Shown here one piece after another: positions 1 through 64,000 of a stretch of DNA of 64,000 nt; position 1 is the stretch's first letter; each line of letters begins with the position of its first letter. Under the pieces are notes generated by a model. The model was not told where the DNA came from. It worked only from the letters and a program-made list of their open reading frames with translations, and searched no databases. Location of the stretch: contig CAYMED010000001.1 in the NCBI GenBank assembly GCA_964389655.1, positions 103,780-167,779 on the forward strand. The letters run 5' to 3'. Position numbers and translations under genes: made by a program. The stretch is from an uncultured Candidatus Poseidoniales archaeon. GTDB lineage: Archaea > Thermoplasmatota > Poseidoniia > Poseidoniales > CAYMED01.

Positions 1-1
1 C

Positions 2-292
2 CTGCTTGTCATAGTAGTAGTTTTACTGATTACAAGCCGTCGCAAGGGGTATGACCTTGATGAAGAAGTCACTGATGATAGTGAATATGGGATGCCGCAA
101 TATTCCGATCAAGCATCAGCAGGAACTTATGGAGATGCATCAGGATATGAGCAGGCTTGGCAACAGCAGCAAGGGTATGGACAACAGCAGCAAGGCTATG
201 GACAACAAGGATATGATCAACATCAAGGTTATGGTCAGCAACAGGGATATGGCCAACAACAAGGTGATTGGACTGGTTATGACCAATCCTGA
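2..292 (+). CDS. 3' end of a membrane-anchored protein (TM helix, RRK, acidic linker, QQGYG-repeat tail); partial
   Basis: Frame of ORF 92..292 is open back to position 2: LLVIVVVLLITSRRKGYDLDEEVTDDSEYG-MPQY...; stop TGA at 290-292. Confidence 0.75.
   Translation: MLVIVVVLLITSRRKGYDLDEEVTDDSEYGMPQYSDQASAGTYGDASGYEQAWQQQQGYGQQQQGYGQQGYDQHQGYGQQQGYGQQQGDWTGYDQS
161..265 (+). repeat. Imperfect coding tandem repeat, (Q)QQGY[G/D] about 5 times
   Basis: caa/cag-ggN-tat-ggN units translating to QQQQGYGQQQQGYGQQGYDQHQGYGQQQGYGQQQG. Confidence 0.7.
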
Positions 293-303
293 GGCGCTCT
301 CTA

Positions 304-1110
304 ATGATTGATGTTAGTAGACTTGAATGGCGGCCGATTCGATGGAAAGATCCCAATGGGGGTTTTCTCCAACTTATACCCTATATCCCTGCTTTGGGAC
401 CTTTACCCACATTCAAACGATCTAAGCGGAATTATCCTTTGGCTCTTCTTCTCCCATCTGAAGAAATAGAAACTTGGAATGAGGACGCTCGGCTTGAGCG
501 ATCAAGCCCCGGTGCATCAGCAATAGAAGCCATTACATCAGGTGGCTCATTCGGCGACTTCATCACAACTCTTTCGGATTTATCGGGGATTGATGGTCCG
601 AGATTTCCAGATCCAGTACCATATGGGCTTCTCCGAAGAATTAGGAAAAAGCAGGTTTTCTTCATAGAACCCGATGTATCAGATGATGATTGGATGAAAT
701 GGATTGAATCCTCTATTGATTATGGAACACGCATGCTCCGTCTTCTCAGCATGGTCTTTCGTTCGCGTAAGCAACAACGTGCCATGCGTCGTTACTCAAA
801 ATCAATCGACCTTCCAGAGCACGTAGATGGTCAATGGAATCTCGCCTCAGCAGCTGCATGCGCATGGTGGCAGGTATGTGAATCAGTGATCGGTCCATCT
901 CTTGCTTTAGCACGAGACCGACGTTTTGCCTCGCGGCTCCGTGGGGCTGTTGAAATGCTAAGGATGAGGGACTGGGTTGATGAGGGGGACTCGTCTAACA
1001 TGATCTTGGAAGTGCCAATACATCAACCCTGGCTTCCGTCCATCCACTCAGCGCTAAATGAAAACCCCAAACCTGAATTATTTGATCGGCTGAAAGAGGA
1101 AGAAGAATGA
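304..1110 (+). CDS. Hypothetical protein
   Basis: 268-aa ORF, ATGA overlap with next gene; no motif recognised. Confidence 0.7.
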   Translation: MIDVSRLEWRPIRWKDPNGGFLQLIPYIPALGPLPTFKRSKRNYPLALLLPSEEIETWNEDARLERSSPGASAIEAITSGGSFGDFITTLSDLSGIDGPRFPDPVPYGLLRRIRKKQVFFIEPDVSDDDWMKWIESSIDYGTRMLRLLSMVFRSRKQQRAMRRYSKSIDLPEHVDGQWNLASAAACAWWQVCESVIGPSLALARDRRFASRLRGAVEMLRMRDWVDEGDSSNMILEVPIHQPWLPSIHSALNENPKPELFDRLKEEEE

Positions 1111-1637
1111 CGTCCATACCATATTCAATTGAATCGCAGACATTTCGGTTTATTCCTGGGCGTCCATTGGTTATGCCTAAGGTATGTGATTTCCTTGGAA
1201 TATCTCCCTCTGGATCTGTTGTAATTCACCATGATGGTGACCTGGGCATCACTTTCATCGTAGACGTGATGGGCCGCCTTGTCGTCCATGGTACTGCTTC
1301 AATCGAAGTTGCACGTACAGCAGCAGCATCATTTGTTCTTGGAATGGATGAGGATGAAGAAGGGATGGTGGCAGAGGTTGGTCCAATAGTCGCAAGTGCA
1401 ACGCTCACTGGTCCAATTGACCTTGATCGCTTAGCGATCCGTTGGCGAGGGGAGTGTGAATTGGATGATCGTCTAGATTGCTTACGCCTGCAAGAACCTC
1501 GTCATGATATCGACGTATTTATCTGGGAAGATGGGCGCTTAATCCTCTCAGATGCAATGTCGCCGTCTGTTGTTGAGGATGTGCTCCGCCAAGTAGATCG
1601 GAGAATCAATGAGATCGGGGCTAGAAAATCTACGTGA
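1107..1637 (+). CDS. Divergent TATA-binding-protein (TBP)-fold protein
   Basis: 176 aa with two TBP-like repeats: FIVDVMGRLVVHGTASIEVARTAA and PIVASATLTGPIDLDRLA...VFIWEDGRLILSDAMS. Confidence 0.6.
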   Translation: MTSIPYSIESQTFRFIPGRPLVMPKVCDFLGISPSGSVVIHHDGDLGITFIVDVMGRLVVHGTASIEVARTAAASFVLGMDEDEEGMVAEVGPIVASATLTGPIDLDRLAIRWRGECELDDRLDCLRLQEPRHDIDVFIWEDGRLILSDAMSPSVVEDVLRQVDRRINEIGARKST

Positions 1638-1647
1638 GGACATATCG

Positions 1648-2532
1648 ATGTTGCATAATGGGCGATGGAATGGCCCGATATTGGACAATCATATACACCT
1701 TCGAGAAGATGGTCTAGGGATTTCTGCAGCAAAGTTATTTGAAAAAAGTGGTGGGACTGATATTGTTCTCGTCCATGTCCCAAACTTCAGTAAATTACCC
1801 GAAACCCGATCGGATATAGATGATGCATATCAAAAAACGCTGAATATGGCAGAACAAGTTCGCAGCCAGACATCACTGCGAGTCCGAGTCATCTTGGGCC
1901 CTCATCCTGCCACTTTTGTACATCAAGCCGAGTCATGGGTGCAGGAAGGTGCGAATGGAATTGAACGTGCAAAGGAAGTATATTGGGAGAGCATTGATGC
2001 AGCACTTCAGCACTGTCAAAATGGGCGTGCAGTCGGCCTTGGCGAAGTCGGCCGTCCGCACTGGGATGTTACAGCAGAGATTGCAGAAGTTAGTAATGAA
2101 CTCCTTTCAGAGACAATGTCCCTTGCGGCGAAAGAATCACTTCCACTCCAGTTACATGTCGAAGCAGGAGGAGCAGATGTGTATCATGATTTAGGTGCTA
2201 TTGCAGACAAGGCGGGGCTTAAGAGGGATCTTTTGATACGACACCATGCACCTCCAGATATATCTGAAGTGACTCTTGATGGACTAATACCTAGTGTCAT
2301 TTTAGGTAAAAATACACTACCTGTTCTTCTTGATCAACTTCATGCAAACAAACGTGGTTTCATGCTTGAGACAGATTATTTGGATGATCCACAAAGACCT
2401 GGTGCTGTACTAGGTCCGCGTACGCTTGTTAAGAGAACTCAGGCAATCGCCGCAGACCCGAGAGTTGATGACGAATTACTTCATCGTATTCATGTCGGTC
2501 TTCCTGAAGAAGTCTATGGGCCATATGACTGA
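1648..2532 (+). CDS. TatD-related metal-dependent hydrolase/DNase
   Basis: DNHIH, GPHP, GLGEVGRPHW, LQLHVE, ETDYLDD motifs; ATG 1648 follows GAGGA. Confidence 0.85.
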   Translation: MLHNGRWNGPILDNHIHLREDGLGISAAKLFEKSGGTDIVLVHVPNFSKLPETRSDIDDAYQKTLNMAEQVRSQTSLRVRVILGPHPATFVHQAESWVQEGANGIERAKEVYWESIDAALQHCQNGRAVGLGEVGRPHWDVTAEIAEVSNELLSETMSLAAKESLPLQLHVEAGGADVYHDLGAIADKAGLKRDLLIRHHAPPDISEVTLDGLIPSVILGKNTLPVLLDQLHANKRGFMLETDYLDDPQRPGAVLGPRTLVKRTQAIAADPRVDDELLHRIHVGLPEEVYGPYD

Positions 2533-2587
2533 CTTGGTGTGCAATTGCAGTCGTCAAACCTATCACATACCTGCTTCTCGGAAACTC

Positions 2588-3622
2588 GTGCGCCGTAGTT
2601 TGCTCTTCACGTTCCTGCTCGTGTTTTGCCTTCTTCCTATGCCCGCACAAGGTCAATTACAGCCTACTGTAGAGGTTGTATGTGAGCCGTCTACTGTACA
2701 ATTCATTGGTCGTTCATCAAAAACAATCAGTTGCATTGTCCACAATACTTCGCAATGGACTGAAGAGGTTGAAATTAGTTATGAGATTTCAGATGTATTT
2801 TCGGCGATATCGAGTGAGAAAATAACAATTGAAGCAGATGAGGAGTACCCAATAAACACGTTACTAAACCCATCAGATGTTCCATCTGGTGAATATGTGT
2901 TCAAGATTTCAGCAGAAGTTACTGACATTTTAATTGGATCAGTACTGATTCCAATCAACCAAACCACGACCCCTGTAGAAGATGATGTTACACTTGTAGT
3001 TCCTCTTACCCCTGTGTTTACCGCAGCAGGTGAAAGTGGTAGAACCCGTATTCCTCTCAATGAAGGTGCAACGCAAAATTATACCATAAATGTCCAAAAT
3101 CAGGCACCAGATGGGGACACATTCCGGATCAAAATAGTAGATGTGGAATCCCATGTCGAAGCGGGAATAATCATCAGAATGGCAAATAAAGGTGGGGAAA
3201 TGGATGATGTGAATGAAATTGAGATGTTTCTTGAGCCTGATGCCTCGGGTACGGCCATAATTCATCTCGAGGCCCCAAAGATATCTGTGGACGAGGAACG
3301 AACAATTCGAATTGAAATAACTAGTATGACAGATGAGTCAGGTCAGTCGGGTGAGCAGCAACCATTGCCCAAAGTAGTTGAGTTCCGCGTGGATATGATA
3401 CGTCCAGAAGGGGTTGGTTTTTCTTCAATTACTGGTGAGGACGGCTCTATTGCTGCAATAAGCATGATTGCAGCAGGAGCTGTCATAGGCGTATCAATTC
3501 TGCTTTTCATCATCGTAAAAATATCAAGCCGTGGCCGACGACGCACAGCAATCAGTAGTGCTGATTTGGAGGACTTGGAGGATGAGTTCTATGACCTTGA
3601 GTCTGAACTTGGGATGCTCTGA
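2588..3622 (+). CDS. Secreted, C-terminally anchored beta-rich surface protein
   Basis: Signal peptide from GTG 2588 (RRSLLFTFLLVFCLLPMPAQG), Ig-like beta strands, C-terminal TM then RGRRR and acidic tail; start uncertain (2525 or 2588). Confidence 0.7.
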   Translation: MRRSLLFTFLLVFCLLPMPAQGQLQPTVEVVCEPSTVQFIGRSSKTISCIVHNTSQWTEEVEISYEISDVFSAISSEKITIEADEEYPINTLLNPSDVPSGEYVFKISAEVTDILIGSVLIPINQTTTPVEDDVTLVVPLTPVFTAAGESGRTRIPLNEGATQNYTINVQNQAPDGDTFRIKIVDVESHVEAGIIIRMANKGGEMDDVNEIEMFLEPDASGTAIIHLEAPKISVDEERTIRIEITSMTDESGQSGEQQPLPKVVEFRVDMIRPEGVGFSSITGEDGSIAAISMIAAGAVIGVSILLFIIVKISSRGRRRTAISSADLEDLEDEFYDLESELGML

Positions 3623-3718
3623 GTTGCACTGCTACGAAAGTGCGAGGTGTGTGTTGGGGGCAAGCATCATACAGGGGATGCCGGAAAGCAGGTATGTCCA
3701 AGGAAAGGTGGTGTAAAT

Positions 3719-4510
3719 ATGCAACTCAGTGGAAAGACTGCACTGGTTTTTGGAGTTGCTAGTGAAGACAGTATTGCTTGGGCTATTTGCCAACACCTTT
3801 CCGCTGCAGGGTGCAAATTGGTACTTGGATTCCAACCCAGATTCCGTTCAAGAATCTGGGCGTTGAAGGATAAACTAAATTCAATTGTTGGTTTATATCC
3901 TCTTGATGTCGCTACTGACACAGATACTGCAAAATTTTTCTCTGCTTGGCAAGATGAATCACCCGATGCAAAAGCAGATATCCTCGTTCATGCAATTGGC
4001 TTTGCCCCCCGTGAATGCTTTGACCGCCCTCTTCTTTTTGTGAATGAAGAGCCCCTTAATATCGGTATGACAATCTCTGCTCATTCACTCCAAAGATCGC
4101 TTAAGCATGCTCTTCCGCATTTGAATCCTGGGTCTTCGACGATCACTTTGACGTATGCGGCCTCAACCCGGTATGTTCCAAATTATGCTGCAATGGCAGT
4201 GAACAAAGCAGCACTTGAAGCATGGGTGCGTGAATTGGCAGCAAGGTTGGGCCCAGAAGGCCATCGAGTGAATGCGATATCTTCAGGTCCAATACGCACA
4301 ATCGCAGCTAGTGGTGTTCCTGGATTTGATAACATTCTTGCGCATGTTGAGCGGAATGCGCCGCTGCGTCGAAACGTGGACCAGAATGATGTGGCTGGTT
4401 GTGCAGTTTGGCTTGCTTCTCCCTTTTCTAGTGCTGTAACTGGCCAAATTATTCACGTAGATGCGGGATATTCCATTACCATGGTCCCTGAAAGCATCAT
4501 GGAGGATTGA
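3719..4510 (+). CDS. fabI: Enoyl-ACP reductase (FabI-type SDR)
   Basis: GVASEDSIAWAI, LVHAIGFAP, PNYAAMAVNKAALE (YxxxxxxK), NAISSGPIRT, TGQIIHVDAG. Confidence 0.92.
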   Translation: MQLSGKTALVFGVASEDSIAWAICQHLSAAGCKLVLGFQPRFRSRIWALKDKLNSIVGLYPLDVATDTDTAKFFSAWQDESPDAKADILVHAIGFAPRECFDRPLLFVNEEPLNIGMTISAHSLQRSLKHALPHLNPGSSTITLTYAASTRYVPNYAAMAVNKAALEAWVRELAARLGPEGHRVNAISSGPIRTIAASGVPGFDNILAHVERNAPLRRNVDQNDVAGCAVWLASPFSSAVTGQIIHVDAGYSITMVPESIMED

Positions 4511-7500
4511 TCATGAACCCAGACCTTGGGCTAAATCAGGGCCCCTTTGAACCTATAGCAATAATTGGCATGTCCTGCCTTTTTCCAGATGCATCGACAT
4601 TAACTGATTATTGGTCAAATTTATTGAGTGGTAGGACAAGTATCCAAGCCTTGCCTCCGGAGAGGTGGTCGGTTGAAGACCACTGGACCGAAGGAGGTCC
4701 TGGAAATGTGCCTGAAGGTCGAACTTATGCAAAAATAGGCGCTTTTGTCAATGAATTCGAATTCAACTGGCGTCGCTGGAGAGTCCCCCCTGCAACCTTA
4801 GGCCAGATTGACCCGTGTCAGCAATGGGCGGTTGAAACAGCAGCAGCGGCGTTAGAAGATGCGGGGTTATTCGGGGAAAATATTCGCCGTCCATTACCCG
4901 GTGCCCGCACTGGTGTGGTTTTTGCCAATGCTCTTGGAGGCGAGAATCGAAACCTCTCTAATTTGCGTGTATGGGGCGACCGGATTACTCGAATCGCCCA
5001 AGAAAAAGGCCTTGCCAAAGAGCATGCTCAATCATTGTTGGAAGCCATTACGGCCGAATCTCCCCGCGTGGATGAACAAACAATGCCGGGGGAATTAGCT
5101 AATGTTGTTGCTGGTCGAGTAGCAAATTTACTTGATCTTCAAGGTCCGAACCACACAACTGACGCTGCATGTGCTACGACAATGGCGGCATTGCTAGACG
5201 CTGCTAGAATGCTACAATCTCGTCAGGTGGATTTGATGGTTTGTGGGGCAAGCGACCGCACAATGGACCCTGCAACTTTTGCCAAATTTTCTGCAATTGG
5301 TGCTCTCTCAGCGACACATAGCCGTCCTTTCGATGCATCAGCTAATGGCTTTGTCATGGGGGAGGGGGCAGGCTGCCTTGTTCTTGCACGCCTTGATGAT
5401 GCGATTGCTCACGGGGATCGCATTCATGCTGTAATAAGGGGCATTGGCGCTTCTAGCGATGGGAGGGGTAAAGGAATAACTGCACCGAGCATTCGAGGAC
5501 AGCAACAAGCAATCTTGCGAGCATATCAACAAGCAGGATTCAGTCCTAAATCTGTTGATTTAGTTGAGGCACATGGAACTTCAACTAGCGTAGGGGATGC
5601 AACTGAATTGGGAGTACTATCCCAAATATTTGGAGACGGGGGGAGAACTCATCCCGTAGCCGTTGGTTCCGTGAAGTCTAATATTGGCCATTTGAAAGCA
5701 GCCGCTGGAATGGCGGGAATAATCAAAGCAGTCTTGTCAATTGAGAACCAAATAATTCCTCCTAGTTGTGGCTTTGAAAACCCCAATTCCACAATTGATT
5801 GGGACACAATCCCATTATGCGTCCCCACAACTTCAGAGAACTGGCAAAGGTCACTGGAAGATTTACCGAGAAGAGCACAAGTCTCTGCCTTTGGTTTTGG
5901 AGGTACTAATTGGGTTGCTCTTGTAGAAGAATGGACAACTGGATATCATCATGATTTATCTGAGAAATGGCAAGCACGATGGAATGCTGGGGAAGCAGCA
6001 TTTCAGGGGGATACTCAAGTCCCCAAGATGATCACCTTACCGCCTAGCGTTCTTGATCCATCTTGCACACCGACCCTAACACATGAAGAGTTACTAACGC
6101 TTGAAGGTGGCGTTCTTCTTTTGACTGGCCCCGATCCCAAGTCTCTAGCCATTAGGTTGTCTGAAGTGTCTGAGAATTTGCTCAATGGGGGGCCAATTTT
6201 TGATGACGACCCTACCGGCCGTCGCCTCTCAATTGAATTAGCCAAAGCAAGCGATTGGGACCTTGCTTCAAATGTTAGAATGGCGCTAATTGCCACATCA
6301 TGGGAGGAATTTCGCAGCAAAACCAGTTTGGCGATAACTGCGGTTGAGGACCGAGAAAAATGGAGTTTTCTTGATGCCCGTTTAATCCACATATCTGATA
6401 GCCCAGTTGATCCCCACGATCGTGTAGTTCACCAATATCCCGGGCAGGGCTCTCAATGGGTTGGAATGACCAAGCGCCTCAGTCAGCGATATTCAGGGGC
6501 GGCAGATGTATGGCTAGAAGCAGACAAGACCATGGTTGACATCCTTGGTGGAGAGACAATCTCATCTTTCGTCCTACGCACTGACCTTGCCGAATCTGAA
6601 CTCGCAGAAGCTGAAGCAAAATTGAAGCGAACAGAATACACACAGCCAGCAATGCTAACTGCAGATCTGGCCATTGATCGTGTTTTCGAGGACCATGGCC
6701 TAGTTCCTGACATGGTTGCAGGGCATTCGCTTGGCGAATATGGGGCACTGATGCGTAGTGGGATTATGGATATGCACGATGCTTTGCGCGCAGCGGCAGC
6801 TCGTGGGACCAAAATGGGCTCTGTAGACGTGCCTGATGAGGGACTAATGGCTAGTGTAACTGCTCCAATCGATTCGATAAGAGAGGTATTAGAATCAACA
6901 TCAGGATATGTTATTGCAGCAAATGAGAATTCCCCAATGATGACTGTAATTGCAGGTGAGACAAAACCCATGCGTAAGGCAATAGCAACGTTTGAATCGC
7001 TAGGTGCTCCGGTTGCCGTGCTACAGACATCTCATGCTTTCCACTCTAAAATTGTCGAACCGGCTTCAGGCCCCCTGAAAGAATTTCTTAAAGGATTGGA
7101 CCTTCAAATGCCGTCAATCCCCATAACCTCAAATTTCAATGGTGGATTTTATCCTCAAGATATATCGGGATATGATGGTCCCCAGAGTGCAATTTTGCCC
7201 CAGTTAGCACCCCAGATGGCATCTCCTGTAAAATGGACAAGTCAAATTGAAGCAATGTATACTGCTGGTGCCCGGATATTCGTAGAAGTGGGCCCCAAGC
7301 GTGCTCTCACAATGTTTGCTTCACAAACACTAGCTGATCGCCCTCATCTTGCTATCATGTCAAATCACCCAAAAATAGGTGACCTTGCGTCTTTCCTCTC
7401 CGCTTGGGGACGTCTTGCACTCGCAGGTCGCCCAGCCAGTTGGCCTGATCCGGATTCCTCAATTCTATCTGAGGCATTCCGTGCAGGACCCATTGGGTGG

Positions 7501-10500
7501 GATTCTGTACCTACAGTTCCCTCCATGATTCCTGTAGAAGAAACCCCCCAAATTGAAACCAGTAAGTCATCTAAGTTGTCTCCAAACAACAAAAGTGAAT
7601 GGGTCGCTAGTGTCTTGTCAATTGGTAGTGGTTATCCGGCATCGATGTGTATAGGGAATGCCAACCTTCGACATGACTTAGGGATGTCACATGAATCAAT
7701 CAATTTATGCTTCCAAAAAATATCTACATTAGTTGAAGTTGATGCAAGGCGTGATCCCTCCCTGTTTGAAACAGCCAATGAAGTGATTGAATGGGTTACC
7801 GGGCCAGTTCCTTCTCTAAAATCGGAGAATAAAACGCCCTTGCCGCAACATTCTCTAGAATTTCAAAAATCAGATTTTTCTTCTTCGGCAGCTCAAACCG
7901 GCCCTTATGATGCTAGAATTTTGGATCCATATGTTGTATCTGGAGTCAGTTTAGGTTTGCCCGGGCTAGATGATGTCTTTGATCCCGATGCGATCGAAAA
8001 AATAGTTGGTGGGATGAATTTGATCAGTGAACTCCCTCCAAGCATGAAAGATGCAATTCTCGACAAAAGAATCGTCCGTCTTGTCAAAGGTGAAGGTGGC
8101 GAGGGTCGTTTTGTTGAAGCATCAGGGTATGATGATATTCCTCAATTAGCAGGGATGGCCGGCCGGTTTGATCTTTCAGATTGGGGTGTTGATCAGAAAA
8201 TGATTGATACTTTTGATATCTCAACACGCCTTGCCATTGCAGCAGGATATGAAGCAGTCAGGGATGCGGGCATCCCTCTTGTTCCAGTTGAACAAATAGG
8301 CCGTGGGGGAAAGCGCCTTGTTCGCCGTTGGATATTACCTAAGTCATATGGCGACCGAACAGGGGTGATCTTTGCCTCTTGCTTCCCCGGACTTCAACAA
8401 GCCCTAGATCATGCGGCAACAAATGGAGATGATGGAGAAGGTCGCTTTGATCGAAGATATCTCTTCCAAGTGCTGACAATGGGTCATAGCCAATTTGCTC
8501 AACTAATTGGTGCACGCGGTGCAAATGCGCATACCAATAATGCTTGTGCATCTGGTGCATCTGCTTTCGCAATCGCTGAAGACTGGCTTGCGACTGAGCG
8601 ATGTGATCGCGTGATTATCATTACCGCGGACGAAGTGACTCATCCGACTCTCATGCCGTGGATCGGTTCTGGTTTTGCTTCGTCAGGTGCGGCAGCAACA
8701 GGACGTAATGTCAAGGAAGTCGCTCTTCCTTTTGATGTGCGACGTAATGGCTTAGTTTTGGGAATGGGAGCAGCTGCATTTGTTCTTGAGCGAAAATCGA
8801 GTGCAGATCATAGAGGGGTTAGTCCCTATGTGGAATTGCTTGGTGCAGAAATCTCTAATTCAGCATTCCATGGAACACGTCTTGATGTGGAGCATGTAGC
8901 AGACAATTTTGACCATTTCGTTTCACGTATGGAGTCTCGCTGGAATCTTGACCGACATGGGATTGCTTCCCGTACCGTCTTCATGTCTCATGAAACCTAC
9001 ACGCCTAAAAAAGGTGGATCTGCAGATGCTGAGATCCAAGCCTTGCGCAGAACATTTGGTGAAAGTGCTAGCAATATACTCATAGCAAACACAAAAGGAT
9101 TCACTGGACATCCCCAAGCACCAGATATCGAAAATGCAGTTGCAGTATATGGGCTTGTAGCTGGGCGCTTTCCTCCAGTAGCAAATCTCAAAGAAAGGGA
9201 CCCTGATCTTGGCCAATTACGACTTAGTGAAGGCGGCTCGGTTGAAGCAGACTATGCTATACGATTTGCCGCAGGATTCGGAAGTCAAATTGCAATTACG
9301 ATGTTTCGGAGATTGGCAAATGACCTTGATCGCATTGATCGTCAAAAATTGCTGGAATGGGTGAAAAAATCGACTGGGGCAACTGATGTTGATCTCAGAA
9401 TCCTTGATCGCAGACTTGTTGCTTTCATAGATGCTGATGAAAACCTAATTGGGTTTAATGCAGGAACTACTTGGCAGAAAGACCTTGGAAAAAGTCCCGT
9501 GCCAGACGAACCTGCGGACTCACCGAAGTTACCGCACGACAAAATTGATGCTTCCCTTCCAATAGTTGAGCCAACATTTGATTCAAGATCTCCATCACTG
9601 TCAAAGTCGAAAGTGCAGGATGTATTGCTGAATATCGTTGTTGAAGCAACGGGCTATCCTGCCGAGTTTATCGAATTTGACCAAGACCTTGAGGGATCAT
9701 TAGGTATTGACACTGTCCGGCAAGCGGAGATATTAGCAGCCGCTCGGCAAGAACTATCTCTTCCTGAAGATCCAGATTTTAGCCTATCTCAAACCCCAAC
9801 GTTGGACTCCATCATAGATTATGCCATGATGATGCTGGGAGACTCTCCTATTTCGGCTCCCACAATGGATGATGTTGAATCTAAACAGCTGGGTGATACA
9901 GAAGACCTTCCCTTTCAGAATCAAATAAATGATTTGGAGCATTTATCTTCTCCTTTCGATGGAGGTATTGGCGATGAAGAAATACGTGCAATATTACTGG
10001 AAATTGTTGTTGAAGCAACGGGTTATCCTGAGGAATTTATCGAATGGGATCAAGATCTCGAGGGATCACTTGGGATTGATACAGTCCGTCAAGCAGAGAT
10101 TCTTGCGGCAGCGCGCGAAAAACTTTCACTACCCGATGACCCTGAATTTAGTCTCGCCCAAACACCCACATTAGATGCAATTGTATCTTATGCTGTTCAA
10201 ATGCTGGTTAGTGATAATCCAAATGAAACTCAAGAATCTCCTTCAACAGAGATATCTAGTGGGCCACAGGTTTCAGTTCTCAATGAGGTTCCAGATTGGT
10301 CAACAAAAGCACCAGATAATGTTATTTCTGAGAAAACAACTGAAAATCGCACATTGATTCGAGATACGCTTCTTAATATCGTAATTGATGTAACTGGTTA
10401 TCCCGAAGAATTCATTGAATGGGATGCAGACCTTGAAGGATCCCTCGGGATTGATACTGTGCGTCAAGCAGAGATACTTGGGGCTGCAAGAGCACAACTT

Positions 10501-13269
10501 TCTCTTCCAGATGACTCTGGTTTTACTCTTGCCCAAACTCCAACTCTAGATTCGATGATTGAATATGCGGTTAGAATGTCAAGGCAGAGTAGCCAAGAAT
10601 CTCATGACACCAGCAAACCAATAATGTCTGGTGAGAAACCCGAATTATTTACACCTCCGCTAGAAGTTCCATCACCTTCTCCTGACTCAATTTCACACAC
10701 TCCAATTGGCGTTCGAACTTGGTCAGTTGAAACTGAGAACATTTCTTTTTCAGATCAAATGGATGGAATCACAGAAGGGTCTCATGTTGTTTTGATCGAC
10801 GACCCTTTTGGCCTGACCCGCTCGTTAAGTGTGCGTCTTGAATCCCTAGGCGCTGAAGTGTCGCACCTCTTCCTTGAACCAGGTACAAGGCAAGTAGTCA
10901 TGGAAGCGTCGGATTATGAAACTGTAATCCGCTTTGACCCATGTAATGTGTCGCAAGTCAGAGATGCTTGTCAAAAAATTCTCAAAATAGGGAAGCCTTC
11001 TGTTTTGATAGATGCAGGTCCTCTTCATTTAATTGGAAGATCTTGGCCAATTGGAGAGGGTCAGGATCGTAAATTAGATTCCGTTCTCGGGGCGGGTCTT
11101 TTGTTTGAGGTATTGCGAAATTTAGGTCCGAGCATAGTTGGTCAATCAGGTCGTGCTATTACAATATCTGCTTTAGATGGCGCCCATGGCCATATCGGCA
11201 GTAATTCTCATCCAATGCAAGCAGCATCTGCAGGAATCCTAGGTTCTTGGGCTAAGGAAGTTGAGAATGTGATGGTCCGTCACATCGACCTTGAACCCGA
11301 GCTGATCATTGACCTTCCAGCAACCGCACGCAAAATTATTGAGGAAATTTCCCACCGAAATGAACCAGCTGAGATTGGTCTTGGTGTAGATGGAACGCGT
11401 CGTCGGTTTACCCTACACCCGGTTGATGGACTTCCGCTAAATGAACTTCCGGTAGCTGGTAACACGATTCTAGTTACTGGTGGTGGTGGTGGAATCACCT
11501 CTGCTTGTATTGTTGGCCTTGCTAATCATTTACCCTATGGGGTCAGGTTTGTGATAACTGGTCGCACCTCTCCCGAACCAGATGCTGAAAAATGGTTAGA
11601 TGATGATGAGGGTGTACTTCTCCAGCGGAAGACAGACTTGCGTAAGTCAATGCTCGACCAAGCAAATAGGAGGGGGGAAAGCGCCCCAACGATTGTTCAA
11701 TGGGAAGGTGCTTGGTCTAAATTGCAGCGCAGTCTTGAGATTTATCGTACGCTCTCAACATTGAGAAAAGCAGGACATGATGCAGAATATCACTCACTCG
11801 ATGTCACGGATGGAGCAGGAATAGATTCTCTTATTCGTCAACTTGGTGCAGTTAGCCTTGTCATCCACGGCGCGGGTATTGAAGAAAGTAGGTTTGTCTC
11901 GGATAAGCCCCGTGACCGGTTTGATCTATGCCTTTCTATAAAGATCGACGGACTTCGAAATATTCTCAATTCCGTGAGTTCTAGAACAAGAATAATCGCC
12001 TTTACCTCTATTGCCGGGCGCTTTTTCAATGCAGGGCAAGCAGATTATAGTGCAGCCAATCGCGTACTTGATACGGCACTTAGCCAACTCCCCCGTAATC
12101 GTGGTTTGACATTAGCATGGACTGGATGGCGTGAAGTTGGCATGGCTACACGCGGTTCTCTTGAGAAAATATTTGAATCCGCAGGTCTTGAAATGGTGGG
12201 ATTAACTAAGGGCGTTTCTCAGTTTGTAGATGCAGTAGGGGGTGGTTTATCCGGACCGCACGTCGTTTGTGGGTCTTTGGGAAGTATGGACGTGGATGAT
12301 TGCCTTCGCTTACCAGAACCGGATATTGATAATCCATCCATGATTGACCCACCTTCTTTTGCTCATATGCTTGGCCCAATCGAAAAACACGGAATGGATC
12401 GTCTAACATCGTATACTGAAATCATTGCTTCTGAGCATCCTTATCTCGTAGATCATGCAGTCGGTGATCGACAAATTTTACCAGGTGTAATGGGGATTGA
12501 AATGATGGCACAAGCAGCAATGATCCTTCGCCCGGAGTTAGCATTACTTGAAATTAGAAATGCTTCATTCTTGCTTCCTGTATCCGTATCTTCAAACCCA
12601 TTAATTCTAGAGATCATAGCTGAAATAGAACATATAGGTGATAATGTTACTATTTCAACTAGAGTCGAATCAAAACTCAGAACTAAGGATGGGCGTGTCT
12701 TTGATCAGCCGAGAATTCACCATTCAGCATCCATGATCTTCGGGCCAGTTAGAAGAAGCCTTGAGCGGTTGAGAAGTGAAATCTCTTTTTCCGAGAATTC
12801 ATATTCATCTACGATACTTAACTCGGGTGACATATATCGCGAGGGGCGTATGTTTCATGGCCCTCGATTCCAAGTAGTTTCTAGTGTAAATCAGCATGCT
12901 GGCCAAATTATGGATGCTACTCTGCACTCAAGGACAGGATTGGCTAAAGATCCACTTGACAACCCCATTTCTCGGCCATTTGTGTCATTGCCGATGCAAG
13001 TTGAAGCGGCATTCCAAGTTGCTGGGTTGCTGATGATGTCCCAACAGCGCTTGCTTGGACTTCCAGTCTCAATTGGTTCAATTTATTATGCGTCAAAGTC
13101 AGTAGAAAGTTCCTCACTTTATACACAGGTATGGCAGGTTGAACATGATGGGGCAACTACGGTTAGCGATGCAATCTTGTTTGATTTAAGCGGCAAAAAA
13201 GCATTAATCTTGGATGGCATCAAACTTAAGGCCATGGCTGAGTTAGATGGTCCGGATATTTTGCCTTGA
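4507..13269 (+). CDS. Type I iterative PKS/FAS (Pfa-like): KS-AT-pseudoACP-KS-ACP-ACP-ACP-KR-DH
   Basis: KS1 DAAC/EAHGT/GHLK; AT GHSLG + HAFH; KS2 NAC/SHETYT/TGHP; 3x LGIDTVRQAEIL; KR VTGGGGGIT + YSAAN; DH HAVGDRQILP. Alternative start ATG 4513 after GGAGG. Confidence 0.93.
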   Translation: MIMNPDLGLNQGPFEPIAIIGMSCLFPDASTLTDYWSNLLSGRTSIQALPPERWSVEDHWTEGGPGNVPEGRTYAKIGAFVNEFEFNWRRWRVPPATLGQIDPCQQWAVETAAAALEDAGLFGENIRRPLPGARTGVVFANALGGENRNLSNLRVWGDRITRIAQEKGLAKEHAQSLLEAITAESPRVDEQTMPGELANVVAGRVANLLDLQGPNHTTDAACATTMAALLDAARMLQSRQVDLMVCGASDRTMDPATFAKFSAIGALSATHSRPFDASANGFVMGEGAGCLVLARLDDAIAHGDRIHAVIRGIGASSDGRGKGITAPSIRGQQQAILRAYQQAGFSPKSVDLVEAHGTSTSVGDATELGVLSQIFGDGGRTHPVAVGSVKSNIGHLKAAAGMAGIIKAVLSIENQIIPPSCGFENPNSTIDWDTIPLCVPTTSENWQRSLEDLPRRAQVSAFGFGGTNWVALVEEWTTGYHHDLSEKWQARWNAGEAAFQGDTQVPKMITLPPSVLDPSCTPTLTHEELLTLEGGVLLLTGPDPKSLAIRLSEVSENLLNGGPIFDDDPTGRRLSIELAKASDWDLASNVRMALIATSWEEFRSKTSLAITAVEDREKWSFLDARLIHISDSPVDPHDRVVHQYPGQGSQWVGMTKRLSQRYSGAADVWLEADKTMVDILGGETISSFVLRTDLAESELAEAEAKLKRTEYTQPAMLTADLAIDRVFEDHGLVPDMVAGHSLGEYGALMRSGIMDMHDALRAAAARGTKMGSVDVPDEGLMASVTAPIDSIREVLESTSGYVIAANENSPMMTVIAGETKPMRKAIATFESLGAPVAVLQTSHAFHSKIVEPASGPLKEFLKGLDLQMPSIPITSNFNGGFYPQDISGYDGPQSAILPQLAPQMASPVKWTSQIEAMYTAGARIFVEVGPKRALTMFASQTLADRPHLAIMSNHPKIGDLASFLSAWGRLALAGRPASWPDPDSSILSEAFRAGPIGWDSVPTVPSMIPVEETPQIETSKSSKLSPNNKSEWVASVLSIGSGYPASMCIGNANLRHDLGMSHESINLCFQKISTLVEVDARRDPSLFETANEVIEWVTGPVPSLKSENKTPLPQHSLEFQKSDFSSSAAQTGPYDARILDPYVVSGVSLGLPGLDDVFDPDAIEKIVGGMNLISELPPSMKDAILDKRIVRLVKGEGGEGRFVEASGYDDIPQLAGMAGRFDLSDWGVDQKMIDTFDISTRLAIAAGYEAVRDAGIPLVPVEQIGRGGKRLVRRWILPKSYGDRTGVIFASCFPGLQQALDHAATNGDDGEGRFDRRYLFQVLTMGHSQFAQLIGARGANAHTNNACASGASAFAIAEDWLATERCDRVIIITADEVTHPTLMPWIGSGFASSGAAATGRNVKEVALPFDVRRNGLVLGMGAAAFVLERKSSADHRGVSPYVELLGAEISNSAFHGTRLDVEHVADNFDHFVSRMESRWNLDRHGIASRTVFMSHETYTPKKGGSADAEIQALRRTFGESASNILIANTKGFTGHPQAPDIENAVAVYGLVAGRFPPVANLKERDPDLGQLRLSEGGSVEADYAIRFAAGFGSQIAITMFRRLANDLDRIDRQKLLEWVKKSTGATDVDLRILDRRLVAFIDADENLIGFNAGTTWQKDLGKSPVPDEPADSPKLPHDKIDASLPIVEPTFDSRSPSLSKSKVQDVLLNIVVEATGYPAEFIEFDQDLEGSLGIDTVRQAEILAAARQELSLPEDPDFSLSQTPTLDSIIDYAMMMLGDSPISAPTMDDVESKQLGDTEDLPFQNQINDLEHLSSPFDGGIGDEEIRAILLEIVVEATGYPEEFIEWDQDLEGSLGIDTVRQAEILAAAREKLSLPDDPEFSLAQTPTLDAIVSYAVQMLVSDNPNETQESPSTEISSGPQVSVLNEVPDWSTKAPDNVISEKTTENRTLIRDTLLNIVIDVTGYPEEFIEWDADLEGSLGIDTVRQAEILGAARAQLSLPDDSGFTLAQTPTLDSMIEYAVRMSRQSSQESHDTSKPIMSGEKPELFTPPLEVPSPSPDSISHTPIGVRTWSVETENISFSDQMDGITEGSHVVLIDDPFGLTRSLSVRLESLGAEVSHLFLEPGTRQVVMEASDYETVIRFDPCNVSQVRDACQKILKIGKPSVLIDAGPLHLIGRSWPIGEGQDRKLDSVLGAGLLFEVLRNLGPSIVGQSGRAITISALDGAHGHIGSNSHPMQAASAGILGSWAKEVENVMVRHIDLEPELIIDLPATARKIIEEISHRNEPAEIGLGVDGTRRRFTLHPVDGLPLNELPVAGNTILVTGGGGGITSACIVGLANHLPYGVRFVITGRTSPEPDAEKWLDDDEGVLLQRKTDLRKSMLDQANRRGESAPTIVQWEGAWSKLQRSLEIYRTLSTLRKAGHDAEYHSLDVTDGAGIDSLIRQLGAVSLVIHGAGIEESRFVSDKPRDRFDLCLSIKIDGLRNILNSVSSRTRIIAFTSIAGRFFNAGQADYSAANRVLDTALSQLPRNRGLTLAWTGWREVGMATRGSLEKIFESAGLEMVGLTKGVSQFVDAVGGGLSGPHVVCGSLGSMDVDDCLRLPEPDIDNPSMIDPPSFAHMLGPIEKHGMDRLTSYTEIIASEHPYLVDHAVGDRQILPGVMGIEMMAQAAMILRPELALLEIRNASFLLPVSVSSNPLILEIIAEIEHIGDNVTISTRVESKLRTKDGRVFDQPRIHHSASMIFGPVRRSLERLRSEISFSENSYSSTILNSGDIYREGRMFHGPRFQVVSSVNQHAGQIMDATLHSRTGLAKDPLDNPISRPFVSLPMQVEAAFQVAGLLMMSQQRLLGLPVSIGSIYYASKSVESSSLYTQVWQVEHDGATTVSDAILFDLSGKKALILDGIKLKAMAELDGPDILP
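9613..10578 (+). repeat. Three tandem ACP-domain repeats within the PKS (~9613-9837, ~9982-10206, ~10357-10578)
   Basis: Repeated TGYPxEFIExDxDLEGSLGIDTVRQAEIL...QTPTLD with diverged synonymous codons. Confidence 0.9.
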
Positions 13270-13278
13270 GGTGGGTGA

Positions 13279-14115
13279 ATGAGATCATCCCTTTGGGTTC
13301 CTCCTAGTTCTTCAAATAGATTTGTGTCGGTATTACCATCCCGCGTCGTGCAGAGTTGGCTTCTTAATGGAATTGTCGATGGTGCATCTGAATTAGGACC
13401 AGACGTTCACTTAATTGCACCCGCGGTCGAAAATAACATTTCAGGTTACGAAATGGAAATCATCGCTGGTTGGAGTTCAATCGAAAAGTCTCAAGAAAAA
13501 ATCCTTTGGTTACCCCCAATACATCGATTTATTGATCAATCCGAAGTAGATCAAATGCGTGTTCCAAAGCGTCGGATTGAATATATGACTGGTCGGTGGT
13601 TGCTAGGGGAAGTGATTGGAGTGGGTAAAGATGAATTATCCATCAAGCGTGATGAATATCGCGCCCCGCACCTTGTAGGATCATCTTCAAAACACAAATA
13701 TGTCACAATTTCACATGCCGATGATCTTGCTTTAGCTGCCTCTTGCAATTTTCCCATAGGAATTGACCATGAACCTCTCAGATCGCCTAGGAAAAAATCA
13801 CTGATTAGAGAGATTTCAAGTGATTGGGAAGCCGAATATCTCGAATTAAATTGGAACGTAGATCCCAAATTTTCTTCGTTCAATCTAAACCGTATTTGGA
13901 CAGTGAAAGAGGCGATTCTAAAAGTCCTTGGTTGTGGTATGAATCTTTCTCTAAGTCGACTACCAATCGGGCACTTAATCTCGGGTAGTGGTAATGAATT
14001 ATGCCTGGATGTGCAATTGCACAGACCCATGCGCATTTGGATTCAAATTAGGGATTTCTCAATTAATAGGAAAATGTGGTCAATTGCCACAGCACTTGGT
14101 GTCGCATCATCATGA
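13279..14115 (+). CDS. 4'-phosphopantetheinyl transferase (Sfp-type)
   Basis: TISHAD, IGIDHE, WTVKEAILK motifs; GGTGA SD; 9 nt after PKS stop. Confidence 0.88.
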   Translation: MRSSLWVPPSSSNRFVSVLPSRVVQSWLLNGIVDGASELGPDVHLIAPAVENNISGYEMEIIAGWSSIEKSQEKILWLPPIHRFIDQSEVDQMRVPKRRIEYMTGRWLLGEVIGVGKDELSIKRDEYRAPHLVGSSSKHKYVTISHADDLALAASCNFPIGIDHEPLRSPRKKSLIREISSDWEAEYLELNWNVDPKFSSFNLNRIWTVKEAILKVLGCGMNLSLSRLPIGHLISGSGNELCLDVQLHRPMRIWIQIRDFSINRKMWSIATALGVASS

Positions 14116-14157
14116 CTCCGAATTGGTCAAAGGGGAAACCCTAGTCGCTCATTCAAC

Positions 14158-14228
14158 GCGGGTGTGGTCTAGCGGTAAGATTCCAGCCTTCCAAGCTGGA
14201 GATCCGGGTTCGATTCCCGGCGCCCGCA
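14158..14228 (+). tRNA. tRNA-Gly (TCC)
   Basis: Acceptor GCGGGTG/CGCCCGC+A, anticodon arm CCAGC-CTTCCAA-GCTGG, T arm CCGGG-TTCGATT-CCCGG; no encoded CCA. Confidence 0.97.
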
Positions 14229-14240
14229 TATAGAATACTG

Positions 14241-14247
14241 TTTTTTT
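14241..14247 (+). terminator. Oligo-T tract, probable archaeal terminator of the tRNA transcript
   Basis: T7 run about 12 nt after the tRNA 3' end. Confidence 0.45.
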
Positions 14248-14307
14248 CACATTGGTGCTTCGCATAGGATGATAGGCATCAGGTAAGCCGATTGATTCGT
14301 GAGGGAG

Positions 14308-16164
14308 ATGCGGGCGCAGTCTGAGCCACATGAATCAGAATCCTCTCAAGAAGATCTTGAGGGCGATCACCAGATATTTGGACGCCAACTTTGGCGTCTT
14401 CTACCATTTTTACGGCCCTATGCTTTCCCTCATATTACGACAGGAATTCTTGCGAATGCTTTTGCTCGAGCCTTTGACCTTCTCCCCTTTGTTGCCATCG
14501 GTCTCTATGTGGATTATGCTCTCGATGGTGTCGTCCGCGGCCCCGATTGGTTCCAAGACCTAGTTTGGAATGGGAATGAGCACCTTTTCTATGGGACTCT
14601 GATTTTTCTGGCATTTTCAGGCCTTGCCATTTTTCAAGGCATTTCTGATCTCTCTTGGCAGATCTTAAGCCAGCGCACTCAACACGATTTACGCCTTGCA
14701 GCCTTTTCCAACTTGGTAAAGATGGAGCAGCGCTATTTTGAAGACCGGCAGGTAGGTGACGTGATGAGTGTATTATCTGCTGATGTCAATCAACTTGAAG
14801 AATTTGTGAGTGATTCATCAACATCCATAATTCGTCTGGTTGTTACATTTTCAACTGCGTTTGTTATTCTCATGACGATGTCATGGAAATTGACTTTGGT
14901 TCTATTTGGTCCCTTGTTTTTCATTATCCCGATGGTTTACTTTTTCTCGACAAGGGTTCAGGGGAAATACCGAAAAAGTCGGCAGTCCTTTGGGGATATC
15001 AATTCAGTCCTAGAAAATACAATTTCAGGAATGGGGGTAGTGCAGGCTTATTCTGCAGAAGAAAAGGAAGCGATTAGGGTCGGAAAAGAATCCCAATCCT
15101 ATATGACTCATGCGATCTCAGCATCTTGGGACCGAGCAAAATTCATCCCAATGATTTACGTCATTGCGGGGTTGGCTTTTGGCTTTCTTATTTCATTAGG
15201 GGGATTGTTGCTTAGGGATGGAACCATTACTGTGGGAAACTTCACGACTTTTCTACTAATCTCTACCCGTATGACCATGCCAATGTTCATTCTTGGATTA
15301 TTAGTGAATCAGATTCAGCGGTCGGAAGCTTCAGCAAGGCGTGTATTTGCCGTTATGGATCTTGAACCTAGTATCATTGATAATGAGGATTCACTATCGC
15401 TTGATAAACGAGTTACTTCCCTTAAATTTGAAGGCGTAACTTTTGCTTACCCAGGCGGTCCGAATGTCCTAAATGGCGTTAGTTTTGGTATATCCCAAGA
15501 TGAGATGATCGGCATTGTTGGTCCATCTGGCGCCGGAAAAAGCACAATTGTCAAGCTGCTTTTACGCTATTATGAGCCGAACAATGGGACCATCACTATG
15601 AATGATTCAAACCTCCAAGAACTTACACTTGAATCCATGCGGTCTCAACTTGGCTATGTGAGTCAAGATGTATTTTTGTTTCATGGGACAATTCGCGATA
15701 ATATTGCATATGCAGTTCCAAATGCATCTGATGAGCAGATTAAGGATGCAGCACAAGTAGCAGGTGCTTGGTCATTTATTGCTAATTTGGAAGATGGAAT
15801 CAACACGGTCGTCGGTGAACGTGGAGTAAAATTATCTGGCGGCCAACGCCAACGAATTTCATTGGCCCGAGCTTTGTTGCGTGACCCTGCATTGCTTATT
15901 CTCGATGAAGCAACGTCTTCACTGGATTCTGCGACAGAGGAAGTTATTCAACGCAATCTTTCAGAGACTCGCTCTGGACGCATGACAATTGCAGTTGCTC
16001 ATCGCCTTTCCACAATACGCAAAGCAAATTTCATTCTTGTTTTAGTTGATGGCGTTGTGATGGAAATGGGCACCCATGAAGAACTTGTTTCGGCAAATGG
16101 AGTATATGCCGACCTTTGGAATGTTCAATCAGGATCTCTAAAAGTTCATTCGGAAGAAGAATGA
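14308..16164 (+). CDS. ABC exporter, fused permease-ATPase (MsbA/MdlB-like)
   Basis: N-terminal multi-TM domain; GPSGAGKS, LSGGQRQR, LILDEATS, AHRLST. Confidence 0.92.
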   Translation: MRAQSEPHESESSQEDLEGDHQIFGRQLWRLLPFLRPYAFPHITTGILANAFARAFDLLPFVAIGLYVDYALDGVVRGPDWFQDLVWNGNEHLFYGTLIFLAFSGLAIFQGISDLSWQILSQRTQHDLRLAAFSNLVKMEQRYFEDRQVGDVMSVLSADVNQLEEFVSDSSTSIIRLVVTFSTAFVILMTMSWKLTLVLFGPLFFIIPMVYFFSTRVQGKYRKSRQSFGDINSVLENTISGMGVVQAYSAEEKEAIRVGKESQSYMTHAISASWDRAKFIPMIYVIAGLAFGFLISLGGLLLRDGTITVGNFTTFLLISTRMTMPMFILGLLVNQIQRSEASARRVFAVMDLEPSIIDNEDSLSLDKRVTSLKFEGVTFAYPGGPNVLNGVSFGISQDEMIGIVGPSGAGKSTIVKLLLRYYEPNNGTITMNDSNLQELTLESMRSQLGYVSQDVFLFHGTIRDNIAYAVPNASDEQIKDAAQVAGAWSFIANLEDGINTVVGERGVKLSGGQRQRISLARALLRDPALLILDEATSSLDSATEEVIQRNLSETRSGRMTIAVAHRLSTIRKANFILVLVDGVVMEMGTHEELVSANGVYADLWNVQSGSLKVHSEEE

Positions 16165-17280
16165 TCACTCCTCTTCATGCTTGATGACTGAGCGGACCCG
16201 ATCATCAATTTGATGGCCGAAACCAGCTTTATCCCCATGGCGCTTGATATGGCTATTTCCATCTTTGATTCCCATTCCATAATTGAAGTGCGCAATAAAG
16301 GCAAAGAATGGGGCCACGATTATCGTTGATATTCTCCGTTGAGGGCTCTTTCCAAAGGCGGATCCTACCCAGCAGAGAAGTATATACACTCCAATCAATA
16401 CTCCAAATCCAATCGATATCGTCCGTATTATGTGTTGGTAAGGAACAGATGTTTCGAGATATTTTAGCAGCAGAGACCCCCCAATTGTAAAGGCCGATAA
16501 GTAACAAAGAATGGGAAAAAACAGGATAAGTTGATGGGACACCGAGGCAAGATCGGGGTCTCTTGAATTCAAAATCCGCCTCACTTTTCCATAATTTCTC
16601 ATCTGCTTAGCAAATTTTCTCGTACGTCTACGGCGGTGCCCAACCCTAATCGTTGGGTCAAACCATAATCTATGTCCTGAAGATCGTAACTTTGAGTCTA
16701 ATTCGACATCTTCAGCTCCAATTGACCCGTCTTCAAACCCGTTGACGCTTAAGAGTGCGGAAAGGCGATAAGAGGCATTAACGCCTGGATTATGGCTGAT
16801 TTCAACTAACTCGCCTTTTGGTGCTTTTCCATATCGTGTTCCTAATGTGATCCATCGAGCACCGATAACTACATCTGAACATTTTGCAGTCCATGGATCG
16901 TCATCAGGTGCCCAATTTTGACCCCCAATTCCGGAAACCTCTTTTCGGCCGTACCAGCGCATATGGTTTTCAATCCAATCAGGTGGTAGCAGTGCGTCAT
17001 CATCAGTGAATAGAACAACGACTTCTTCCTCAGAATGTGCCTGATGAATTTCAGAAATTCCTCTGTTACAGGCATCGGCTCGCGAAGTACTAGTATCTAG
17101 GATCCATTTTGCGCCATGTGCTTCTGCAATTTCTTGAGTATTGTCAGTTGACTGTGAGTCGATGACCCAAACCTCGTATTTTCCCACATATGTCTGCTTT
17201 TCGAGTGTTGAAAGAGCCTGCTTAAGCATGCTCGCTGCATTAATTGTGGGGATCAGGACGCAAGCAATATGCTTGTCCAT
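16165..17280 (-). CDS. Glycosyltransferase family 2 with C-terminal TM helices
   Basis: VLIPTIN, IDSQSTD, FTDDD, AEDVELD motifs. Confidence 0.88.
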   Translation of the reverse strand: MDKHIACVLIPTINAASMLKQALSTLEKQTYVGKYEVWVIDSQSTDNTQEIAEAHGAKWILDTSTSRADACNRGISEIHQAHSEEEVVVLFTDDDALLPPDWIENHMRWYGRKEVSGIGGQNWAPDDDPWTAKCSDVVIGARWITLGTRYGKAPKGELVEISHNPGVNASYRLSALLSVNGFEDGSIGAEDVELDSKLRSSGHRLWFDPTIRVGHRRRRTRKFAKQMRNYGKVRRILNSRDPDLASVSHQLILFFPILCYLSAFTIGGSLLLKYLETSVPYQHIIRTISIGFGVLIGVYILLCWVGSAFGKSPQRRISTIIVAPFFAFIAHFNYGMGIKDGNSHIKRHGDKAGFGHQIDDRVRSVIKHEEE

Positions 17281-17306
17281 ATCCTCAAGCCGCTTTCGTC
17301 ATTACT

Positions 17307-18053
17307 CTAGTAAGTTCCTTCATTTCTCCGTGGTGCCAGTAGGTAGAGTCCCTTTCCGGCAGCATCTGCAAATTCAAAATCTGCCCGCAAAGGGGATCCT
17401 GAAGTGAGGCCAAAATCCATTGTGGGTAATGATTCAAGTCTCTTGGTTAGGTTAACCAGATATGGCATGCTGTAGGATGATTGTTGCTCTTCAGAACACT
17501 CGATGCTTTGGAGTTCAGCATCTGAGTATGTAACGTTAACTCCGTCGGTGGCATTTTCAACTTTGATAGCCATTCCTTCAGGTTCTATCGAGATAACAAC
17601 AACATCTGACACAACATAGGCTGCTTTCATCCCACGGTGAATATCAGCACCACTAATTTTTACAGATGCCTGAACAGGTACTTCCATCACTCTCGGAACG
17701 TTAATCTCGCTTAGATTTAGTGGGCTGATGGTGCGGTGAATGTTTCCCACTTCAAGATGAATAATTCCTACTTTTTCATCGTAGCGTAAGTTAAGCGAAT
17801 CATTACTGGATGCCATTTGAAGAGTCTGCTTGACTTTATCCAATTGCACTCCAATTTCAATTTCCTCTTCAACACCATAGGTGTCGAATGCAGATGCATC
17901 TAATCTTAGGTGCACCATGGCCACATGTCCCGGGTCAACAGCAGAGACTGTGAGTCCATCTTTGTCAAATGTCATGGCAGCATCGTCAACTACGACTTTT
18001 AGGATGTCAACGACGAGTCCAAAGACGTCACATCGGGCGGTGATGTTCAGCAT
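17307..18053 (-). CDS. pcn: DNA polymerase sliding clamp (PCNA)
   Basis: AVDPGHVAMVHL, DASAFDTY, C-terminal YLLAPR; ~248 aa; start taken at ATG 18053. Confidence 0.92.
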   Translation of the reverse strand: MLNITARCDVFGLVVDILKVVVDDAAMTFDKDGLTVSAVDPGHVAMVHLRLDASAFDTYGVEEEIEIGVQLDKVKQTLQMASSNDSLNLRYDEKVGIIHLEVGNIHRTISPLNLSEINVPRVMEVPVQASVKISGADIHRGMKAAYVVSDVVVISIEPEGMAIKVENATDGVNVTYSDAELQSIECSEEQQSSYSMPYLVNLTKRLESLPTMDFGLTSGSPLRADFEFADAAGKGLYLLAPRRNEGTY

Positions 18054-18115
18054 GAGTGAATCCCTCATACGTGTCGGGCGTGTGCGGCTCATAACCTTTG
18101 GGCGGAAATTCTGCG

Positions 18116-18436
18116 TTAGTATTCCCGCCAGCGGTGTTCACATTCTGCGCAGGTACATATTCTCGTTTCTGGCTCATCGCTTGCTCTAGTTTGTCTTAAT
18201 TCGACATATACATCTGTTGAATCACATTTTGGGCAAGTATGTGCGCCGGATGTGAGGTTTCCCATCGCAGGTGCATTTTCGATAATTTCGAATTCACGCA
18301 CTTGTGCTTCCGACGTAGAACTTGCTTTCGCGAGTTTTCCTTCTGCAGGCCCCTCGTAACCGCAAGATGGGTCAGGGCAGCGGATATATCCATCGGCGCC
18401 AATGAATGAGAGTGTTTGACAAGCGGGGCAGAAGAT
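18116..18436 (-). CDS. tfs: Transcription elongation factor TFS (RpoM/TFIIS family), probable ATC start
   Basis: N-terminal FCPAC...CPDPSC and C-terminal CPKC...QTRASDEP...CAEC zinc ribbons; ORF track has only the C-terminal 61 aa. Confidence 0.9.
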   Translation of the reverse strand: MFCPACQTLSFIGADGYIRCPDPSCGYEGPAEGKLAKASSTSEAQVREFEIIENAPAMGNLTSGAHTCPKCDSTDVYVELRQTRASDEPETRICTCAECEHRWREY

Positions 18437-18440
18437 TAGA

Positions 18441-18447
18441 TCACCTC
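18441..18447 (-). promoter_or_regulatory. Shine-Dalgarno GAGGTGA of tfs
   Basis: Minus strand reads GAGGTGA-TCTA-ATC-TTC-TGC. Confidence 0.6.
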
Positions 18448-18550
18448 TGATATCTTGTTCAGGTGGTCAGGGGCCGTTTATAGATTCTCTCTTTCGAAAG
18501 CGAGTTCAATAATACGCGCTACTCATAACACTTGATCCAAGTCCCTGTTT

Positions 18551-19549
18551 GTGCGTATCGCTTGGTCATGGTGTGGGGCGGTGCTTTTCGATGATGAAAA
18601 CATGGCTGTATCTCGCCTTCCGCTGGACGAAGATTCTGATTGTGTAGTGATTTCTGATCGATTTCACTCGATTAATGAGCAAAAAATAACTCAAGAAGGC
18701 GCTGACCTTTTCAGTATTCATCCAGATGCTGTTGTAGATCGTAATGCGAGCCCCGGATGGATTCTTGGTTTTGCCCCATCTCCTGAGTTGAAAGCCCGGC
18801 GCGATGAGGTCCTTCAGCAACGCATTGTATCTGACTTAAGGAAATCAGCACAAGCTCTTGATAGAAGAATAGAGCACCTTTTGTGCTCACTTGATGAGGC
18901 GCGTGAATCTCAGCAAATTGCTCATGCACGGTTGCTGGAATGGGTTGGTCAACTATTACCTGAACTTGACCCTGATGCAGATAGAACTCACGTAAGTGAG
19001 GCTGTATTACAATCAAAAAACCTAGCTGAAGTTGCAACGCGCCTCAAATTGAATTCAGAACCCCCTGATATACAACCCTCAGAATGGAATGCAATGAACT
19101 CTTTTGCCTCTAACGCAGAAACTAGCAATTCATCAGCCTCATTTGCTGAAGAAGCGCTGAGGCTTGTTACGGCCGAGCGCGCCCCTTCAATGTGTGTTTT
19201 GATAGGCCCTATAATTACAGCACGGATGATTGTTGCAGCACGCAGCCTTGATCGCCTTGCTCGAATGAGCAGTGGGGGTATACAACTTCTAGGCGCCGAG
19301 CGCTCTTTTTTTAAGGCATTAGAGACGGGTGGCCCTCCACCCAAACATGGCTCTATTATTTGGTCACACGTGTGGGTACATGGTAGCCCTCTCAAAGCAA
19401 GAGGACGCGTTGCTCGAATGCTTGCAGGACGGCTATCCATTGCAGCTAGAGTAGATGTTTTTGGTGGAGATACATGGGATGAAACTCATGCAAATGATGT
19501 TGGAAATGCAGTTCTAGAGATCCAAAAGCGGGCTAAGGGGGGGCAATAA
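18551..19549 (+). CDS. nop5: C/D box sRNP protein Nop5 (Nop56/58)
   Basis: APSMCVLIGP, LARMSSGGIQLLGAERSFF, PPKHG, RGRVARMLAGRLSIAARVD; adjacent to fibrillarin. Confidence 0.88.
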   Translation: MRIAWSWCGAVLFDDENMAVSRLPLDEDSDCVVISDRFHSINEQKITQEGADLFSIHPDAVVDRNASPGWILGFAPSPELKARRDEVLQQRIVSDLRKSAQALDRRIEHLLCSLDEARESQQIAHARLLEWVGQLLPELDPDADRTHVSEAVLQSKNLAEVATRLKLNSEPPDIQPSEWNAMNSFASNAETSNSSASFAEEALRLVTAERAPSMCVLIGPIITARMIVAARSLDRLARMSSGGIQLLGAERSFFKALETGGPPPKHGSIIWSHVWVHGSPLKARGRVARMLAGRLSIAARVDVFGGDTWDETHANDVGNAVLEIQKRAKGGQ

Positions 19550-20244
19550 TGGGCCGAGGAAACTCCCGTAGTTGGAATCAAATAACGGAGCGCTGCGCAG
19601 TATTCCGAAGACGGCCATGGACCCGTTCTGCTTCAGAGCACCCCTCGTTTGGTGAATCACGACAACGGCGCAAGGGGGACACATGGCGGGCTTGGGACCC
19701 TCGCCGATCAAAAATTTCTGCTGGAATCGTCGCTTCTAAGGTGGGGGTTGGGGATTGGTTACCTCTTCCTGGAGAGAGCATCCTATACCTTGGAGCAGGA
19801 CACGGGCAAACACTGAGCCATATTCATGACCTCACTTTTCTGGAAGATAAAAGCCGCATTATTGCCTGTGAAATCTCAAGCCGATGCCTTCGAAGTCTGA
19901 GAAGTGCTGCTGAAACTCGGGTTGGGATATATCCTGTTTTGATAGATGCTCGCCGTATTGATCTGATTGGACAAACGATAGATACTCCCGTTGATGTCGT
20001 GATTCAAGACGTATCTCAAGCAGATCAGGCCCGCATGTTTGCTCGCGCCTGCAACTTGCTTACTCCTTCTGGGAGAGGTCTCCTTTCTCTGAAACTTGCC
20101 TCTGAACGTGGAGGTATGCCGATGGCTGAAAAGAGCTTGAATGAGGCGAAATCAATGATACAGGGATATGGCCTGACTATAGATGAAGTCATTAACATTG
20201 AGCGTTGGCAACGAGGACATCGATTGATTATCGTTCGACGTTGA
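19549..20244 (+). CDS. flpA: Fibrillarin-like 2'-O-methyltransferase
   Basis: WRAWDPRRSKI, LYLGAG..TLSHI, QDVSQADQA. Confidence 0.9.
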   Translation: MGRGNSRSWNQITERCAVFRRRPWTRSASEHPSFGESRQRRKGDTWRAWDPRRSKISAGIVASKVGVGDWLPLPGESILYLGAGHGQTLSHIHDLTFLEDKSRIIACEISSRCLRSLRSAAETRVGIYPVLIDARRIDLIGQTIDTPVDVVIQDVSQADQARMFARACNLLTPSGRGLLSLKLASERGGMPMAEKSLNEAKSMIQGYGLTIDEVINIERWQRGHRLIIVRR

Positions 20245-20253
20245 GGGTATTTT

Positions 20254-21099
20254 GTGCCTGAACTTCCTGAAGTCGAAACTGTTCGAAAAGGCCTGATGCC
20301 TCTTCTAGGATGTACGATCTCGTCAATAGAGGTCAGAAGACGTGATCTTCGCCGCCTAATTCCTCTTGATTTTGAGCATAAAGTTCTCGGAAAACGCTGG
20401 TCTAAACTTCTGCGCAGGGGAAAACATCTGATTGTCAAATTGAATTCGGGGGATTACGTACTGATGCATTTAGGCATGTCAGGACGATTCCGCTTGTTCG
20501 CTCCATCAAAAGAACCAACTCTTGAAGAATCCCATACACACGTCATTTGGAAGTTTGCAGAAGGATTTGTTCTCAGACATATGGATCCACGACGGTTTGG
20601 TTGGGTTGATTTATGTGCCCATCTAGAAGATGACAGATCAATTTCAGTACTTGGTCCTGACCCCCTCGACATCACCTGGGATGCTGCAACACTTGGTTTG
20701 TCGCTACGTGGGCGGAAAACCCCCATTAAATCTGCATTGCTTGACCAACGTGTTGTAGCTGGTCTAGGAAATATCTACGTTTGTGAAATTCTCCATCATG
20801 CTAGAATTTCACCACGTAGGTCTGCCGACAGTGTATCTCGCACGTCTTCTTCTGAGAGTGGGCGAACAAATAGAATTGTATTAGCCACTCGAGAAATCCT
20901 TTCTAAAGCAATTAAGGCAGGGGGTTCAACACTCCGTGACCATCATGGGGTAGATGGGGACTTGGGGTATTTTCCAATTCAATTTCGAGTCTATGGGCGT
21001 AGTGGTGAACAGTGTCTTAGAATGGAATGCAATAGCGTTATTTCACGTATTGTGCAGAATGGAAGAAGCACTTTCTTTTGCCCATCATGCCAAAGGTGA
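20254..21099 (+). CDS. mutM: Formamidopyrimidine-DNA glycosylase
   Basis: PELPEVET N-terminus, RRGK, HLGMSG, DPRRFG, GLGNIY, C-terminal zinc finger FCPSCQ. Confidence 0.95.
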   Translation: MPELPEVETVRKGLMPLLGCTISSIEVRRRDLRRLIPLDFEHKVLGKRWSKLLRRGKHLIVKLNSGDYVLMHLGMSGRFRLFAPSKEPTLEESHTHVIWKFAEGFVLRHMDPRRFGWVDLCAHLEDDRSISVLGPDPLDITWDAATLGLSLRGRKTPIKSALLDQRVVAGLGNIYVCEILHHARISPRRSADSVSRTSSSESGRTNRIVLATREILSKAIKAGGSTLRDHHGVDGDLGYFPIQFRVYGRSGEQCLRMECNSVISRIVQNGRSTFFCPSCQR

Positions 21100-21104
21100 T
21101 GTTT

Positions 21105-22184
21105 TCAGTTATCGGAATTTTCTGCAAGGCGAATAAGTCCCCCGTCAAGCACATGAATTCGCTTTTGGCCCAATCCTTCCTTGATTAGATTGTAAGCAGC
21201 AGTATCTGATCGTATTCCAAATGGACAAACGAGAAGTAAATCCACTTCTGGTTCTAATTCATCAATATCGCTTAAGATCGAATTTGTTGATGTGTGCATG
21301 CCTTCAACAAAAGGATATGGCAAAGACTCATTCGATATCGGGCTCAAGTCAAGAATTACGGGGCTCCACCCATTGGTAAATCTTCTAATCACTTCATCAG
21401 GCTGAATACGCGTGGGTTCTTTTGGGAATGTCTCATCCCTCCAAAGAGGTTTGTGTGGTACTTCATTTTGTATTTTTATTTTCTGGAATTTTGTATTTTC
21501 CCCATCAACTAGAAGCAAGAATCCCGATAAAGAGGGAGCACGTCCAAGAATAATTTCGATCACTTGCCCTGCTTGAATTGAACCAATCAATGCGGGTATG
21601 TGGGGAAGTACCCCAGTGGCACTACAGTCGCGCTGAGGCTCAGGAGATGGGGGAAATAGGTCATTATATCTTGGGCCATTTCCCCATCCAAACACAGTTA
21701 CTTGGCCACTAAATCGATAAATCCCTCCATGAACCCAAGGGATCCCACGTTCTGAGCAAATGGTATCAATATCCCTTCTGCTTCGAACTCGATCAGTTCC
21801 ATCGAGAATCACATCTACTTTGTCGACTAGTTGCCTCCCTGTTTCGATATCAAATGTGCAAGCATGCGTTTCAACAACGATCTTTGGATCAATACGGTGT
21901 ATTCCATCTCTTGCAGATTCTACTTTGAGGCGGCCTATATCTGAAACGCCATGAAGCGGTTGCCGGTGGAGGTTTGTTCCTTCTACAATATCTGAATCAA
22001 CTAGTATGAAATGGCCAACACCTGAACCTGCGAGTGCGGGAATTGCTGCAGAACCAAGTGCGCCACACCCGACAACCAGTACTGTTGCTCGCCGAATTCT
22101 TTGCTGCCCTTCCTTTCCTACTTCTGGCATGATCATTTGCCTAGCGAAGCGGACCTCGTCCCGGACTCCTTCCTCCAGTGCCAT
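21105..22184 (-). CDS. MoeB/ThiF-family E1-like adenylyltransferase with C-terminal rhodanese domain
   Basis: RFARQM, GCGALG, NLHRQ, DGTD, DCSATGV; rhodanese CPFGIRS and LDGGL. Confidence 0.88.
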   Translation of the reverse strand: MALEEGVRDEVRFARQMIMPEVGKEGQQRIRRATVLVVGCGALGSAAIPALAGSGVGHFILVDSDIVEGTNLHRQPLHGVSDIGRLKVESARDGIHRIDPKIVVETHACTFDIETGRQLVDKVDVILDGTDRVRSRRDIDTICSERGIPWVHGGIYRFSGQVTVFGWGNGPRYNDLFPPSPEPQRDCSATGVLPHIPALIGSIQAGQVIEIILGRAPSLSGFLLLVDGENTKFQKIKIQNEVPHKPLWRDETFPKEPTRIQPDEVIRRFTNGWSPVILDLSPISNESLPYPFVEGMHTSTNSILSDIDELEPEVDLLLVCPFGIRSDTAAYNLIKEGLGQKRIHVLDGGLIRLAENSDN

Positions 22185-22260
22185 CTAGTCTGCGAGAATC
22201 ATGCCTTGTTCATGGTTCCGTCGCCGGCAAACCCTTGCACCCCCTGCCTCTCGTACTATC

Positions 22261-22836
22261 GTGGAATCCAAAGCATGGCGCAGTGGACCGCTGCGCATAT
22301 CGAGAGTTGTGGGTGACCTCACAAGAGATCGTGCTGATGCAATTGTCAATGCGGCGAATACGGCCCTTAGCGGCGGAGGTGGCGTAGATGGCGCCATCCA
22401 TGCAGCAGCAGGACCAGAACTTGCAATTGCTTGTTCAGCATTTCCTGAAGTTGTAGAAGGCATTCGTTGTCCTGTGGGAAGTGCACGTGTAACTCTCGGT
22501 TTCGATTTAACATGCCGCTGGGTGATCCACACCGTCGGTCCCGTTTGGAGGGACCCAGAAAGTGATAGAGAAAGTCTAATCTCTGCGTTCCGTTCGAGTA
22601 TCCGTTTAGCCGATGCACTTGGTAGCCGTTCATTGGCAATGCCAGCAATTTCTTGTGGCGTATATGGTTGCCCACATCGTGAAGCCGCTCTAGCAGCTGC
22701 AAAAGCCATTGAATTAGAATCATACAACCTTATTCGCTTGCGAAACCTTCGTTTTGTTTTGGTTTCAGAATCTGTTGCTTTGCAATGGGACGACGTATTT
22801 ATGAGCCAATCTTGGGACTTGCTTGATTTACTCTAA
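22261..22836 (+). CDS. Macro domain protein (O-acetyl-ADP-ribose deacetylase)
   Basis: GDLT, AIVNAAN, GGGGVDGAIH, HTVGP, PAISCGVYG; start uncertain (22201 or 22261). Confidence 0.9.
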   Translation: MESKAWRSGPLRISRVVGDLTRDRADAIVNAANTALSGGGGVDGAIHAAAGPELAIACSAFPEVVEGIRCPVGSARVTLGFDLTCRWVIHTVGPVWRDPESDRESLISAFRSSIRLADALGSRSLAMPAISCGVYGCPHREAALAAAKAIELESYNLIRLRNLRFVLVSESVALQWDDVFMSQSWDLLDLL

Positions 22837-24410
22837 GTGAGTAGTTGGATGATTTCTTCACCCCAAATAGAATAGGACAGGTCCGCTCCAGTTGCTGAGT
22901 CAGCAGCCCATTGAAGGCTGTAATTGTAGGGCTCAGGAGCCATGAAGCATTCTTTCTCAAATGCCCCTTCTCTCTCAATGTGCAGCGTTGTATTTTCACC
23001 ATGGTGCGAGTGTAAATCGAAAGAGATACTTGATGTTGCTGACCAGATCCAGCATATCTGACCTCCTCTCGGAACACTCATGTCAACTTCAAAAGTAGTA
23101 CCTGCCCAAATAACTTGGTTGTCTGTCAAATTTGCACTTTTTTGTTTGGGATATGGGTCTAAAAGGATGGAATTAGACCAGTTGTCATATAGTTGGACCT
23201 GTACTATAGATGCATTTGAAGAAATGATGTGCAAAATTGTGGAATTAGATAATAAATCCCCACCGGATGCAGAAAATGCCCAATTTGTTCCAAGATCATC
23301 AGTGATGTTTTGCCCGAATGGAATCTGAACCCGTTCTGAAATAGTCCACCAAGTTAAGGCATGTTTTTCGTAAATGATAAGGCTAAGGTTGTGGATTGGT
23401 ATGAAAGATTCCGATTGAACGTATCCATTCCATTCAGTTCCATTTTCTGATTCTAGCCAATTAATGCTAAATTCTGGCCCAATTCGAGATGTGTTAATGC
23501 TGTCTGTGTCAGGAATTCGATAATTCACAGCGAAAGTTTCACGTGCTGATGATAGTTGGAACTTTGTCCAACGATTATCCGAATCAAAGTGCATAATCAA
23601 TTCCAATTTTGGATTGTTGAAACGGATATTGTAGTTCGATTCTGTGATGTTTTCCACCTCTATAAACACATCCTCATTTGCATAATTTCTGAGACGCAAA
23701 TCTAGTTCTTCGAATAAAGTCCTATTCACAACAGGTGCTAGATTAATGTCAAAGCAATTACTCCGGTTAGATATCAGACTCTTCCACATTTGGTGTCCAT
23801 TATTGCACCCAAGAGGTCGTTGCTGATTTTGTATTGAGGTAAAAACCGGTGCTGATTTATGCAGTTGTAAAGTAGATGATGTGGAATAAATCCCATCCTT
23901 GACCCCCACCCATTCCCCCGACTTTGACATCCAATTGATATTCCAAATTTGTGCGGCCTCCGATGAACCATTCCAGTATACGCCTGATGTTATTATTGCC
24001 TCCGATGACGACGAACTTGGGTCAAAAGTCGACCAATTTATTGAATAATCAGCGAATGCACTTGTTGGTAGAGGTGTATTTAGTAACTGGGTAAATTGAT
24101 CTTCTAAAGGAATCCCTTGATCCATAATTCTGTTCAATGGATGTGTTTCAACATTAAATATCTGGCTTAAGATATGCAAATCCTCAACGGATTTATTTGC
24201 CAAATCGAGAAACTCTGCGTGTAAAGGGTTGTCCTGAGAGATGGAGGTATTTGTTCCTGATTCGCCCGTTCCTACCTGACAATCCCTATTTTCAAGAATG
24301 TATTCCTCTTGGCATTCCTTTTGATGCTGTGAATTATCTTCTGATCCAAAACAACCAGCAGTGAGTAGACTTCCGATCACGAGAAGGCTGACGAATCTTA
24401 AGTCAGTCAT
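22833..24410 (-). CDS. Hypothetical lipoprotein
   Basis: Lipobox LTAGC after a hydrophobic leader; 525 aa, N/S-rich. Confidence 0.7.
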   Translation of the reverse strand: MTDLRFVSLLVIGSLLTAGCFGSEDNSQHQKECQEEYILENRDCQVGTGESGTNTSISQDNPLHAEFLDLANKSVEDLHILSQIFNVETHPLNRIMDQGIPLEDQFTQLLNTPLPTSAFADYSINWSTFDPSSSSSEAIITSGVYWNGSSEAAQIWNINWMSKSGEWVGVKDGIYSTSSTLQLHKSAPVFTSIQNQQRPLGCNNGHQMWKSLISNRSNCFDINLAPVVNRTLFEELDLRLRNYANEDVFIEVENITESNYNIRFNNPKLELIMHFDSDNRWTKFQLSSARETFAVNYRIPDTDSINTSRIGPEFSINWLESENGTEWNGYVQSESFIPIHNLSLIIYEKHALTWWTISERVQIPFGQNITDDLGTNWAFSASGGDLLSNSTILHIISSNASIVQVQLYDNWSNSILLDPYPKQKSANLTDNQVIWAGTTFEVDMSVPRGGQICWIWSATSSISFDLHSHHGENTTLHIEREGAFEKECFMAPEPYNYSLQWAADSATGADLSYSIWGEEIIQLLT

Positions 24411-24416
24411 TATTTC

Positions 24417-27400
24417 TCACATATCCCTTCGGAATGCTCCTCCAACTTCAAATAAAATTTCACTGACTTGTCCTACGGTACAAACAGGTGCTGCACGATA
24501 TATTGCGGCAAACAGGTTTCCCCCTTCTATGGCGATTCGGCGCAAATTAGCCAATTCCTCTTTAGAATTCTCGGCATGTCTTTCCCTAAAGTCCCTATTT
24601 CGAGAAATAATCAATTTTTTCTCCTCATCATTTGAGCGTGTAACATCAACAGAAAATGTATCTGCAGTATCTGCAGAAAGAACTACCGCATTTTGGTCCA
24701 CAAAATAATTCACTCCAGCAATTGGAAGTGACCCGTTATCCTTTCTGTGCTCATATTCCATCGATTCTTCTTGGATGCGTGTTCTCTGAAATCCCGTTTC
24801 AAGCGAGCCAAGGACTCCTCCTCGCCGATTCATTTCCTCAAATATTTGCAACACCTCTTCTTCGACACGGTTAGTCAACCATTCGACAATAAACGATCCT
24901 TGCAATGGGTTTTCACACATGTTCCATCCATATTCATTCGAGAGTATTAATTGTATTGCTACGGCATCTCGCACAGTATCCTCGGTTGGAGTTCCAAATG
25001 CCTCATCACGGCTATTTGTGTGCAAACTATTTGCAGAATCTTGAATCGCATAAAGGGCTTGCATTGTGGTTCGGTAGTCATTCCAAGCAAATTCTTGCGC
25101 ATGCAATGATCGTCCAGAACTTTGAATGTGATATTTCAATTTCTGTGATTTATTATTTGCACAATACTGTTCTCGCATTGCAATTGCCCAAATTCTACGA
25201 CAAACCCTTCCTATCACTGAATATTCAATGTCCATCCCATTTGAGAAGAAGAAGGAAAAGTTTTGCAGGAACTCATCAACATCCATCCCCCTCGCCCTGA
25301 ATATTTCGACATAAGTGAATGCATTTGCTAGAGTAAGTGCAGCTTGTGTAATTGGATTTGCTCCTGCCTCTGCGATGTGATAACCCGAAATTGAGACAAA
25401 ATAGTGATTTCGTACATCATGTTCAGCATACCATTCAGCCACATCCCCCATCATTCGCAATGCAAAGTCTAGGCTGAAAACAAGAGTGTTCTGCCCCATC
25501 GCTTCTTTGAGTTGGTCTGCTTGTACGGTGCCCCGAACAATAGATATTGCCCTCTTTTCAATCATTTCAGCCTCTTCTGAAGTTGGATCACGTCCATGCT
25601 CTTTCACGAATTTCTTCAGCTGCTGTTTTGCAGCAGTATGGAAAAAACAAGCGAGATGCCACCAATAATTTCCATTAATTGTCATAGAGACTGATGTGTC
25701 GGAAGCGCATAGGTCGAATCCGTCATAAAGCAGTTCCATTTCCTCAATTGTTGATATGCTGACTCCAGATTCACCCACTTTTCCATAAATATCTAATCGC
25801 TCATTAGGGTCTGCACCATAAAGTGAAGGTGAATCAAATGCCGTGGATAACCGATTGAATGGCACGTCCTTTGACAGGAAATGAAAGCGCTCGTTAGTAC
25901 GTTCGCTTGAGCCTTCTCCAGCAAACTGGCGTACAGGCAATTCATCTTTTCTTTTGAAGGGAAATACACCAGCAGTGTATGGATAATGCCCGGGGAGGTT
26001 CTCTGATCTAATATGTTTGAGTAATATTCCATTTTCTTCAATTGATGGAAGTGCAACCCGTGGTATATTGAGTCCCGAGAGTGATGATACATTTGTTCCA
26101 ACTTGGATATTCTTTCCTCGCACTTGATACATTGCAGACCCTTCACGGTATGATTTCATTTTCTCTTTGAACTCCCCAATTTCGACCCATATGTTCTCTG
26201 GGATTTCTCCGCGGATTTCTTTTGCTTGCTCAAATAGTTCTGAAGCGATTTCTTCTTTGCCCTTTCCGAGCATATGGTTTGCAGAATCTTCTAAATGGTC
26301 AACGAGATTCACCTTTTCAACAAATAAATCTGTTTGAAAATGATGCTTCCGCACATTTGTAGCCACATCTTGGAGATATGATTGATGCTCAAATGGAATA
26401 TGGGACCGTCGTGAGGGAAGTCCCTTTGAATTCAGATTTGGACCTGAAAAAGATAGATCTAATTGGTGGACATCATTGATAATAGTAGCAAGTCTGAACC
26501 ACAACATATTGATCCCTTCATCATTGAATTGAGAAGCAATTGTGGGTACAACAGGTAGTTCATTTTCATCTAAATCCCACATTTTTCTGTTTCTCCGAAC
26601 TTGTTTTCGAATTGCTGCGAGTGCATCTTCGGCACCCACCTTCTCAAATTTATTTAGAACAACTAAATCGGCATCGAGCATTTCCAGTTTTTCTAATTGA
26701 CTTGGCGCACCATATTCATTGGTTAACACATATACTGACAGATCAGCAATAGAACGAACCGCATCATCACCTTGGCCAATTCCACTTGTTTCGGCAAAAA
26801 TAAGATCGAATCCAACGGCTTGGCAGACTTCAATTGCTCGTTCCATGCATCCTGCAATTTCATTTCCCGAACCCCGGCTAGCGAAAGAGCGCATGAAAAT
26901 ATGCTCGCTTGATAGTGAGTTCATCCGAATCCTATCGCCTAACAAGGCGCCACCAGTACGCTTTCGACTAGGGTCGGTACAAAGTAGTGCCACTTTCAAT
27001 CCAGGGTTATCACGCTGGATCCGAAGCATCAATTCATCTAGTGTACTCGACTTTCCTGAACCACCAGTTCCAGTGAATCCAATTACTGGAACCTTTTCAT
27101 CAGTCGGACGACTTCTAGATCTCTCAAGAACTTCATGGAATATCTCGTTTTCTAGATTTTCAGCAATAGTCATTAGGGAAGCAATTGAACCTCTTTGTCG
27201 TGGGTAAATTGGCCCATTTAGTGCATCAATTCTTTCTTGTGAGACTAAATCTAACTGAGTAGCTAATTTGAGTGCATCCTCAACCATTCCTGTTAACCCC
27301 AGAACTCGACCATCATCGGGGGAATATATCCTCGCAATTCCTTCATCTCTGAGGTGACGTATTTCTTGAGGGAGAATTGTTCCTCCACCTCCTCCAAGGA

Positions 27401-27719
27401 GTACGACATGTTCAAATCCCTCAGCATCCAATATTTGCTTAGTTGCGGTAAAAAATTCTACCGCTCCACCCTGATAAGATGTGATCGCTATCGCATGTAC
27501 ATCTTCTTCAATTGCGGCTCGAGCAACTGCTTCAGCCGACCGGTCATGACCAAGGTGGATGACTTCAGCACCCATTGATTGGAATATTCTTCTCATGATA
27601 TTGATTGCAGCATCATGGCCATCAAAAATCGCTGCAGCAGTGACAATTCGTACAGGCATTCCCGAGGAAGTCCGAGCGATTATATCGCCCCCCTCCCCGT
27701 CAGATGCACTTGCAGTCAT
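24417..27719 (-). CDS. icmF: Fused isobutyryl-CoA mutase / MeaI GTPase (B12-dependent)
   Basis: B12-binding FDGHDAAINIMRR; GTGGSGKSS, LLGDRIRMN, ETSGIGQ; mutase RQFAGEG, RLSTAFD, SISGYHIAEAGANP. Confidence 0.92.
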   Translation of the reverse strand: MTASASDGEGGDIIARTSSGMPVRIVTAAAIFDGHDAAINIMRRIFQSMGAEVIHLGHDRSAEAVARAAIEEDVHAIAITSYQGGAVEFFTATKQILDAEGFEHVVLLGGGGGTILPQEIRHLRDEGIARIYSPDDGRVLGLTGMVEDALKLATQLDLVSQERIDALNGPIYPRQRGSIASLMTIAENLENEIFHEVLERSRSRPTDEKVPVIGFTGTGGSGKSSTLDELMLRIQRDNPGLKVALLCTDPSRKRTGGALLGDRIRMNSLSSEHIFMRSFASRGSGNEIAGCMERAIEVCQAVGFDLIFAETSGIGQGDDAVRSIADLSVYVLTNEYGAPSQLEKLEMLDADLVVLNKFEKVGAEDALAAIRKQVRRNRKMWDLDENELPVVPTIASQFNDEGINMLWFRLATIINDVHQLDLSFSGPNLNSKGLPSRRSHIPFEHQSYLQDVATNVRKHHFQTDLFVEKVNLVDHLEDSANHMLGKGKEEIASELFEQAKEIRGEIPENIWVEIGEFKEKMKSYREGSAMYQVRGKNIQVGTNVSSLSGLNIPRVALPSIEENGILLKHIRSENLPGHYPYTAGVFPFKRKDELPVRQFAGEGSSERTNERFHFLSKDVPFNRLSTAFDSPSLYGADPNERLDIYGKVGESGVSISTIEEMELLYDGFDLCASDTSVSMTINGNYWWHLACFFHTAAKQQLKKFVKEHGRDPTSEEAEMIEKRAISIVRGTVQADQLKEAMGQNTLVFSLDFALRMMGDVAEWYAEHDVRNHYFVSISGYHIAEAGANPITQAALTLANAFTYVEIFRARGMDVDEFLQNFSFFFSNGMDIEYSVIGRVCRRIWAIAMREQYCANNKSQKLKYHIQSSGRSLHAQEFAWNDYRTTMQALYAIQDSANSLHTNSRDEAFGTPTEDTVRDAVAIQLILSNEYGWNMCENPLQGSFIVEWLTNRVEEEVLQIFEEMNRRGGVLGSLETGFQRTRIQEESMEYEHRKDNGSLPIAGVNYFVDQNAVVLSADTADTFSVDVTRSNDEEKKLIISRNRDFRERHAENSKEELANLRRIAIEGGNLFAAIYRAAPVCTVGQVSEILFEVGGAFRRDM

Positions 27720-27763
27720 AATGGCTCATCGACCTTTCTACCTTCAGCCCATCGGATTGATTC

Positions 27764-29689
27764 TCATTCTAGGGTATCAATCCTGTCAGCATGCTTGGCA
27801 AGAATTTTGGGTATGCGTGGTTTGAGTGTAGGGGTCATCAGTCCATTTGTCGAAGGGTCCCACGCTTCGTGATCGAGGATTACTGTTGCTGGCTTTTCAT
27901 AGGCCTTCCACACAGGTTCTAGACAAATATCATTACGCAAGTGTTCAAGAACGTGATTTTGTACTTCCTCATTTCGACATAATTCAGCTAAGGAACCACT
28001 GCTATTGATTCCAGACTTGACTAATGATGATTTGAGTTCATCTTCCTTTGGCACCACGACGACGAAAGTACGTGTCCGATCCCTTCCACCAAGGATTGCT
28101 TGTTCGATGAGCGGAGATGTGGAAAGTGTTGCTTCAAGCACGCCAGCAGCAACGAATTTACCATTTGCCAATTTCCACGTATTCTTTAGGCGACCAGTAA
28201 TTGCAAGATATCCCTCTTCAGTAAGACGTCCCACATCCCCTGTTCGGTACCATCCGTCTTCCGTCATGACTTCAGCAGTACGTTCTTCATCACGCCAATA
28301 TCCTTGGAATACATTTGGCCCACAAACCTGAATTTCACCTTGATCTGGATTTTCATCATCATCGTATTCTTCAGTTGCAATACGTACCTCGACCCCAGGA
28401 ATTGGCTTTCCGACGGTTCTGAGCTTGCTTCCACCAGGTCCCATCCACCCATTTGCAGCAACCATGGGGGAAAGTTCACTTGCCCCATACCCTTCATAGC
28501 AAGCCAAACTTGCTTGTTGGACAAATGCGGCCACATCAGGATTTAGTGCAGCAGCCCCTGATATGCAGAATCTGATCTTTCCTCCGAAGCGAGCCCGAAC
28601 TTTGCCCCAAACAAGTTTATCCACCTTTTTCTCTAACCAACCACTGGCTGGGACAGCGTCACAATCAATTCCTGACGCAATAATTCGCTTTTTTGCATCT
28701 TTTCTTGCCTTAGCAACCAATTTTGCTTTTAGTCCAGTAGCTCCATCAAGTTGACCAGATACTCTTTCATGAAATGTATCCCATATGCGTGGTACTGCAC
28801 AGATGTAGGTCGGTTTGATCCGCATTGCTTCATCGGCCAATCGTTTTGGATCGCTAACGATATTCACGTGTACTCCTGCACGTAAACTCCAATGCAAATC
28901 TATCGCTTGTCCAAACGAGTGTGCCCATGGAAGAAATGCTGCTGACCGATCTCCTTCTCCGATTTCAAAGCAACCTTGTACGCTAATTATATTTGAGAGT
29001 ATATTCCAGTTTGACAGCATGACTCCCTTTGCTTTTGCCCCTGATGTGCCAGATGTCCAAATAAGTGAGGCTAACGCATTTGGGTCATTTGCCATATTTG
29101 ATTTGGAGATTGGGTCCAATTTCCGTCCATGTATGATCAAATCTCGCCATGCTTGGACCTTGATTCCAGTAGGTGCTTTTGGGGAGGCTTCTTCATCGTC
29201 AATAATGACCACACCTGCACTTGGCCATGCTTTTGGGTTTGTTCCCATCACTTCAGAAACACGTTCAAAAACATCCAAGTCAGAGACCAAAAGAAGTTTT
29301 GGCTCCGCTTCAGAAATAATATGTAACCAGTCTTCAGGAAGTACATGGGTATAGGTTGCAGTATGCACGGCGCCTAGGCGATTAGATGCATAAGCAGACA
29401 CAGCCCATTGTGGGCAATTATCGAGTATCATCATGATTCGATCTCCTGCCTCAATTCCCATATCCGAAAATGAAGCAGCAGCAGCATCGATCATTCCCCC
29501 CAATTCATTGAATGATATATTGACTGGGGGCATCTCTTGTCCAGTTCTGAAACCTAGTGCTGGGCGATCCCCATAACGGTCCACTGCAATACGAATCATT
29601 TCATCTAGAGTTTTTGGATCATCCTTGATTGGGCCAGACCAATCCCGATCTGCCTCTGAGCGTTTGTAGACAAGCCTATCACCCGACAT
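27764..29689 (-). CDS. Long-chain fatty acid-CoA ligase
   Basis: WTSGTSG..KGV, EGYGASE, YRTGDVG, GRLKN. Confidence 0.9.
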   Translation of the reverse strand: MSGDRLVYKRSEADRDWSGPIKDDPKTLDEMIRIAVDRYGDRPALGFRTGQEMPPVNISFNELGGMIDAAAASFSDMGIEAGDRIMMILDNCPQWAVSAYASNRLGAVHTATYTHVLPEDWLHIISEAEPKLLLVSDLDVFERVSEVMGTNPKAWPSAGVVIIDDEEASPKAPTGIKVQAWRDLIIHGRKLDPISKSNMANDPNALASLIWTSGTSGAKAKGVMLSNWNILSNIISVQGCFEIGEGDRSAAFLPWAHSFGQAIDLHWSLRAGVHVNIVSDPKRLADEAMRIKPTYICAVPRIWDTFHERVSGQLDGATGLKAKLVAKARKDAKKRIIASGIDCDAVPASGWLEKKVDKLVWGKVRARFGGKIRFCISGAAALNPDVAAFVQQASLACYEGYGASELSPMVAANGWMGPGGSKLRTVGKPIPGVEVRIATEEYDDDENPDQGEIQVCGPNVFQGYWRDEERTAEVMTEDGWYRTGDVGRLTEEGYLAITGRLKNTWKLANGKFVAAGVLEATLSTSPLIEQAILGGRDRTRTFVVVVPKEDELKSSLVKSGINSSGSLAELCRNEEVQNHVLEHLRNDICLEPVWKAYEKPATVILDHEAWDPSTNGLMTPTLKPRIPKILAKHADRIDTLE

Positions 29690-29731
29690 GGCTAGCGCAC
29701 AACGCCTCTCCCTGAAAAAATCACACCCACG

Positions 29732-30466
29732 TTAGAAACCCAGCACATTAGCGAATGAAGCACGCCAATCAGCCCCCCCATTCCGATTTGAAGCCGGATT
29801 CGCAGGACTTGGATGTGGAATGTGATCAACAATAATTTTACCTCCATCAAACAATTTTCTTGCACATTTCTCTGCATATCTTCCAACACCAATGACGCGG
29901 CTTATGTTGAGGACTTGAGCAACATCATTGAGGTGTTGGTCACAAATACTTGTGAGTTCTTTTGCCACATCTCCCCGCAGTTTATCAGGTGTAATATTTC
30001 GTCCATCTTTATCAAACATCCATAGGGGGCAATGATTGGCAACTAGTAAATGCCGATGGATTTCTTTAGCATTTCCAAAATGTGTGGAAAGAAATCCCCA
30101 AATTCTTCGTCCAGATATTTCCACTTTTGGGCATGAAAGTCCATACACCTTCCTCTTTGGGTGTGTTTTTGCAGGTTCCTTTACTTCCAAATTAGTGATT
30201 TTGAGGACATCACGAACTTTTTCTGGACATCCAAATGGGACCCCTGTGTTCCCCATCCCATGACCTGGATTCATCCCAACAAGGAGAGTTTTTGCCCCCA
30301 AACCCCCAAATCGTTCTAGATATGCTTTGTGAGGTTCCCAAGCATATTCTAGAGGATTGTAAATCCAAGCAACTGGTCCCTTGCTCATGAGTAATTGCTG
30401 AGCCACCGAAGTGGAATGGTCCCGCAAATTTTCAGCAGCAGATACGAGACCTTCAACAACATTCAT
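29732..30466 (-). CDS. SMUG1-family (family 3) uracil-DNA glycosylase
   Basis: YNPLEYAW, GMNPG, TGVPFG, EISGRR, NHCPL, HPSPANP. Confidence 0.88.
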   Translation of the reverse strand: MNVVEGLVSAAENLRDHSTSVAQQLLMSKGPVAWIYNPLEYAWEPHKAYLERFGGLGAKTLLVGMNPGHGMGNTGVPFGCPEKVRDVLKITNLEVKEPAKTHPKRKVYGLSCPKVEISGRRIWGFLSTHFGNAKEIHRHLLVANHCPLWMFDKDGRNITPDKLRGDVAKELTSICDQHLNDVAQVLNISRVIGVGRYAEKCARKLFDGGKIIVDHIPHPSPANPASNRNGGADWRASFANVLGF

Positions 30467-32184
30467 GTCCAATCCTCCAGTACTAATCGTGCCAATTCGG
30501 GTATGTCGAGATTAGCCAAATCAAACCATTCCTTGATATCACTAATGCTGGAATTTGAAGCCACAGCCTTTGCCCGCTCAGAGACCAGCCTCCAAGCAGA
30601 TTTTGCTCCAATTCCTGGGATCGATGCTAATTGTTTTTCAGAGACATGCTCGCATCTTATACCAATTTCAACTCCCGTAAGTGAGCGTGAACCATGGCCG
30701 GTTACAAGTACGTCTGATGCAGTTTCAAGTGGGATGAGATATGGTACACCAACAAGGAGGGGATACGCTCCAATTTGGCGACCAAACGTGATTCCTCCTT
30801 TTCCATGAATCATGGGATCTTTGTGCTTGTGTAAATGAACATGGTCAGGCAGTCTTGTCCGGCTGTTATGTGATTCCCAGTGCACATGATTTAGACGCTG
30901 TCCGATTGGAAACATTTCGCGAACAAGGCTAGAATCAACCGCTTTGCGGACAAATGTCTTGAATTCATCAAAATCACTCTTATTGACCTCTTGAAATCCT
31001 TCCCCTTCGACTTGTCGAATATTGATCCGACGCAACCATAATCCTTCGTCGACCAAAGATTGGAGAAAAGTACGATTGAGGTTGTATGAATGGGACGTTT
31101 CACCGTTAAGACCAGCAATAAAATTCAATCCCGGCAATAGTTGGGGTAACCCTCGTTTTCCCCTTTTTCGCCCATATTGATTTACATGCCGAATTGCAGT
31201 CAAAAGTTGATCTGAATTACAGTTTAGCCAGTTTAACTCGTGTACGGTGGGATCAACAGATTCCAACCCGAATGAAAGAACAGCACCATCCGAGAGTGTT
31301 TCAACAAGAGTTTTTGTAATCTCGGTAGAGGGTTCAATATGTTCTGAGATGATGCTAGGGTTGGCATTGTCTACATGGAGAATATCTAGTCGTTCATCAT
31401 CCCTCAGAGAATAAAGAAGTTCGGCAATTGGTTCAGGGTTTGGTATTGGATATTCGAGTTCTTGAATTCCTTCAGCCATGTATGTGTACACATCAGTCAT
31501 TCCACCTAGACGAATATGCTTGACGCCGTGATCAAGAGCAACAGATGCTTCTTCAATCACGTCTTTTGGGGTCCTCCAAATTGGCATCCCTTTCTTTGGT
31601 TCAATACAGAAGCGACACCCTCGCTTATACCGAACACAACCTTGGTATACTTCGATTTCATAGATCAAGGGCCCTCCAATATCAGGATGGTTTCTCACAG
31701 ATCGTGAAGATGCCCCTGCAATCGCCCATTTATTCCATTCATCATTTGTCCTTCTTTGTTGCTTGAAAAAACCCGTACCGAGAAATTGATTGAGTGATGC
31801 ATCTATATCTTGAACTGCGAAGAATAAATTTTCTCTGAATGGCAACCGGCCCTTCTGTTTCCACCCTCTTATTGCCCATCCTCCGGCCAGAAAAGGAAGG
31901 TGCTTTGGTGCCTCAGCAATGAGGTCGCACGCTTCTTTACACGAAATTGGCGTGCCACGCAAATATTTCCCTGGCACGATCGCTCCAGCAACAAGAACAA
32001 TGCCCTCGACATCTGAAAAATCTAATTTTTGACTATGCCGTAAATGATCTATGGTTAGATATCTGTAGTCAATCCCTCTCAGTTCCAATACACCACATAC
32101 ATACCGTACATGAAATCCAATATAGGGGGGGACGCCAAAGGCAGCTGGTTCATCTTCGTAGCCATCTATGATGAGCCAAGTCAA
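30463..32184 (-). CDS. Radical SAM protein with C-terminal helix-hairpin-helix (COG1031-like)
   Basis: IDGYEDEPAAFGVPPY, GCVRYKRGCRFC, LRRINIRQV, GRQIGAYP, IPGIG. Confidence 0.85.
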   Translation of the reverse strand: MTWLIIDGYEDEPAAFGVPPYIGFHVRYVCGVLELRGIDYRYLTIDHLRHSQKLDFSDVEGIVLVAGAIVPGKYLRGTPISCKEACDLIAEAPKHLPFLAGGWAIRGWKQKGRLPFRENLFFAVQDIDASLNQFLGTGFFKQQRRTNDEWNKWAIAGASSRSVRNHPDIGGPLIYEIEVYQGCVRYKRGCRFCIEPKKGMPIWRTPKDVIEEASVALDHGVKHIRLGGMTDVYTYMAEGIQELEYPIPNPEPIAELLYSLRDDERLDILHVDNANPSIISEHIEPSTEITKTLVETLSDGAVLSFGLESVDPTVHELNWLNCNSDQLLTAIRHVNQYGRKRGKRGLPQLLPGLNFIAGLNGETSHSYNLNRTFLQSLVDEGLWLRRINIRQVEGEGFQEVNKSDFDEFKTFVRKAVDSSLVREMFPIGQRLNHVHWESHNSRTRLPDHVHLHKHKDPMIHGKGGITFGRQIGAYPLLVGVPYLIPLETASDVLVTGHGSRSLTGVEIGIRCEHVSEKQLASIPGIGAKSAWRLVSERAKAVASNSSISDIKEWFDLANLDIPELARLVLEDWT

Positions 32185-32230
32185 GAACTATCCCCTGCTT
32201 TGGGTATGGGCCATCTAAAATGAGTGTTGG

Positions 32231-33643
32231 CTATTCGTTTAGGCGCGATTCAAATTCGTTGCGAGAGATACTCCCTTCCTCAAGCATGGCCTGAAGTTCT
32301 CGTTTGGATTTTCTTTCTTTTGATCTATCTGTTCCAAGGCCAATTTTCTTATTTCCACCCTTTTGGCCAGATGGTTGCACATTTACTGGGCGGCCAAGTA
32401 TCTTGGATCGATGAAGCTTTTCAATTGCTTTACTCGCATTTTCAGGTGTCTCAAAAGTTACGAATCCGAACCCCCTTGAGCGCCCTGAATCCCGATCCTT
32501 CATGGCGATTGCATCGATCACAGTTCCGATTTGAGAGAAATGCTTGTGTAAATCAGTTGTTTCAGCTGCATGTGCTAAATTTCCAACGAATATCTTGCAT
32601 GCTGGATCGAATTTTCGTTTTCCCCCTCCCCTTTGATTCCCCTTCCCTTTCTTATCATCACCCGCTGGCCGAACACTAATTTTTGATCCTTGCATTTCTT
32701 TTCCATTAAGGTGGCCTATTGCACGTTTTGCTTCTTCAGGTGAGGACATTGTCACGAATCCAAATCCGCGTGGTTCGCGAGTATCTTTGTCTCGAACAGC
32801 AAATGCATCAGCAACGACTCCAACAACGGAGAAATGGTCATTGAGGTCTGATGTTTCAGCAGTTTTTGGCAAATTTCCCACAAATAGCCTACATGCCGGA
32901 TCAAATGCATCTCGCGGTGAATCATTGCGCAATTGGATTCCTCTTTCTCGGCGGCTTGCCGCCCATTCAGCCTCCACATTTGCAGCCCATCGTTTTCCAC
33001 TGTTATTTAGCCGACTTATTTCTTCATCAGAAGATAGGGCATAACCATGGCCAAATCCATCTGACAAATTCCGAAACTCGCGCAATTTGCATGGATGACA
33101 AACGACATTGAAATCCCCATGACCTTCAGCATCAAGGGGAAAGCCACAGTTTGTGCATTGTGCATGGAGAACTCCTAATTCGCCTCCTTTTTTTGTTGAC
33201 AATCGAACAATGGGGTCGGTGTCAATTACTTTTGCACGCAATATATCTCTTTTCCGCATTGAATTTCTAGGTTCGGGAAGAAAACGGTCAACGATCTCAT
33301 GAACCGCAATTTCTCCATATTCAAATTGAGGGATGATGCCAGTTGCAGTACTTCCTTCAATCTGTAAAATACGTATTTCTACTGAACTATTGTTGAGCCG
33401 AACAACTTCTCCAATAACAACATCGCCCTTTTCCACTTTCCCCAATCCTGAATTAATCGCATCAACACGGATTGTATTATTTGAGCGATGTACATGTCCA
33501 AGGACAGTTGCAACAAGCTGTTCTCCAAATTCAGCCACGCCACTCCCGGCTTCAGTTCCATTTGATGCGCAGATGATCGTTCCGGGAGTCACGAGTTCCT
33601 TTGAGGGGTTATCCACGTCTTGAGGGGCTCGGGTTCTGCTCAT
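32231..33643 (-). CDS. csl4: Exosome cap subunit Csl4 fused to two RRM domains
   Basis: LVTPG, KGDVVIGEV (S1), DILRAKV, LGVLHAQCTNC..CHPC..EFRNLS; then LFVGNL..RGFGFVTM and IFVGNL..RGFGFVTF. Confidence 0.85.
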   Translation of the reverse strand: MSRTRAPQDVDNPSKELVTPGTIICASNGTEAGSGVAEFGEQLVATVLGHVHRSNNTIRVDAINSGLGKVEKGDVVIGEVVRLNNSSVEIRILQIEGSTATGIIPQFEYGEIAVHEIVDRFLPEPRNSMRKRDILRAKVIDTDPIVRLSTKKGGELGVLHAQCTNCGFPLDAEGHGDFNVVCHPCKLREFRNLSDGFGHGYALSSDEEISRLNNSGKRWAANVEAEWAASRRERGIQLRNDSPRDAFDPACRLFVGNLPKTAETSDLNDHFSVVGVVADAFAVRDKDTREPRGFGFVTMSSPEEAKRAIGHLNGKEMQGSKISVRPAGDDKKGKGNQRGGGKRKFDPACKIFVGNLAHAAETTDLHKHFSQIGTVIDAIAMKDRDSGRSRGFGFVTFETPENASKAIEKLHRSKILGRPVNVQPSGQKGGNKKIGLGTDRSKERKSKRELQAMLEEGSISRNEFESRLNE

Positions 33644-33660
33644 CAATCTGTTGACCTTTT

Positions 33661-34341
33661 CTACGAAGAATATCGCAGGCATCTCCATCCCCTGACTTGG
33701 GTTTTTTTTGCAGAACTACGGTGATAGATTTGTGTTGCTGGTAAGCGATATTCAGCATCAAAGATCACTTCTGAGTTCCATCCATATTCCTCGGCTAATC
33801 GTTCAATGTGGGAGGCTGTAGCAGCATGAAGTATGTGTATGGCTTTTGCGTTAGATGTGAATGCAGCTACCATTAGAGGGCGATCTGCCCCTCGGTTTAT
33901 TGTGCCAAAAGGTGGATTCATCAAAATTGTGGCTGGCTGCAATATGTCTGGCCATTTCTCATCAATATTTGCATTCAATATAGTAACCTTTGGCGAATCT
34001 TCTTTGGGCCAGTTGCCGTGTATTGGTGGCCATCCTTTGATCTCACCTGTTGTGAGACCGAGACTTTTGGCAGCAAATACCGAAGAAGCCGCTCTTTCCT
34101 GATTCCTTTCAATCAAGAGGACTGGCTTTCCACTAATCAGGTGTGCTCCAATTCCTAATATGCCTCCTCCTGCACCAAGATCGGCAATAGGCCCTTTTGT
34201 TAAATCTCCAAGTCGAAATGCGATCTCAAGCCATCGTGCAGCTAAATCTCCTTCGGTATTCCATGCTTCATCTTCTGGACCTGCAGAAGGCGGCGTTGGC
34301 AAAGCCGATAATCGCATTGCTAGGTCACGCAATCGCATCAA
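33661..34341 (-). CDS. METTL5-like SAM-dependent methyltransferase (COG2263-like)
   Basis: DLGAGGGILGIGA, MNPPFG, ADRP; next to csl4 as in other archaea. Confidence 0.82.
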   Translation of the reverse strand: MMRLRDLAMRLSALPTPPSAGPEDEAWNTEGDLAARWLEIAFRLGDLTKGPIADLGAGGGILGIGAHLISGKPVLLIERNQERAASSVFAAKSLGLTTGEIKGWPPIHGNWPKEDSPKVTILNANIDEKWPDILQPATILMNPPFGTINRGADRPLMVAAFTSNAKAIHILHAATASHIERLAEEYGWNSEVIFDAEYRLPATQIYHRSSAKKTQVRGWRCLRYSS

Positions 34342-34348
34342 CTTCGCC

Positions 34349-34636
34349 TCAAGTCTTGCGCATCAAATCCTTGAGGTTAGCAGACATATGCATTCGCCGC
34401 GCGCGGTGTTCTGCAGCCGATCGTTGTGCATTTTGAGAAACTTGTTGATCATGTGCATCAGGCACTTTCCAGTTTTCTGGCTTTGGGGCATTAGCAATTT
34501 GTGCTCCATTTCTATTTCCTGCTGCTTCACGTTGTAGTTCTTCGGACTCAATAATGCCGATCAAAGTGGCTCCACAAACTGCGCAAGCGGGAGTGCCTTC
34601 TCCTGCCACTTGTCCACAAGCCGTGCAGTAAACCAT
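34349..34636 (-). CDS. Small zinc-ribbon protein
   Basis: CTACG...CAVCG at the N-terminus. Confidence 0.6.
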   Translation of the reverse strand: MVYCTACGQVAGEGTPACAVCGATLIGIIESEELQREAAGNRNGAQIANAPKPENWKVPDAHDQQVSQNAQRSAAEHRARRMHMSANLKDLMRKT

Positions 34637-34674
34637 ACGAATGCCTATCCCCTTTCGTGTATGAAACCCACTGT

Positions 34675-35727
34675 TCATCCTGCGACTTTAATGAATAGTG
34701 AATATTCATCTACACCTGCTGCGACTGCTCGGTCACTAGCAGATTGGAATTCTGGATGCTCAAGAATTTCAGAACCTTCAAGCCCTTCTCCCCGTAATTT
34801 GGCTATGAGGTCATCAATTTCTTTTTCCATTGTTGAAGCCGTCGAAGTACTTGAGGGGGTGATCTCTGAAATAATGTCTTGTGGTCCACTTAATGTTGAC
34901 TTTGGTGCATCTGTGGAGGATAATGGAATTGGTTGAATCGTCTGCCCTGTTGCCTGAATCACTTGCCCAACTGGTTGTGCTGGCATTTGGGTGGGTGGGT
35001 TTGGCATTGCTCCTTGTGCTGCCATTGCTTGCTGCATCCAAATTTGCTGCATCTGCATCATTTGAGCCTGTTGCATTGCCATCATTTGCTCATTAGTCCA
35101 GCCCTGCTGCATCTGCTGTGTGGCTGGCAAAACTTGGGTTGATGCAGAGTCAGCAGGGCGTGAACTGACTTTTGCAACCATCGTGCCCACATCATTCGGT
35201 AATGCCTGTGGTGTTTCTCCAGTTGGAATGAATATGAACGCTCTGCCAACAAGATGGTCTGGTCGCATGCCCATTGGGAAAAAGTCAATCTTCGGAAGTT
35301 CCGGATGCCGCCACATAGACCATGTTTGAGAATTGAAGTCCATTCTCGTAGGGACCGGAATTCCAGCAGGTATGGGAGTAATTTTGACAGAATGATCAAG
35401 CCAATCACTTCCTCGTAAACCCGCAACCCATTGTTCAACATCTTTACGCGCAATATCGACAATCTGATAGGAAGCTGACATTAAGTCAAGACCTTGACTT
35501 TCTAGAACTTCAGACTCAGCGCCAGGCCGGAAGAAGAGCGTAATTACGGGTTCATGCAAGCTTATCGTTTCTCCACGCTTTTGGAATGCAGGTCTATCTG
35601 CTCGCCGACACATGATTAGGAATCTCGTTCTGTCGCTAGAAGTACCCAGTTCTCCCCATTTCCGGCCTTCTGCCTCATCAAGGAGCTCCGCGATGGTTAC
35701 TCGATCAACGATCTCAAGTCTAGCCAC
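34675..35727 (-). CDS. Hypothetical protein with Q/M-rich linker
   Basis: 350-aa ORF; QQMQQ...QMMAMQQAQMMQMQQ segment. Confidence 0.7.
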   Translation of the reverse strand: MARLEIVDRVTIAELLDEAEGRKWGELGTSSDRTRFLIMCRRADRPAFQKRGETISLHEPVITLFFRPGAESEVLESQGLDLMSASYQIVDIARKDVEQWVAGLRGSDWLDHSVKITPIPAGIPVPTRMDFNSQTWSMWRHPELPKIDFFPMGMRPDHLVGRAFIFIPTGETPQALPNDVGTMVAKVSSRPADSASTQVLPATQQMQQGWTNEQMMAMQQAQMMQMQQIWMQQAMAAQGAMPNPPTQMPAQPVGQVIQATGQTIQPIPLSSTDAPKSTLSGPQDIISEITPSSTSTASTMEKEIDDLIAKLRGEGLEGSEILEHPEFQSASDRAVAAGVDEYSLFIKVAG

Positions 35728-35823
35728 AATATTGACCGGAGCATGTATTTGGCTTGACCATTATGCCGTTGAGCATCATATTTTCCCGCAACAATGACAG
35801 GATGTATGCCGTCCGGTCTGACA

Positions 35824-36882
35824 ATGGCTCTGGAAAATTTGGCCAATACTCCCGTTCTAGTGACTGGTGGTGCTGGCTTCATAGGATCACACTTGTGTCA
35901 GAAACTCTCTGAGATTGGCTCACGAGTCATGATCCTTGATAATCTGGATACTGGCTCAGTAAATCGCCTTCCAGCAAACCTATGCCATCTTCGTTCAGAC
36001 CAATCTGAGGGTGCTTGGACACATTGTAGTTCAGATACGCCAGTGCTAGTAGAGGGCTCGATAGTGGATCATGAACTTGTCAAAACGCTTCTCAAAGGTG
36101 CAATCTCAGTCATCCATCTGGCCGCGATTGCTTCAGTCCAGCGAAGTCTTGACAACCCATTACTCCACAGATCTGTAAATATAGAAGCAACTAGAAACCT
36201 TATCGATGAATGCGATGAATTAACCAATATTCGATCCTTTTTGTTTGCTTCCTCCGCTGCAATATATGGAACAACAGATCAGTTGCCTATTGTAGAATCC
36301 ACTGGAAAAAACCCAACATCAATTTATGGTAAAGGAAAATGGCTTGCTGAACGACTTGTACTCGGAAAGGAAGGTGGAATGGACGAATGGATTTCAGCAT
36401 CCAAGCCCCGAAGAACTCCTGTTTCAGGACTGCGCTTCTTCAATGTGTATGGACCCGGGCAAGACCCTTCTAGCCCTTATAGTGGGGTCCTTTCAATATT
36501 TCATGACTTGGCTAAAAACGGGCAACCTATCACCATACATGGTGATGGGAAGCAATCGAGAGATTTCATACATGTATCTGATGTGGTATCAGCAATTGTT
36601 GATGTAACTCACGCTCTCTTAGAAGGGGGCGTTGCTTCAGCCCTACATGCACAAGCATTCAATATTTCCACGGGATCTGGGGTGAGTTTACTGAATGTTA
36701 TTGACATTCTTGAGGCAGAATATGGACCGCTTGATGTTGAGCATGGGCCTGTACGAGAGGGAGATATCAAGCACAGCCATGGTTCATCTGACTTAATCCA
36801 ACAATGCACAATTTGGAAACCAAATGTGTTGCTAAAGGAAGGTCTTGTTTCTCTTATTTCTGACGACCGACCTTTGGCCTGA
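35824..36882 (+). CDS. NAD-dependent epimerase/dehydratase (GalE-like)
   Basis: TGGAGFIGSH, HLAA, SSAAIYG, YGKGK, RFFNVYGP. Confidence 0.9.
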   Translation: MALENLANTPVLVTGGAGFIGSHLCQKLSEIGSRVMILDNLDTGSVNRLPANLCHLRSDQSEGAWTHCSSDTPVLVEGSIVDHELVKTLLKGAISVIHLAAIASVQRSLDNPLLHRSVNIEATRNLIDECDELTNIRSFLFASSAAIYGTTDQLPIVESTGKNPTSIYGKGKWLAERLVLGKEGGMDEWISASKPRRTPVSGLRFFNVYGPGQDPSSPYSGVLSIFHDLAKNGQPITIHGDGKQSRDFIHVSDVVSAIVDVTHALLEGGVASALHAQAFNISTGSGVSLLNVIDILEAEYGPLDVEHGPVREGDIKHSHGSSDLIQQCTIWKPNVLLKEGLVSLISDDRPLA

Positions 36883-37615
36883 TGGGTTCGGGAACCAAGC
36901 GTCGTGCAATGATTTTTCGGATGATTCTTGCTCCGTCAGATATAGACCCTAATTTTGCATCTCCAATTCGGCATTTGTAACTGATTGGGATTTCAGAAAA
37001 TCTGAGATTTGTACGGCAGCATGCAGCATACATTTCAGCTTCTATTTCAAAATGTATTGAGTTGAGTTTAGGCAGTATTTTTTCGATTGTCCTTCGCTTA
37101 AATGCCCAATATCCAGTACATATATCTGAAATATACGTGCCATGAAGAACAACAGCAGACCAGGTCAAAAGATGATTTCCCACATAATTCAGCCTACTCA
37201 TCGCTCCTTCCTCGATTGATCCACGGATCCGGCTACCAATTACTACATCGATATTATCTGTTAATTTGTCCAACAAGCGTGTAATGTCTTTTGGGTCATA
37301 TGTGCCATCTGCATCAAGCATGATGAGGACATCATCGCCATTAATGAGGAATTCGGCGAATGCTTCGCGCATAGCAATTCCTTTCCCGCGCGGACCTTTC
37401 TGGATAAGCAAGTCACACCCGGCATCGAGAGCAATTTGCTGTGTTCCATCTGTAGATCGTCCATCTACCACAAGTATCCGCAGGTCATATCCAGCAGCAG
37501 AGATTTCATGGTAGGGGATTTGATTTAGAACCTTAGGCAATGCTCTGGCCTCATCAAGAGTTGGTAGCATCACAGTGAGCCGCTGCATTGGTGGTTCGAA
37601 AGAGTCAGAGACCAT
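36854..37615 (-). CDS. GT2 polyprenol-phosphate glycosyltransferase (DPM1-like)
   Basis: PTLDEA, VDGRSTDGT, GKG, MLDADGTY, GSR, FEIEAEM. Confidence 0.9.
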   Translation of the reverse strand: MVSDSFEPPMQRLTVMLPTLDEARALPKVLNQIPYHEISAAGYDLRILVVDGRSTDGTQQIALDAGCDLLIQKGPRGKGIAMREAFAEFLINGDDVLIMLDADGTYDPKDITRLLDKLTDNIDVVIGSRIRGSIEEGAMSRLNYVGNHLLTWSAVVLHGTYISDICTGYWAFKRRTIEKILPKLNSIHFEIEAEMYAACCRTNLRFSEIPISYKCRIGDAKLGSISDGARIIRKIIARRLVPEPIRPKVGRQK

Positions 37616-37628
37616 AGTAAATCCGCCT

Positions 37629-40049
37629 TTAATTTAGTGGACGCACTTCGACCCAGTGAATCCATACACCATTATTCGAGAACAATGTGTCTGTCCGCCC
37701 AGATATGGCGCGCGGATCAATCCAAGTTCCATCACTTGACCTGATTTCCACAGTCACCACGTGTGTGCCTGGTTTGAGGGAATCTATAATCCGGGTTGTA
37801 GCGTCCCATCCTAATTCAATATCAGTAGTAGCACTAGTGAGTGTTTCATTTTCTCGATTGATATTCCAATTAATTTTTGAATTCTCAGTTCCAGATGAAA
37901 CAACAGTTATTGCTGCATCCTTTCCCCTCATATGTTCTGGAATTTCGAATTCCCAATTGATCTGGCCGTTGGATATCCAAGGGACCATTATATCATCTTG
38001 AGAGGCCCTTGGGTCAAATTTTTCATTCCATAGATGCGTACGCATTTTGCAGTCAACGGAGCAAGCCTCTTCTGATGGCCGAGATATGATACTTCCACTC
38101 CCGGGCCGATCAATATCCCGCAATTCCCAAATCCGTGATCCATGTGATTCACGAATCACAATCCAGCCATCTGAAGTTGCTAGTTGTTCATGCAACAACC
38201 CAGAAGGGCTTGTCAATGCATGGGTAATGCCCAATTCTCGCATAGCTCGTGTATTGCCCTCTAGTGCCCAATATTTTGCCAGATATGCAGGCTGTTCTTC
38301 CACCTCAGTTAGTCCCACTCCATGGTAACTCGTTCGTGCCATTCTTGAATCTGCAGGAAGGCGTCCCCAAGGCGCTACTTCGCTTAGGAGAATTCCATCA
38401 ACGTCCATTACAATTTCTTCAACTTCTTGCATCATCGCCCAATCACTTTCTGAAACAACGTGAATTTCGTTTTGATGGATTGAAATTAGCATCATCGCGC
38501 TAATTGCAATAAGAAATTGACCACTTGCAATGCATAGTACCATTATTCGTGTCCAAGGTGGTAATTGAGCATTTATTTTGATGTTGTCCTTTTCATCTAA
38601 TTGAGATTCATCATCATCTTCTCGTTTTTCTTGTTCATGATTGAAGAATTCCTTTGAAACAAATGGGGTCAAATGAGACTTAGATGAAAGTGCCAAGCCA
38701 GAGGCAACAGCAAAAGGTATGTGGAATCCATGGAAGGCCATGGAATAGAGTGCTTGATCTAGCAATGCGAGAGCACCAAATAATATCCAGCCAGATAATA
38801 AATGCACAAATGTCAGGAACCACAGCATACCGATCCAAATCCCAATTAAGCGCCCTTCAACTGTAAATCGTGTTTTCCAACTTGCTACAAGACTTAGGAT
38901 AACCAGTATTGGCCCATTAGCAATCAGCAATGGCAAACCTCCTTGCCATCCATACTCAGAAAGGATCTTTTCTTGAAATAAACGAGGAGCAAAAACCATC
39001 GTGGCAACAATCGTTCCGATAGAAAGAAGAATCGCACTTGTTCCAACCAGCCTTGCATGCTTAGATCTCTCGCTGCTCTCTCTGTTGGTGATATTTGTCA
39101 TGATGTGTGCTAGCATCAATAGTGCGAGATATATGGCACCGGTTGGATGTATGACTGCTACGGAAATAACTGCAAAGGCATAAGCAAAATCATGATACTT
39201 TCGTCGTTCTTCAGAAGGCCGAACCAACACCACAAGCCCAATGACGAGACCCAGTTGGGAAGCAATTGTTGGCCATCCGGAGTCAAATGTTTTTGCGAAA
39301 ATTCCAGCGCCCAGTGCTAGGGATGCAATTGTCATCGTGCTTGCCCCCCATCGGTCAGCAGCGCCAGCAATACCGAATATCAAGCATATTAGGGAGACAT
39401 GCCCTAAAGCGGCAGTCGCATCGATTGGTGAAATCCTCAATGTATTTTCTATTACTGAGGATAGTGCTGGAAATGCTGGGGGATATGTCCATCGACCTAC
39501 AGTTGGAGGAGGCAGGTTTACTTCACCAGTAGTCGCAAGAGCGTGACTAAGCGTTGAGAAACCCACCCAATCAATTCCCATTGGAATACGATAGAGAACC
39601 AGTGGTAAAAGTGAAACAATGCCTACAAAAACAAGTACTAGTGGTAACCACACTGACCGCTGATTTGCCAAATTAGATCGGGTCTCAACTTCCTTTTCTA
39701 GGTCATCTTCCAGCCGAATTGTAATGTCACTGATTTCGATCTCATTGTGCCCTTCCATGGCCATTTCCATTTTTTCCCATGGGGTAAGGTGTCGTACTCG
39801 AAGGACATCTCGCTCCCAGAGCAATCCTGAAGCTACTATGTTCAACAGCGCAATTTCTAGGATGGCTAAGAAATAGGAATGAAATCCAATTATGATGAGT
39901 GACCATCCCACAACTCCATAGATGAGAACAAGACCGAATGCAGGAGAAAGTAGCAATATCCGCAATTGATCAGCGCTGGGGTCAAGTATCCTAACAAGTG
40001 CTCTTCCTGGAAGGTAAGATATTGCAAAGATGATGGACAAAGAGAGCAA
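37629..40049 (-). CDS. Polytopic membrane protein, possible GT-C glycosyltransferase
   Basis: More than 10 TM segments, G.DW and YPP loop motifs, HP motif; upstream of the DPM1-like GT2. Confidence 0.6.
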   Translation of the reverse strand: MLSLSIIFAISYLPGRALVRILDPSADQLRILLLSPAFGLVLIYGVVGWSLIIIGFHSYFLAILEIALLNIVASGLLWERDVLRVRHLTPWEKMEMAMEGHNEIEISDITIRLEDDLEKEVETRSNLANQRSVWLPLVLVFVGIVSLLPLVLYRIPMGIDWVGFSTLSHALATTGEVNLPPPTVGRWTYPPAFPALSSVIENTLRISPIDATAALGHVSLICLIFGIAGAADRWGASTMTIASLALGAGIFAKTFDSGWPTIASQLGLVIGLVVLVRPSEERRKYHDFAYAFAVISVAVIHPTGAIYLALLMLAHIMTNITNRESSERSKHARLVGTSAILLSIGTIVATMVFAPRLFQEKILSEYGWQGGLPLLIANGPILVILSLVASWKTRFTVEGRLIGIWIGMLWFLTFVHLLSGWILFGALALLDQALYSMAFHGFHIPFAVASGLALSSKSHLTPFVSKEFFNHEQEKREDDDESQLDEKDNIKINAQLPPWTRIMVLCIASGQFLIAISAMMLISIHQNEIHVVSESDWAMMQEVEEIVMDVDGILLSEVAPWGRLPADSRMARTSYHGVGLTEVEEQPAYLAKYWALEGNTRAMRELGITHALTSPSGLLHEQLATSDGWIVIRESHGSRIWELRDIDRPGSGSIISRPSEEACSVDCKMRTHLWNEKFDPRASQDDIMVPWISNGQINWEFEIPEHMRGKDAAITVVSSGTENSKINWNINRENETLTSATTDIELGWDATTRIIDSLKPGTHVVTVEIRSSDGTWIDPRAISGRTDTLFSNNGVWIHWVEVRPLN

Positions 40050-40100
40050 AGAATTCCCTAGGGAAACAAATAGTGTACCTTCGATCTCGATCCCTCCGAC

Positions 40101-41156
40101 TCATGTTGAAAGATATGCCTTGAGTCGAGTTATGGGTCCAATATCAGTGGGGTCTTTCCCCCGCATCAATGCAACGCCATACGATAACCAATCACTCATT
40201 ACACAACCATGAAGAAGTTGTGTTAACAGATCATCACCCTCACAACGAAGTCGCCAAATGCATGGACTTTGTATGAGTTCATTTATTGTCCAGTCAATTC
40301 TACGTAACATTTCTCCTTCAATATCCTCTGTGTCGATAACTATTACTGCATGATTCCTAGCGACTTCAAGAGATGATTCCCATGCGACAATTTCGTTGTG
40401 ATGTGCTTCAGACAAGATTGATTCACGTGCAAAGACTCCGCCATTTTCATTGAGTTGAGCCCTTAGGCGTCGTGCCATTGGCCCAAGGGAATGAGGTGCC
40501 AGTAGGGCTAAAGGTGCTGCAGCAATTGTTTGGACCATTTCACTTAATGGAATATTCTCTGATTTGGCAAGGTCATGTGAATCAACTTCTAGTTTCAGCC
40601 ATTCAACAATTTCTTCAATACGCTCTTTCTTGATTGTATGAATTGCACCTATAGCAGAACTAATTGCGATCAAGGCACCAAATAATTCCCCGAATGCAGT
40701 ACGGGGTGGTCTTTCACCTTCGACTTTGATTGCTATGGCATTCTTTTCATTGGATGCAAGTTCAAGCAATTCTCCCCCTGAAGCTAAGGCAATTAATGGC
40801 CCACCTTTATTCACCACGTCTCGTACTGCTCGCAAGGTCTCTGAAGTTGATCCGCTATGGCTTGTGGCAATTGTTAGCCACTGAGGTGTCCACCAAGCAG
40901 GGATCACATCATGGCGTAAAGCAATGACTGGAATATTCCCTATCTGCTCTGCGAGGGCTGCAAGATGGTCCCCCCCTGCCCCAGATCCTCCCATGCCGAG
41001 ACATAACAGTCCAGTTGGCTCTTCACTCCCCCACTCATCCATCCGGGCGGATGCAATTGTAAAACCGCGTTTGAGGTCCTCGGGGAAGGTTCGGAGAAAG
41101 GTTGCCATCTTTGAGGTATCAAGCTCAGCAGCCATGGCTGGGAAATCAGGAGTCAT
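40101..41156 (-). CDS. Bifunctional phosphoglucose/phosphomannose isomerase (SIS domain)
   Basis: GMGGSG, SHSGSTSET, SGG.L, PPRTA, QLNEN, EAHHNEI. Confidence 0.85.
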   Translation of the reverse strand: MTPDFPAMAAELDTSKMATFLRTFPEDLKRGFTIASARMDEWGSEEPTGLLCLGMGGSGAGGDHLAALAEQIGNIPVIALRHDVIPAWWTPQWLTIATSHSGSTSETLRAVRDVVNKGGPLIALASGGELLELASNEKNAIAIKVEGERPPRTAFGELFGALIAISSAIGAIHTIKKERIEEIVEWLKLEVDSHDLAKSENIPLSEMVQTIAAAPLALLAPHSLGPMARRLRAQLNENGGVFARESILSEAHHNEIVAWESSLEVARNHAVIVIDTEDIEGEMLRRIDWTINELIQSPCIWRLRCEGDDLLTQLLHGCVMSDWLSYGVALMRGKDPTDIGPITRLKAYLST

Positions 41157-42207
41157 TGAAATCACTCCTCGGAAGGGATACCCATTCATCATCAATACTG
41201 GTGACTTGGATTGTAGAACCTCCTTTTTGGTAGTCCCACGGCAATGCCACTGACCGTACATTCCAATCGCGTGGGTCAAGAAATTCTCCTACACTTGAAT
41301 CAGAATGGATAAGTTCTACTGTGTATACGTCTTTTTTACGTACTATCACTCGTGCGCGTTCTAGTTCCCTCCATCGTACTCCTTTTCTTTCATATCGGTC
41401 GACAGCCAAGAGAAGTAAGCCATCATTCCGACGCTGCTTCACCCGCCATTTCCTTTGCTCAAAAGTAATGATGTCACCAATTGCAAAGGCAGGAAGTCGA
41501 TAGAGAAGTGTCATGCGAGTGACGTCTTCTCCTTCTTTTCTACCAACGATTGTATGGGTTTCATGTGTCTGACCTCCATGCGTGTTAACCATGGCTTGGA
41601 CCCAAGATCGAGCAAGGCCTTTAGAACCTAGTTTTACATCATGTCCTCCTCGAACATCACCCTCTTCTGTCACAAACCAAGTGGCTTCAGCATTAGGATC
41701 ATCTAGAAGTGTGCTAAGCATTGATCGTAGATCTTTAATTTCATTGCGCTCGATTTCCCTACCTTGTGCACGCAGTTGTACCGTGGCTTCAACATAGAAT
41801 CCGGCACGTTTTGAGCATGTCTGACAAACTGCATTTGAGGCGCTAGCAATTGTTTCGACTTTAGTGGTGATTTCAAACGGCTCTATTGATGCGGAGACGC
41901 TAACGTAAAGGCGCGTTGATCGCTCATCAAGTATTTCAGCATCCCACGAGATTGTAGGCTCCCCAAGTCGCTCATCTATCATCAAAGCATGCTTCAAGCA
42001 TCGCTGCCAGATTTCCTTGTCGCAGTCGTCTGACCACGCTTCCTTCCCAACCCGCTTATTCCCGCACCGCGGACACCGCTCGAACCGTATGCTATTGGGC
42101 ACCCTTGCCACTTCTATCCGTTCAATTGTGCATATTTCACAGGTCGACATTGAGCATAATGGCGGTGGGGCGCCACATGCAACACAAAATCTTGCTCCAT
42201 GGCTCAT
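41146..42207 (-). CDS. NMD3-family ribosome biogenesis protein
   Basis: CVACG..CEIC..CPRCG..CQTC zinc sites, YVEATVQLR. Confidence 0.85.
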   Translation of the reverse strand: MSHGARFCVACGAPPPLCSMSTCEICTIERIEVARVPNSIRFERCPRCGNKRVGKEAWSDDCDKEIWQRCLKHALMIDERLGEPTISWDAEILDERSTRLYVSVSASIEPFEITTKVETIASASNAVCQTCSKRAGFYVEATVQLRAQGREIERNEIKDLRSMLSTLLDDPNAEATWFVTEEGDVRGGHDVKLGSKGLARSWVQAMVNTHGGQTHETHTIVGRKEGEDVTRMTLLYRLPAFAIGDIITFEQRKWRVKQRRNDGLLLLAVDRYERKGVRWRELERARVIVRKKDVYTVELIHSDSSVGEFLDPRDWNVRSVALPWDYQKGGSTIQVTSIDDEWVSLPRSDFNDS

Positions 42208-42280
42208 CACCTCACCCCCCATGCCAGCGGGTTGACATGTTCCCTTGACAAAGCCACCGCATCTAGTTGGTCAGACATTC

Positions 42281-42517
42281 TTATTCTTCTTCATGGATCA
42301 ACTTGTTGATTGCACCAAGTCTTAATTCAATTTCATTTAAGCGCCGGGCTTGTGCATAAGTATACCACAGCATACATCCAACAAATGCAATAATCGCAAT
42401 TGCTAATCCAAGCAGCCCCGTAGTTGAATTTCCGGCACTTGCAGAATCAGCCAATGCAAGTTTAGTTACTATTAATGTCGCAAAAATACCATAAATTAGA
42501 AAAGAGAATATTCTCAC
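42281..42517 (-). CDS. Small membrane protein, possibly CcmD-like
   Basis: Two hydrophobic segments plus charged helical tail, directly after ccmC. Confidence 0.5.
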   Translation of the reverse strand: MRIFSFLIYGIFATLIVTKLALADSASAGNSTTGLLGLAIAIIAFVGCMLWYTYAQARRLNEIELRLGAINKLIHEEE

Positions 42518-43203
42518 ATTACCCCCCCCTTTTGATCTAGTGCGCACTGCATGTTTCCAATCGTCTCTTCTACTTGTTCAATGCGCATGGAAGTCGATAT
42601 TTGTCCCACAAGAAGGATTGTCATTGAAGCAAACCCGAGCATCCATATGAGAATCATTTCTTTTGGGAGCCCAGAATCTGCAGAATTTGTTAAAATAACA
42701 GGTCCTGGGTGTTGCACTTGCCACAAACGAGTTGCAATATAGGTAAGGGGAACTAACATAAAACCGAATAGTCCAATGGACGCAAGGACATCTCTCGTAC
42801 TCTCATCATCTGGCTGGCTAGCATGGCCTGAAACAAGAAAGAATGCGAGTCCTGTTAGAGCTGCAAATGTGTTCAATCTAACATCTCCCCAATCCCATGG
42901 TTTTCCCCATTCTACAGTTCCCCAAATCATTCCTGAACTGAGTGCGATTGCCCCATAAAGTGCGGTAAGTCGTGCGCTTGTCCGGTGCAATTGCCACCCT
43001 TTTTGACTACGTGAAAGGTACCATTTAGCGCTCCCAAATAAAAGGACTGCTGATGCAATCATTGTGGCCCAAGCAGCAGGGACATGAAGGTATATTATGC
43101 GTTGAGCAAGGGGGGCGTTCATTGAATCACTGCGTACACTAGGCGCCCAAAGGAGCCCCAATATCAAACTGATTAATAAGAGCAGCAATCCGATTACCTG
43201 CAT
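42514..43203 (-). CDS. ccmC: Cytochrome c biogenesis heme exporter CcmC
   Basis: IIYLHVPAAW, Trp-rich WGTVEWGKPWDWGDVRL, QHP. Confidence 0.88.
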   Translation of the reverse strand: MQVIGLLLLLISLILGLLWAPSVRSDSMNAPLAQRIIYLHVPAAWATMIASAVLLFGSAKWYLSRSQKGWQLHRTSARLTALYGAIALSSGMIWGTVEWGKPWDWGDVRLNTFAALTGLAFFLVSGHASQPDDESTRDVLASIGLFGFMLVPLTYIATRLWQVQHPGPVILTNSADSGLPKEMILIWMLGFASMTILLVGQISTSMRIEQVEETIGNMQCALDQKGGVM

Positions 43204-43270
43204 CTTTGCTCCTCTAGCCAAATGCAAAGCACCCACATGCGTCGCAGTAGATGATGGTTCAAATATCCTA

Positions 43271-44587
43271 TCAGGTGGTGGATGATAGAGGGTCCAAAAG
43301 GCGTGCAGCAAGTGCTGCAGCAAATGCCATCAATCCAGCGACCCCAAGGAGAACCACTGCTTCACTAGATATTATTCCTGCAATTTCATCAATCATCAAT
43401 AGTACAGGTAAAGCGATAACAATTGCTAGAAGCATCGAAGCAGCAGCAATACTCCGTGATAGTTGGTTTAGCAATAATCCAAGAGATGCACTGAAGAAAG
43501 AGAGACAAATAACATTCCACAAGACGGTTATCAAGATTAGGGGGGTGCTGGGGACATTGGCAATAGTGACACAAGCAATAAGTGCGACAGGAATGGTCCA
43601 AAATATCGCTTCGGCTACTGAGAGTAAACAAACGCGATGAGCAATGAATGAGGTACTAGTCAGTGCTCTCCACCAATCCCCTGCTCTATCTTCTGAAAGC
43701 CAACCAAGTGCGGAGGTGCGGGAAAGAGCGATCAATACGCATGGAAGCATAATTGCAGCAGCTCTGATTCTTTCATCATTTTGCATATCGACTAGTCCAC
43801 TAGCCAGTGCCAATGCCAGTAATCCTAGAATGCCTCTATTCATTGTAGATCTACCTGTGCGACCTTCCAGCCGTAACATCCAACTAAGTCGTGGCCCAGT
43901 CCTGAATTTTGGCCGACTGAATTTCACCACTTCAATACCGTCGTCGGATTTGCAATTTATGTTAGGAGTATCATCTAGATTCAAGACCTGATCGGCAAGA
44001 TGAGTGAGTGATTTCTCGTGGGTGGCTAGCAAAATTGCATGTCCCATCTTTTTTGCCTCACCTAGAGTCTCCTCTAATATGACGATTCCTTTTGCATCAA
44101 GGCCCCTTTCAGGCTCATCAAGAAGAATAATGGATGGTGAATTCGTTTCAATTATCAGTAATGAGACTGCTACAGCAAGCCGCCGTTTTAGTCCCCCTGA
44201 TAGTTTTCCGATCCGGTCATGTTGCCGGTGTGCAAGTCCCCAGCGCTGCAATATTTTCTCTCTTTTTGATGAATCAAGTGTATATTCAAGCAATGATGCT
44301 GCTTCATCAATTCTTTCACCAACTGTTAGATCTCCAACATGCCCGTCTGCCTGTAGGCACAATCCAATTCTATGCCGTTTTACTGCAAAATTGCAAGTTG
44401 CTTCGGAATTGAATCCTATGAGCCCAACAATTGCTTCAATGATACTGCTTTTCCCTGATCCATTCCCACCAAGAAGGACTATGCATTCACCTTGAACAAG
44501 GTCTAAATTCATCTTTTCAATAATCGTCTGACCATTGCGAGAGATGGAGGCTCCACGCAGACGCATCTGCACGATTCCGCTTTCCAT
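43271..44587 (-). CDS. ABC ATPase fused to a permease (CcmA-CcmB-like)
   Basis: GGNGSGKS, LSGGLKRR, LLDEPERGLD, then about 6 TM helices; upstream of ccmC. Confidence 0.75.
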   Translation of the reverse strand: MESGIVQMRLRGASISRNGQTIIEKMNLDLVQGECIVLLGGNGSGKSSIIEAIVGLIGFNSEATCNFAVKRHRIGLCLQADGHVGDLTVGERIDEAASLLEYTLDSSKREKILQRWGLAHRQHDRIGKLSGGLKRRLAVAVSLLIIETNSPSIILLDEPERGLDAKGIVILEETLGEAKKMGHAILLATHEKSLTHLADQVLNLDDTPNINCKSDDGIEVVKFSRPKFRTGPRLSWMLRLEGRTGRSTMNRGILGLLALALASGLVDMQNDERIRAAAIMLPCVLIALSRTSALGWLSEDRAGDWWRALTSTSFIAHRVCLLSVAEAIFWTIPVALIACVTIANVPSTPLILITVLWNVICLSFFSASLGLLLNQLSRSIAAASMLLAIVIALPVLLMIDEIAGIISSEAVVLLGVAGLMAFAAALAARLLDPLSSTT

Positions 44588-44672
44588 GCCCTGACCTTTG
44601 GGCAGCATACAAGGAACCTTGCCTCGCAATTGTATAGAGAAACCGATAAGTCACCTCAAATTGGGCCACACC

Positions 44673-45707
44673 ATGGGCCCAACACTGTGGCGCGACATCG
44701 GCCTAGCAGACAGTGTATTGCTGCTACTGTTTGCAACAGCTATCATTGGGCCTTATGCATACGCCCTCAAGCGTGATGTAAGTCTAGCTCTAGCAACCGT
44801 TCTTTCCATTGTACTCACTTATTTTGTCCAATGGATTGGAATTGTCCTTTGGCTTACAACAGGATGGGTGGAACCAATTGAGGGCTTATTGATGGCAGAA
44901 CCCTTGATACAGGCATCTCCTGCACATTGGCATCGCTTCTTGACCTCAGCGTGGCTACATGCTCCTTCAGATCCATCGCACCTTTTGGGGAATGCAGTGA
45001 TTATAGGGCTTGCAGGCATCCCTCTTGAGCAACGATTGGGAAAAGGTCGCTGGACTGTAGTTTACCTCTTGGGTGCCTTGGGGGGAAGTGCATTTTGGAT
45101 GGTTGCGCATTTGGGTCAAAGTGCTCCCGCACTTGGCGCAAGTGGTGCTGTTTTTGGCATTCTTGGCGCTTATTTGGCTGCTTGGCCAAATGACGAAATT
45201 GAAATGCCCCTAATTCTTATCCGCCGCTGGCCAGTCTGGCTCATTGCATTACTCCGTTTTGGGTGGGAAATTGTTCAAGTGGGTATGATTCAGGGTGGAT
45301 TGGCGAATCCCAGTGGGATCGCAAACTTGGCGCATATAGGTGGCTTTCTACTTGCTTATGCGATTGGCCGACCTCTTGCACGTGGCGGCCCAGTTCCCCC
45401 AGGAACTAGGGATTCTGGACCGAGTGCTGCTTCTGCTGAAGAAGCAAAACGAAAAGCCATCAAAGACCGAATGGGGTCTCTTCAAGAGGATCCTTGGTCT
45501 AATGTTGAGATACCAAAAGAGGTCCAGCGCACTCTTACCCGATTGCGTGAAGAAGGTGATGAACCCGAAACAAGGGAAGCATGGCTTGACCGCCTATCCC
45601 AGCAAGCAACATGCCCTTCATGCGATTCTAAGATTGAATTAGAGATTGAACGAGGGGCCCCACGTCTTGTCTGTTCAAACGAGCGCTCTCACCTTTGTTG
45701 GCCTTAA
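44673..45707 (+). CDS. Rhomboid intramembrane serine protease with C-terminal zinc-ribbon-like tail
   Basis: HLLGN, GASG, AHIGG; CPSC...C...HLC. Confidence 0.9.
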   Translation: MGPTLWRDIGLADSVLLLLFATAIIGPYAYALKRDVSLALATVLSIVLTYFVQWIGIVLWLTTGWVEPIEGLLMAEPLIQASPAHWHRFLTSAWLHAPSDPSHLLGNAVIIGLAGIPLEQRLGKGRWTVVYLLGALGGSAFWMVAHLGQSAPALGASGAVFGILGAYLAAWPNDEIEMPLILIRRWPVWLIALLRFGWEIVQVGMIQGGLANPSGIANLAHIGGFLLAYAIGRPLARGGPVPPGTRDSGPSAASAEEAKRKAIKDRMGSLQEDPWSNVEIPKEVQRTLTRLREEGDEPETREAWLDRLSQQATCPSCDSKIELEIERGAPRLVCSNERSHLCWP

Positions 45708-45753
45708 ACGCTTGATGGCGGCATTTATCGTCAGTGGTTAGTTCGAATGGTTA

Positions 45754-48700
45754 ATGAGGAAGGGCTACCACCGGCGACTGGCTCTTCTCGTTCTGTTTAT
45801 CTTGGTGATTCCAAGTCTATTACAGGTGCCTTCTACCGGTGTCGAAGAAAGTCCATCGCTACAGATTGTTGAAGCCTTGCCTTCTTCCACTTCAGCACCA
45901 ATTCAGATCCCAGGTCTTCCCATTCCTTTGTGTGGCGATGCGCCATGCCTTGCTATTGATCGCAACCCATCTATCCCCTCAGGCTCCGAAATTGGGCATG
46001 AACCATTTGGGTGGTGGCATACAGCTTCACCCGACCGAGATCACAATGGATTGGACGATCGCCTTCAACGGATTCTTGCAGGTGAATACGAAAGTCCAAG
46101 TCCAACCGCTGTAATTGGCCCTGATGGCAGGCTTACGGTTGCTTTGGTCCTAGATTGGGGTTGGCACCCGGGCCAGCGAGAACTCGACTTAGTTTTGCAT
46201 GTACTTTCGGCTCATGGCTGGAATCGTCATGGGGCAGATCTATTTCTTCCACCAACTCTAGACTCAATTGTCATCGACCGCGTTCCAGTATCTGCAATAA
46301 CAGACTTGTGGCACATTTACGGAGTAGTTCATGTTGAACAACAGAACGTGATGGTTCCTTTCAATGATGTTGCTGCAAAAGCAGTTCGTGCTCGCCCTTC
46401 AGAGGATTATTGGGCAACGGCTCATGAACGTGGCTACCGAGGAGACGGCGTGGTCATTGCAGTATTGGATACGGGGGTGGATAACGAGCATCGTTCCCTA
46501 AATGATTTTGATGATGTTGATGATGAGCCAAACCTCGACCCTCAATCCTATAGCGATCCGAAATGGGTGGCTGGTTATGACGCAACCAATCCCGTTTCCA
46601 ATCCAGATGGGACAGTAGATCCCGATGATTCGAATGAACCATCTGGTCACGGTACACATGTTGCCGGAACAGCTCTTGGGACGGGTGATGATACTCGCCA
46701 ACACATGGGTGTTGCACCAGGTGCTTATCTTGTCGATGTAAAAGTCCTCACTGATGCAGGTGGTACCAATAGTGCATCATCGATTCGTGGACTTACTTGG
46801 GTCCTGAATAATTCAGACAGTGATTGGGGGAACAATGCTTCTAGTCGTGGAATACAAGTGGCCTCTATGTCATTTGGTAGTGCGTCAAATCCGAATGATG
46901 ATGATGTAGGGGATAATGGGACCTCTTCAGAAGCACGATTGGTTAACCAAATTGTAGCGTCTGGTGTTACGTGCGTGATTGCGATGGGAAATGATGGGAA
47001 AAATAGGGTACCTTCACCCGCATCGGCTGATCTTGCGATAACAGTTGGAAATGTGAATGAACGGGGGACTGTGGACCGGTCTGATGACCTGATGAATCCG
47101 TCCTCAAATTTTGGCCCACGTTTATCAGATGATGATGACAACACATACGATGAACTCAAGCCGACAGTTTCAGCTCCAGGTACTGCAATCAATTCAGCTA
47201 GGTTCGTAGGTGCGGGCTCAGTTCCAAATCCACTTGGTGACCGTCCAAAGGCAGATCGTGAATATCATGAGTTGACAGGAACTAGTATGGCAACACCAGT
47301 GGTCAGCGGAGTCGTTGCCTTAATGCTCCAGGCGGATTCAGATCTTGAACCAAATGACATCCGCTCATTGATGGAAAATCATTCAGAATCGTTTGACGAT
47401 GCATATGACTCCACTCTTCACCCCGTCTGGAATGCACGATGGGGTTTTGGAATGGTTGATTCTACGGCACTTCTCGACGCGATTTTAGGTGAAGACAATG
47501 GTGGCGGATCACCAGGGGGTCCAGGTACTGATCCAAATTCAACTCAAGGTGGTCCTGAATGGGTGATTATCGAACAGCCCACCAATGCGTCTTGGGTTGT
47601 GCGCGGAAAAGCAATGGAAATTCGTGGAAGTATTGATGCGCCCAGTGGTGAAGTTGTTGATCGCATACAAGTGCAAATCGGCAATGGTGAATGGATCAAT
47701 GTTGCAGTTGGGAAAACGTGGAGCCGTACTGTGAATATTGACAGTGAATATCCATTTGGCGAGCATCTTTACATCCGCGTCCGTGCAAGATCAGAGGGAG
47801 GAGAATGGTCTACGACCGCATCTCGTTTTGTTTGGGTTGGAGCAATGAAAGTATTTCCGGATGCCCCACCAGCCGATCGTGCTCTTTCTGGTGAACAAAC
47901 CCTTACTGCAAACTGGGAAGCGATTGACCCCAATAGAATCGAGATCAAAATAGATGATGGTGATTGGATGGTCAAAGGTACCATGTCAATAGATGAATCT
48001 CATAGCCACTCTGGAACAATTTATGCCAATGGCACTTGGTCATATACATTCAACACAGACACACTCCCAGATGGGCAACACAAGGTCCGATTCCGCGTGG
48101 TCAATGATTCGGGTCTCCTTAGTGACGAGGCTGCAATTACAGTTGTGATTGACAATATCAATGCTCCTGACTTGAGAGTACGCGGTGATTTGGCAGTTGA
48201 AACCGCATCTGGTCAAACAGTTGGTTCCGCTTGGGTTGGCGAGCGCCTACAGGTTTCAGCCGAAATCACGAATATTGGAGATGCTACTGCATCAGATGTT
48301 CTAGTTCGACTAGAGGAAAATGGATTAATTTGTGATGCTGTTATTTTCACTATCGAGAGTGGTGCAAATGTCGTGGTCAAATTTCACTATACGTCTGAAA
48401 ATTCAACTTGTGCAAGCTTAGCAGGTGATGCGAATTTGGTCGTACGTATTGATCCCGAAAAGCAGATTGATGATGTAGACCGGTCGAATAATGAGGCTGA
48501 AACAACCTTCAAATTACTCGAGCGACCAAGTGGCATTGATTTACTCGTTCACCGGACTGATGTCAGTACTGATCCACGCATCCCTCGTCCATCAGACCCT
48601 TTTTACATCCAACTGTATGTTTCAAATGAGGGTGCAGATGTTTCGAATTCGGCAATTATAACAATTGATCGTTGGGGTACTGTGAATGGAAATGGTGGTT

Positions 48701-50379
48701 GGACAACATTAGTTGACAAGTCCTTGGGTAGTCTTCTTGGTGGTGAATTGTCATCTCAAATGATCCTAGAAATCCCCCCGACGTCTACAATTGGAGTTAG
48801 TTTGCACCGTATCCGCGTAGACTCCACTGACGAATGGGCAAATCGCACATCGAATAATGTTCTCGAATTCAATATTATTTCGGAAGATGTTGCTGTAAGT
48901 GCAGACATTGAAGCACCAGATGATTTAGAGCCCATAGAACTCATTAGGACAGATGATGGAGGCCTCCTGTTTTCGAGAGTTGGTGAGCAACTGCACGTTC
49001 GAAAAATGACAGCAACACGTACATTCATATCTTCACCCCTTGTTGTAGAAGATCGATGGTCAGGGGATCTTGCAGTATCTTCAACAGAAGGAGGTACTGT
49101 CTACGCTGCTTGGACGAGAATTGCTGAATCACATCATGGGTCATTAGTCCAATATGTCAGTCTCGCAGCGATAGGTCCACGCGGTGAGGTATCCAGCCAT
49201 ATTGACCTCTTGGGTCCTCGCCCAATCCTTGAGGGACGATGGTGGGGTTTGGATTTAGAGCAGCACAATGGGCATTGGAATTTGGCAGGATATGACCGCG
49301 ACCTTGCATCAAATGGCACATGGATCGCTCGAACATCGATTTGGATCCTTGATTCATCCACTCCATTAGTCAAATCCTCTTGGAAAATGACTCCCAGCGT
49401 CATTGCTGATGTTGATTTATTACCGTCACAGGGCCAATCCTTGGCACTGGGAGTCGGAGCACATCATGCTCATCTTTTGTATCAGTCACGCCGTGATGAT
49501 GGTGGGGGTCTTTCTCGTCTTGGAACGTTCTATGCCCATGGGAATGTTGGCACAGTAAAAGCTTGGGCCTTTGACATGGATGTTGGTGACCATGCATCTC
49601 AACCTAATTTAGAAGTTGTAGGCTCAAATGAGCAGAGCGACCTGCTTGCTCTTGCATGGTTTGAAGGTGCAGATTCATCGCGTCAACTTGTTATTCGAGC
49701 GATGCCAGACAATGCATCTAAAGATCAAACCACTGTGATGAGGATTTCTACTCCTTCTGGGACGCGTGTTGCAATTGACCAAGATGCCGTAGGTGCTGTA
49801 ATTTTATCTGATACTGCTCAGAGGTTTGGCCATCAGATTGTATGGGGAAGGATCTTCATTACTGCAAATGGCTCTCTTGACGTGTGGTATGGAAATGAAA
49901 TTGCTGATGGACGCCTAATTTCCGCATCATCATTGGCAGATGGTACAGAGGTCCTCTATGCCTCTGATGATGGACGCTTGCTTGTACGGGGGCTGGTGTT
50001 AGACCCCATTTCTCAATCCGTTCCGCAGAATTCCCAACGTGGTCTATCATCCCTTTTACCTTCATTATCTCTTCCAGTTGGTATTACATTCGCCGCCATT
50101 GTAGTTTTTTGTCTCACCGCGGTCTCTCTTCGTCGGAGGAAAATACGAAGAATAGGTGAGAACACCGCAAAAGTTTGGTCAAATGATGAAATGACAGCTA
50201 ATTCTATTTCCACTTCTGTTGGTGGTGAAGGCGAGCAGAAGGAAACGAAGCGTGAACGGAAGCAGAGAGAGCGCGAGGAAATTGAGGCCGAAGCCCAAAA
50301 AAGCGAGGCTGCAAAACTCCGCCAAGAACGCCGTAAATCACGAGTTGCTAAGATGGAACAAGATGATAATGAACATTAA
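45754..50379 (+). CDS. Secreted, membrane-anchored S8 (subtilisin) protease with Ig/CARDB-like domains
   Basis: Signal peptide; VLDTG, HGTHVAG, GTSMATP triad; PDL...N.G...NN CARDB-type repeats; C-terminal TM then RRRK. Confidence 0.92.
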   Translation: MRKGYHRRLALLVLFILVIPSLLQVPSTGVEESPSLQIVEALPSSTSAPIQIPGLPIPLCGDAPCLAIDRNPSIPSGSEIGHEPFGWWHTASPDRDHNGLDDRLQRILAGEYESPSPTAVIGPDGRLTVALVLDWGWHPGQRELDLVLHVLSAHGWNRHGADLFLPPTLDSIVIDRVPVSAITDLWHIYGVVHVEQQNVMVPFNDVAAKAVRARPSEDYWATAHERGYRGDGVVIAVLDTGVDNEHRSLNDFDDVDDEPNLDPQSYSDPKWVAGYDATNPVSNPDGTVDPDDSNEPSGHGTHVAGTALGTGDDTRQHMGVAPGAYLVDVKVLTDAGGTNSASSIRGLTWVLNNSDSDWGNNASSRGIQVASMSFGSASNPNDDDVGDNGTSSEARLVNQIVASGVTCVIAMGNDGKNRVPSPASADLAITVGNVNERGTVDRSDDLMNPSSNFGPRLSDDDDNTYDELKPTVSAPGTAINSARFVGAGSVPNPLGDRPKADREYHELTGTSMATPVVSGVVALMLQADSDLEPNDIRSLMENHSESFDDAYDSTLHPVWNARWGFGMVDSTALLDAILGEDNGGGSPGGPGTDPNSTQGGPEWVIIEQPTNASWVVRGKAMEIRGSIDAPSGEVVDRIQVQIGNGEWINVAVGKTWSRTVNIDSEYPFGEHLYIRVRARSEGGEWSTTASRFVWVGAMKVFPDAPPADRALSGEQTLTANWEAIDPNRIEIKIDDGDWMVKGTMSIDESHSHSGTIYANGTWSYTFNTDTLPDGQHKVRFRVVNDSGLLSDEAAITVVIDNINAPDLRVRGDLAVETASGQTVGSAWVGERLQVSAEITNIGDATASDVLVRLEENGLICDAVIFTIESGANVVVKFHYTSENSTCASLAGDANLVVRIDPEKQIDDVDRSNNEAETTFKLLERPSGIDLLVHRTDVSTDPRIPRPSDPFYIQLYVSNEGADVSNSAIITIDRWGTVNGNGGWTTLVDKSLGSLLGGELSSQMILEIPPTSTIGVSLHRIRVDSTDEWANRTSNNVLEFNIISEDVAVSADIEAPDDLEPIELIRTDDGGLLFSRVGEQLHVRKMTATRTFISSPLVVEDRWSGDLAVSSTEGGTVYAAWTRIAESHHGSLVQYVSLAAIGPRGEVSSHIDLLGPRPILEGRWWGLDLEQHNGHWNLAGYDRDLASNGTWIARTSIWILDSSTPLVKSSWKMTPSVIADVDLLPSQGQSLALGVGAHHAHLLYQSRRDDGGGLSRLGTFYAHGNVGTVKAWAFDMDVGDHASQPNLEVVGSNEQSDLLALAWFEGADSSRQLVIRAMPDNASKDQTTVMRISTPSGTRVAIDQDAVGAVILSDTAQRFGHQIVWGRIFITANGSLDVWYGNEIADGRLISASSLADGTEVLYASDDGRLLVRGLVLDPISQSVPQNSQRGLSSLLPSLSLPVGITFAAIVVFCLTAVSLRRRKIRRIGENTAKVWSNDEMTANSISTSVGGEGEQKETKRERKQREREEIEAEAQKSEAAKLRQERRKSRVAKMEQDDNEH

Positions 50380-50434
50380 CTGATATCCTCATAGTTCAAT
50401 AGCAGTTGTCATTACCGTTAGTTAAAGTGGTTTC

Positions 50435-52258
50435 ATGTGTGGTATCTTTGGAAGCGTCGGTGATGACCGCAACATAAGGCACCTGGTGGAAGGCCTCCAG
50501 CGCCTTGAATATCGCGGATATGATAGTGCTGGAATTGCGTGGATTGAGGATGGAGGTCTAGCAATTCACAAATCAATTGGCCGGGTAGGTGAAATGGCTG
50601 CTAACTTGCCACCTGCACGCTCGGCCTGCGGAATCTCGCACACGCGCTGGGCAACACATGGGGGTGTAACCAATGAAAACGCTCACCCACATTTAGATCC
50701 CAATGGTCGTGTCGCGATTGTCCACAATGGGATTATCGATAATGCAGACTTGTTACGGTCGAACCTTGAGCGCCTTGGTGCCACATTTGAATCAGAAACG
50801 GACTCGGAAATTCTAGCCCACCTCATATCTAGATCTCTCTCTCGGGTAGATAGCCCAGTTGAAGCCGTAAGGTCTGCTTTGAAGCGGGTGCGAGGAACAT
50901 GGGGCTTAGCAGTCATATTTGCAGACCATCCCGAAATCATTGTCTGTGCCCGCAATGGATCCCCTCTTGTTGTTGGATTAGGTAAGGGTGAGACTTTTGT
51001 TTCAAGTGACCCACATGCACTGATTCCAGTAACTCGGGACGTCGTATTTCTTGAAGATGGAGATGTTGCTACATTGACCTCTAGTGGCTTACGAAAATGG
51101 CGATCAGATGGGGAAGAAAGCGATTCAGTAGTTGAAACAATAGAGGATGAATGGGAATTAGAATCGAAAGGCGATCACCCTCACTTTATGCATAAAGAAA
51201 TACATGAACAGCCAAGATCTCTTCGATTATGTATTTCGGGCCGCGTTCTTGCCAAAGAAGGACAAGCAAGATTGGGTGGCCTCCACCTTTCACCAGAACA
51301 ATTGCAATCCATTTCTCATGTTCGCTTGCTTGGATGCGGGACTGCTTTTCATGCTGCCCAAATTGGCGCTAGCGTCATTGAGCGCCTTGCTCGAGTCCCA
51401 GCATCTGCACATATTGCCAGTGAATTTCGACATGGACAGCCCGTGATAGACCCCAATGCCCTCTACTTTGCAGTTAGTCAATCTGGTGAAACAGCAGATA
51501 CTCTCTCGGCAGTGAAAGAGATACAACTCAAAGGGGGTCACGTAATGGGCGTAGTCAATGTTGTGGGCTCATCAATTGCACGAGCTTGTGGCCAAGGGGC
51601 ATATATTCATTCAGGTCCAGAACAAGCTGTAGCCTCAACCAAAGCATTCTCAAACATGGTTGCGGCTCTTACGCTGTTTGGCCTGCAAATTGGGAGGTCC
51701 CGCGACCTTAGCCGTTCCAAGGGCCAAGAAATTGCTAAAGCGATAGTCGAGATTCCATCAAAGGTAGAATTGGCGTTAAAGGATCCCGGGCCAATCGATG
51801 ATGCTGTACGTCTAGTTGCAGGAACTCGCCCAGTATTATTTCTAGGCCGTGGGCAATCAGCTGCCGTGGCTAGGGAGGGTGCTCTCAAACTGATGGAGGT
51901 CGCCTATGTTCCCTGTCTTGCTTACCCCGCAGCAGAGATGAAACATGGGCCTATTGCCTTGTTGGAAGAAGGCAGCACAGTTGTTGTCGTCGCCCCAAAT
52001 GACGAACTCAAGGAACGCACTCTCTCAAATATACAGGAATGCCGTGCACGAGGTGCTTCAATCATTCTTGTTCATACAACTGATGATGATATTGCTGAGT
52101 ATGCCGACGTGGCCTTGCCCGTCCCTAAGACTCACCCTATCCTGTCAGGGATGCTATCAGTACTACCGCTACAATTGCTAGCATATGGCGCGGGTTTAGC
52201 ACTTGGATGTGACATTGATCGCCCACGAAACCTAGCTAAATCAGTCACTGTTGAATGA
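50435..52258 (+). CDS. glmS: Glutamine-fructose-6-phosphate aminotransferase
   Basis: MCGIFG, LEYRGYDSAG, HTRWATHG, SQSGETADT, PRNLAKSVTVE. Confidence 0.97.
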   Translation: MCGIFGSVGDDRNIRHLVEGLQRLEYRGYDSAGIAWIEDGGLAIHKSIGRVGEMAANLPPARSACGISHTRWATHGGVTNENAHPHLDPNGRVAIVHNGIIDNADLLRSNLERLGATFESETDSEILAHLISRSLSRVDSPVEAVRSALKRVRGTWGLAVIFADHPEIIVCARNGSPLVVGLGKGETFVSSDPHALIPVTRDVVFLEDGDVATLTSSGLRKWRSDGEESDSVVETIEDEWELESKGDHPHFMHKEIHEQPRSLRLCISGRVLAKEGQARLGGLHLSPEQLQSISHVRLLGCGTAFHAAQIGASVIERLARVPASAHIASEFRHGQPVIDPNALYFAVSQSGETADTLSAVKEIQLKGGHVMGVVNVVGSSIARACGQGAYIHSGPEQAVASTKAFSNMVAALTLFGLQIGRSRDLSRSKGQEIAKAIVEIPSKVELALKDPGPIDDAVRLVAGTRPVLFLGRGQSAAVAREGALKLMEVAYVPCLAYPAAEMKHGPIALLEEGSTVVVVAPNDELKERTLSNIQECRARGASIILVHTTDDDIAEYADVALPVPKTHPILSGMLSVLPLQLLAYGAGLALGCDIDRPRNLAKSVTVE

Positions 52259-52280
52259 CCTTTACTCAGGTTATCCGGTT

Positions 52281-53012
52281 TCAAGACACGGAGAACCGCT
52301 TTTCATCAGGGTCCCATTTGAAGCCACTGTAGCCAAGCTTGTGTTCTGTATGGCGCATTTTGATGACTGCGAGTTTGCGGGTAAATGAATCTCCATTTCG
52401 CTCCATCGCCAGAGAGATAACTCCATCAGAAAGGTAATCTTCGACTCCGAATTCACCGTATTGGTTTTTTGTCTCACCCATCATTTCACAAACGAAAAAT
52501 GAAGTCAAGCCCATTCTGCGCACTGCTTCAAACACACGAAAAATCTCATCACGGGCCCGTTCTTTCTCGGTACGAGTCAGCTGAAAGAATGCACCAATGC
52601 TGTCAAATATAAGCAATTCAAAACCGATTGTATCTCGATATTTCTGAAGTTGGCGCAATAGTTGCCCCATCCAATCAATCTTATCGGTCATATGTTGTTT
52701 GTCGAGTTGCACGCGTAAATCTGCAAGGTCGATCACAGCGATTCTATTTCGTACACGAGGGTCATCAACATCCATCCCCATTCCTGCCATGTGTTTTGCT
52801 AAACTCTCCTTTCCTTGTTCAAGTGTAAGATACACGCCAGAGGTGCCTTCGTGCAGAACCGCATTGTAAAGCATGCTAAATGCAATACTAGATTTCATGG
52901 ACCCTGAAACACCCGAAACAAGAACAATATGGCCTTCTGGAATCCCCCCTTGCATGCGCTCGTCAAGTCCTTGAATGAATGTGCGAAAGCGTCGGCTAGT
53001 AGGCTCGGCCAT
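52281..53012 (-). CDS. KaiC/RAD55-like single-domain ATPase
   Basis: GLDERMQGGIP, GVSGSMKSS, FDSI, EDYLSDGVI, KMRHT. Confidence 0.85.
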   Translation of the reverse strand: MAEPTSRRFRTFIQGLDERMQGGIPEGHIVLVSGVSGSMKSSIAFSMLYNAVLHEGTSGVYLTLEQGKESLAKHMAGMGMDVDDPRVRNRIAVIDLADLRVQLDKQHMTDKIDWMGQLLRQLQKYRDTIGFELLIFDSIGAFFQLTRTEKERARDEIFRVFEAVRRMGLTSFFVCEMMGETKNQYGEFGVEDYLSDGVISLAMERNGDSFTRKLAVIKMRHTEHKLGYSGFKWDPDEKRFSVS

Positions 53013-53087
53013 GTGAATCGTGTGTGGATGGATGATTATAAGATAAAACCAACCCATTCAACCGTCAAGTTGGCATGAGGTGTTCAC

Positions 53088-53753
53088 GTGGCCCAAAAAC
53101 CGCTGCTTCCAATCATTTCTCTTGCATCAAAATCAACACGCCGGAGGGAAATTCTAGAATCGAGATGGGGGAACTTGGTATCCCTTCAATCATCTTTTTT
53201 AGATGCCGATGAACCGGATTTTCAAGGAACTTCAGCCTTTAAACGGGTTTATTCGACAGTTTGTTGGAAGGCTCATCAAGCAGTCACATCGGAATTTCTT
53301 CATGCTTGTGACGCGGTTATTGTAGCGGATACACTCATAGAAGATCCAGAATCTAGTTTGGCACTCGGCCAACCAAAATCTCCTGAAGATGCATCAAAAA
53401 TGCTTTCTCATCTTATTGGACGCCGTCATCGGGTTTGGACATCTACCGCCCTAATCATTCCTGAAGAAGGTCCTCTTGTCGAAGGACTTCAGTCAATGGA
53501 CCTAGGCCTGCCAGAATGTACTGCTTGGATGAATGTGGTTTCAGCAGATGTGGATGTAAGCATGGTCTCAAGGCATGACCTCGATGAGTATGTAAAATCT
53601 GGATATTGGAGAGGGAAAGCAGGAGGTTATGATGCGGATGGCGCATTTAGTGAATGGATTGAGCATATTCACGGTGACAGGGAAACTGTTCTTGGAATTT
53701 CCACGTTGGTACTTGAGTCTCTTGAGAAGGCTTTTGACATCATTCTTCAATGA
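53088..53753 (+). CDS. Maf-family nucleoside triphosphate pyrophosphatase
   Basis: LASKSTRRREIL, VADT, KAGGY. Confidence 0.85.
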   Translation: MAQKPLLPIISLASKSTRRREILESRWGNLVSLQSSFLDADEPDFQGTSAFKRVYSTVCWKAHQAVTSEFLHACDAVIVADTLIEDPESSLALGQPKSPEDASKMLSHLIGRRHRVWTSTALIIPEEGPLVEGLQSMDLGLPECTAWMNVVSADVDVSMVSRHDLDEYVKSGYWRGKAGGYDADGAFSEWIEHIHGDRETVLGISTLVLESLEKAFDIILQ

Positions 53754-54793
53754 TTATATGCAGATACGCACAATTTCAATCCTTCTTCAAGAGATGTTTC
53801 AGCCTTCCATCCCAATTTTGCAGTGGCTGAACTAGCATCCCCCCGTCTCCGTGGCACATCTCCAGGATGTCCCTCAACAATTTCCGTATTCCTCAAAGTA
53901 GGGTCAACAGATCCCTTTGCTATTCGAATCAGGGAACTGGCCAATTTTTGTATGGAGATTTCATCTTCACTTGTGATATCTAATGCACACCCTGAAAGAG
54001 AAGTTCCATCTTTTCCGATATCTAAGTTACCCGCTAGAATGAATGCATTGATTACGTCGCCGATCCAAGTAAATGCCCTTGTTTGTGTCCCTGGTGCGTG
54101 AATTGGAAGAGGGTCGCCTCGAAGAGCTGCGCGCAGAAATATTCCGACAACTTGTCCACCCGCATCATCAATCTGGCGTGGTCCATATGCATTATGGGGC
54201 CGTATAATTCTTGCATCTAGATTTGAAGATCGAACGAGATGTTGGATTCGGATTTCATCTAGGTGTTTTGCAACACCGTATGAATGGCGACCGTGCCGGC
54301 TGGGATTTTCAAAAAGGCTTGCTTCATGAGGCAAACTGCTATGTCCTGTAGCTAATCCAAATGCTTCAGGACTTGATGCATAAACGAGTCTAATTGAATA
54401 CTTATTCGATAACTCAAGCACTGCTTTGGTGCATCCAAGATTCACATCAATGACGTCATCTGCTCGATCATGAAACCATTGAGTTCCATTTATTGCAGCT
54501 AGATGAACAATAACATCAGGAACTCCGTGCCTCTGAAGCAGTCTTTCGGAGAGTCCGGGGTTGCGTAAATCTCTGACAATCAAATCGAAATTTGCATTTT
54601 CGATAGACTTTTCAAGGTTTTTTCTAGATCCCCTGCTTAAGTCATCGATTCCCAGAACTGAATGGTTTTCATTTAGGAGCCGATCTACCAAATGACTTCC
54701 GATGAATCCAGCCGCCCCGGTTACCCACCACCCCGCCATATGGCGTGGCACCCCATGTCTACTGATGGATGCCACGGTCATAAACTCGCTCAA
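53747..54793 (-). CDS. NAD-dependent nucleotide-sugar epimerase/dehydratase
   Basis: TGAAGFIGSH, HLAA, YGVAK, RPHNAYGP, QTRAF. Confidence 0.88.
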   Translation of the reverse strand: MSEFMTVASISRHGVPRHMAGWWVTGAAGFIGSHLVDRLLNENHSVLGIDDLSRGSRKNLEKSIENANFDLIVRDLRNPGLSERLLQRHGVPDVIVHLAAINGTQWFHDRADDVIDVNLGCTKAVLELSNKYSIRLVYASSPEAFGLATGHSSLPHEASLFENPSRHGRHSYGVAKHLDEIRIQHLVRSSNLDARIIRPHNAYGPRQIDDAGGQVVGIFLRAALRGDPLPIHAPGTQTRAFTWIGDVINAFILAGNLDIGKDGTSLSGCALDITSEDEISIQKLASSLIRIAKGSVDPTLRNTEIVEGHPGDVPRRRGDASSATAKLGWKAETSLEEGLKLCVSAYNH

Positions 54794-56516
54794 TCACTTC
54801 AAGGATGACTTTTTCTTTGATCAACCTCATCTCAATAAGATCGCCATTGTTGATTTCAAGACATGGGTCTGCACTGAAACCGTGAGCATACGGTATCTTA
54901 AGCAGAGAACAGGCTGGTAGGACAAGTGGGCACACATCTCGGCTGATGATTGCTAGGGGTCCTCTATTTACATACGCTAAACCCATCAATACATAGGGGG
55001 CGACAGTTGACCCAGAGCCTCTTGGGTGGATGAGAACTTTTCCATCTATTTGGTGTCCATTGAGCGGATGTGATTCGTCCTCAATTATGCCCGTTTCTCG
55101 ATTTACATGACCAAGCCATGTCAAAGGAACATCTGTTACCAAGGCTTCACCTCTCACCTTCCAGATTTTTTGGCTAGATATTGATCTTCCTTCAAGTGTA
55201 CAAGGGCCTTGACGATCTGTTTTTGATGTGGGGCTAAGCTCTTTTTTCCGATCTTCAAGAGTTGGCTGCTTCCCATGTGCTAATGATGGTTCAAAAGCAT
55301 GTGCTACACAATCCTTCAATCTTGCAACAGAAGTAGGTAGACGATTTAGCCCACTCGTCAGATAATGTTCAGCCTTCATCGAATTTGTGAGCAAATGGTT
55401 GTATTTTTTCCGGTTATAGGGAGTTACTTCTGGGCATGTATCTTTCAGCACAATGGCTCCAGCCTCAGTGAGCAATGCTACTGTTCCTTCTTCCTCTAAC
55501 TGCTCATAATTGAATGCACTTGTAAAAACCCATAGCCGCTGATTTTGGATTTGAAAACCAAGTTCCATGCGTGCGCGAACATGTGCAGCAGTAGCACGTA
55601 CCTCGCCTATGCTTGCTTGTGGACAACCAATCACAATTAGGTCCACGGTACCAGTTGGAGAAAGTTCATCCAAGCGTCGTTCAAGGCATTTTTCTGTAAA
55701 ATGGATTTCTGGTATCCTCCCCAAGGGGGGGGGGTCGGATGTTATTCCATCGATCCAAAGCATTGGACAACCATGATTTGCAGCAGCTGCAGTCAATGCT
55801 TTTTTCATTTCAAATGAAGCATCTACAGGAAGTCCCTTAAACAACGGCATAGGACCGTACGGGAAATTCAATTCAGGAGACATGCATGTGCTGATCCAAT
55901 CCCCTAACACACTCCATTCAGTTGGTTCTTCAAGTTTGCAATCGACGTGGATAACCATATTCGGCTTCCTATTTTCTTTGAGATGTAGGCCCCATTTTGG
56001 TGCCCAACCAGTTAGGGCAGTTGCCAATGCAGAAAGACCAGACTCTCTATTTGTGATGAGGTTTGAGTAGGTATTTGCATAACAAACCGCATTTGACTCT
56101 GCCCACGCACCAAGGCTGCTCTCAATTTGATTTCCCCGATCATATGGGGTACAAGATAGAGTTGCATATATGCCAAGACTTTCATAAGCGTGGATGATCT
56201 CAAATTGCAGTTTAAGGAAATCAGGAACTACAATATTCATTTCTTTCATTTGTTCATGGTCGCATCCTGCTGCATTGAGGGTTGTGGGGATCGCTACTTC
56301 GGCATTTATGTCACTGGTCAGTTCGGAAAGGAAGCGACGTAATCCGTATCCTCCTGTAAGGACAGATACACCTGAAACATGTGCCTCGTCAACCTCAACA
56401 AAATCAGAAACTTTAGCGACATTTGCAAGATCGATTATAAGACGCGCAGCCATTTGTGCAGCTGGTCCTTTTCCTCCCTCCAGCATGGTACGTAAAGGCT
56501 GAGGAATCAGCATCAT
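54759..56516 (-). CDS. Aconitase X, catalytic and swiveling domains fused; probable phosphomevalonate dehydratase
   Basis: AHVSGVS, SCTPY, WAESNA, TNRE, GCPQAS, DTCP; C-terminal small-subunit GEALVT...ETGII...GSGSTV. Confidence 0.82.
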   Translation of the reverse strand: MMLIPQPLRTMLEGGKGPAAQMAARLIIDLANVAKVSDFVEVDEAHVSGVSVLTGGYGLRRFLSELTSDINAEVAIPTTLNAAGCDHEQMKEMNIVVPDFLKLQFEIIHAYESLGIYATLSCTPYDRGNQIESSLGAWAESNAVCYANTYSNLITNRESGLSALATALTGWAPKWGLHLKENRKPNMVIHVDCKLEEPTEWSVLGDWISTCMSPELNFPYGPMPLFKGLPVDASFEMKKALTAAAANHGCPMLWIDGITSDPPPLGRIPEIHFTEKCLERRLDELSPTGTVDLIVIGCPQASIGEVRATAAHVRARMELGFQIQNQRLWVFTSAFNYEQLEEEGTVALLTEAGAIVLKDTCPEVTPYNRKKYNHLLTNSMKAEHYLTSGLNRLPTSVARLKDCVAHAFEPSLAHGKQPTLEDRKKELSPTSKTDRQGPCTLEGRSISSQKIWKVRGEALVTDVPLTWLGHVNRETGIIEDESHPLNGHQIDGKVLIHPRGSGSTVAPYVLMGLAYVNRGPLAIISRDVCPLVLPACSLLKIPYAHGFSADPCLEINNGDLIEMRLIKEKVILEVIERVYDRGIHQ

Positions 56517-56581
56517 CGTGGTGCAGGGGCTATTGACAAAAGAACTACGCGCCAAATTGAACAAGATCATTATGATGTCTG

Positions 56582-56797
56582 TTAACTACCATCGAGACGC
56601 GCATAGGTGTCTTGAGCGATTGCCACTTTGCGACCGTTTTGATCAAGCAGATCGGCTTCTGCAACACACAGGTGTTTGCCCGACTTCACTCCTCGAGCGT
56701 GGCAGGTAGCGTCTAGGGTGTTCATCATAGGGACTTTGTTCACCCTATACATCATGGCCTCAATCTCGGCTTTGCTCAATGTTGTCGTGTCAATCAT
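56582..56797 (-). pseudogene. PaaI-like hot-dog thioesterase remnant with internal deletion
   Basis: 71 aa; C-terminus ARGVKSGKHLCVAEADLLDQNGRKVAIAQDTY is PaaI-like but the central HGG catalytic region is absent. Confidence 0.5.
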
Positions 56798-56814
56798 GGC
56801 ATAACGCCTCTTGT

Positions 56815-58545
56815 CTATTCAGTTTGCGTGTGTTTTGCTGCGAGTGGTTGTCTCCACCCTTGCCCAAATGCCCGTTCACTCACTCTTGGTGCAGGGGGCA
56901 TCTGCCAGCGCTTGTGCTCGGCATAATTGAATTTCTCAAGTACGTCGATGATTACATCAGGACTTGCTATTTTTGCTGCGATAATAGATTCTAAACTCAT
57001 CCCTTTTTCGATATGCAACGAGAGAATCTGATCCAGTATGGTATATGGGGGTAATGAATCCTCATCAATCTGGTTTGGAGCTAATTCAGCACTTGGAGAT
57101 TTGTCGAGAATATGTGAGTGGATTGGGGGAATATTTTCTTTTTCAAGAGCCTCTTGATTCAAAACATGTGCTATGTCGTAAACTTCAGTTTTGTATAAGT
57201 CGCCTATTGGTGCATAGCCCCCTGCCATGTCACCATATAGTGTGCAATAACCGACGGCTAATTCGGATTTATTTCCTGTTGCCAATAACATTCCTCCCCG
57301 CGCATTAGCAATTCCCATCAGTAATACAGCACGCAAGCGTGCTTGGATGTTTTCAGCAGCAACATTGTGGCCCATTTTTAGTTCATCTTGAATCACGAAT
57401 TCTGTTGCTTGATGCATTTCCTTAATTCCTCGTTGGAGCAATTCAATACCTAGTGCATTTGCAACTTCGATTGCATCCTCAATACTATGTGCTGATGAAT
57501 GGCGTGAAGGCATGGCAAGTGCACAAACAGCATCAGGTCCAAGAGCACGAGATGCTAGAGCTGCAACGACAGCTGAATCAATACCCCCGGAGAGCCCAAG
57601 GACAACGCGCTCGATTCCAGACTTCTCTACATAATCTGAAAGTCCAATACTAACAGCATCTAGCAAGTCTCTAGCATCACTAGGGAGCTTTGGGTTTTCA
57701 TTTGGGCGTGTCAATAGTGGTGAGCTTTGGGTTGAAGTGGTAGTGTCAAGGGGAATCCACTTGCAAGCAGTAGGGTCATCAAGGTCGACTAAGAATATTC
57801 CCTCTTCCCATGCAGGGGCCATGACGATGTGTCCATCAGGCCAAGCAACCATACTTCGCCCATCAAATACAAGGTCGTCCATTCCTCCTACTTGGTTTGC
57901 TACAAGAAAAGGATGTCCTAGACTTGCCGCTGCAGCGCGAGCCACTCCAAAGCGAGTTGCTGACTTACGCAAATGGTACGGGGATGCTGACAAATTCACA
58001 GTTGCCGCCAAAGTTTCTCTTCCTGCAATCATCTCACTGATCTGCTCTATTGGGTCTAAATCATAATCAGATGGGACTTCACCAGCACATTGCCAGGCAT
58101 CTTCACAGACAGTAATTGCAATTGAAACCCCATTTTTGATGCGGATAATGCCAGGCGATCGTCCAGATTCAAAATATCTTGATTCATCAAAAACATCGTA
58201 TGCTGGTAGAAGTTGTTTACGTGCAACAATTCGGGGAAGTGCGCCTGACATGCACAAATAAACTCCGTTAGAGGGCTTTCGTCTAGATCCTTCTGGAAGA
58301 AGTGCAGAACCAATTAGCATAGGTATTTGACGCCCTATGGTCTTAATTTCCTCAATTCCCTTTTTGATAAAATCAGGTCTATTAAGGCGATCTCGGGGTG
58401 GATATCCATGGATCATCAATTCAGGGGTTACTGCTAGGTCCACTTCCTCGGGTGCGAGAAGATCCAATGCCTTCTCAACGCGTTTTCGATTGTCCTGAAA
58501 CGCCCCAACTGTCGGGTCGAGTTGTAGAAGAGCGATCATAGGCAC
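56815..58545 (-). CDS. nadE: Glutamine-dependent NAD+ synthetase
   Basis: Nitrilase domain PEL..GYPP, KQLLP.YDVFDE.RYF, CEDAW; GLSGGIDS, ENIQAR, TGNKSE, YCTLYGD. Confidence 0.95.
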   Translation of the reverse strand: MPMIALLQLDPTVGAFQDNRKRVEKALDLLAPEEVDLAVTPELMIHGYPPRDRLNRPDFIKKGIEEIKTIGRQIPMLIGSALLPEGSRRKPSNGVYLCMSGALPRIVARKQLLPAYDVFDESRYFESGRSPGIIRIKNGVSIAITVCEDAWQCAGEVPSDYDLDPIEQISEMIAGRETLAATVNLSASPYHLRKSATRFGVARAAAASLGHPFLVANQVGGMDDLVFDGRSMVAWPDGHIVMAPAWEEGIFLVDLDDPTACKWIPLDTTTSTQSSPLLTRPNENPKLPSDARDLLDAVSIGLSDYVEKSGIERVVLGLSGGIDSAVVAALASRALGPDAVCALAMPSRHSSAHSIEDAIEVANALGIELLQRGIKEMHQATEFVIQDELKMGHNVAAENIQARLRAVLLMGIANARGGMLLATGNKSELAVGYCTLYGDMAGGYAPIGDLYKTEVYDIAHVLNQEALEKENIPPIHSHILDKSPSAELAPNQIDEDSLPPYTILDQILSLHIEKGMSLESIIAAKIASPDVIIDVLEKFNYAEHKRWQMPPAPRVSERAFGQGWRQPLAAKHTQTE

Positions 58546-58586
58546 ATGCTCCGGATGGTGCGCCCCTCCATCAGGGCTGCGGCTGT

Positions 58587-59663
58587 TTATTCATCCTCTG
58601 TATCTGCTAACCAAGGGCGTAGTGCATCGATCACAGCATTAGTCCCATCAGAAAGGGGAACGTGGGGAGATTCTCCGAGATTCTCCGAGGCCTCGGCGAA
58701 AATTTTTGCAGATGCAGAACGCGAGCGTACACACGTGATGCGGTCAAACACCTTTGCCGCAATCCGAGCATTGATTCGTTGTTCATCTTGACCTGGCTCT
58801 GGAACTAATATGGCGGGTACACCTAGATGTGCAATTTCTCCAATGATTTGGCTGCCTGCTGTACAAATAACCATGTCTGATGTAGCCATGTCTTCGATAA
58901 ATGTAGCCTCTGAGATTGGCCTTTCAGTGACGTGACTGCCTTGCACAACCCCGTGCACCCCATATATCCGGAATTCTTTATGCTGTTGTTTAGAGAACTC
59001 GGCGGCAGCATGAATAGCTTTGCTCGACTTACCTCGAAAATATCCTGTGATATGTGTGCCGTTTGGTTCCCAGGTACGACCCCGCAGGGATTGACGTATC
59101 ATTGGCCCAACTAACAGAGCATCAGAATGTTTGGTTTTCAGTTTAGTAAATGGTTTTGAAACGATTGTGATTGTGGGCTTCGGGCAGAAAAAGCGGGCAG
59201 TTGCACCAATGGAGATACCCTTTATTCGGTCTCGCAGTGAAAGGAAACCCTGCGTTTTAATCACTCTAAGAAATTGCTGACTCGAAAATTCGATCAAAGG
59301 AAGTTTCCGGCGTCTTGCAAGCCGTGGCAAGATCGGTTCAAAATCTGAGATGACAATATCTGGATTGAATGAATCCAAAGTCTGGCCGATTTTCTTTGCT
59401 TGAAACAGTACTTTTGGTATGAAATGAAATGTGAATTTCACTCCAGATAGAAAATAAGAGACGCCCCAGGGAGTATTTTGGAGCCTTGGAACGGGCATTT
59501 TCTGAACCGAACCCTGGCCAAAATGCTCCTCTAGCAATTCTCTTGCATCCGCATCTGTCCAATACATGACTTCATGGCCATCTGCAATCAACGCCTCTCC
59601 CAGCGAAACTGCTCTTGTGCAATGTCCGCGCCCTTCTCCGGCCAAACCATAGGCGATTCGCAC
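58587..59663 (-). CDS. GT-B glycosyltransferase (MJ1255/VC2487-like)
   Basis: GEGRGHCTR, ISDFEP, VGPMIR, CTAG, P..GQDEQRINA. Confidence 0.82.
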   Translation of the reverse strand: MRIAYGLAGEGRGHCTRAVSLGEALIADGHEVMYWTDADARELLEEHFGQGSVQKMPVPRLQNTPWGVSYFLSGVKFTFHFIPKVLFQAKKIGQTLDSFNPDIVISDFEPILPRLARRRKLPLIEFSSQQFLRVIKTQGFLSLRDRIKGISIGATARFFCPKPTITIVSKPFTKLKTKHSDALLVGPMIRQSLRGRTWEPNGTHITGYFRGKSSKAIHAAAEFSKQQHKEFRIYGVHGVVQGSHVTERPISEATFIEDMATSDMVICTAGSQIIGEIAHLGVPAILVPEPGQDEQRINARIAAKVFDRITCVRSRSASAKIFAEASENLGESPHVPLSDGTNAVIDALRPWLADTEDE

Positions 59664-59666
59664 TTT

Positions 59667-60611
59667 TCATGCCTCTAACCGCAATGCATCCTCATTTGTT
59701 TCTTTATTCGTGTCCTCAAGAAATGAATCAGGTAATTGTTGAGTGTCACGTGGCCAATGAATCAATTCAATTCTCCCATCACTAAATTCTATGACTGATG
59801 AAAGTGTTTCAACCCAATCGCCATCATTCCAATATTCTGTACCGTCATAAATGGCATGTTTAGCATTGTGTGTATGACCGCACAATGCCATCTCACAGCC
59901 ATTCCGTCTTGCTTCTTCTGCCACTGCTCTCTCAAATGCTTCTTGGTCCTGAGCACGCTGTTTCACTTTGGCACGTAGATATGCAGATAGTGACCAGTAT
60001 GGTTTTCTCAGAAGCCAGCGTATCCCATTGACAAAATGATTGAGATACATACTCAATTCATATCCAAGGTGCCCAAGTGATGCAACCCATCTCTTTCTCC
60101 TTACAACTTGGTCGAACTCATCCCCATGTAGCACCAACATTCTCCGGCCATCCAACGTCTCGTGCACATGTTGCTGCTCTATGCAGATTTGTGCAATATT
60201 TGTCCCAACCCATCGTCGGAATGCATCGTCGTGGTTACCCGGTACATAGATCACTTCTGTCCCACTAGCAGCCCTCCGCAATATTTCTCGTAAAACGCGA
60301 TTGCAATCCTCTTTCCAATGCCATCTTCGTCCAAGCACCCACAGATCAATAACATCGCCGACAAGAACGATTTTTTCACATTCAACTTGACGAAGGAACC
60401 TCAATAGATGGTCCGGACGCGAGCCTCTAAATCCAAGGTGAATATCAGATATGAAGACTGTCTTAACTTTGATTTTGATGTCTGCTAGTCCATCAACATC
60501 TCCTCTTGGACAGATATTTCCAGTTGCAGGGTCAAAACGCAGTGCTTCTGATAACGAGGCTAGCAATTGCACCTCGTGCTTACGCCTTCGGCGCCTCGCA
60601 AACCTCCCCAT
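59667..60611 (-). CDS. PlcP/LpxH2-like metallophosphoesterase
   Basis: FISDIHLG, GDVIDLW, PGNHD, HGDEFD, YWSLSAYL, CGHTH, NDGDWVE. Confidence 0.88.
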   Translation of the reverse strand: MGRFARRRRRKHEVQLLASLSEALRFDPATGNICPRGDVDGLADIKIKVKTVFISDIHLGFRGSRPDHLLRFLRQVECEKIVLVGDVIDLWVLGRRWHWKEDCNRVLREILRRAASGTEVIYVPGNHDDAFRRWVGTNIAQICIEQQHVHETLDGRRMLVLHGDEFDQVVRRKRWVASLGHLGYELSMYLNHFVNGIRWLLRKPYWSLSAYLRAKVKQRAQDQEAFERAVAEEARRNGCEMALCGHTHNAKHAIYDGTEYWNDGDWVETLSSVIEFSDGRIELIHWPRDTQQLPDSFLEDTNKETNEDALRLEA

Positions 60612-60704
60612 TGATAGGGTTCCTAAGCATAGAGGGGTTGAACCCTTCGGCGCAGTGCTAGTTGATTTTTTTTTATCAAGTGTCTTTTCAGATTGACGAA
60701 ATCA

Positions 60705-61361
60705 TCAGTGACATGCCTTTCCATATTTTTTCAGTCGCCAGTAGTTGTAGGGCCATGGGGTTAGGAAACCAACCACGAGCATGAATGGTATTGCTATCGG
60801 ATTCATTCCTAGTTCTCCCGAGGTGAACAAGAGGTCAGTCACCTCCATCGCGATCTCCATCATTAGCATCGAGATGAATGACATTCCAAGGGCCGTTGAG
60901 AGAGCGTTTCGGAAGTCCATCTGGCCACGCATCAGGATGGCGGTCTCTAACATCACGCTGGTGATGAGGCCGTTGATGAGAGGCAGTATTGCGTAGAAGT
61001 ACCAGATGTTGGAAAATAGTTCTAGATCAGCAGTAATTCCAGAATAGGAATAGTAAGCAAGAGTTCCGAACTCACCAATTGAGCAACCGACCAAACACCA
61101 TTTCGTGTTATTCGCAGATTCTTTCCATATTGCTCGATCGGACCAATCAAATTTTGGTGCCCCTACGGTGAACCCAGCAGCAGTAATAGTTTCAACGAAC
61201 GCACCGTGCCCTACATTATCTGAGGATTCAATGCGTGCAAGGCCCGATTTATGACATACGTCAACTTCTGAGACACCTTGCATGGCTGCAAGCGCTTCGG
61301 AAAGGCGGCTAGAACAGCCTCCACAGGTCATCCCCCCTACTACAATCTCGGTACTTGTCAC
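60705..61361 (-). CDS. Heavy-metal-associated (HMA) domain fused to a DUF4396-like membrane domain
   Basis: GMTCGGC; T.WCLVGCSIGEFG, MSFISM..MEIAM, PWPYNYWRLKKYGKACH; start reassigned to GTG 61361. Confidence 0.8.
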   Translation of the reverse strand: MTSTEIVVGGMTCGGCSSRLSEALAAMQGVSEVDVCHKSGLARIESSDNVGHGAFVETITAAGFTVGAPKFDWSDRAIWKESANNTKWCLVGCSIGEFGTLAYYSYSGITADLELFSNIWYFYAILPLINGLITSVMLETAILMRGQMDFRNALSTALGMSFISMLMMEIAMEVTDLLFTSGELGMNPIAIPFMLVVGFLTPWPYNYWRLKKYGKACH

Positions 61362-61434
61362 AAGACCTTCGACTAGTGCTCTACCTATCAATGCCCCTCG
61401 CATGGTTGAAAGCATAGGCTCAGGTCCCGCCGTC

Positions 61435-64000
61435 ATGGTTGTGCCTGAGGTAACTGGTGACCTTGATCCAGTTGCGCTTGAGACCGGACTCATGAGGCTC
61501 TGGAATAAGGAAGGAACATTTGCAGCCCAAGTAAACAATCGTCGGAATGGAAAGCCCTTCATATTTCTTGAAGGCCCCCCAACAGCGAATGGGCGGCCGG
61601 GCATTCATCATGTAGTTGCCCGAACCTTCAAAGATCTAGTTTGTCGCTGGAAAGCGATGCAAGGGTATCTGGTGGAGCGAAAAGGTGGATGGGATACACA
61701 CGGTCTTCCAGTTGAAATTGAAGTTCAGAAGCGGCTGGATTTGATGAGTAATGATGCGATTGAAGAATTTGGCATGGCAGAATTCAATGAGGAATGCCGA
61801 AATAGCGTTTGGACGTATGAGCAAGCGTGGCGGGAAATGACCGAAAGAATGGCTTTTTGGGTTGATTTAGAAGACCCCTACATTACTCTGAACAACAACT
61901 ATGTCGAATCTTGTTGGTGGGCATTGAAACAGATGTTTGAGAAGAATTTGTTATATCGTGGCCACAAAGTTCTCCCATTTTGTCCACAAACGGGAACGAG
62001 TTATTCTAGTCACGAAGTTGCTCTTGGCTACAAAGAAGTTGAGGAGCCTTCTGTTTATGTAAAATTCAAATTAGTTGATCAAGCGGCTAGCATCCTTGCT
62101 TGGACGACAACCCCTTGGACCCTTCCCGGCAATGTTGGTTTAGCCGTTGGCCCGAATGTAACTTATGTTAGGGTACGCGTGGATTCCAGTTCTGGAGACT
62201 CTTGGGATGGACGTGGAGGTGCGAATGTTGGTGACGAATTGATTGTTGCAAAGGACTTGCTCAAAGACGTCATTCGAAATCAAGTATCAATCATAGATGA
62301 ATTCTCAGGTGATGATTTGGTAGGGCTAGCGTACCAACCCCTATTTCCCGATGCTGTTGATCGTGGAGAAAGTACAACTGCCTGGACAATTCTCTCGGCA
62401 GACTGGGTTACTACAACTGATGGCACAGGTGTAGTTCACACAGCAGTAATGTATGGTGAAGATGACTATAATCTCGGAATGGAAGTTGGATTGCCAGCAC
62501 AACACACTGTTGATATAGAGGGGCGTTTCATTGAAGGCACTCATCAACAACTTGATGGAAAATATGTCAAAGATTGTGATGACAGTATTATTGAGATTCT
62601 TTGTAGCGAAAATCTCCTTTATCGCGAGAAAATGTATTCTCATGACTATCCTCATTGTTGGCGAACTGAACATCCCTTGCTTTACTACGCAATGGACTCT
62701 TGGTTTGTCCGCATGACTGCAGTCAAAGAGCGCCTAATTGAGTTCAATAATCAAGTTGAGTGGGCACCAGATTGGGTTGGCGAGAAAAGATTTGGTGACT
62801 GGCTTTCAAATGTCAAAGATTGGGCAATTTCTCGTGAACGATATTGGGGGACTCCTCTCCCTGTATGGTGTACAGTATCAGGAGAAATGAAGTGCATCGG
62901 TTCAATAGCAGAACTTCAGGCCGAAGTGGCGAAGGCAGTTAAAGCAGGCTTGGCCAACCCTCCTTGTCCTGATGATGTTGATTTGCATAGGCCAGTTGTG
63001 GATCAATTCACTCTTGTTTCTGATTCAGGCGAGCCGATGAAGCGGGACCCGTTTGTGATGGATTGCTGGTTTGACTCGGGTTGCGCATCATTTGCACAAT
63101 GGCACCATCCATTTGGTGGCATCGAAAAATTTGCTGAAAACTTTCCAATCGATTATATCTGCGAGGGGGTCGACCAAACAAGGGGTTGGTTCTACACCCT
63201 CCTTGCAGTTAGTACAGCAGTCTTTGATTCCATTTGCTACAAAAGTTGCCTTTCCTTGGGGCACATCCTCGATAAAGATGGTAAGAAGATGTCCAAGTCA
63301 CGTGGTAATGTTGTTGACCCCTGGGACCATTTCAATAGAGAAGGTGCAGATGCCTCTCGATGGTATATGGTGTCGTCAGGCTCACCTTGGAATCCACTAA
63401 AATTTGATCCGGACGGTGTGCGGGAATCCTATGGGAAAATGTTTCTAACTCTATGGAATGTGCATCGCTTTCATGCTGATTATGCAGCATTGGATGGTTT
63501 TGACCCCACAGATTATGCTTTGGATTACTCCAAGCGATCTCTGCTAGATCAGTGGATCATTAGCCGCATCGACACTCTTGTTTCTTCAGTACAGGATTTG
63601 TTTGAATCTTGGGACTTCCATAAAGCCTGTAGGGAAATCGAATATTTTGTTGTTAATGATCTTTCTAATTGGTATGTGCGACGAAGCCGTCGTCGGCTTT
63701 GGGATGAAGCAGATTCAACGGATAAGACCAATTGTCAACTAACACTGCATGAGGTTCTAGTGGCAGTTAGCCAGCTAATTGCCCCTATTGCTCCATTTAT
63801 TGTGGATAAAATATATCGAAACCTCACTGGGGAATCAGTTCATCTCTCTGATTGGCCAATTCCAACCGGTGCAAAAAACCCCGAACTTGAACAAGCGATG
63901 GATCTTGTTCGTCGATTAGCAGAAGCAGGTCGGAGAGTTCGGATTGATGTGGAACGGCGTCAGCGCTTGCCATGCCGTGAAGGGTGGATTGTTGGGGGTA
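61435..64000 (+). CDS. ileS: Isoleucyl-tRNA synthetase (archaeal/eukaryotic type), runs off the window end
   Basis: Absent from ORF track; frame 1 reads EGPPTANGRPGIHH, GWDTHGLPVE, WTTTPWTLPGN, DWAISRERYWGTP, EGVDQTRGWFY, KMSKS. Confidence 0.96.
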   Translation, partial: MVVPEVTGDLDPVALETGLMRLWNKEGTFAAQVNNRRNGKPFIFLEGPPTANGRPGIHHVVARTFKDLVCRWKAMQGYLVERKGGWDTHGLPVEIEVQKRLDLMSNDAIEEFGMAEFNEECRNSVWTYEQAWREMTERMAFWVDLEDPYITLNNNYVESCWWALKQMFEKNLLYRGHKVLPFCPQTGTSYSSHEVALGYKEVEEPSVYVKFKLVDQAASILAWTTTPWTLPGNVGLAVGPNVTYVRVRVDSSSGDSWDGRGGANVGDELIVAKDLLKDVIRNQVSIIDEFSGDDLVGLAYQPLFPDAVDRGESTTAWTILSADWVTTTDGTGVVHTAVMYGEDDYNLGMEVGLPAQHTVDIEGRFIEGTHQQLDGKYVKDCDDSIIEILCSENLLYREKMYSHDYPHCWRTEHPLLYYAMDSWFVRMTAVKERLIEFNNQVEWAPDWVGEKRFGDWLSNVKDWAISRERYWGTPLPVWCTVSGEMKCIGSIAELQAEVAKAVKAGLANPPCPDDVDLHRPVVDQFTLVSDSGEPMKRDPFVMDCWFDSGCASFAQWHHPFGGIEKFAENFPIDYICEGVDQTRGWFYTLLAVSTAVFDSICYKSCLSLGHILDKDGKKMSKSRGNVVDPWDHFNREGADASRWYMVSSGSPWNPLKFDPDGVRESYGKMFLTLWNVHRFHADYAALDGFDPTDYALDYSKRSLLDQWIISRIDTLVSSVQDLFESWDFHKACREIEYFVVNDLSNWYVRRSRRRLWDEADSTDKTNCQLTLHEVLVAVSQLIAPIAPFIVDKIYRNLTGESVHLSDWPIPTGAKNPELEQAMDLVRRLAEAGRRVRIDVERRQRLPCREGWIVGG

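Follow-up and report, generated by a model that had tools for sequence, protein, structure and literature searches.

A fusion of the archaeal exosome subunit Csl4 with two RRM domains, and its variants across the order Poseidoniales

We analysed a stretch of 64,000 nucleotides (hereafter the window), whose minus strand contains a single open frame of 485 aa from nt 32231 to 33688. Counted from the ATG at 33643, this frame gives the csl4-RRM-RRM gene (32231..33643, minus strand; 470 aa plus stop). A second possible ATG at 33688 would create a 28-nt overlap with the gene upstream; the sequence favours neither start, there is no clear Shine-Dalgarno motif at either candidate, and the N-termini of relatives vary. 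The upstream neighbour (33661..34341, minus strand) encodes a COG2263/METTL5-like methyltransferase, with matches to PH1948 (1wy7, E 1.9e-17), human METTL5 (6h2u, E 1.5e-11) and Ta1320, and downstream lies a radical SAM / HhH gene (30463..32184, minus strand) with 58-63% identity to its counterparts in other Marine Group II loci. The initial annotation had described an uninterrupted frame encoding Csl4 and then two RRMs, beside a COG2263-like methylase. Our analysis agrees: the methylase is identified by the structure matches above and by synteny, the Csl4 and RRM profiles both match within the frame, and the assembled sequence contains no stop or frameshift separating Csl4 from the RRMs. Its approximate coordinates for the three parts (Csl4 ~33643-33055, RRMs 32893-32663 and 32599-32369) also agree to within a few codons with those recomputed here (33053-33598, 32657-32905 and 32363-32611).

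The N-terminal part was identified with the NCBIfam Csl4 profile NF034126, which covers residues 16-197 (nt 33053-33598), aligns there along positions 1-178 of its 180 and scores 102.6 bits (cut-off 90). The concern that the N-terminus might be unlike Csl4 profiles was thus not borne out. A Foldseek search with the AlphaFold model returned A. fulgidus Csl4 as the best match (2ba1_A, E 2.2e-18, TM 0.68 on the target), and sequence search found the same protein (2ba1, E 6.5e-15). Csl4 is defined by an N-terminal domain, an S1 domain and a zinc ribbon (PMC3672285), and all three can be placed here, each with pLDDT above 90 in the AF2 model. The N-terminal domain (residues ~17-62; 33458..33595, minus strand) is matched by Pfam ECR1_N over residues 17-53 (25.2 bits) and by NF034126 from its first position, with strands at 23-62 in the model. 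The S1 domain (residues ~70-150; 33194..33436, minus strand) is covered by the full-length NF034126 match and the Foldseek match to 2ba1_A, and its beta strands at 75-149 are modelled with pLDDT above 90. The zinc ribbon (residues ~155-192; 33068..33181, minus strand) has a CxxC..CxxC arrangement from residue 163, whose four cysteines (Cys163, Cys166, Cys182 and Cys185) are invariant or nearly so in alignments. By its full-length profile match, its three domains with four cysteines and its orthologous context, the protein belongs to the archaeal Csl4 family; its 470 aa depart from the ~180-200 aa without further domains that are usual for that family, making it a variant architecture.

Beyond the zinc ribbon, the protein continues into a conserved connector (residues ~193-245; 32909..33067, minus strand) that is lineage-specific, helical and well predicted in the model, with G198, G216, R218 and W219 invariant. 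It has no counterpart in the canonical Csl4 profile, the NF034126 match stopping at residue 197. Two RRMs follow, and Pfam RRM_1 (PF00076) matched them with 131.3 bits over two stretches (cut-off 20.7; 71.1 and 68.1 bits singly), and NCBIfam Rbp_regulator also scored above its threshold (122 bits; cut-off 100). RRM1, delimited with a custom HMM (residues 247-329; 32657..32905, minus strand; pLDDT ~95), has the RNP2 motif LFVGNL and RRM2 (residues 345-427; 32363..32611, minus strand) has IFVGNL; both have RGFGFV as RNP1, both show the order of secondary structure beta-alpha-beta-beta-alpha-beta in the model, and both begin with FDPAC, so that the earlier description of two canonical RRMs with a common opening motif stands. 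The linker between them (residues 330-344; 32612..32656, minus strand) is rich in K and G, again as first described, and disordered, with pLDDT below 50 at 333-344. A basic disordered linker (residues 428-443; 32315..32362, minus strand; pLDDT below 50 at 428-441) then leads to a C-terminal two-helix tail (residues 444-470; 32234..32314, minus strand; helices 447-456 and 461-469). The tail carries the motif KRELxAMLEEG, which is conserved throughout one family of the order (f1) and partly in another (f3). Pfam SHOCT (PF09851) resembles the tail in location and two-helix shape, at a score far below its cut-off (E 0.027, 14.6 bits against 27; E 0.047 in a same-genus orthologue). As a whole, the AF2 model (mean pLDDT 87.3, pTM 0.51) depicts folded domains joined by disordered basic linkers, and at this pTM it does not reliably show where the RRMs lie with respect to the cap.

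Profile searches of the genome (2.1 Mb, 93% complete) found Csl4 and both RRMs in this gene and no other copies, NF034126 giving one Csl4 match of 105.4 bits. The order methylase-csl4-radical SAM, on the same strand, is kept in all five Marine Group II loci examined, and in the sister order of the same class, whose csl4 is short, the methylase comes before it at three of four loci examined; this shared synteny supports orthology of csl4 between the two orders. We conclude that csl4-RRM-RRM is the sole, orthologous csl4 of this organism. Its Csl4 part is more diverged than that of the sister order (102.6 against 126-166 bits with NF034126). The genome also has archaeal DnaG and, on another contig, an Rrp4-Rrp41-Rrp42 operon. 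Rrp4, Rrp41 and Rrp42 each score under their curated NCBIfam cut-offs, so assembly of the cap is assumed here.

Poseidoniales is an order of the class Poseidoniia in the phylum Thermoplasmatota, and we examined how far the fusion extends within it. A six-frame search of 40 relatives, from three families, recovered the protein from each (the fused frame in 41 of 41), with Csl4 matched inside frames of 436-598 aa, one of them ending at a contig edge; over all sampled genomes of the order with a Csl4 match, the frames measure 424-598 aa. Likewise, in a sample of 151 genomes of the class, every same-order genome with a Csl4 match has the fused long frame (families f1-f3); two genomes gave weak matches to the N-terminal region only (E 7.8e-7 and 5.1e-5), with no RRM, the latter at a contig edge. 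The fusion is therefore an order-wide trait and not a peculiarity of one genome, and it comes with several tail variants. Family f3 and this genome have Csl4-RRM-RRM; a genome of the same genus and three metagenome clusters have Csl4-RRM; family f2 has Csl4-zf_Tbcl_2-RRM; and one cluster (P0255) has two zinc fingers and no RRM. Zinc-finger and RRM modules thus occupy the same position after Csl4 in different families, and a regular-expression search for a stand-alone CxxC-x17-CxxC finger gene found none in this genome or in six sister-order RRM loci. A search for the Csl4-plus-RRM architecture had been suggested at the outset. When the Csl4 part was compared exhaustively by HMMER with 1.84 billion cluster representatives, long forms with RNA-binding arms were confined to the eleven closest clusters, ten with RRMs and P0255 with its two zinc fingers; ten other long Csl4 proteins were scanned for an RRM and had none. 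Public clusters of this architecture bear names such as Candidatus Poseidoniales archaeon (Marine Group II). Public databases label the proteins themselves hypothetical or 'cold-inducible RNA-binding'.

The sister order presents the two components apart. A short Csl4 scored above cut-off in 33 of its 45 genomes, mostly in frames of 185-200 aa, and one stand-alone RRM gene of 85-121 aa was found in 39 of the 45, including all nine of high quality. Across the phylum, RRM_1 was detected in 107 of the 301 genomes sampled. The initial premise that canonical RRMs are scarce in archaea is thus not borne out for this phylum, least of all for the sister order. Within the same sample, all of the RRM_1 matches listed for same-order genomes sit in long Csl4-type frames, and outside the class Poseidoniia RRM genes are patchy, the matches listed there being without exception stand-alone (80-158 aa).

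The common FDPAC motif had earlier suggested that the RRMs arose by internal duplication, and the comparison of the two domains bears this out. RRM1 and RRM2 are identical at 42 of 88 residues, and their DNA aligns in register without gaps. In a maximum-likelihood tree of 46 RRM domains, the two are sisters (ultrafast bootstrap 96, SH-aLRT 86), nested in a clade with single-RRM forms of the same family (96/89), while the second RRMs of family f3 form a separate clade (98/96); forcing all second RRMs together was marginally rejected (AU p 0.035). Since the closest relative of each RRM is the other, and since a genome of the same genus has one RRM only, the tandem is, on this phylogenetic reading, an old lineage-specific duplication independent of that in family f3.

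The separation of csl4 and RRM genes in the sister order raises the question of whether the fusion could be an artefact, with adjacent csl4 and Rbp-type RRM genes joined through an assembly, frameshift or gene-calling error. Against this, the frame is continuous in ~100 other genomes, including two single-contig assemblies, and in many metagenome clusters; the connector and linkers are conserved in frame; and in both sister-order genomes compared, csl4 and the RRM gene lie on different contigs. We therefore regard the gene as a genuine fusion and give the artefact practically no weight. The source of the RRM is a different matter. Constraining the 32 fused RRMs to a single clade cost no likelihood (AU p 0.65), which is consistent with Csl4 having acquired an RRM once, in the ancestor of the order. 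Deep branches do not resolve in a tree of 83 columns, which has no power to separate a clade of fused and sister-order stand-alone RRMs (AU p 0.51) from one of fused and eukaryotic RRMs (AU p 0.60). As these tests rejected none of the three groupings, we make no claim as to the donor, and of the RRM phylogeny proposed earlier it is the lineage duplication (96/86) that was supported and not a choice between a bacterial and a eukaryotic source. Transfer from a eukaryote, such as a planktonic alga, in place of a prokaryotic Rbp-type gene, would agree with the fact that the best full-length matches outside the order are eukaryotic two-RRM proteins (chloroplast RNPs, PABP), with an RNP1 of RGFGFVT(F/Y/M) that is nearer the hnRNP type than the KGFGFVEM of archaeal and bacterial stand-alone genes, and with the unrejected eukaryotic clade. 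Bacterial Rbps, however, are as similar to the fused RRMs (the best identities are 48% for these Rbps, 47% for eukaryotic RRMs and 45% for the stand-alone RRMs of archaea), grouping with the sister-order genes was likewise not rejected, and the tandem arose by local duplication and was not imported as such; we judge a eukaryotic donor to be rather unlikely. The 80 Rbp loci of the bacterial sample, none of them from Marine Group II, were picked for their resemblance to the query, which biases the sample. Two further searches did not bear on origin: a tandem-RRM search among shorter proteins returned nearly all eukaryotic two-RRM proteins, as expected from the shape of the query, and a near-length search with RRM1 alone gave 11 uninformative candidates.

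What might such an extension do? The archaeal RNA exosome has an Rrp41/Rrp42 ring with two lid proteins, one of which is Csl4. Csl4, with Rrp4, forms a trimeric RNA-binding cap atop the catalytic ring (PMC3672285), and the same source describes DnaG as binding the Csl4-exosome. In order Poseidoniales, csl4 gained a C-terminal extension made up of a conserved helical connector, one or two small putative nucleic-acid-binding modules borne on flexible basic linkers, and a short tail. This extension departs from Csl4 past the zinc ribbon, which itself comes after the pore-lining S1 domain, and from that exit point each Csl4 of a trimeric cap would hold its RRMs near the RNA entry pore. There, the RRM arms could capture single-stranded RNA, concentrate it locally around the pore and so influence the choice of RNAs for decay or tailing, and they may favour A- or U-rich 3' ends or tails. 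For Sulfolobus, one report (PMC4227792) states that DnaG and Rrp4 prefer poly(rA) and that Csl4 does not; RRM arms could thus supply Csl4 with an RNA preference of its own. The retention of DnaG indicates that the arms are no simple replacement for it. The RNA-stacking residues are kept, the linkers are flexible and basic, and the binders at this position differ between families; on the simplest reading, these are tethered RNA-catching arms that would alter the affinity, and perhaps the preference, of exosomes capped with Csl4. The variety of binders at one position further argues that the property under selection is generic nucleic-acid binding at that place. We consider it likely that csl4-RRM-RRM encodes an exosome cap Csl4 whose tethered RRM arms capture RNA at the pore and bias the choice of substrate, with cap assembly and RNA binding as predictions and any specificity as conjecture.

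Two other roles for the extension should be weighed against this one. The arms might act as a general RNA chaperone or regulator of the Rbp/CIRBP type, in response to temperature or stress or in translation, with Csl4 serving as a scaffold or acting off the exosome. Among the matches listed, genomes of the order show no stand-alone RRM gene, whereas those of the sister order carry just one, and a general role of that gene may have passed to the fused RRM; the Rbp_regulator match and the label 'cold-inducible RNA-binding protein' that one source gives to relatives point the same way. That the arms are permanently fused to the sole Csl4 throughout the order, however, speaks for an exosome-linked role, and zinc-finger modules at the same position are a better fit to substrate capture than to a specific Rbp regulon, which leaves a general regulator unlikely. 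Some RRMs are protein-binding modules, and the RRMs and tail might instead occlude the pore or bind proteins such as DnaG, a helicase or the ribosome, and not substrate RNA. The connector and the tail motif do resemble docking elements, and the sub-threshold resemblance to SHOCT hints at self-association. Yet the base-stacking aromatics of the RNP motifs are almost universally retained (the RNP1 aromatic positions in all 65 fused RRMs inspected, with an RNP2 motif recognised in 62 of 66), and basic, RGG-like linkers are typical of RNA binders; a gate or protein-interaction module seems to us less probable still than a general regulator. RNA capture by tethered arms accordingly stays our preferred reading.

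Taken across families, these observations admit a broader and more speculative view, in which the Marine Group II exosome cap is a modular 'reader' whose family-specific Csl4 arms impose sequence-selective decay or tailing in cis, with stand-alone RRM proteins elsewhere hinted to be partners of the exosome or PNPase. We hold this only tentatively. If true, such a cap would be an archaeal counterpart of eukaryotic adaptor complexes, and the fused-versus-separate pattern of the two orders would serve as a Rosetta-stone hint that stand-alone RRMs of archaea, and perhaps of bacteria, work with the exosome or PNPase. Marine Group II ranks with the most abundant archaea of surface seawater, and its members have eukaryote-style RNA-binding domains hard-wired on Csl4 and varied by family. 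How archaeal exosomes choose substrates is poorly understood; in Sulfolobus, Rrp4 and the DnaG that docks on Csl4 confer selectivity. The tail variants provide a natural set of caps for testing how tethered RNA binders shape exosome specificity, as well as a way to ask by experiment whether small RRM proteins of prokaryotes are connected with RNA decay. Although the host organisms are uncultured, all parts can be expressed recombinantly. The fusion is also a clean lineage-diagnostic marker for Poseidoniales. For DPANN archaea, one paper (PMC7414124) takes the loss of Csl4 as a marker of lineage. Full-text literature searches, whose coverage excludes most subscription journals, turned up no paper that discusses Csl4 fused to RRMs.

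Among known systems, the closest is canonical archaeal Csl4 (A. fulgidus AF0206, PDB 2ba1/3m7n; S. solfataricus Csl4; NF034126). It has in common with the present protein the N-terminal domain, the S1 domain and the four-cysteine zinc ribbon, and is likewise single-copy, beside a COG2263-type methylase, in genomes with Rrp4, Rrp41, Rrp42 and DnaG. It is, however, ~180-190 aa long against the 470 aa here, where connector, two RRMs, basic linkers and helical tail are all additional. Stand-alone Rbp-type RRMs (B. thetaiotaomicron RbpB, cyanobacterial Rbps and the sister-order genes) are free small proteins with a single canonical RRM and, in many cases, a tail that is basic or rich in Gly; they are 40-51% identical to the fused RRMs. 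They carry the motifs IYVGNL / KGFGFVEM in place of LFVGNL / RGFGFVT. The fused RRMs, unlike them, are built covalently into an exosome subunit, and in trees they group apart.

Bacterial PNPase offers a comparison at the level of the whole machine. It joins an RNase PH-type core and, at the C-terminus, the RNA-binding domains KH and S1 in one polypeptide, and is likewise a phosphorolytic 3'-5' machine with RNA-binding modules in cis round its entry pore. Its modules are KH and S1 and not RRM, and they are borne on the catalytic chain, whereas here they are on a separate cap subunit. Finally, RRMs that select RNAs for the exosome have a precedent in the eukaryotic adaptors (PMC5146272). In RBM7 of NEXT and in Nab3/Nrd1 of NNS, an RRM picks RNAs and passes them to the exosome. 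These adaptors work in trans as separate complexes, RBM7 for example sitting in NEXT with ZCCHC8 and hMTR4, whereas the archaeal RRMs lie in cis on the cap subunit and not on a separate protein. The comparison shows no specific homology past the generic RRM fold, and the likeness is one of function only. Within those terms, to see the Csl4 extension as a built-in RNA-targeting adaptor, convergent with those of eukaryotes as the initial annotation proposed, is a reasonable functional analogy.

In the order to which the window belongs, Poseidoniales, the RRM matches listed lie only inside Csl4, an exosome cap subunit, whereas genomes of the sister order of the class (for example those represented by loci L011-L016, L043 and L044) each carry a single stand-alone gene for a bacterial-like RRM of 85-121 aa, with the motifs IYVGNL and RGFGFVEM. 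Csl4 in these sister-order genomes is short and is encoded in the same genome as the separate RRM gene. Fusion in one order and separation in the other could be a hint that the RRM and Csl4 are functionally linked.

Directly downstream of the fused csl4 gene lies a gene for a radical SAM protein whose C-terminus bears an HhH motif (30463-32184, minus strand), which occupies this position in all five of the Marine Group II loci examined, at 58-63% identity. It overlaps by a few bases with the ORF that follows it (29732-30472, minus strand). On the other side, upstream of the COG2263/METTL5-like methylase gene, is an ORF of 350 aa with a central region rich in Q, M and A (34675-35727, minus strand), for which searches with Pfam and NCBIfam profiles gave no match; against the same-genus locus L006 only its final ~47 residues match, at the edge of that locus.

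The Rrp4, Rrp41 and Rrp42 genes of this genome (G000) are located at C15:41786-44000 (locus L022), and all score below the NCBIfam curated cut-offs: Rrp4 at 136.6 against 200, Rrp41 at 308.2 against 318.7, and Rrp42 at 225.9 against 280. The entire exosome of the lineage is diverged. Besides the Rrp41/Rrp42 exosome ring, this archaeon has a gene for an RNase PH of the bacterial type (C3:14385-14771; locus L023:1450-2250, plus strand), which scores 244 bits with TIGR01966, where the cut-off is 141.5.

Among Csl4 proteins from elsewhere, five protein-cluster representatives (P0306, P0321, P0364, P0296 and P0302) have an N-terminus longer by 110-300 residues; the additional residues have no Pfam match, and may reflect either fusion with the upstream gene or mis-called starts. 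The protein cluster P0255 (460 aa), which is related to Csl4, carries two zf_Tbcl_2 zinc fingers (PF23477) and no RRM. This zinc finger-zinc finger form is a fourth variant of the Csl4 tail, alongside the RRM-RRM, single-RRM and zf_Tbcl_2-RRM forms.
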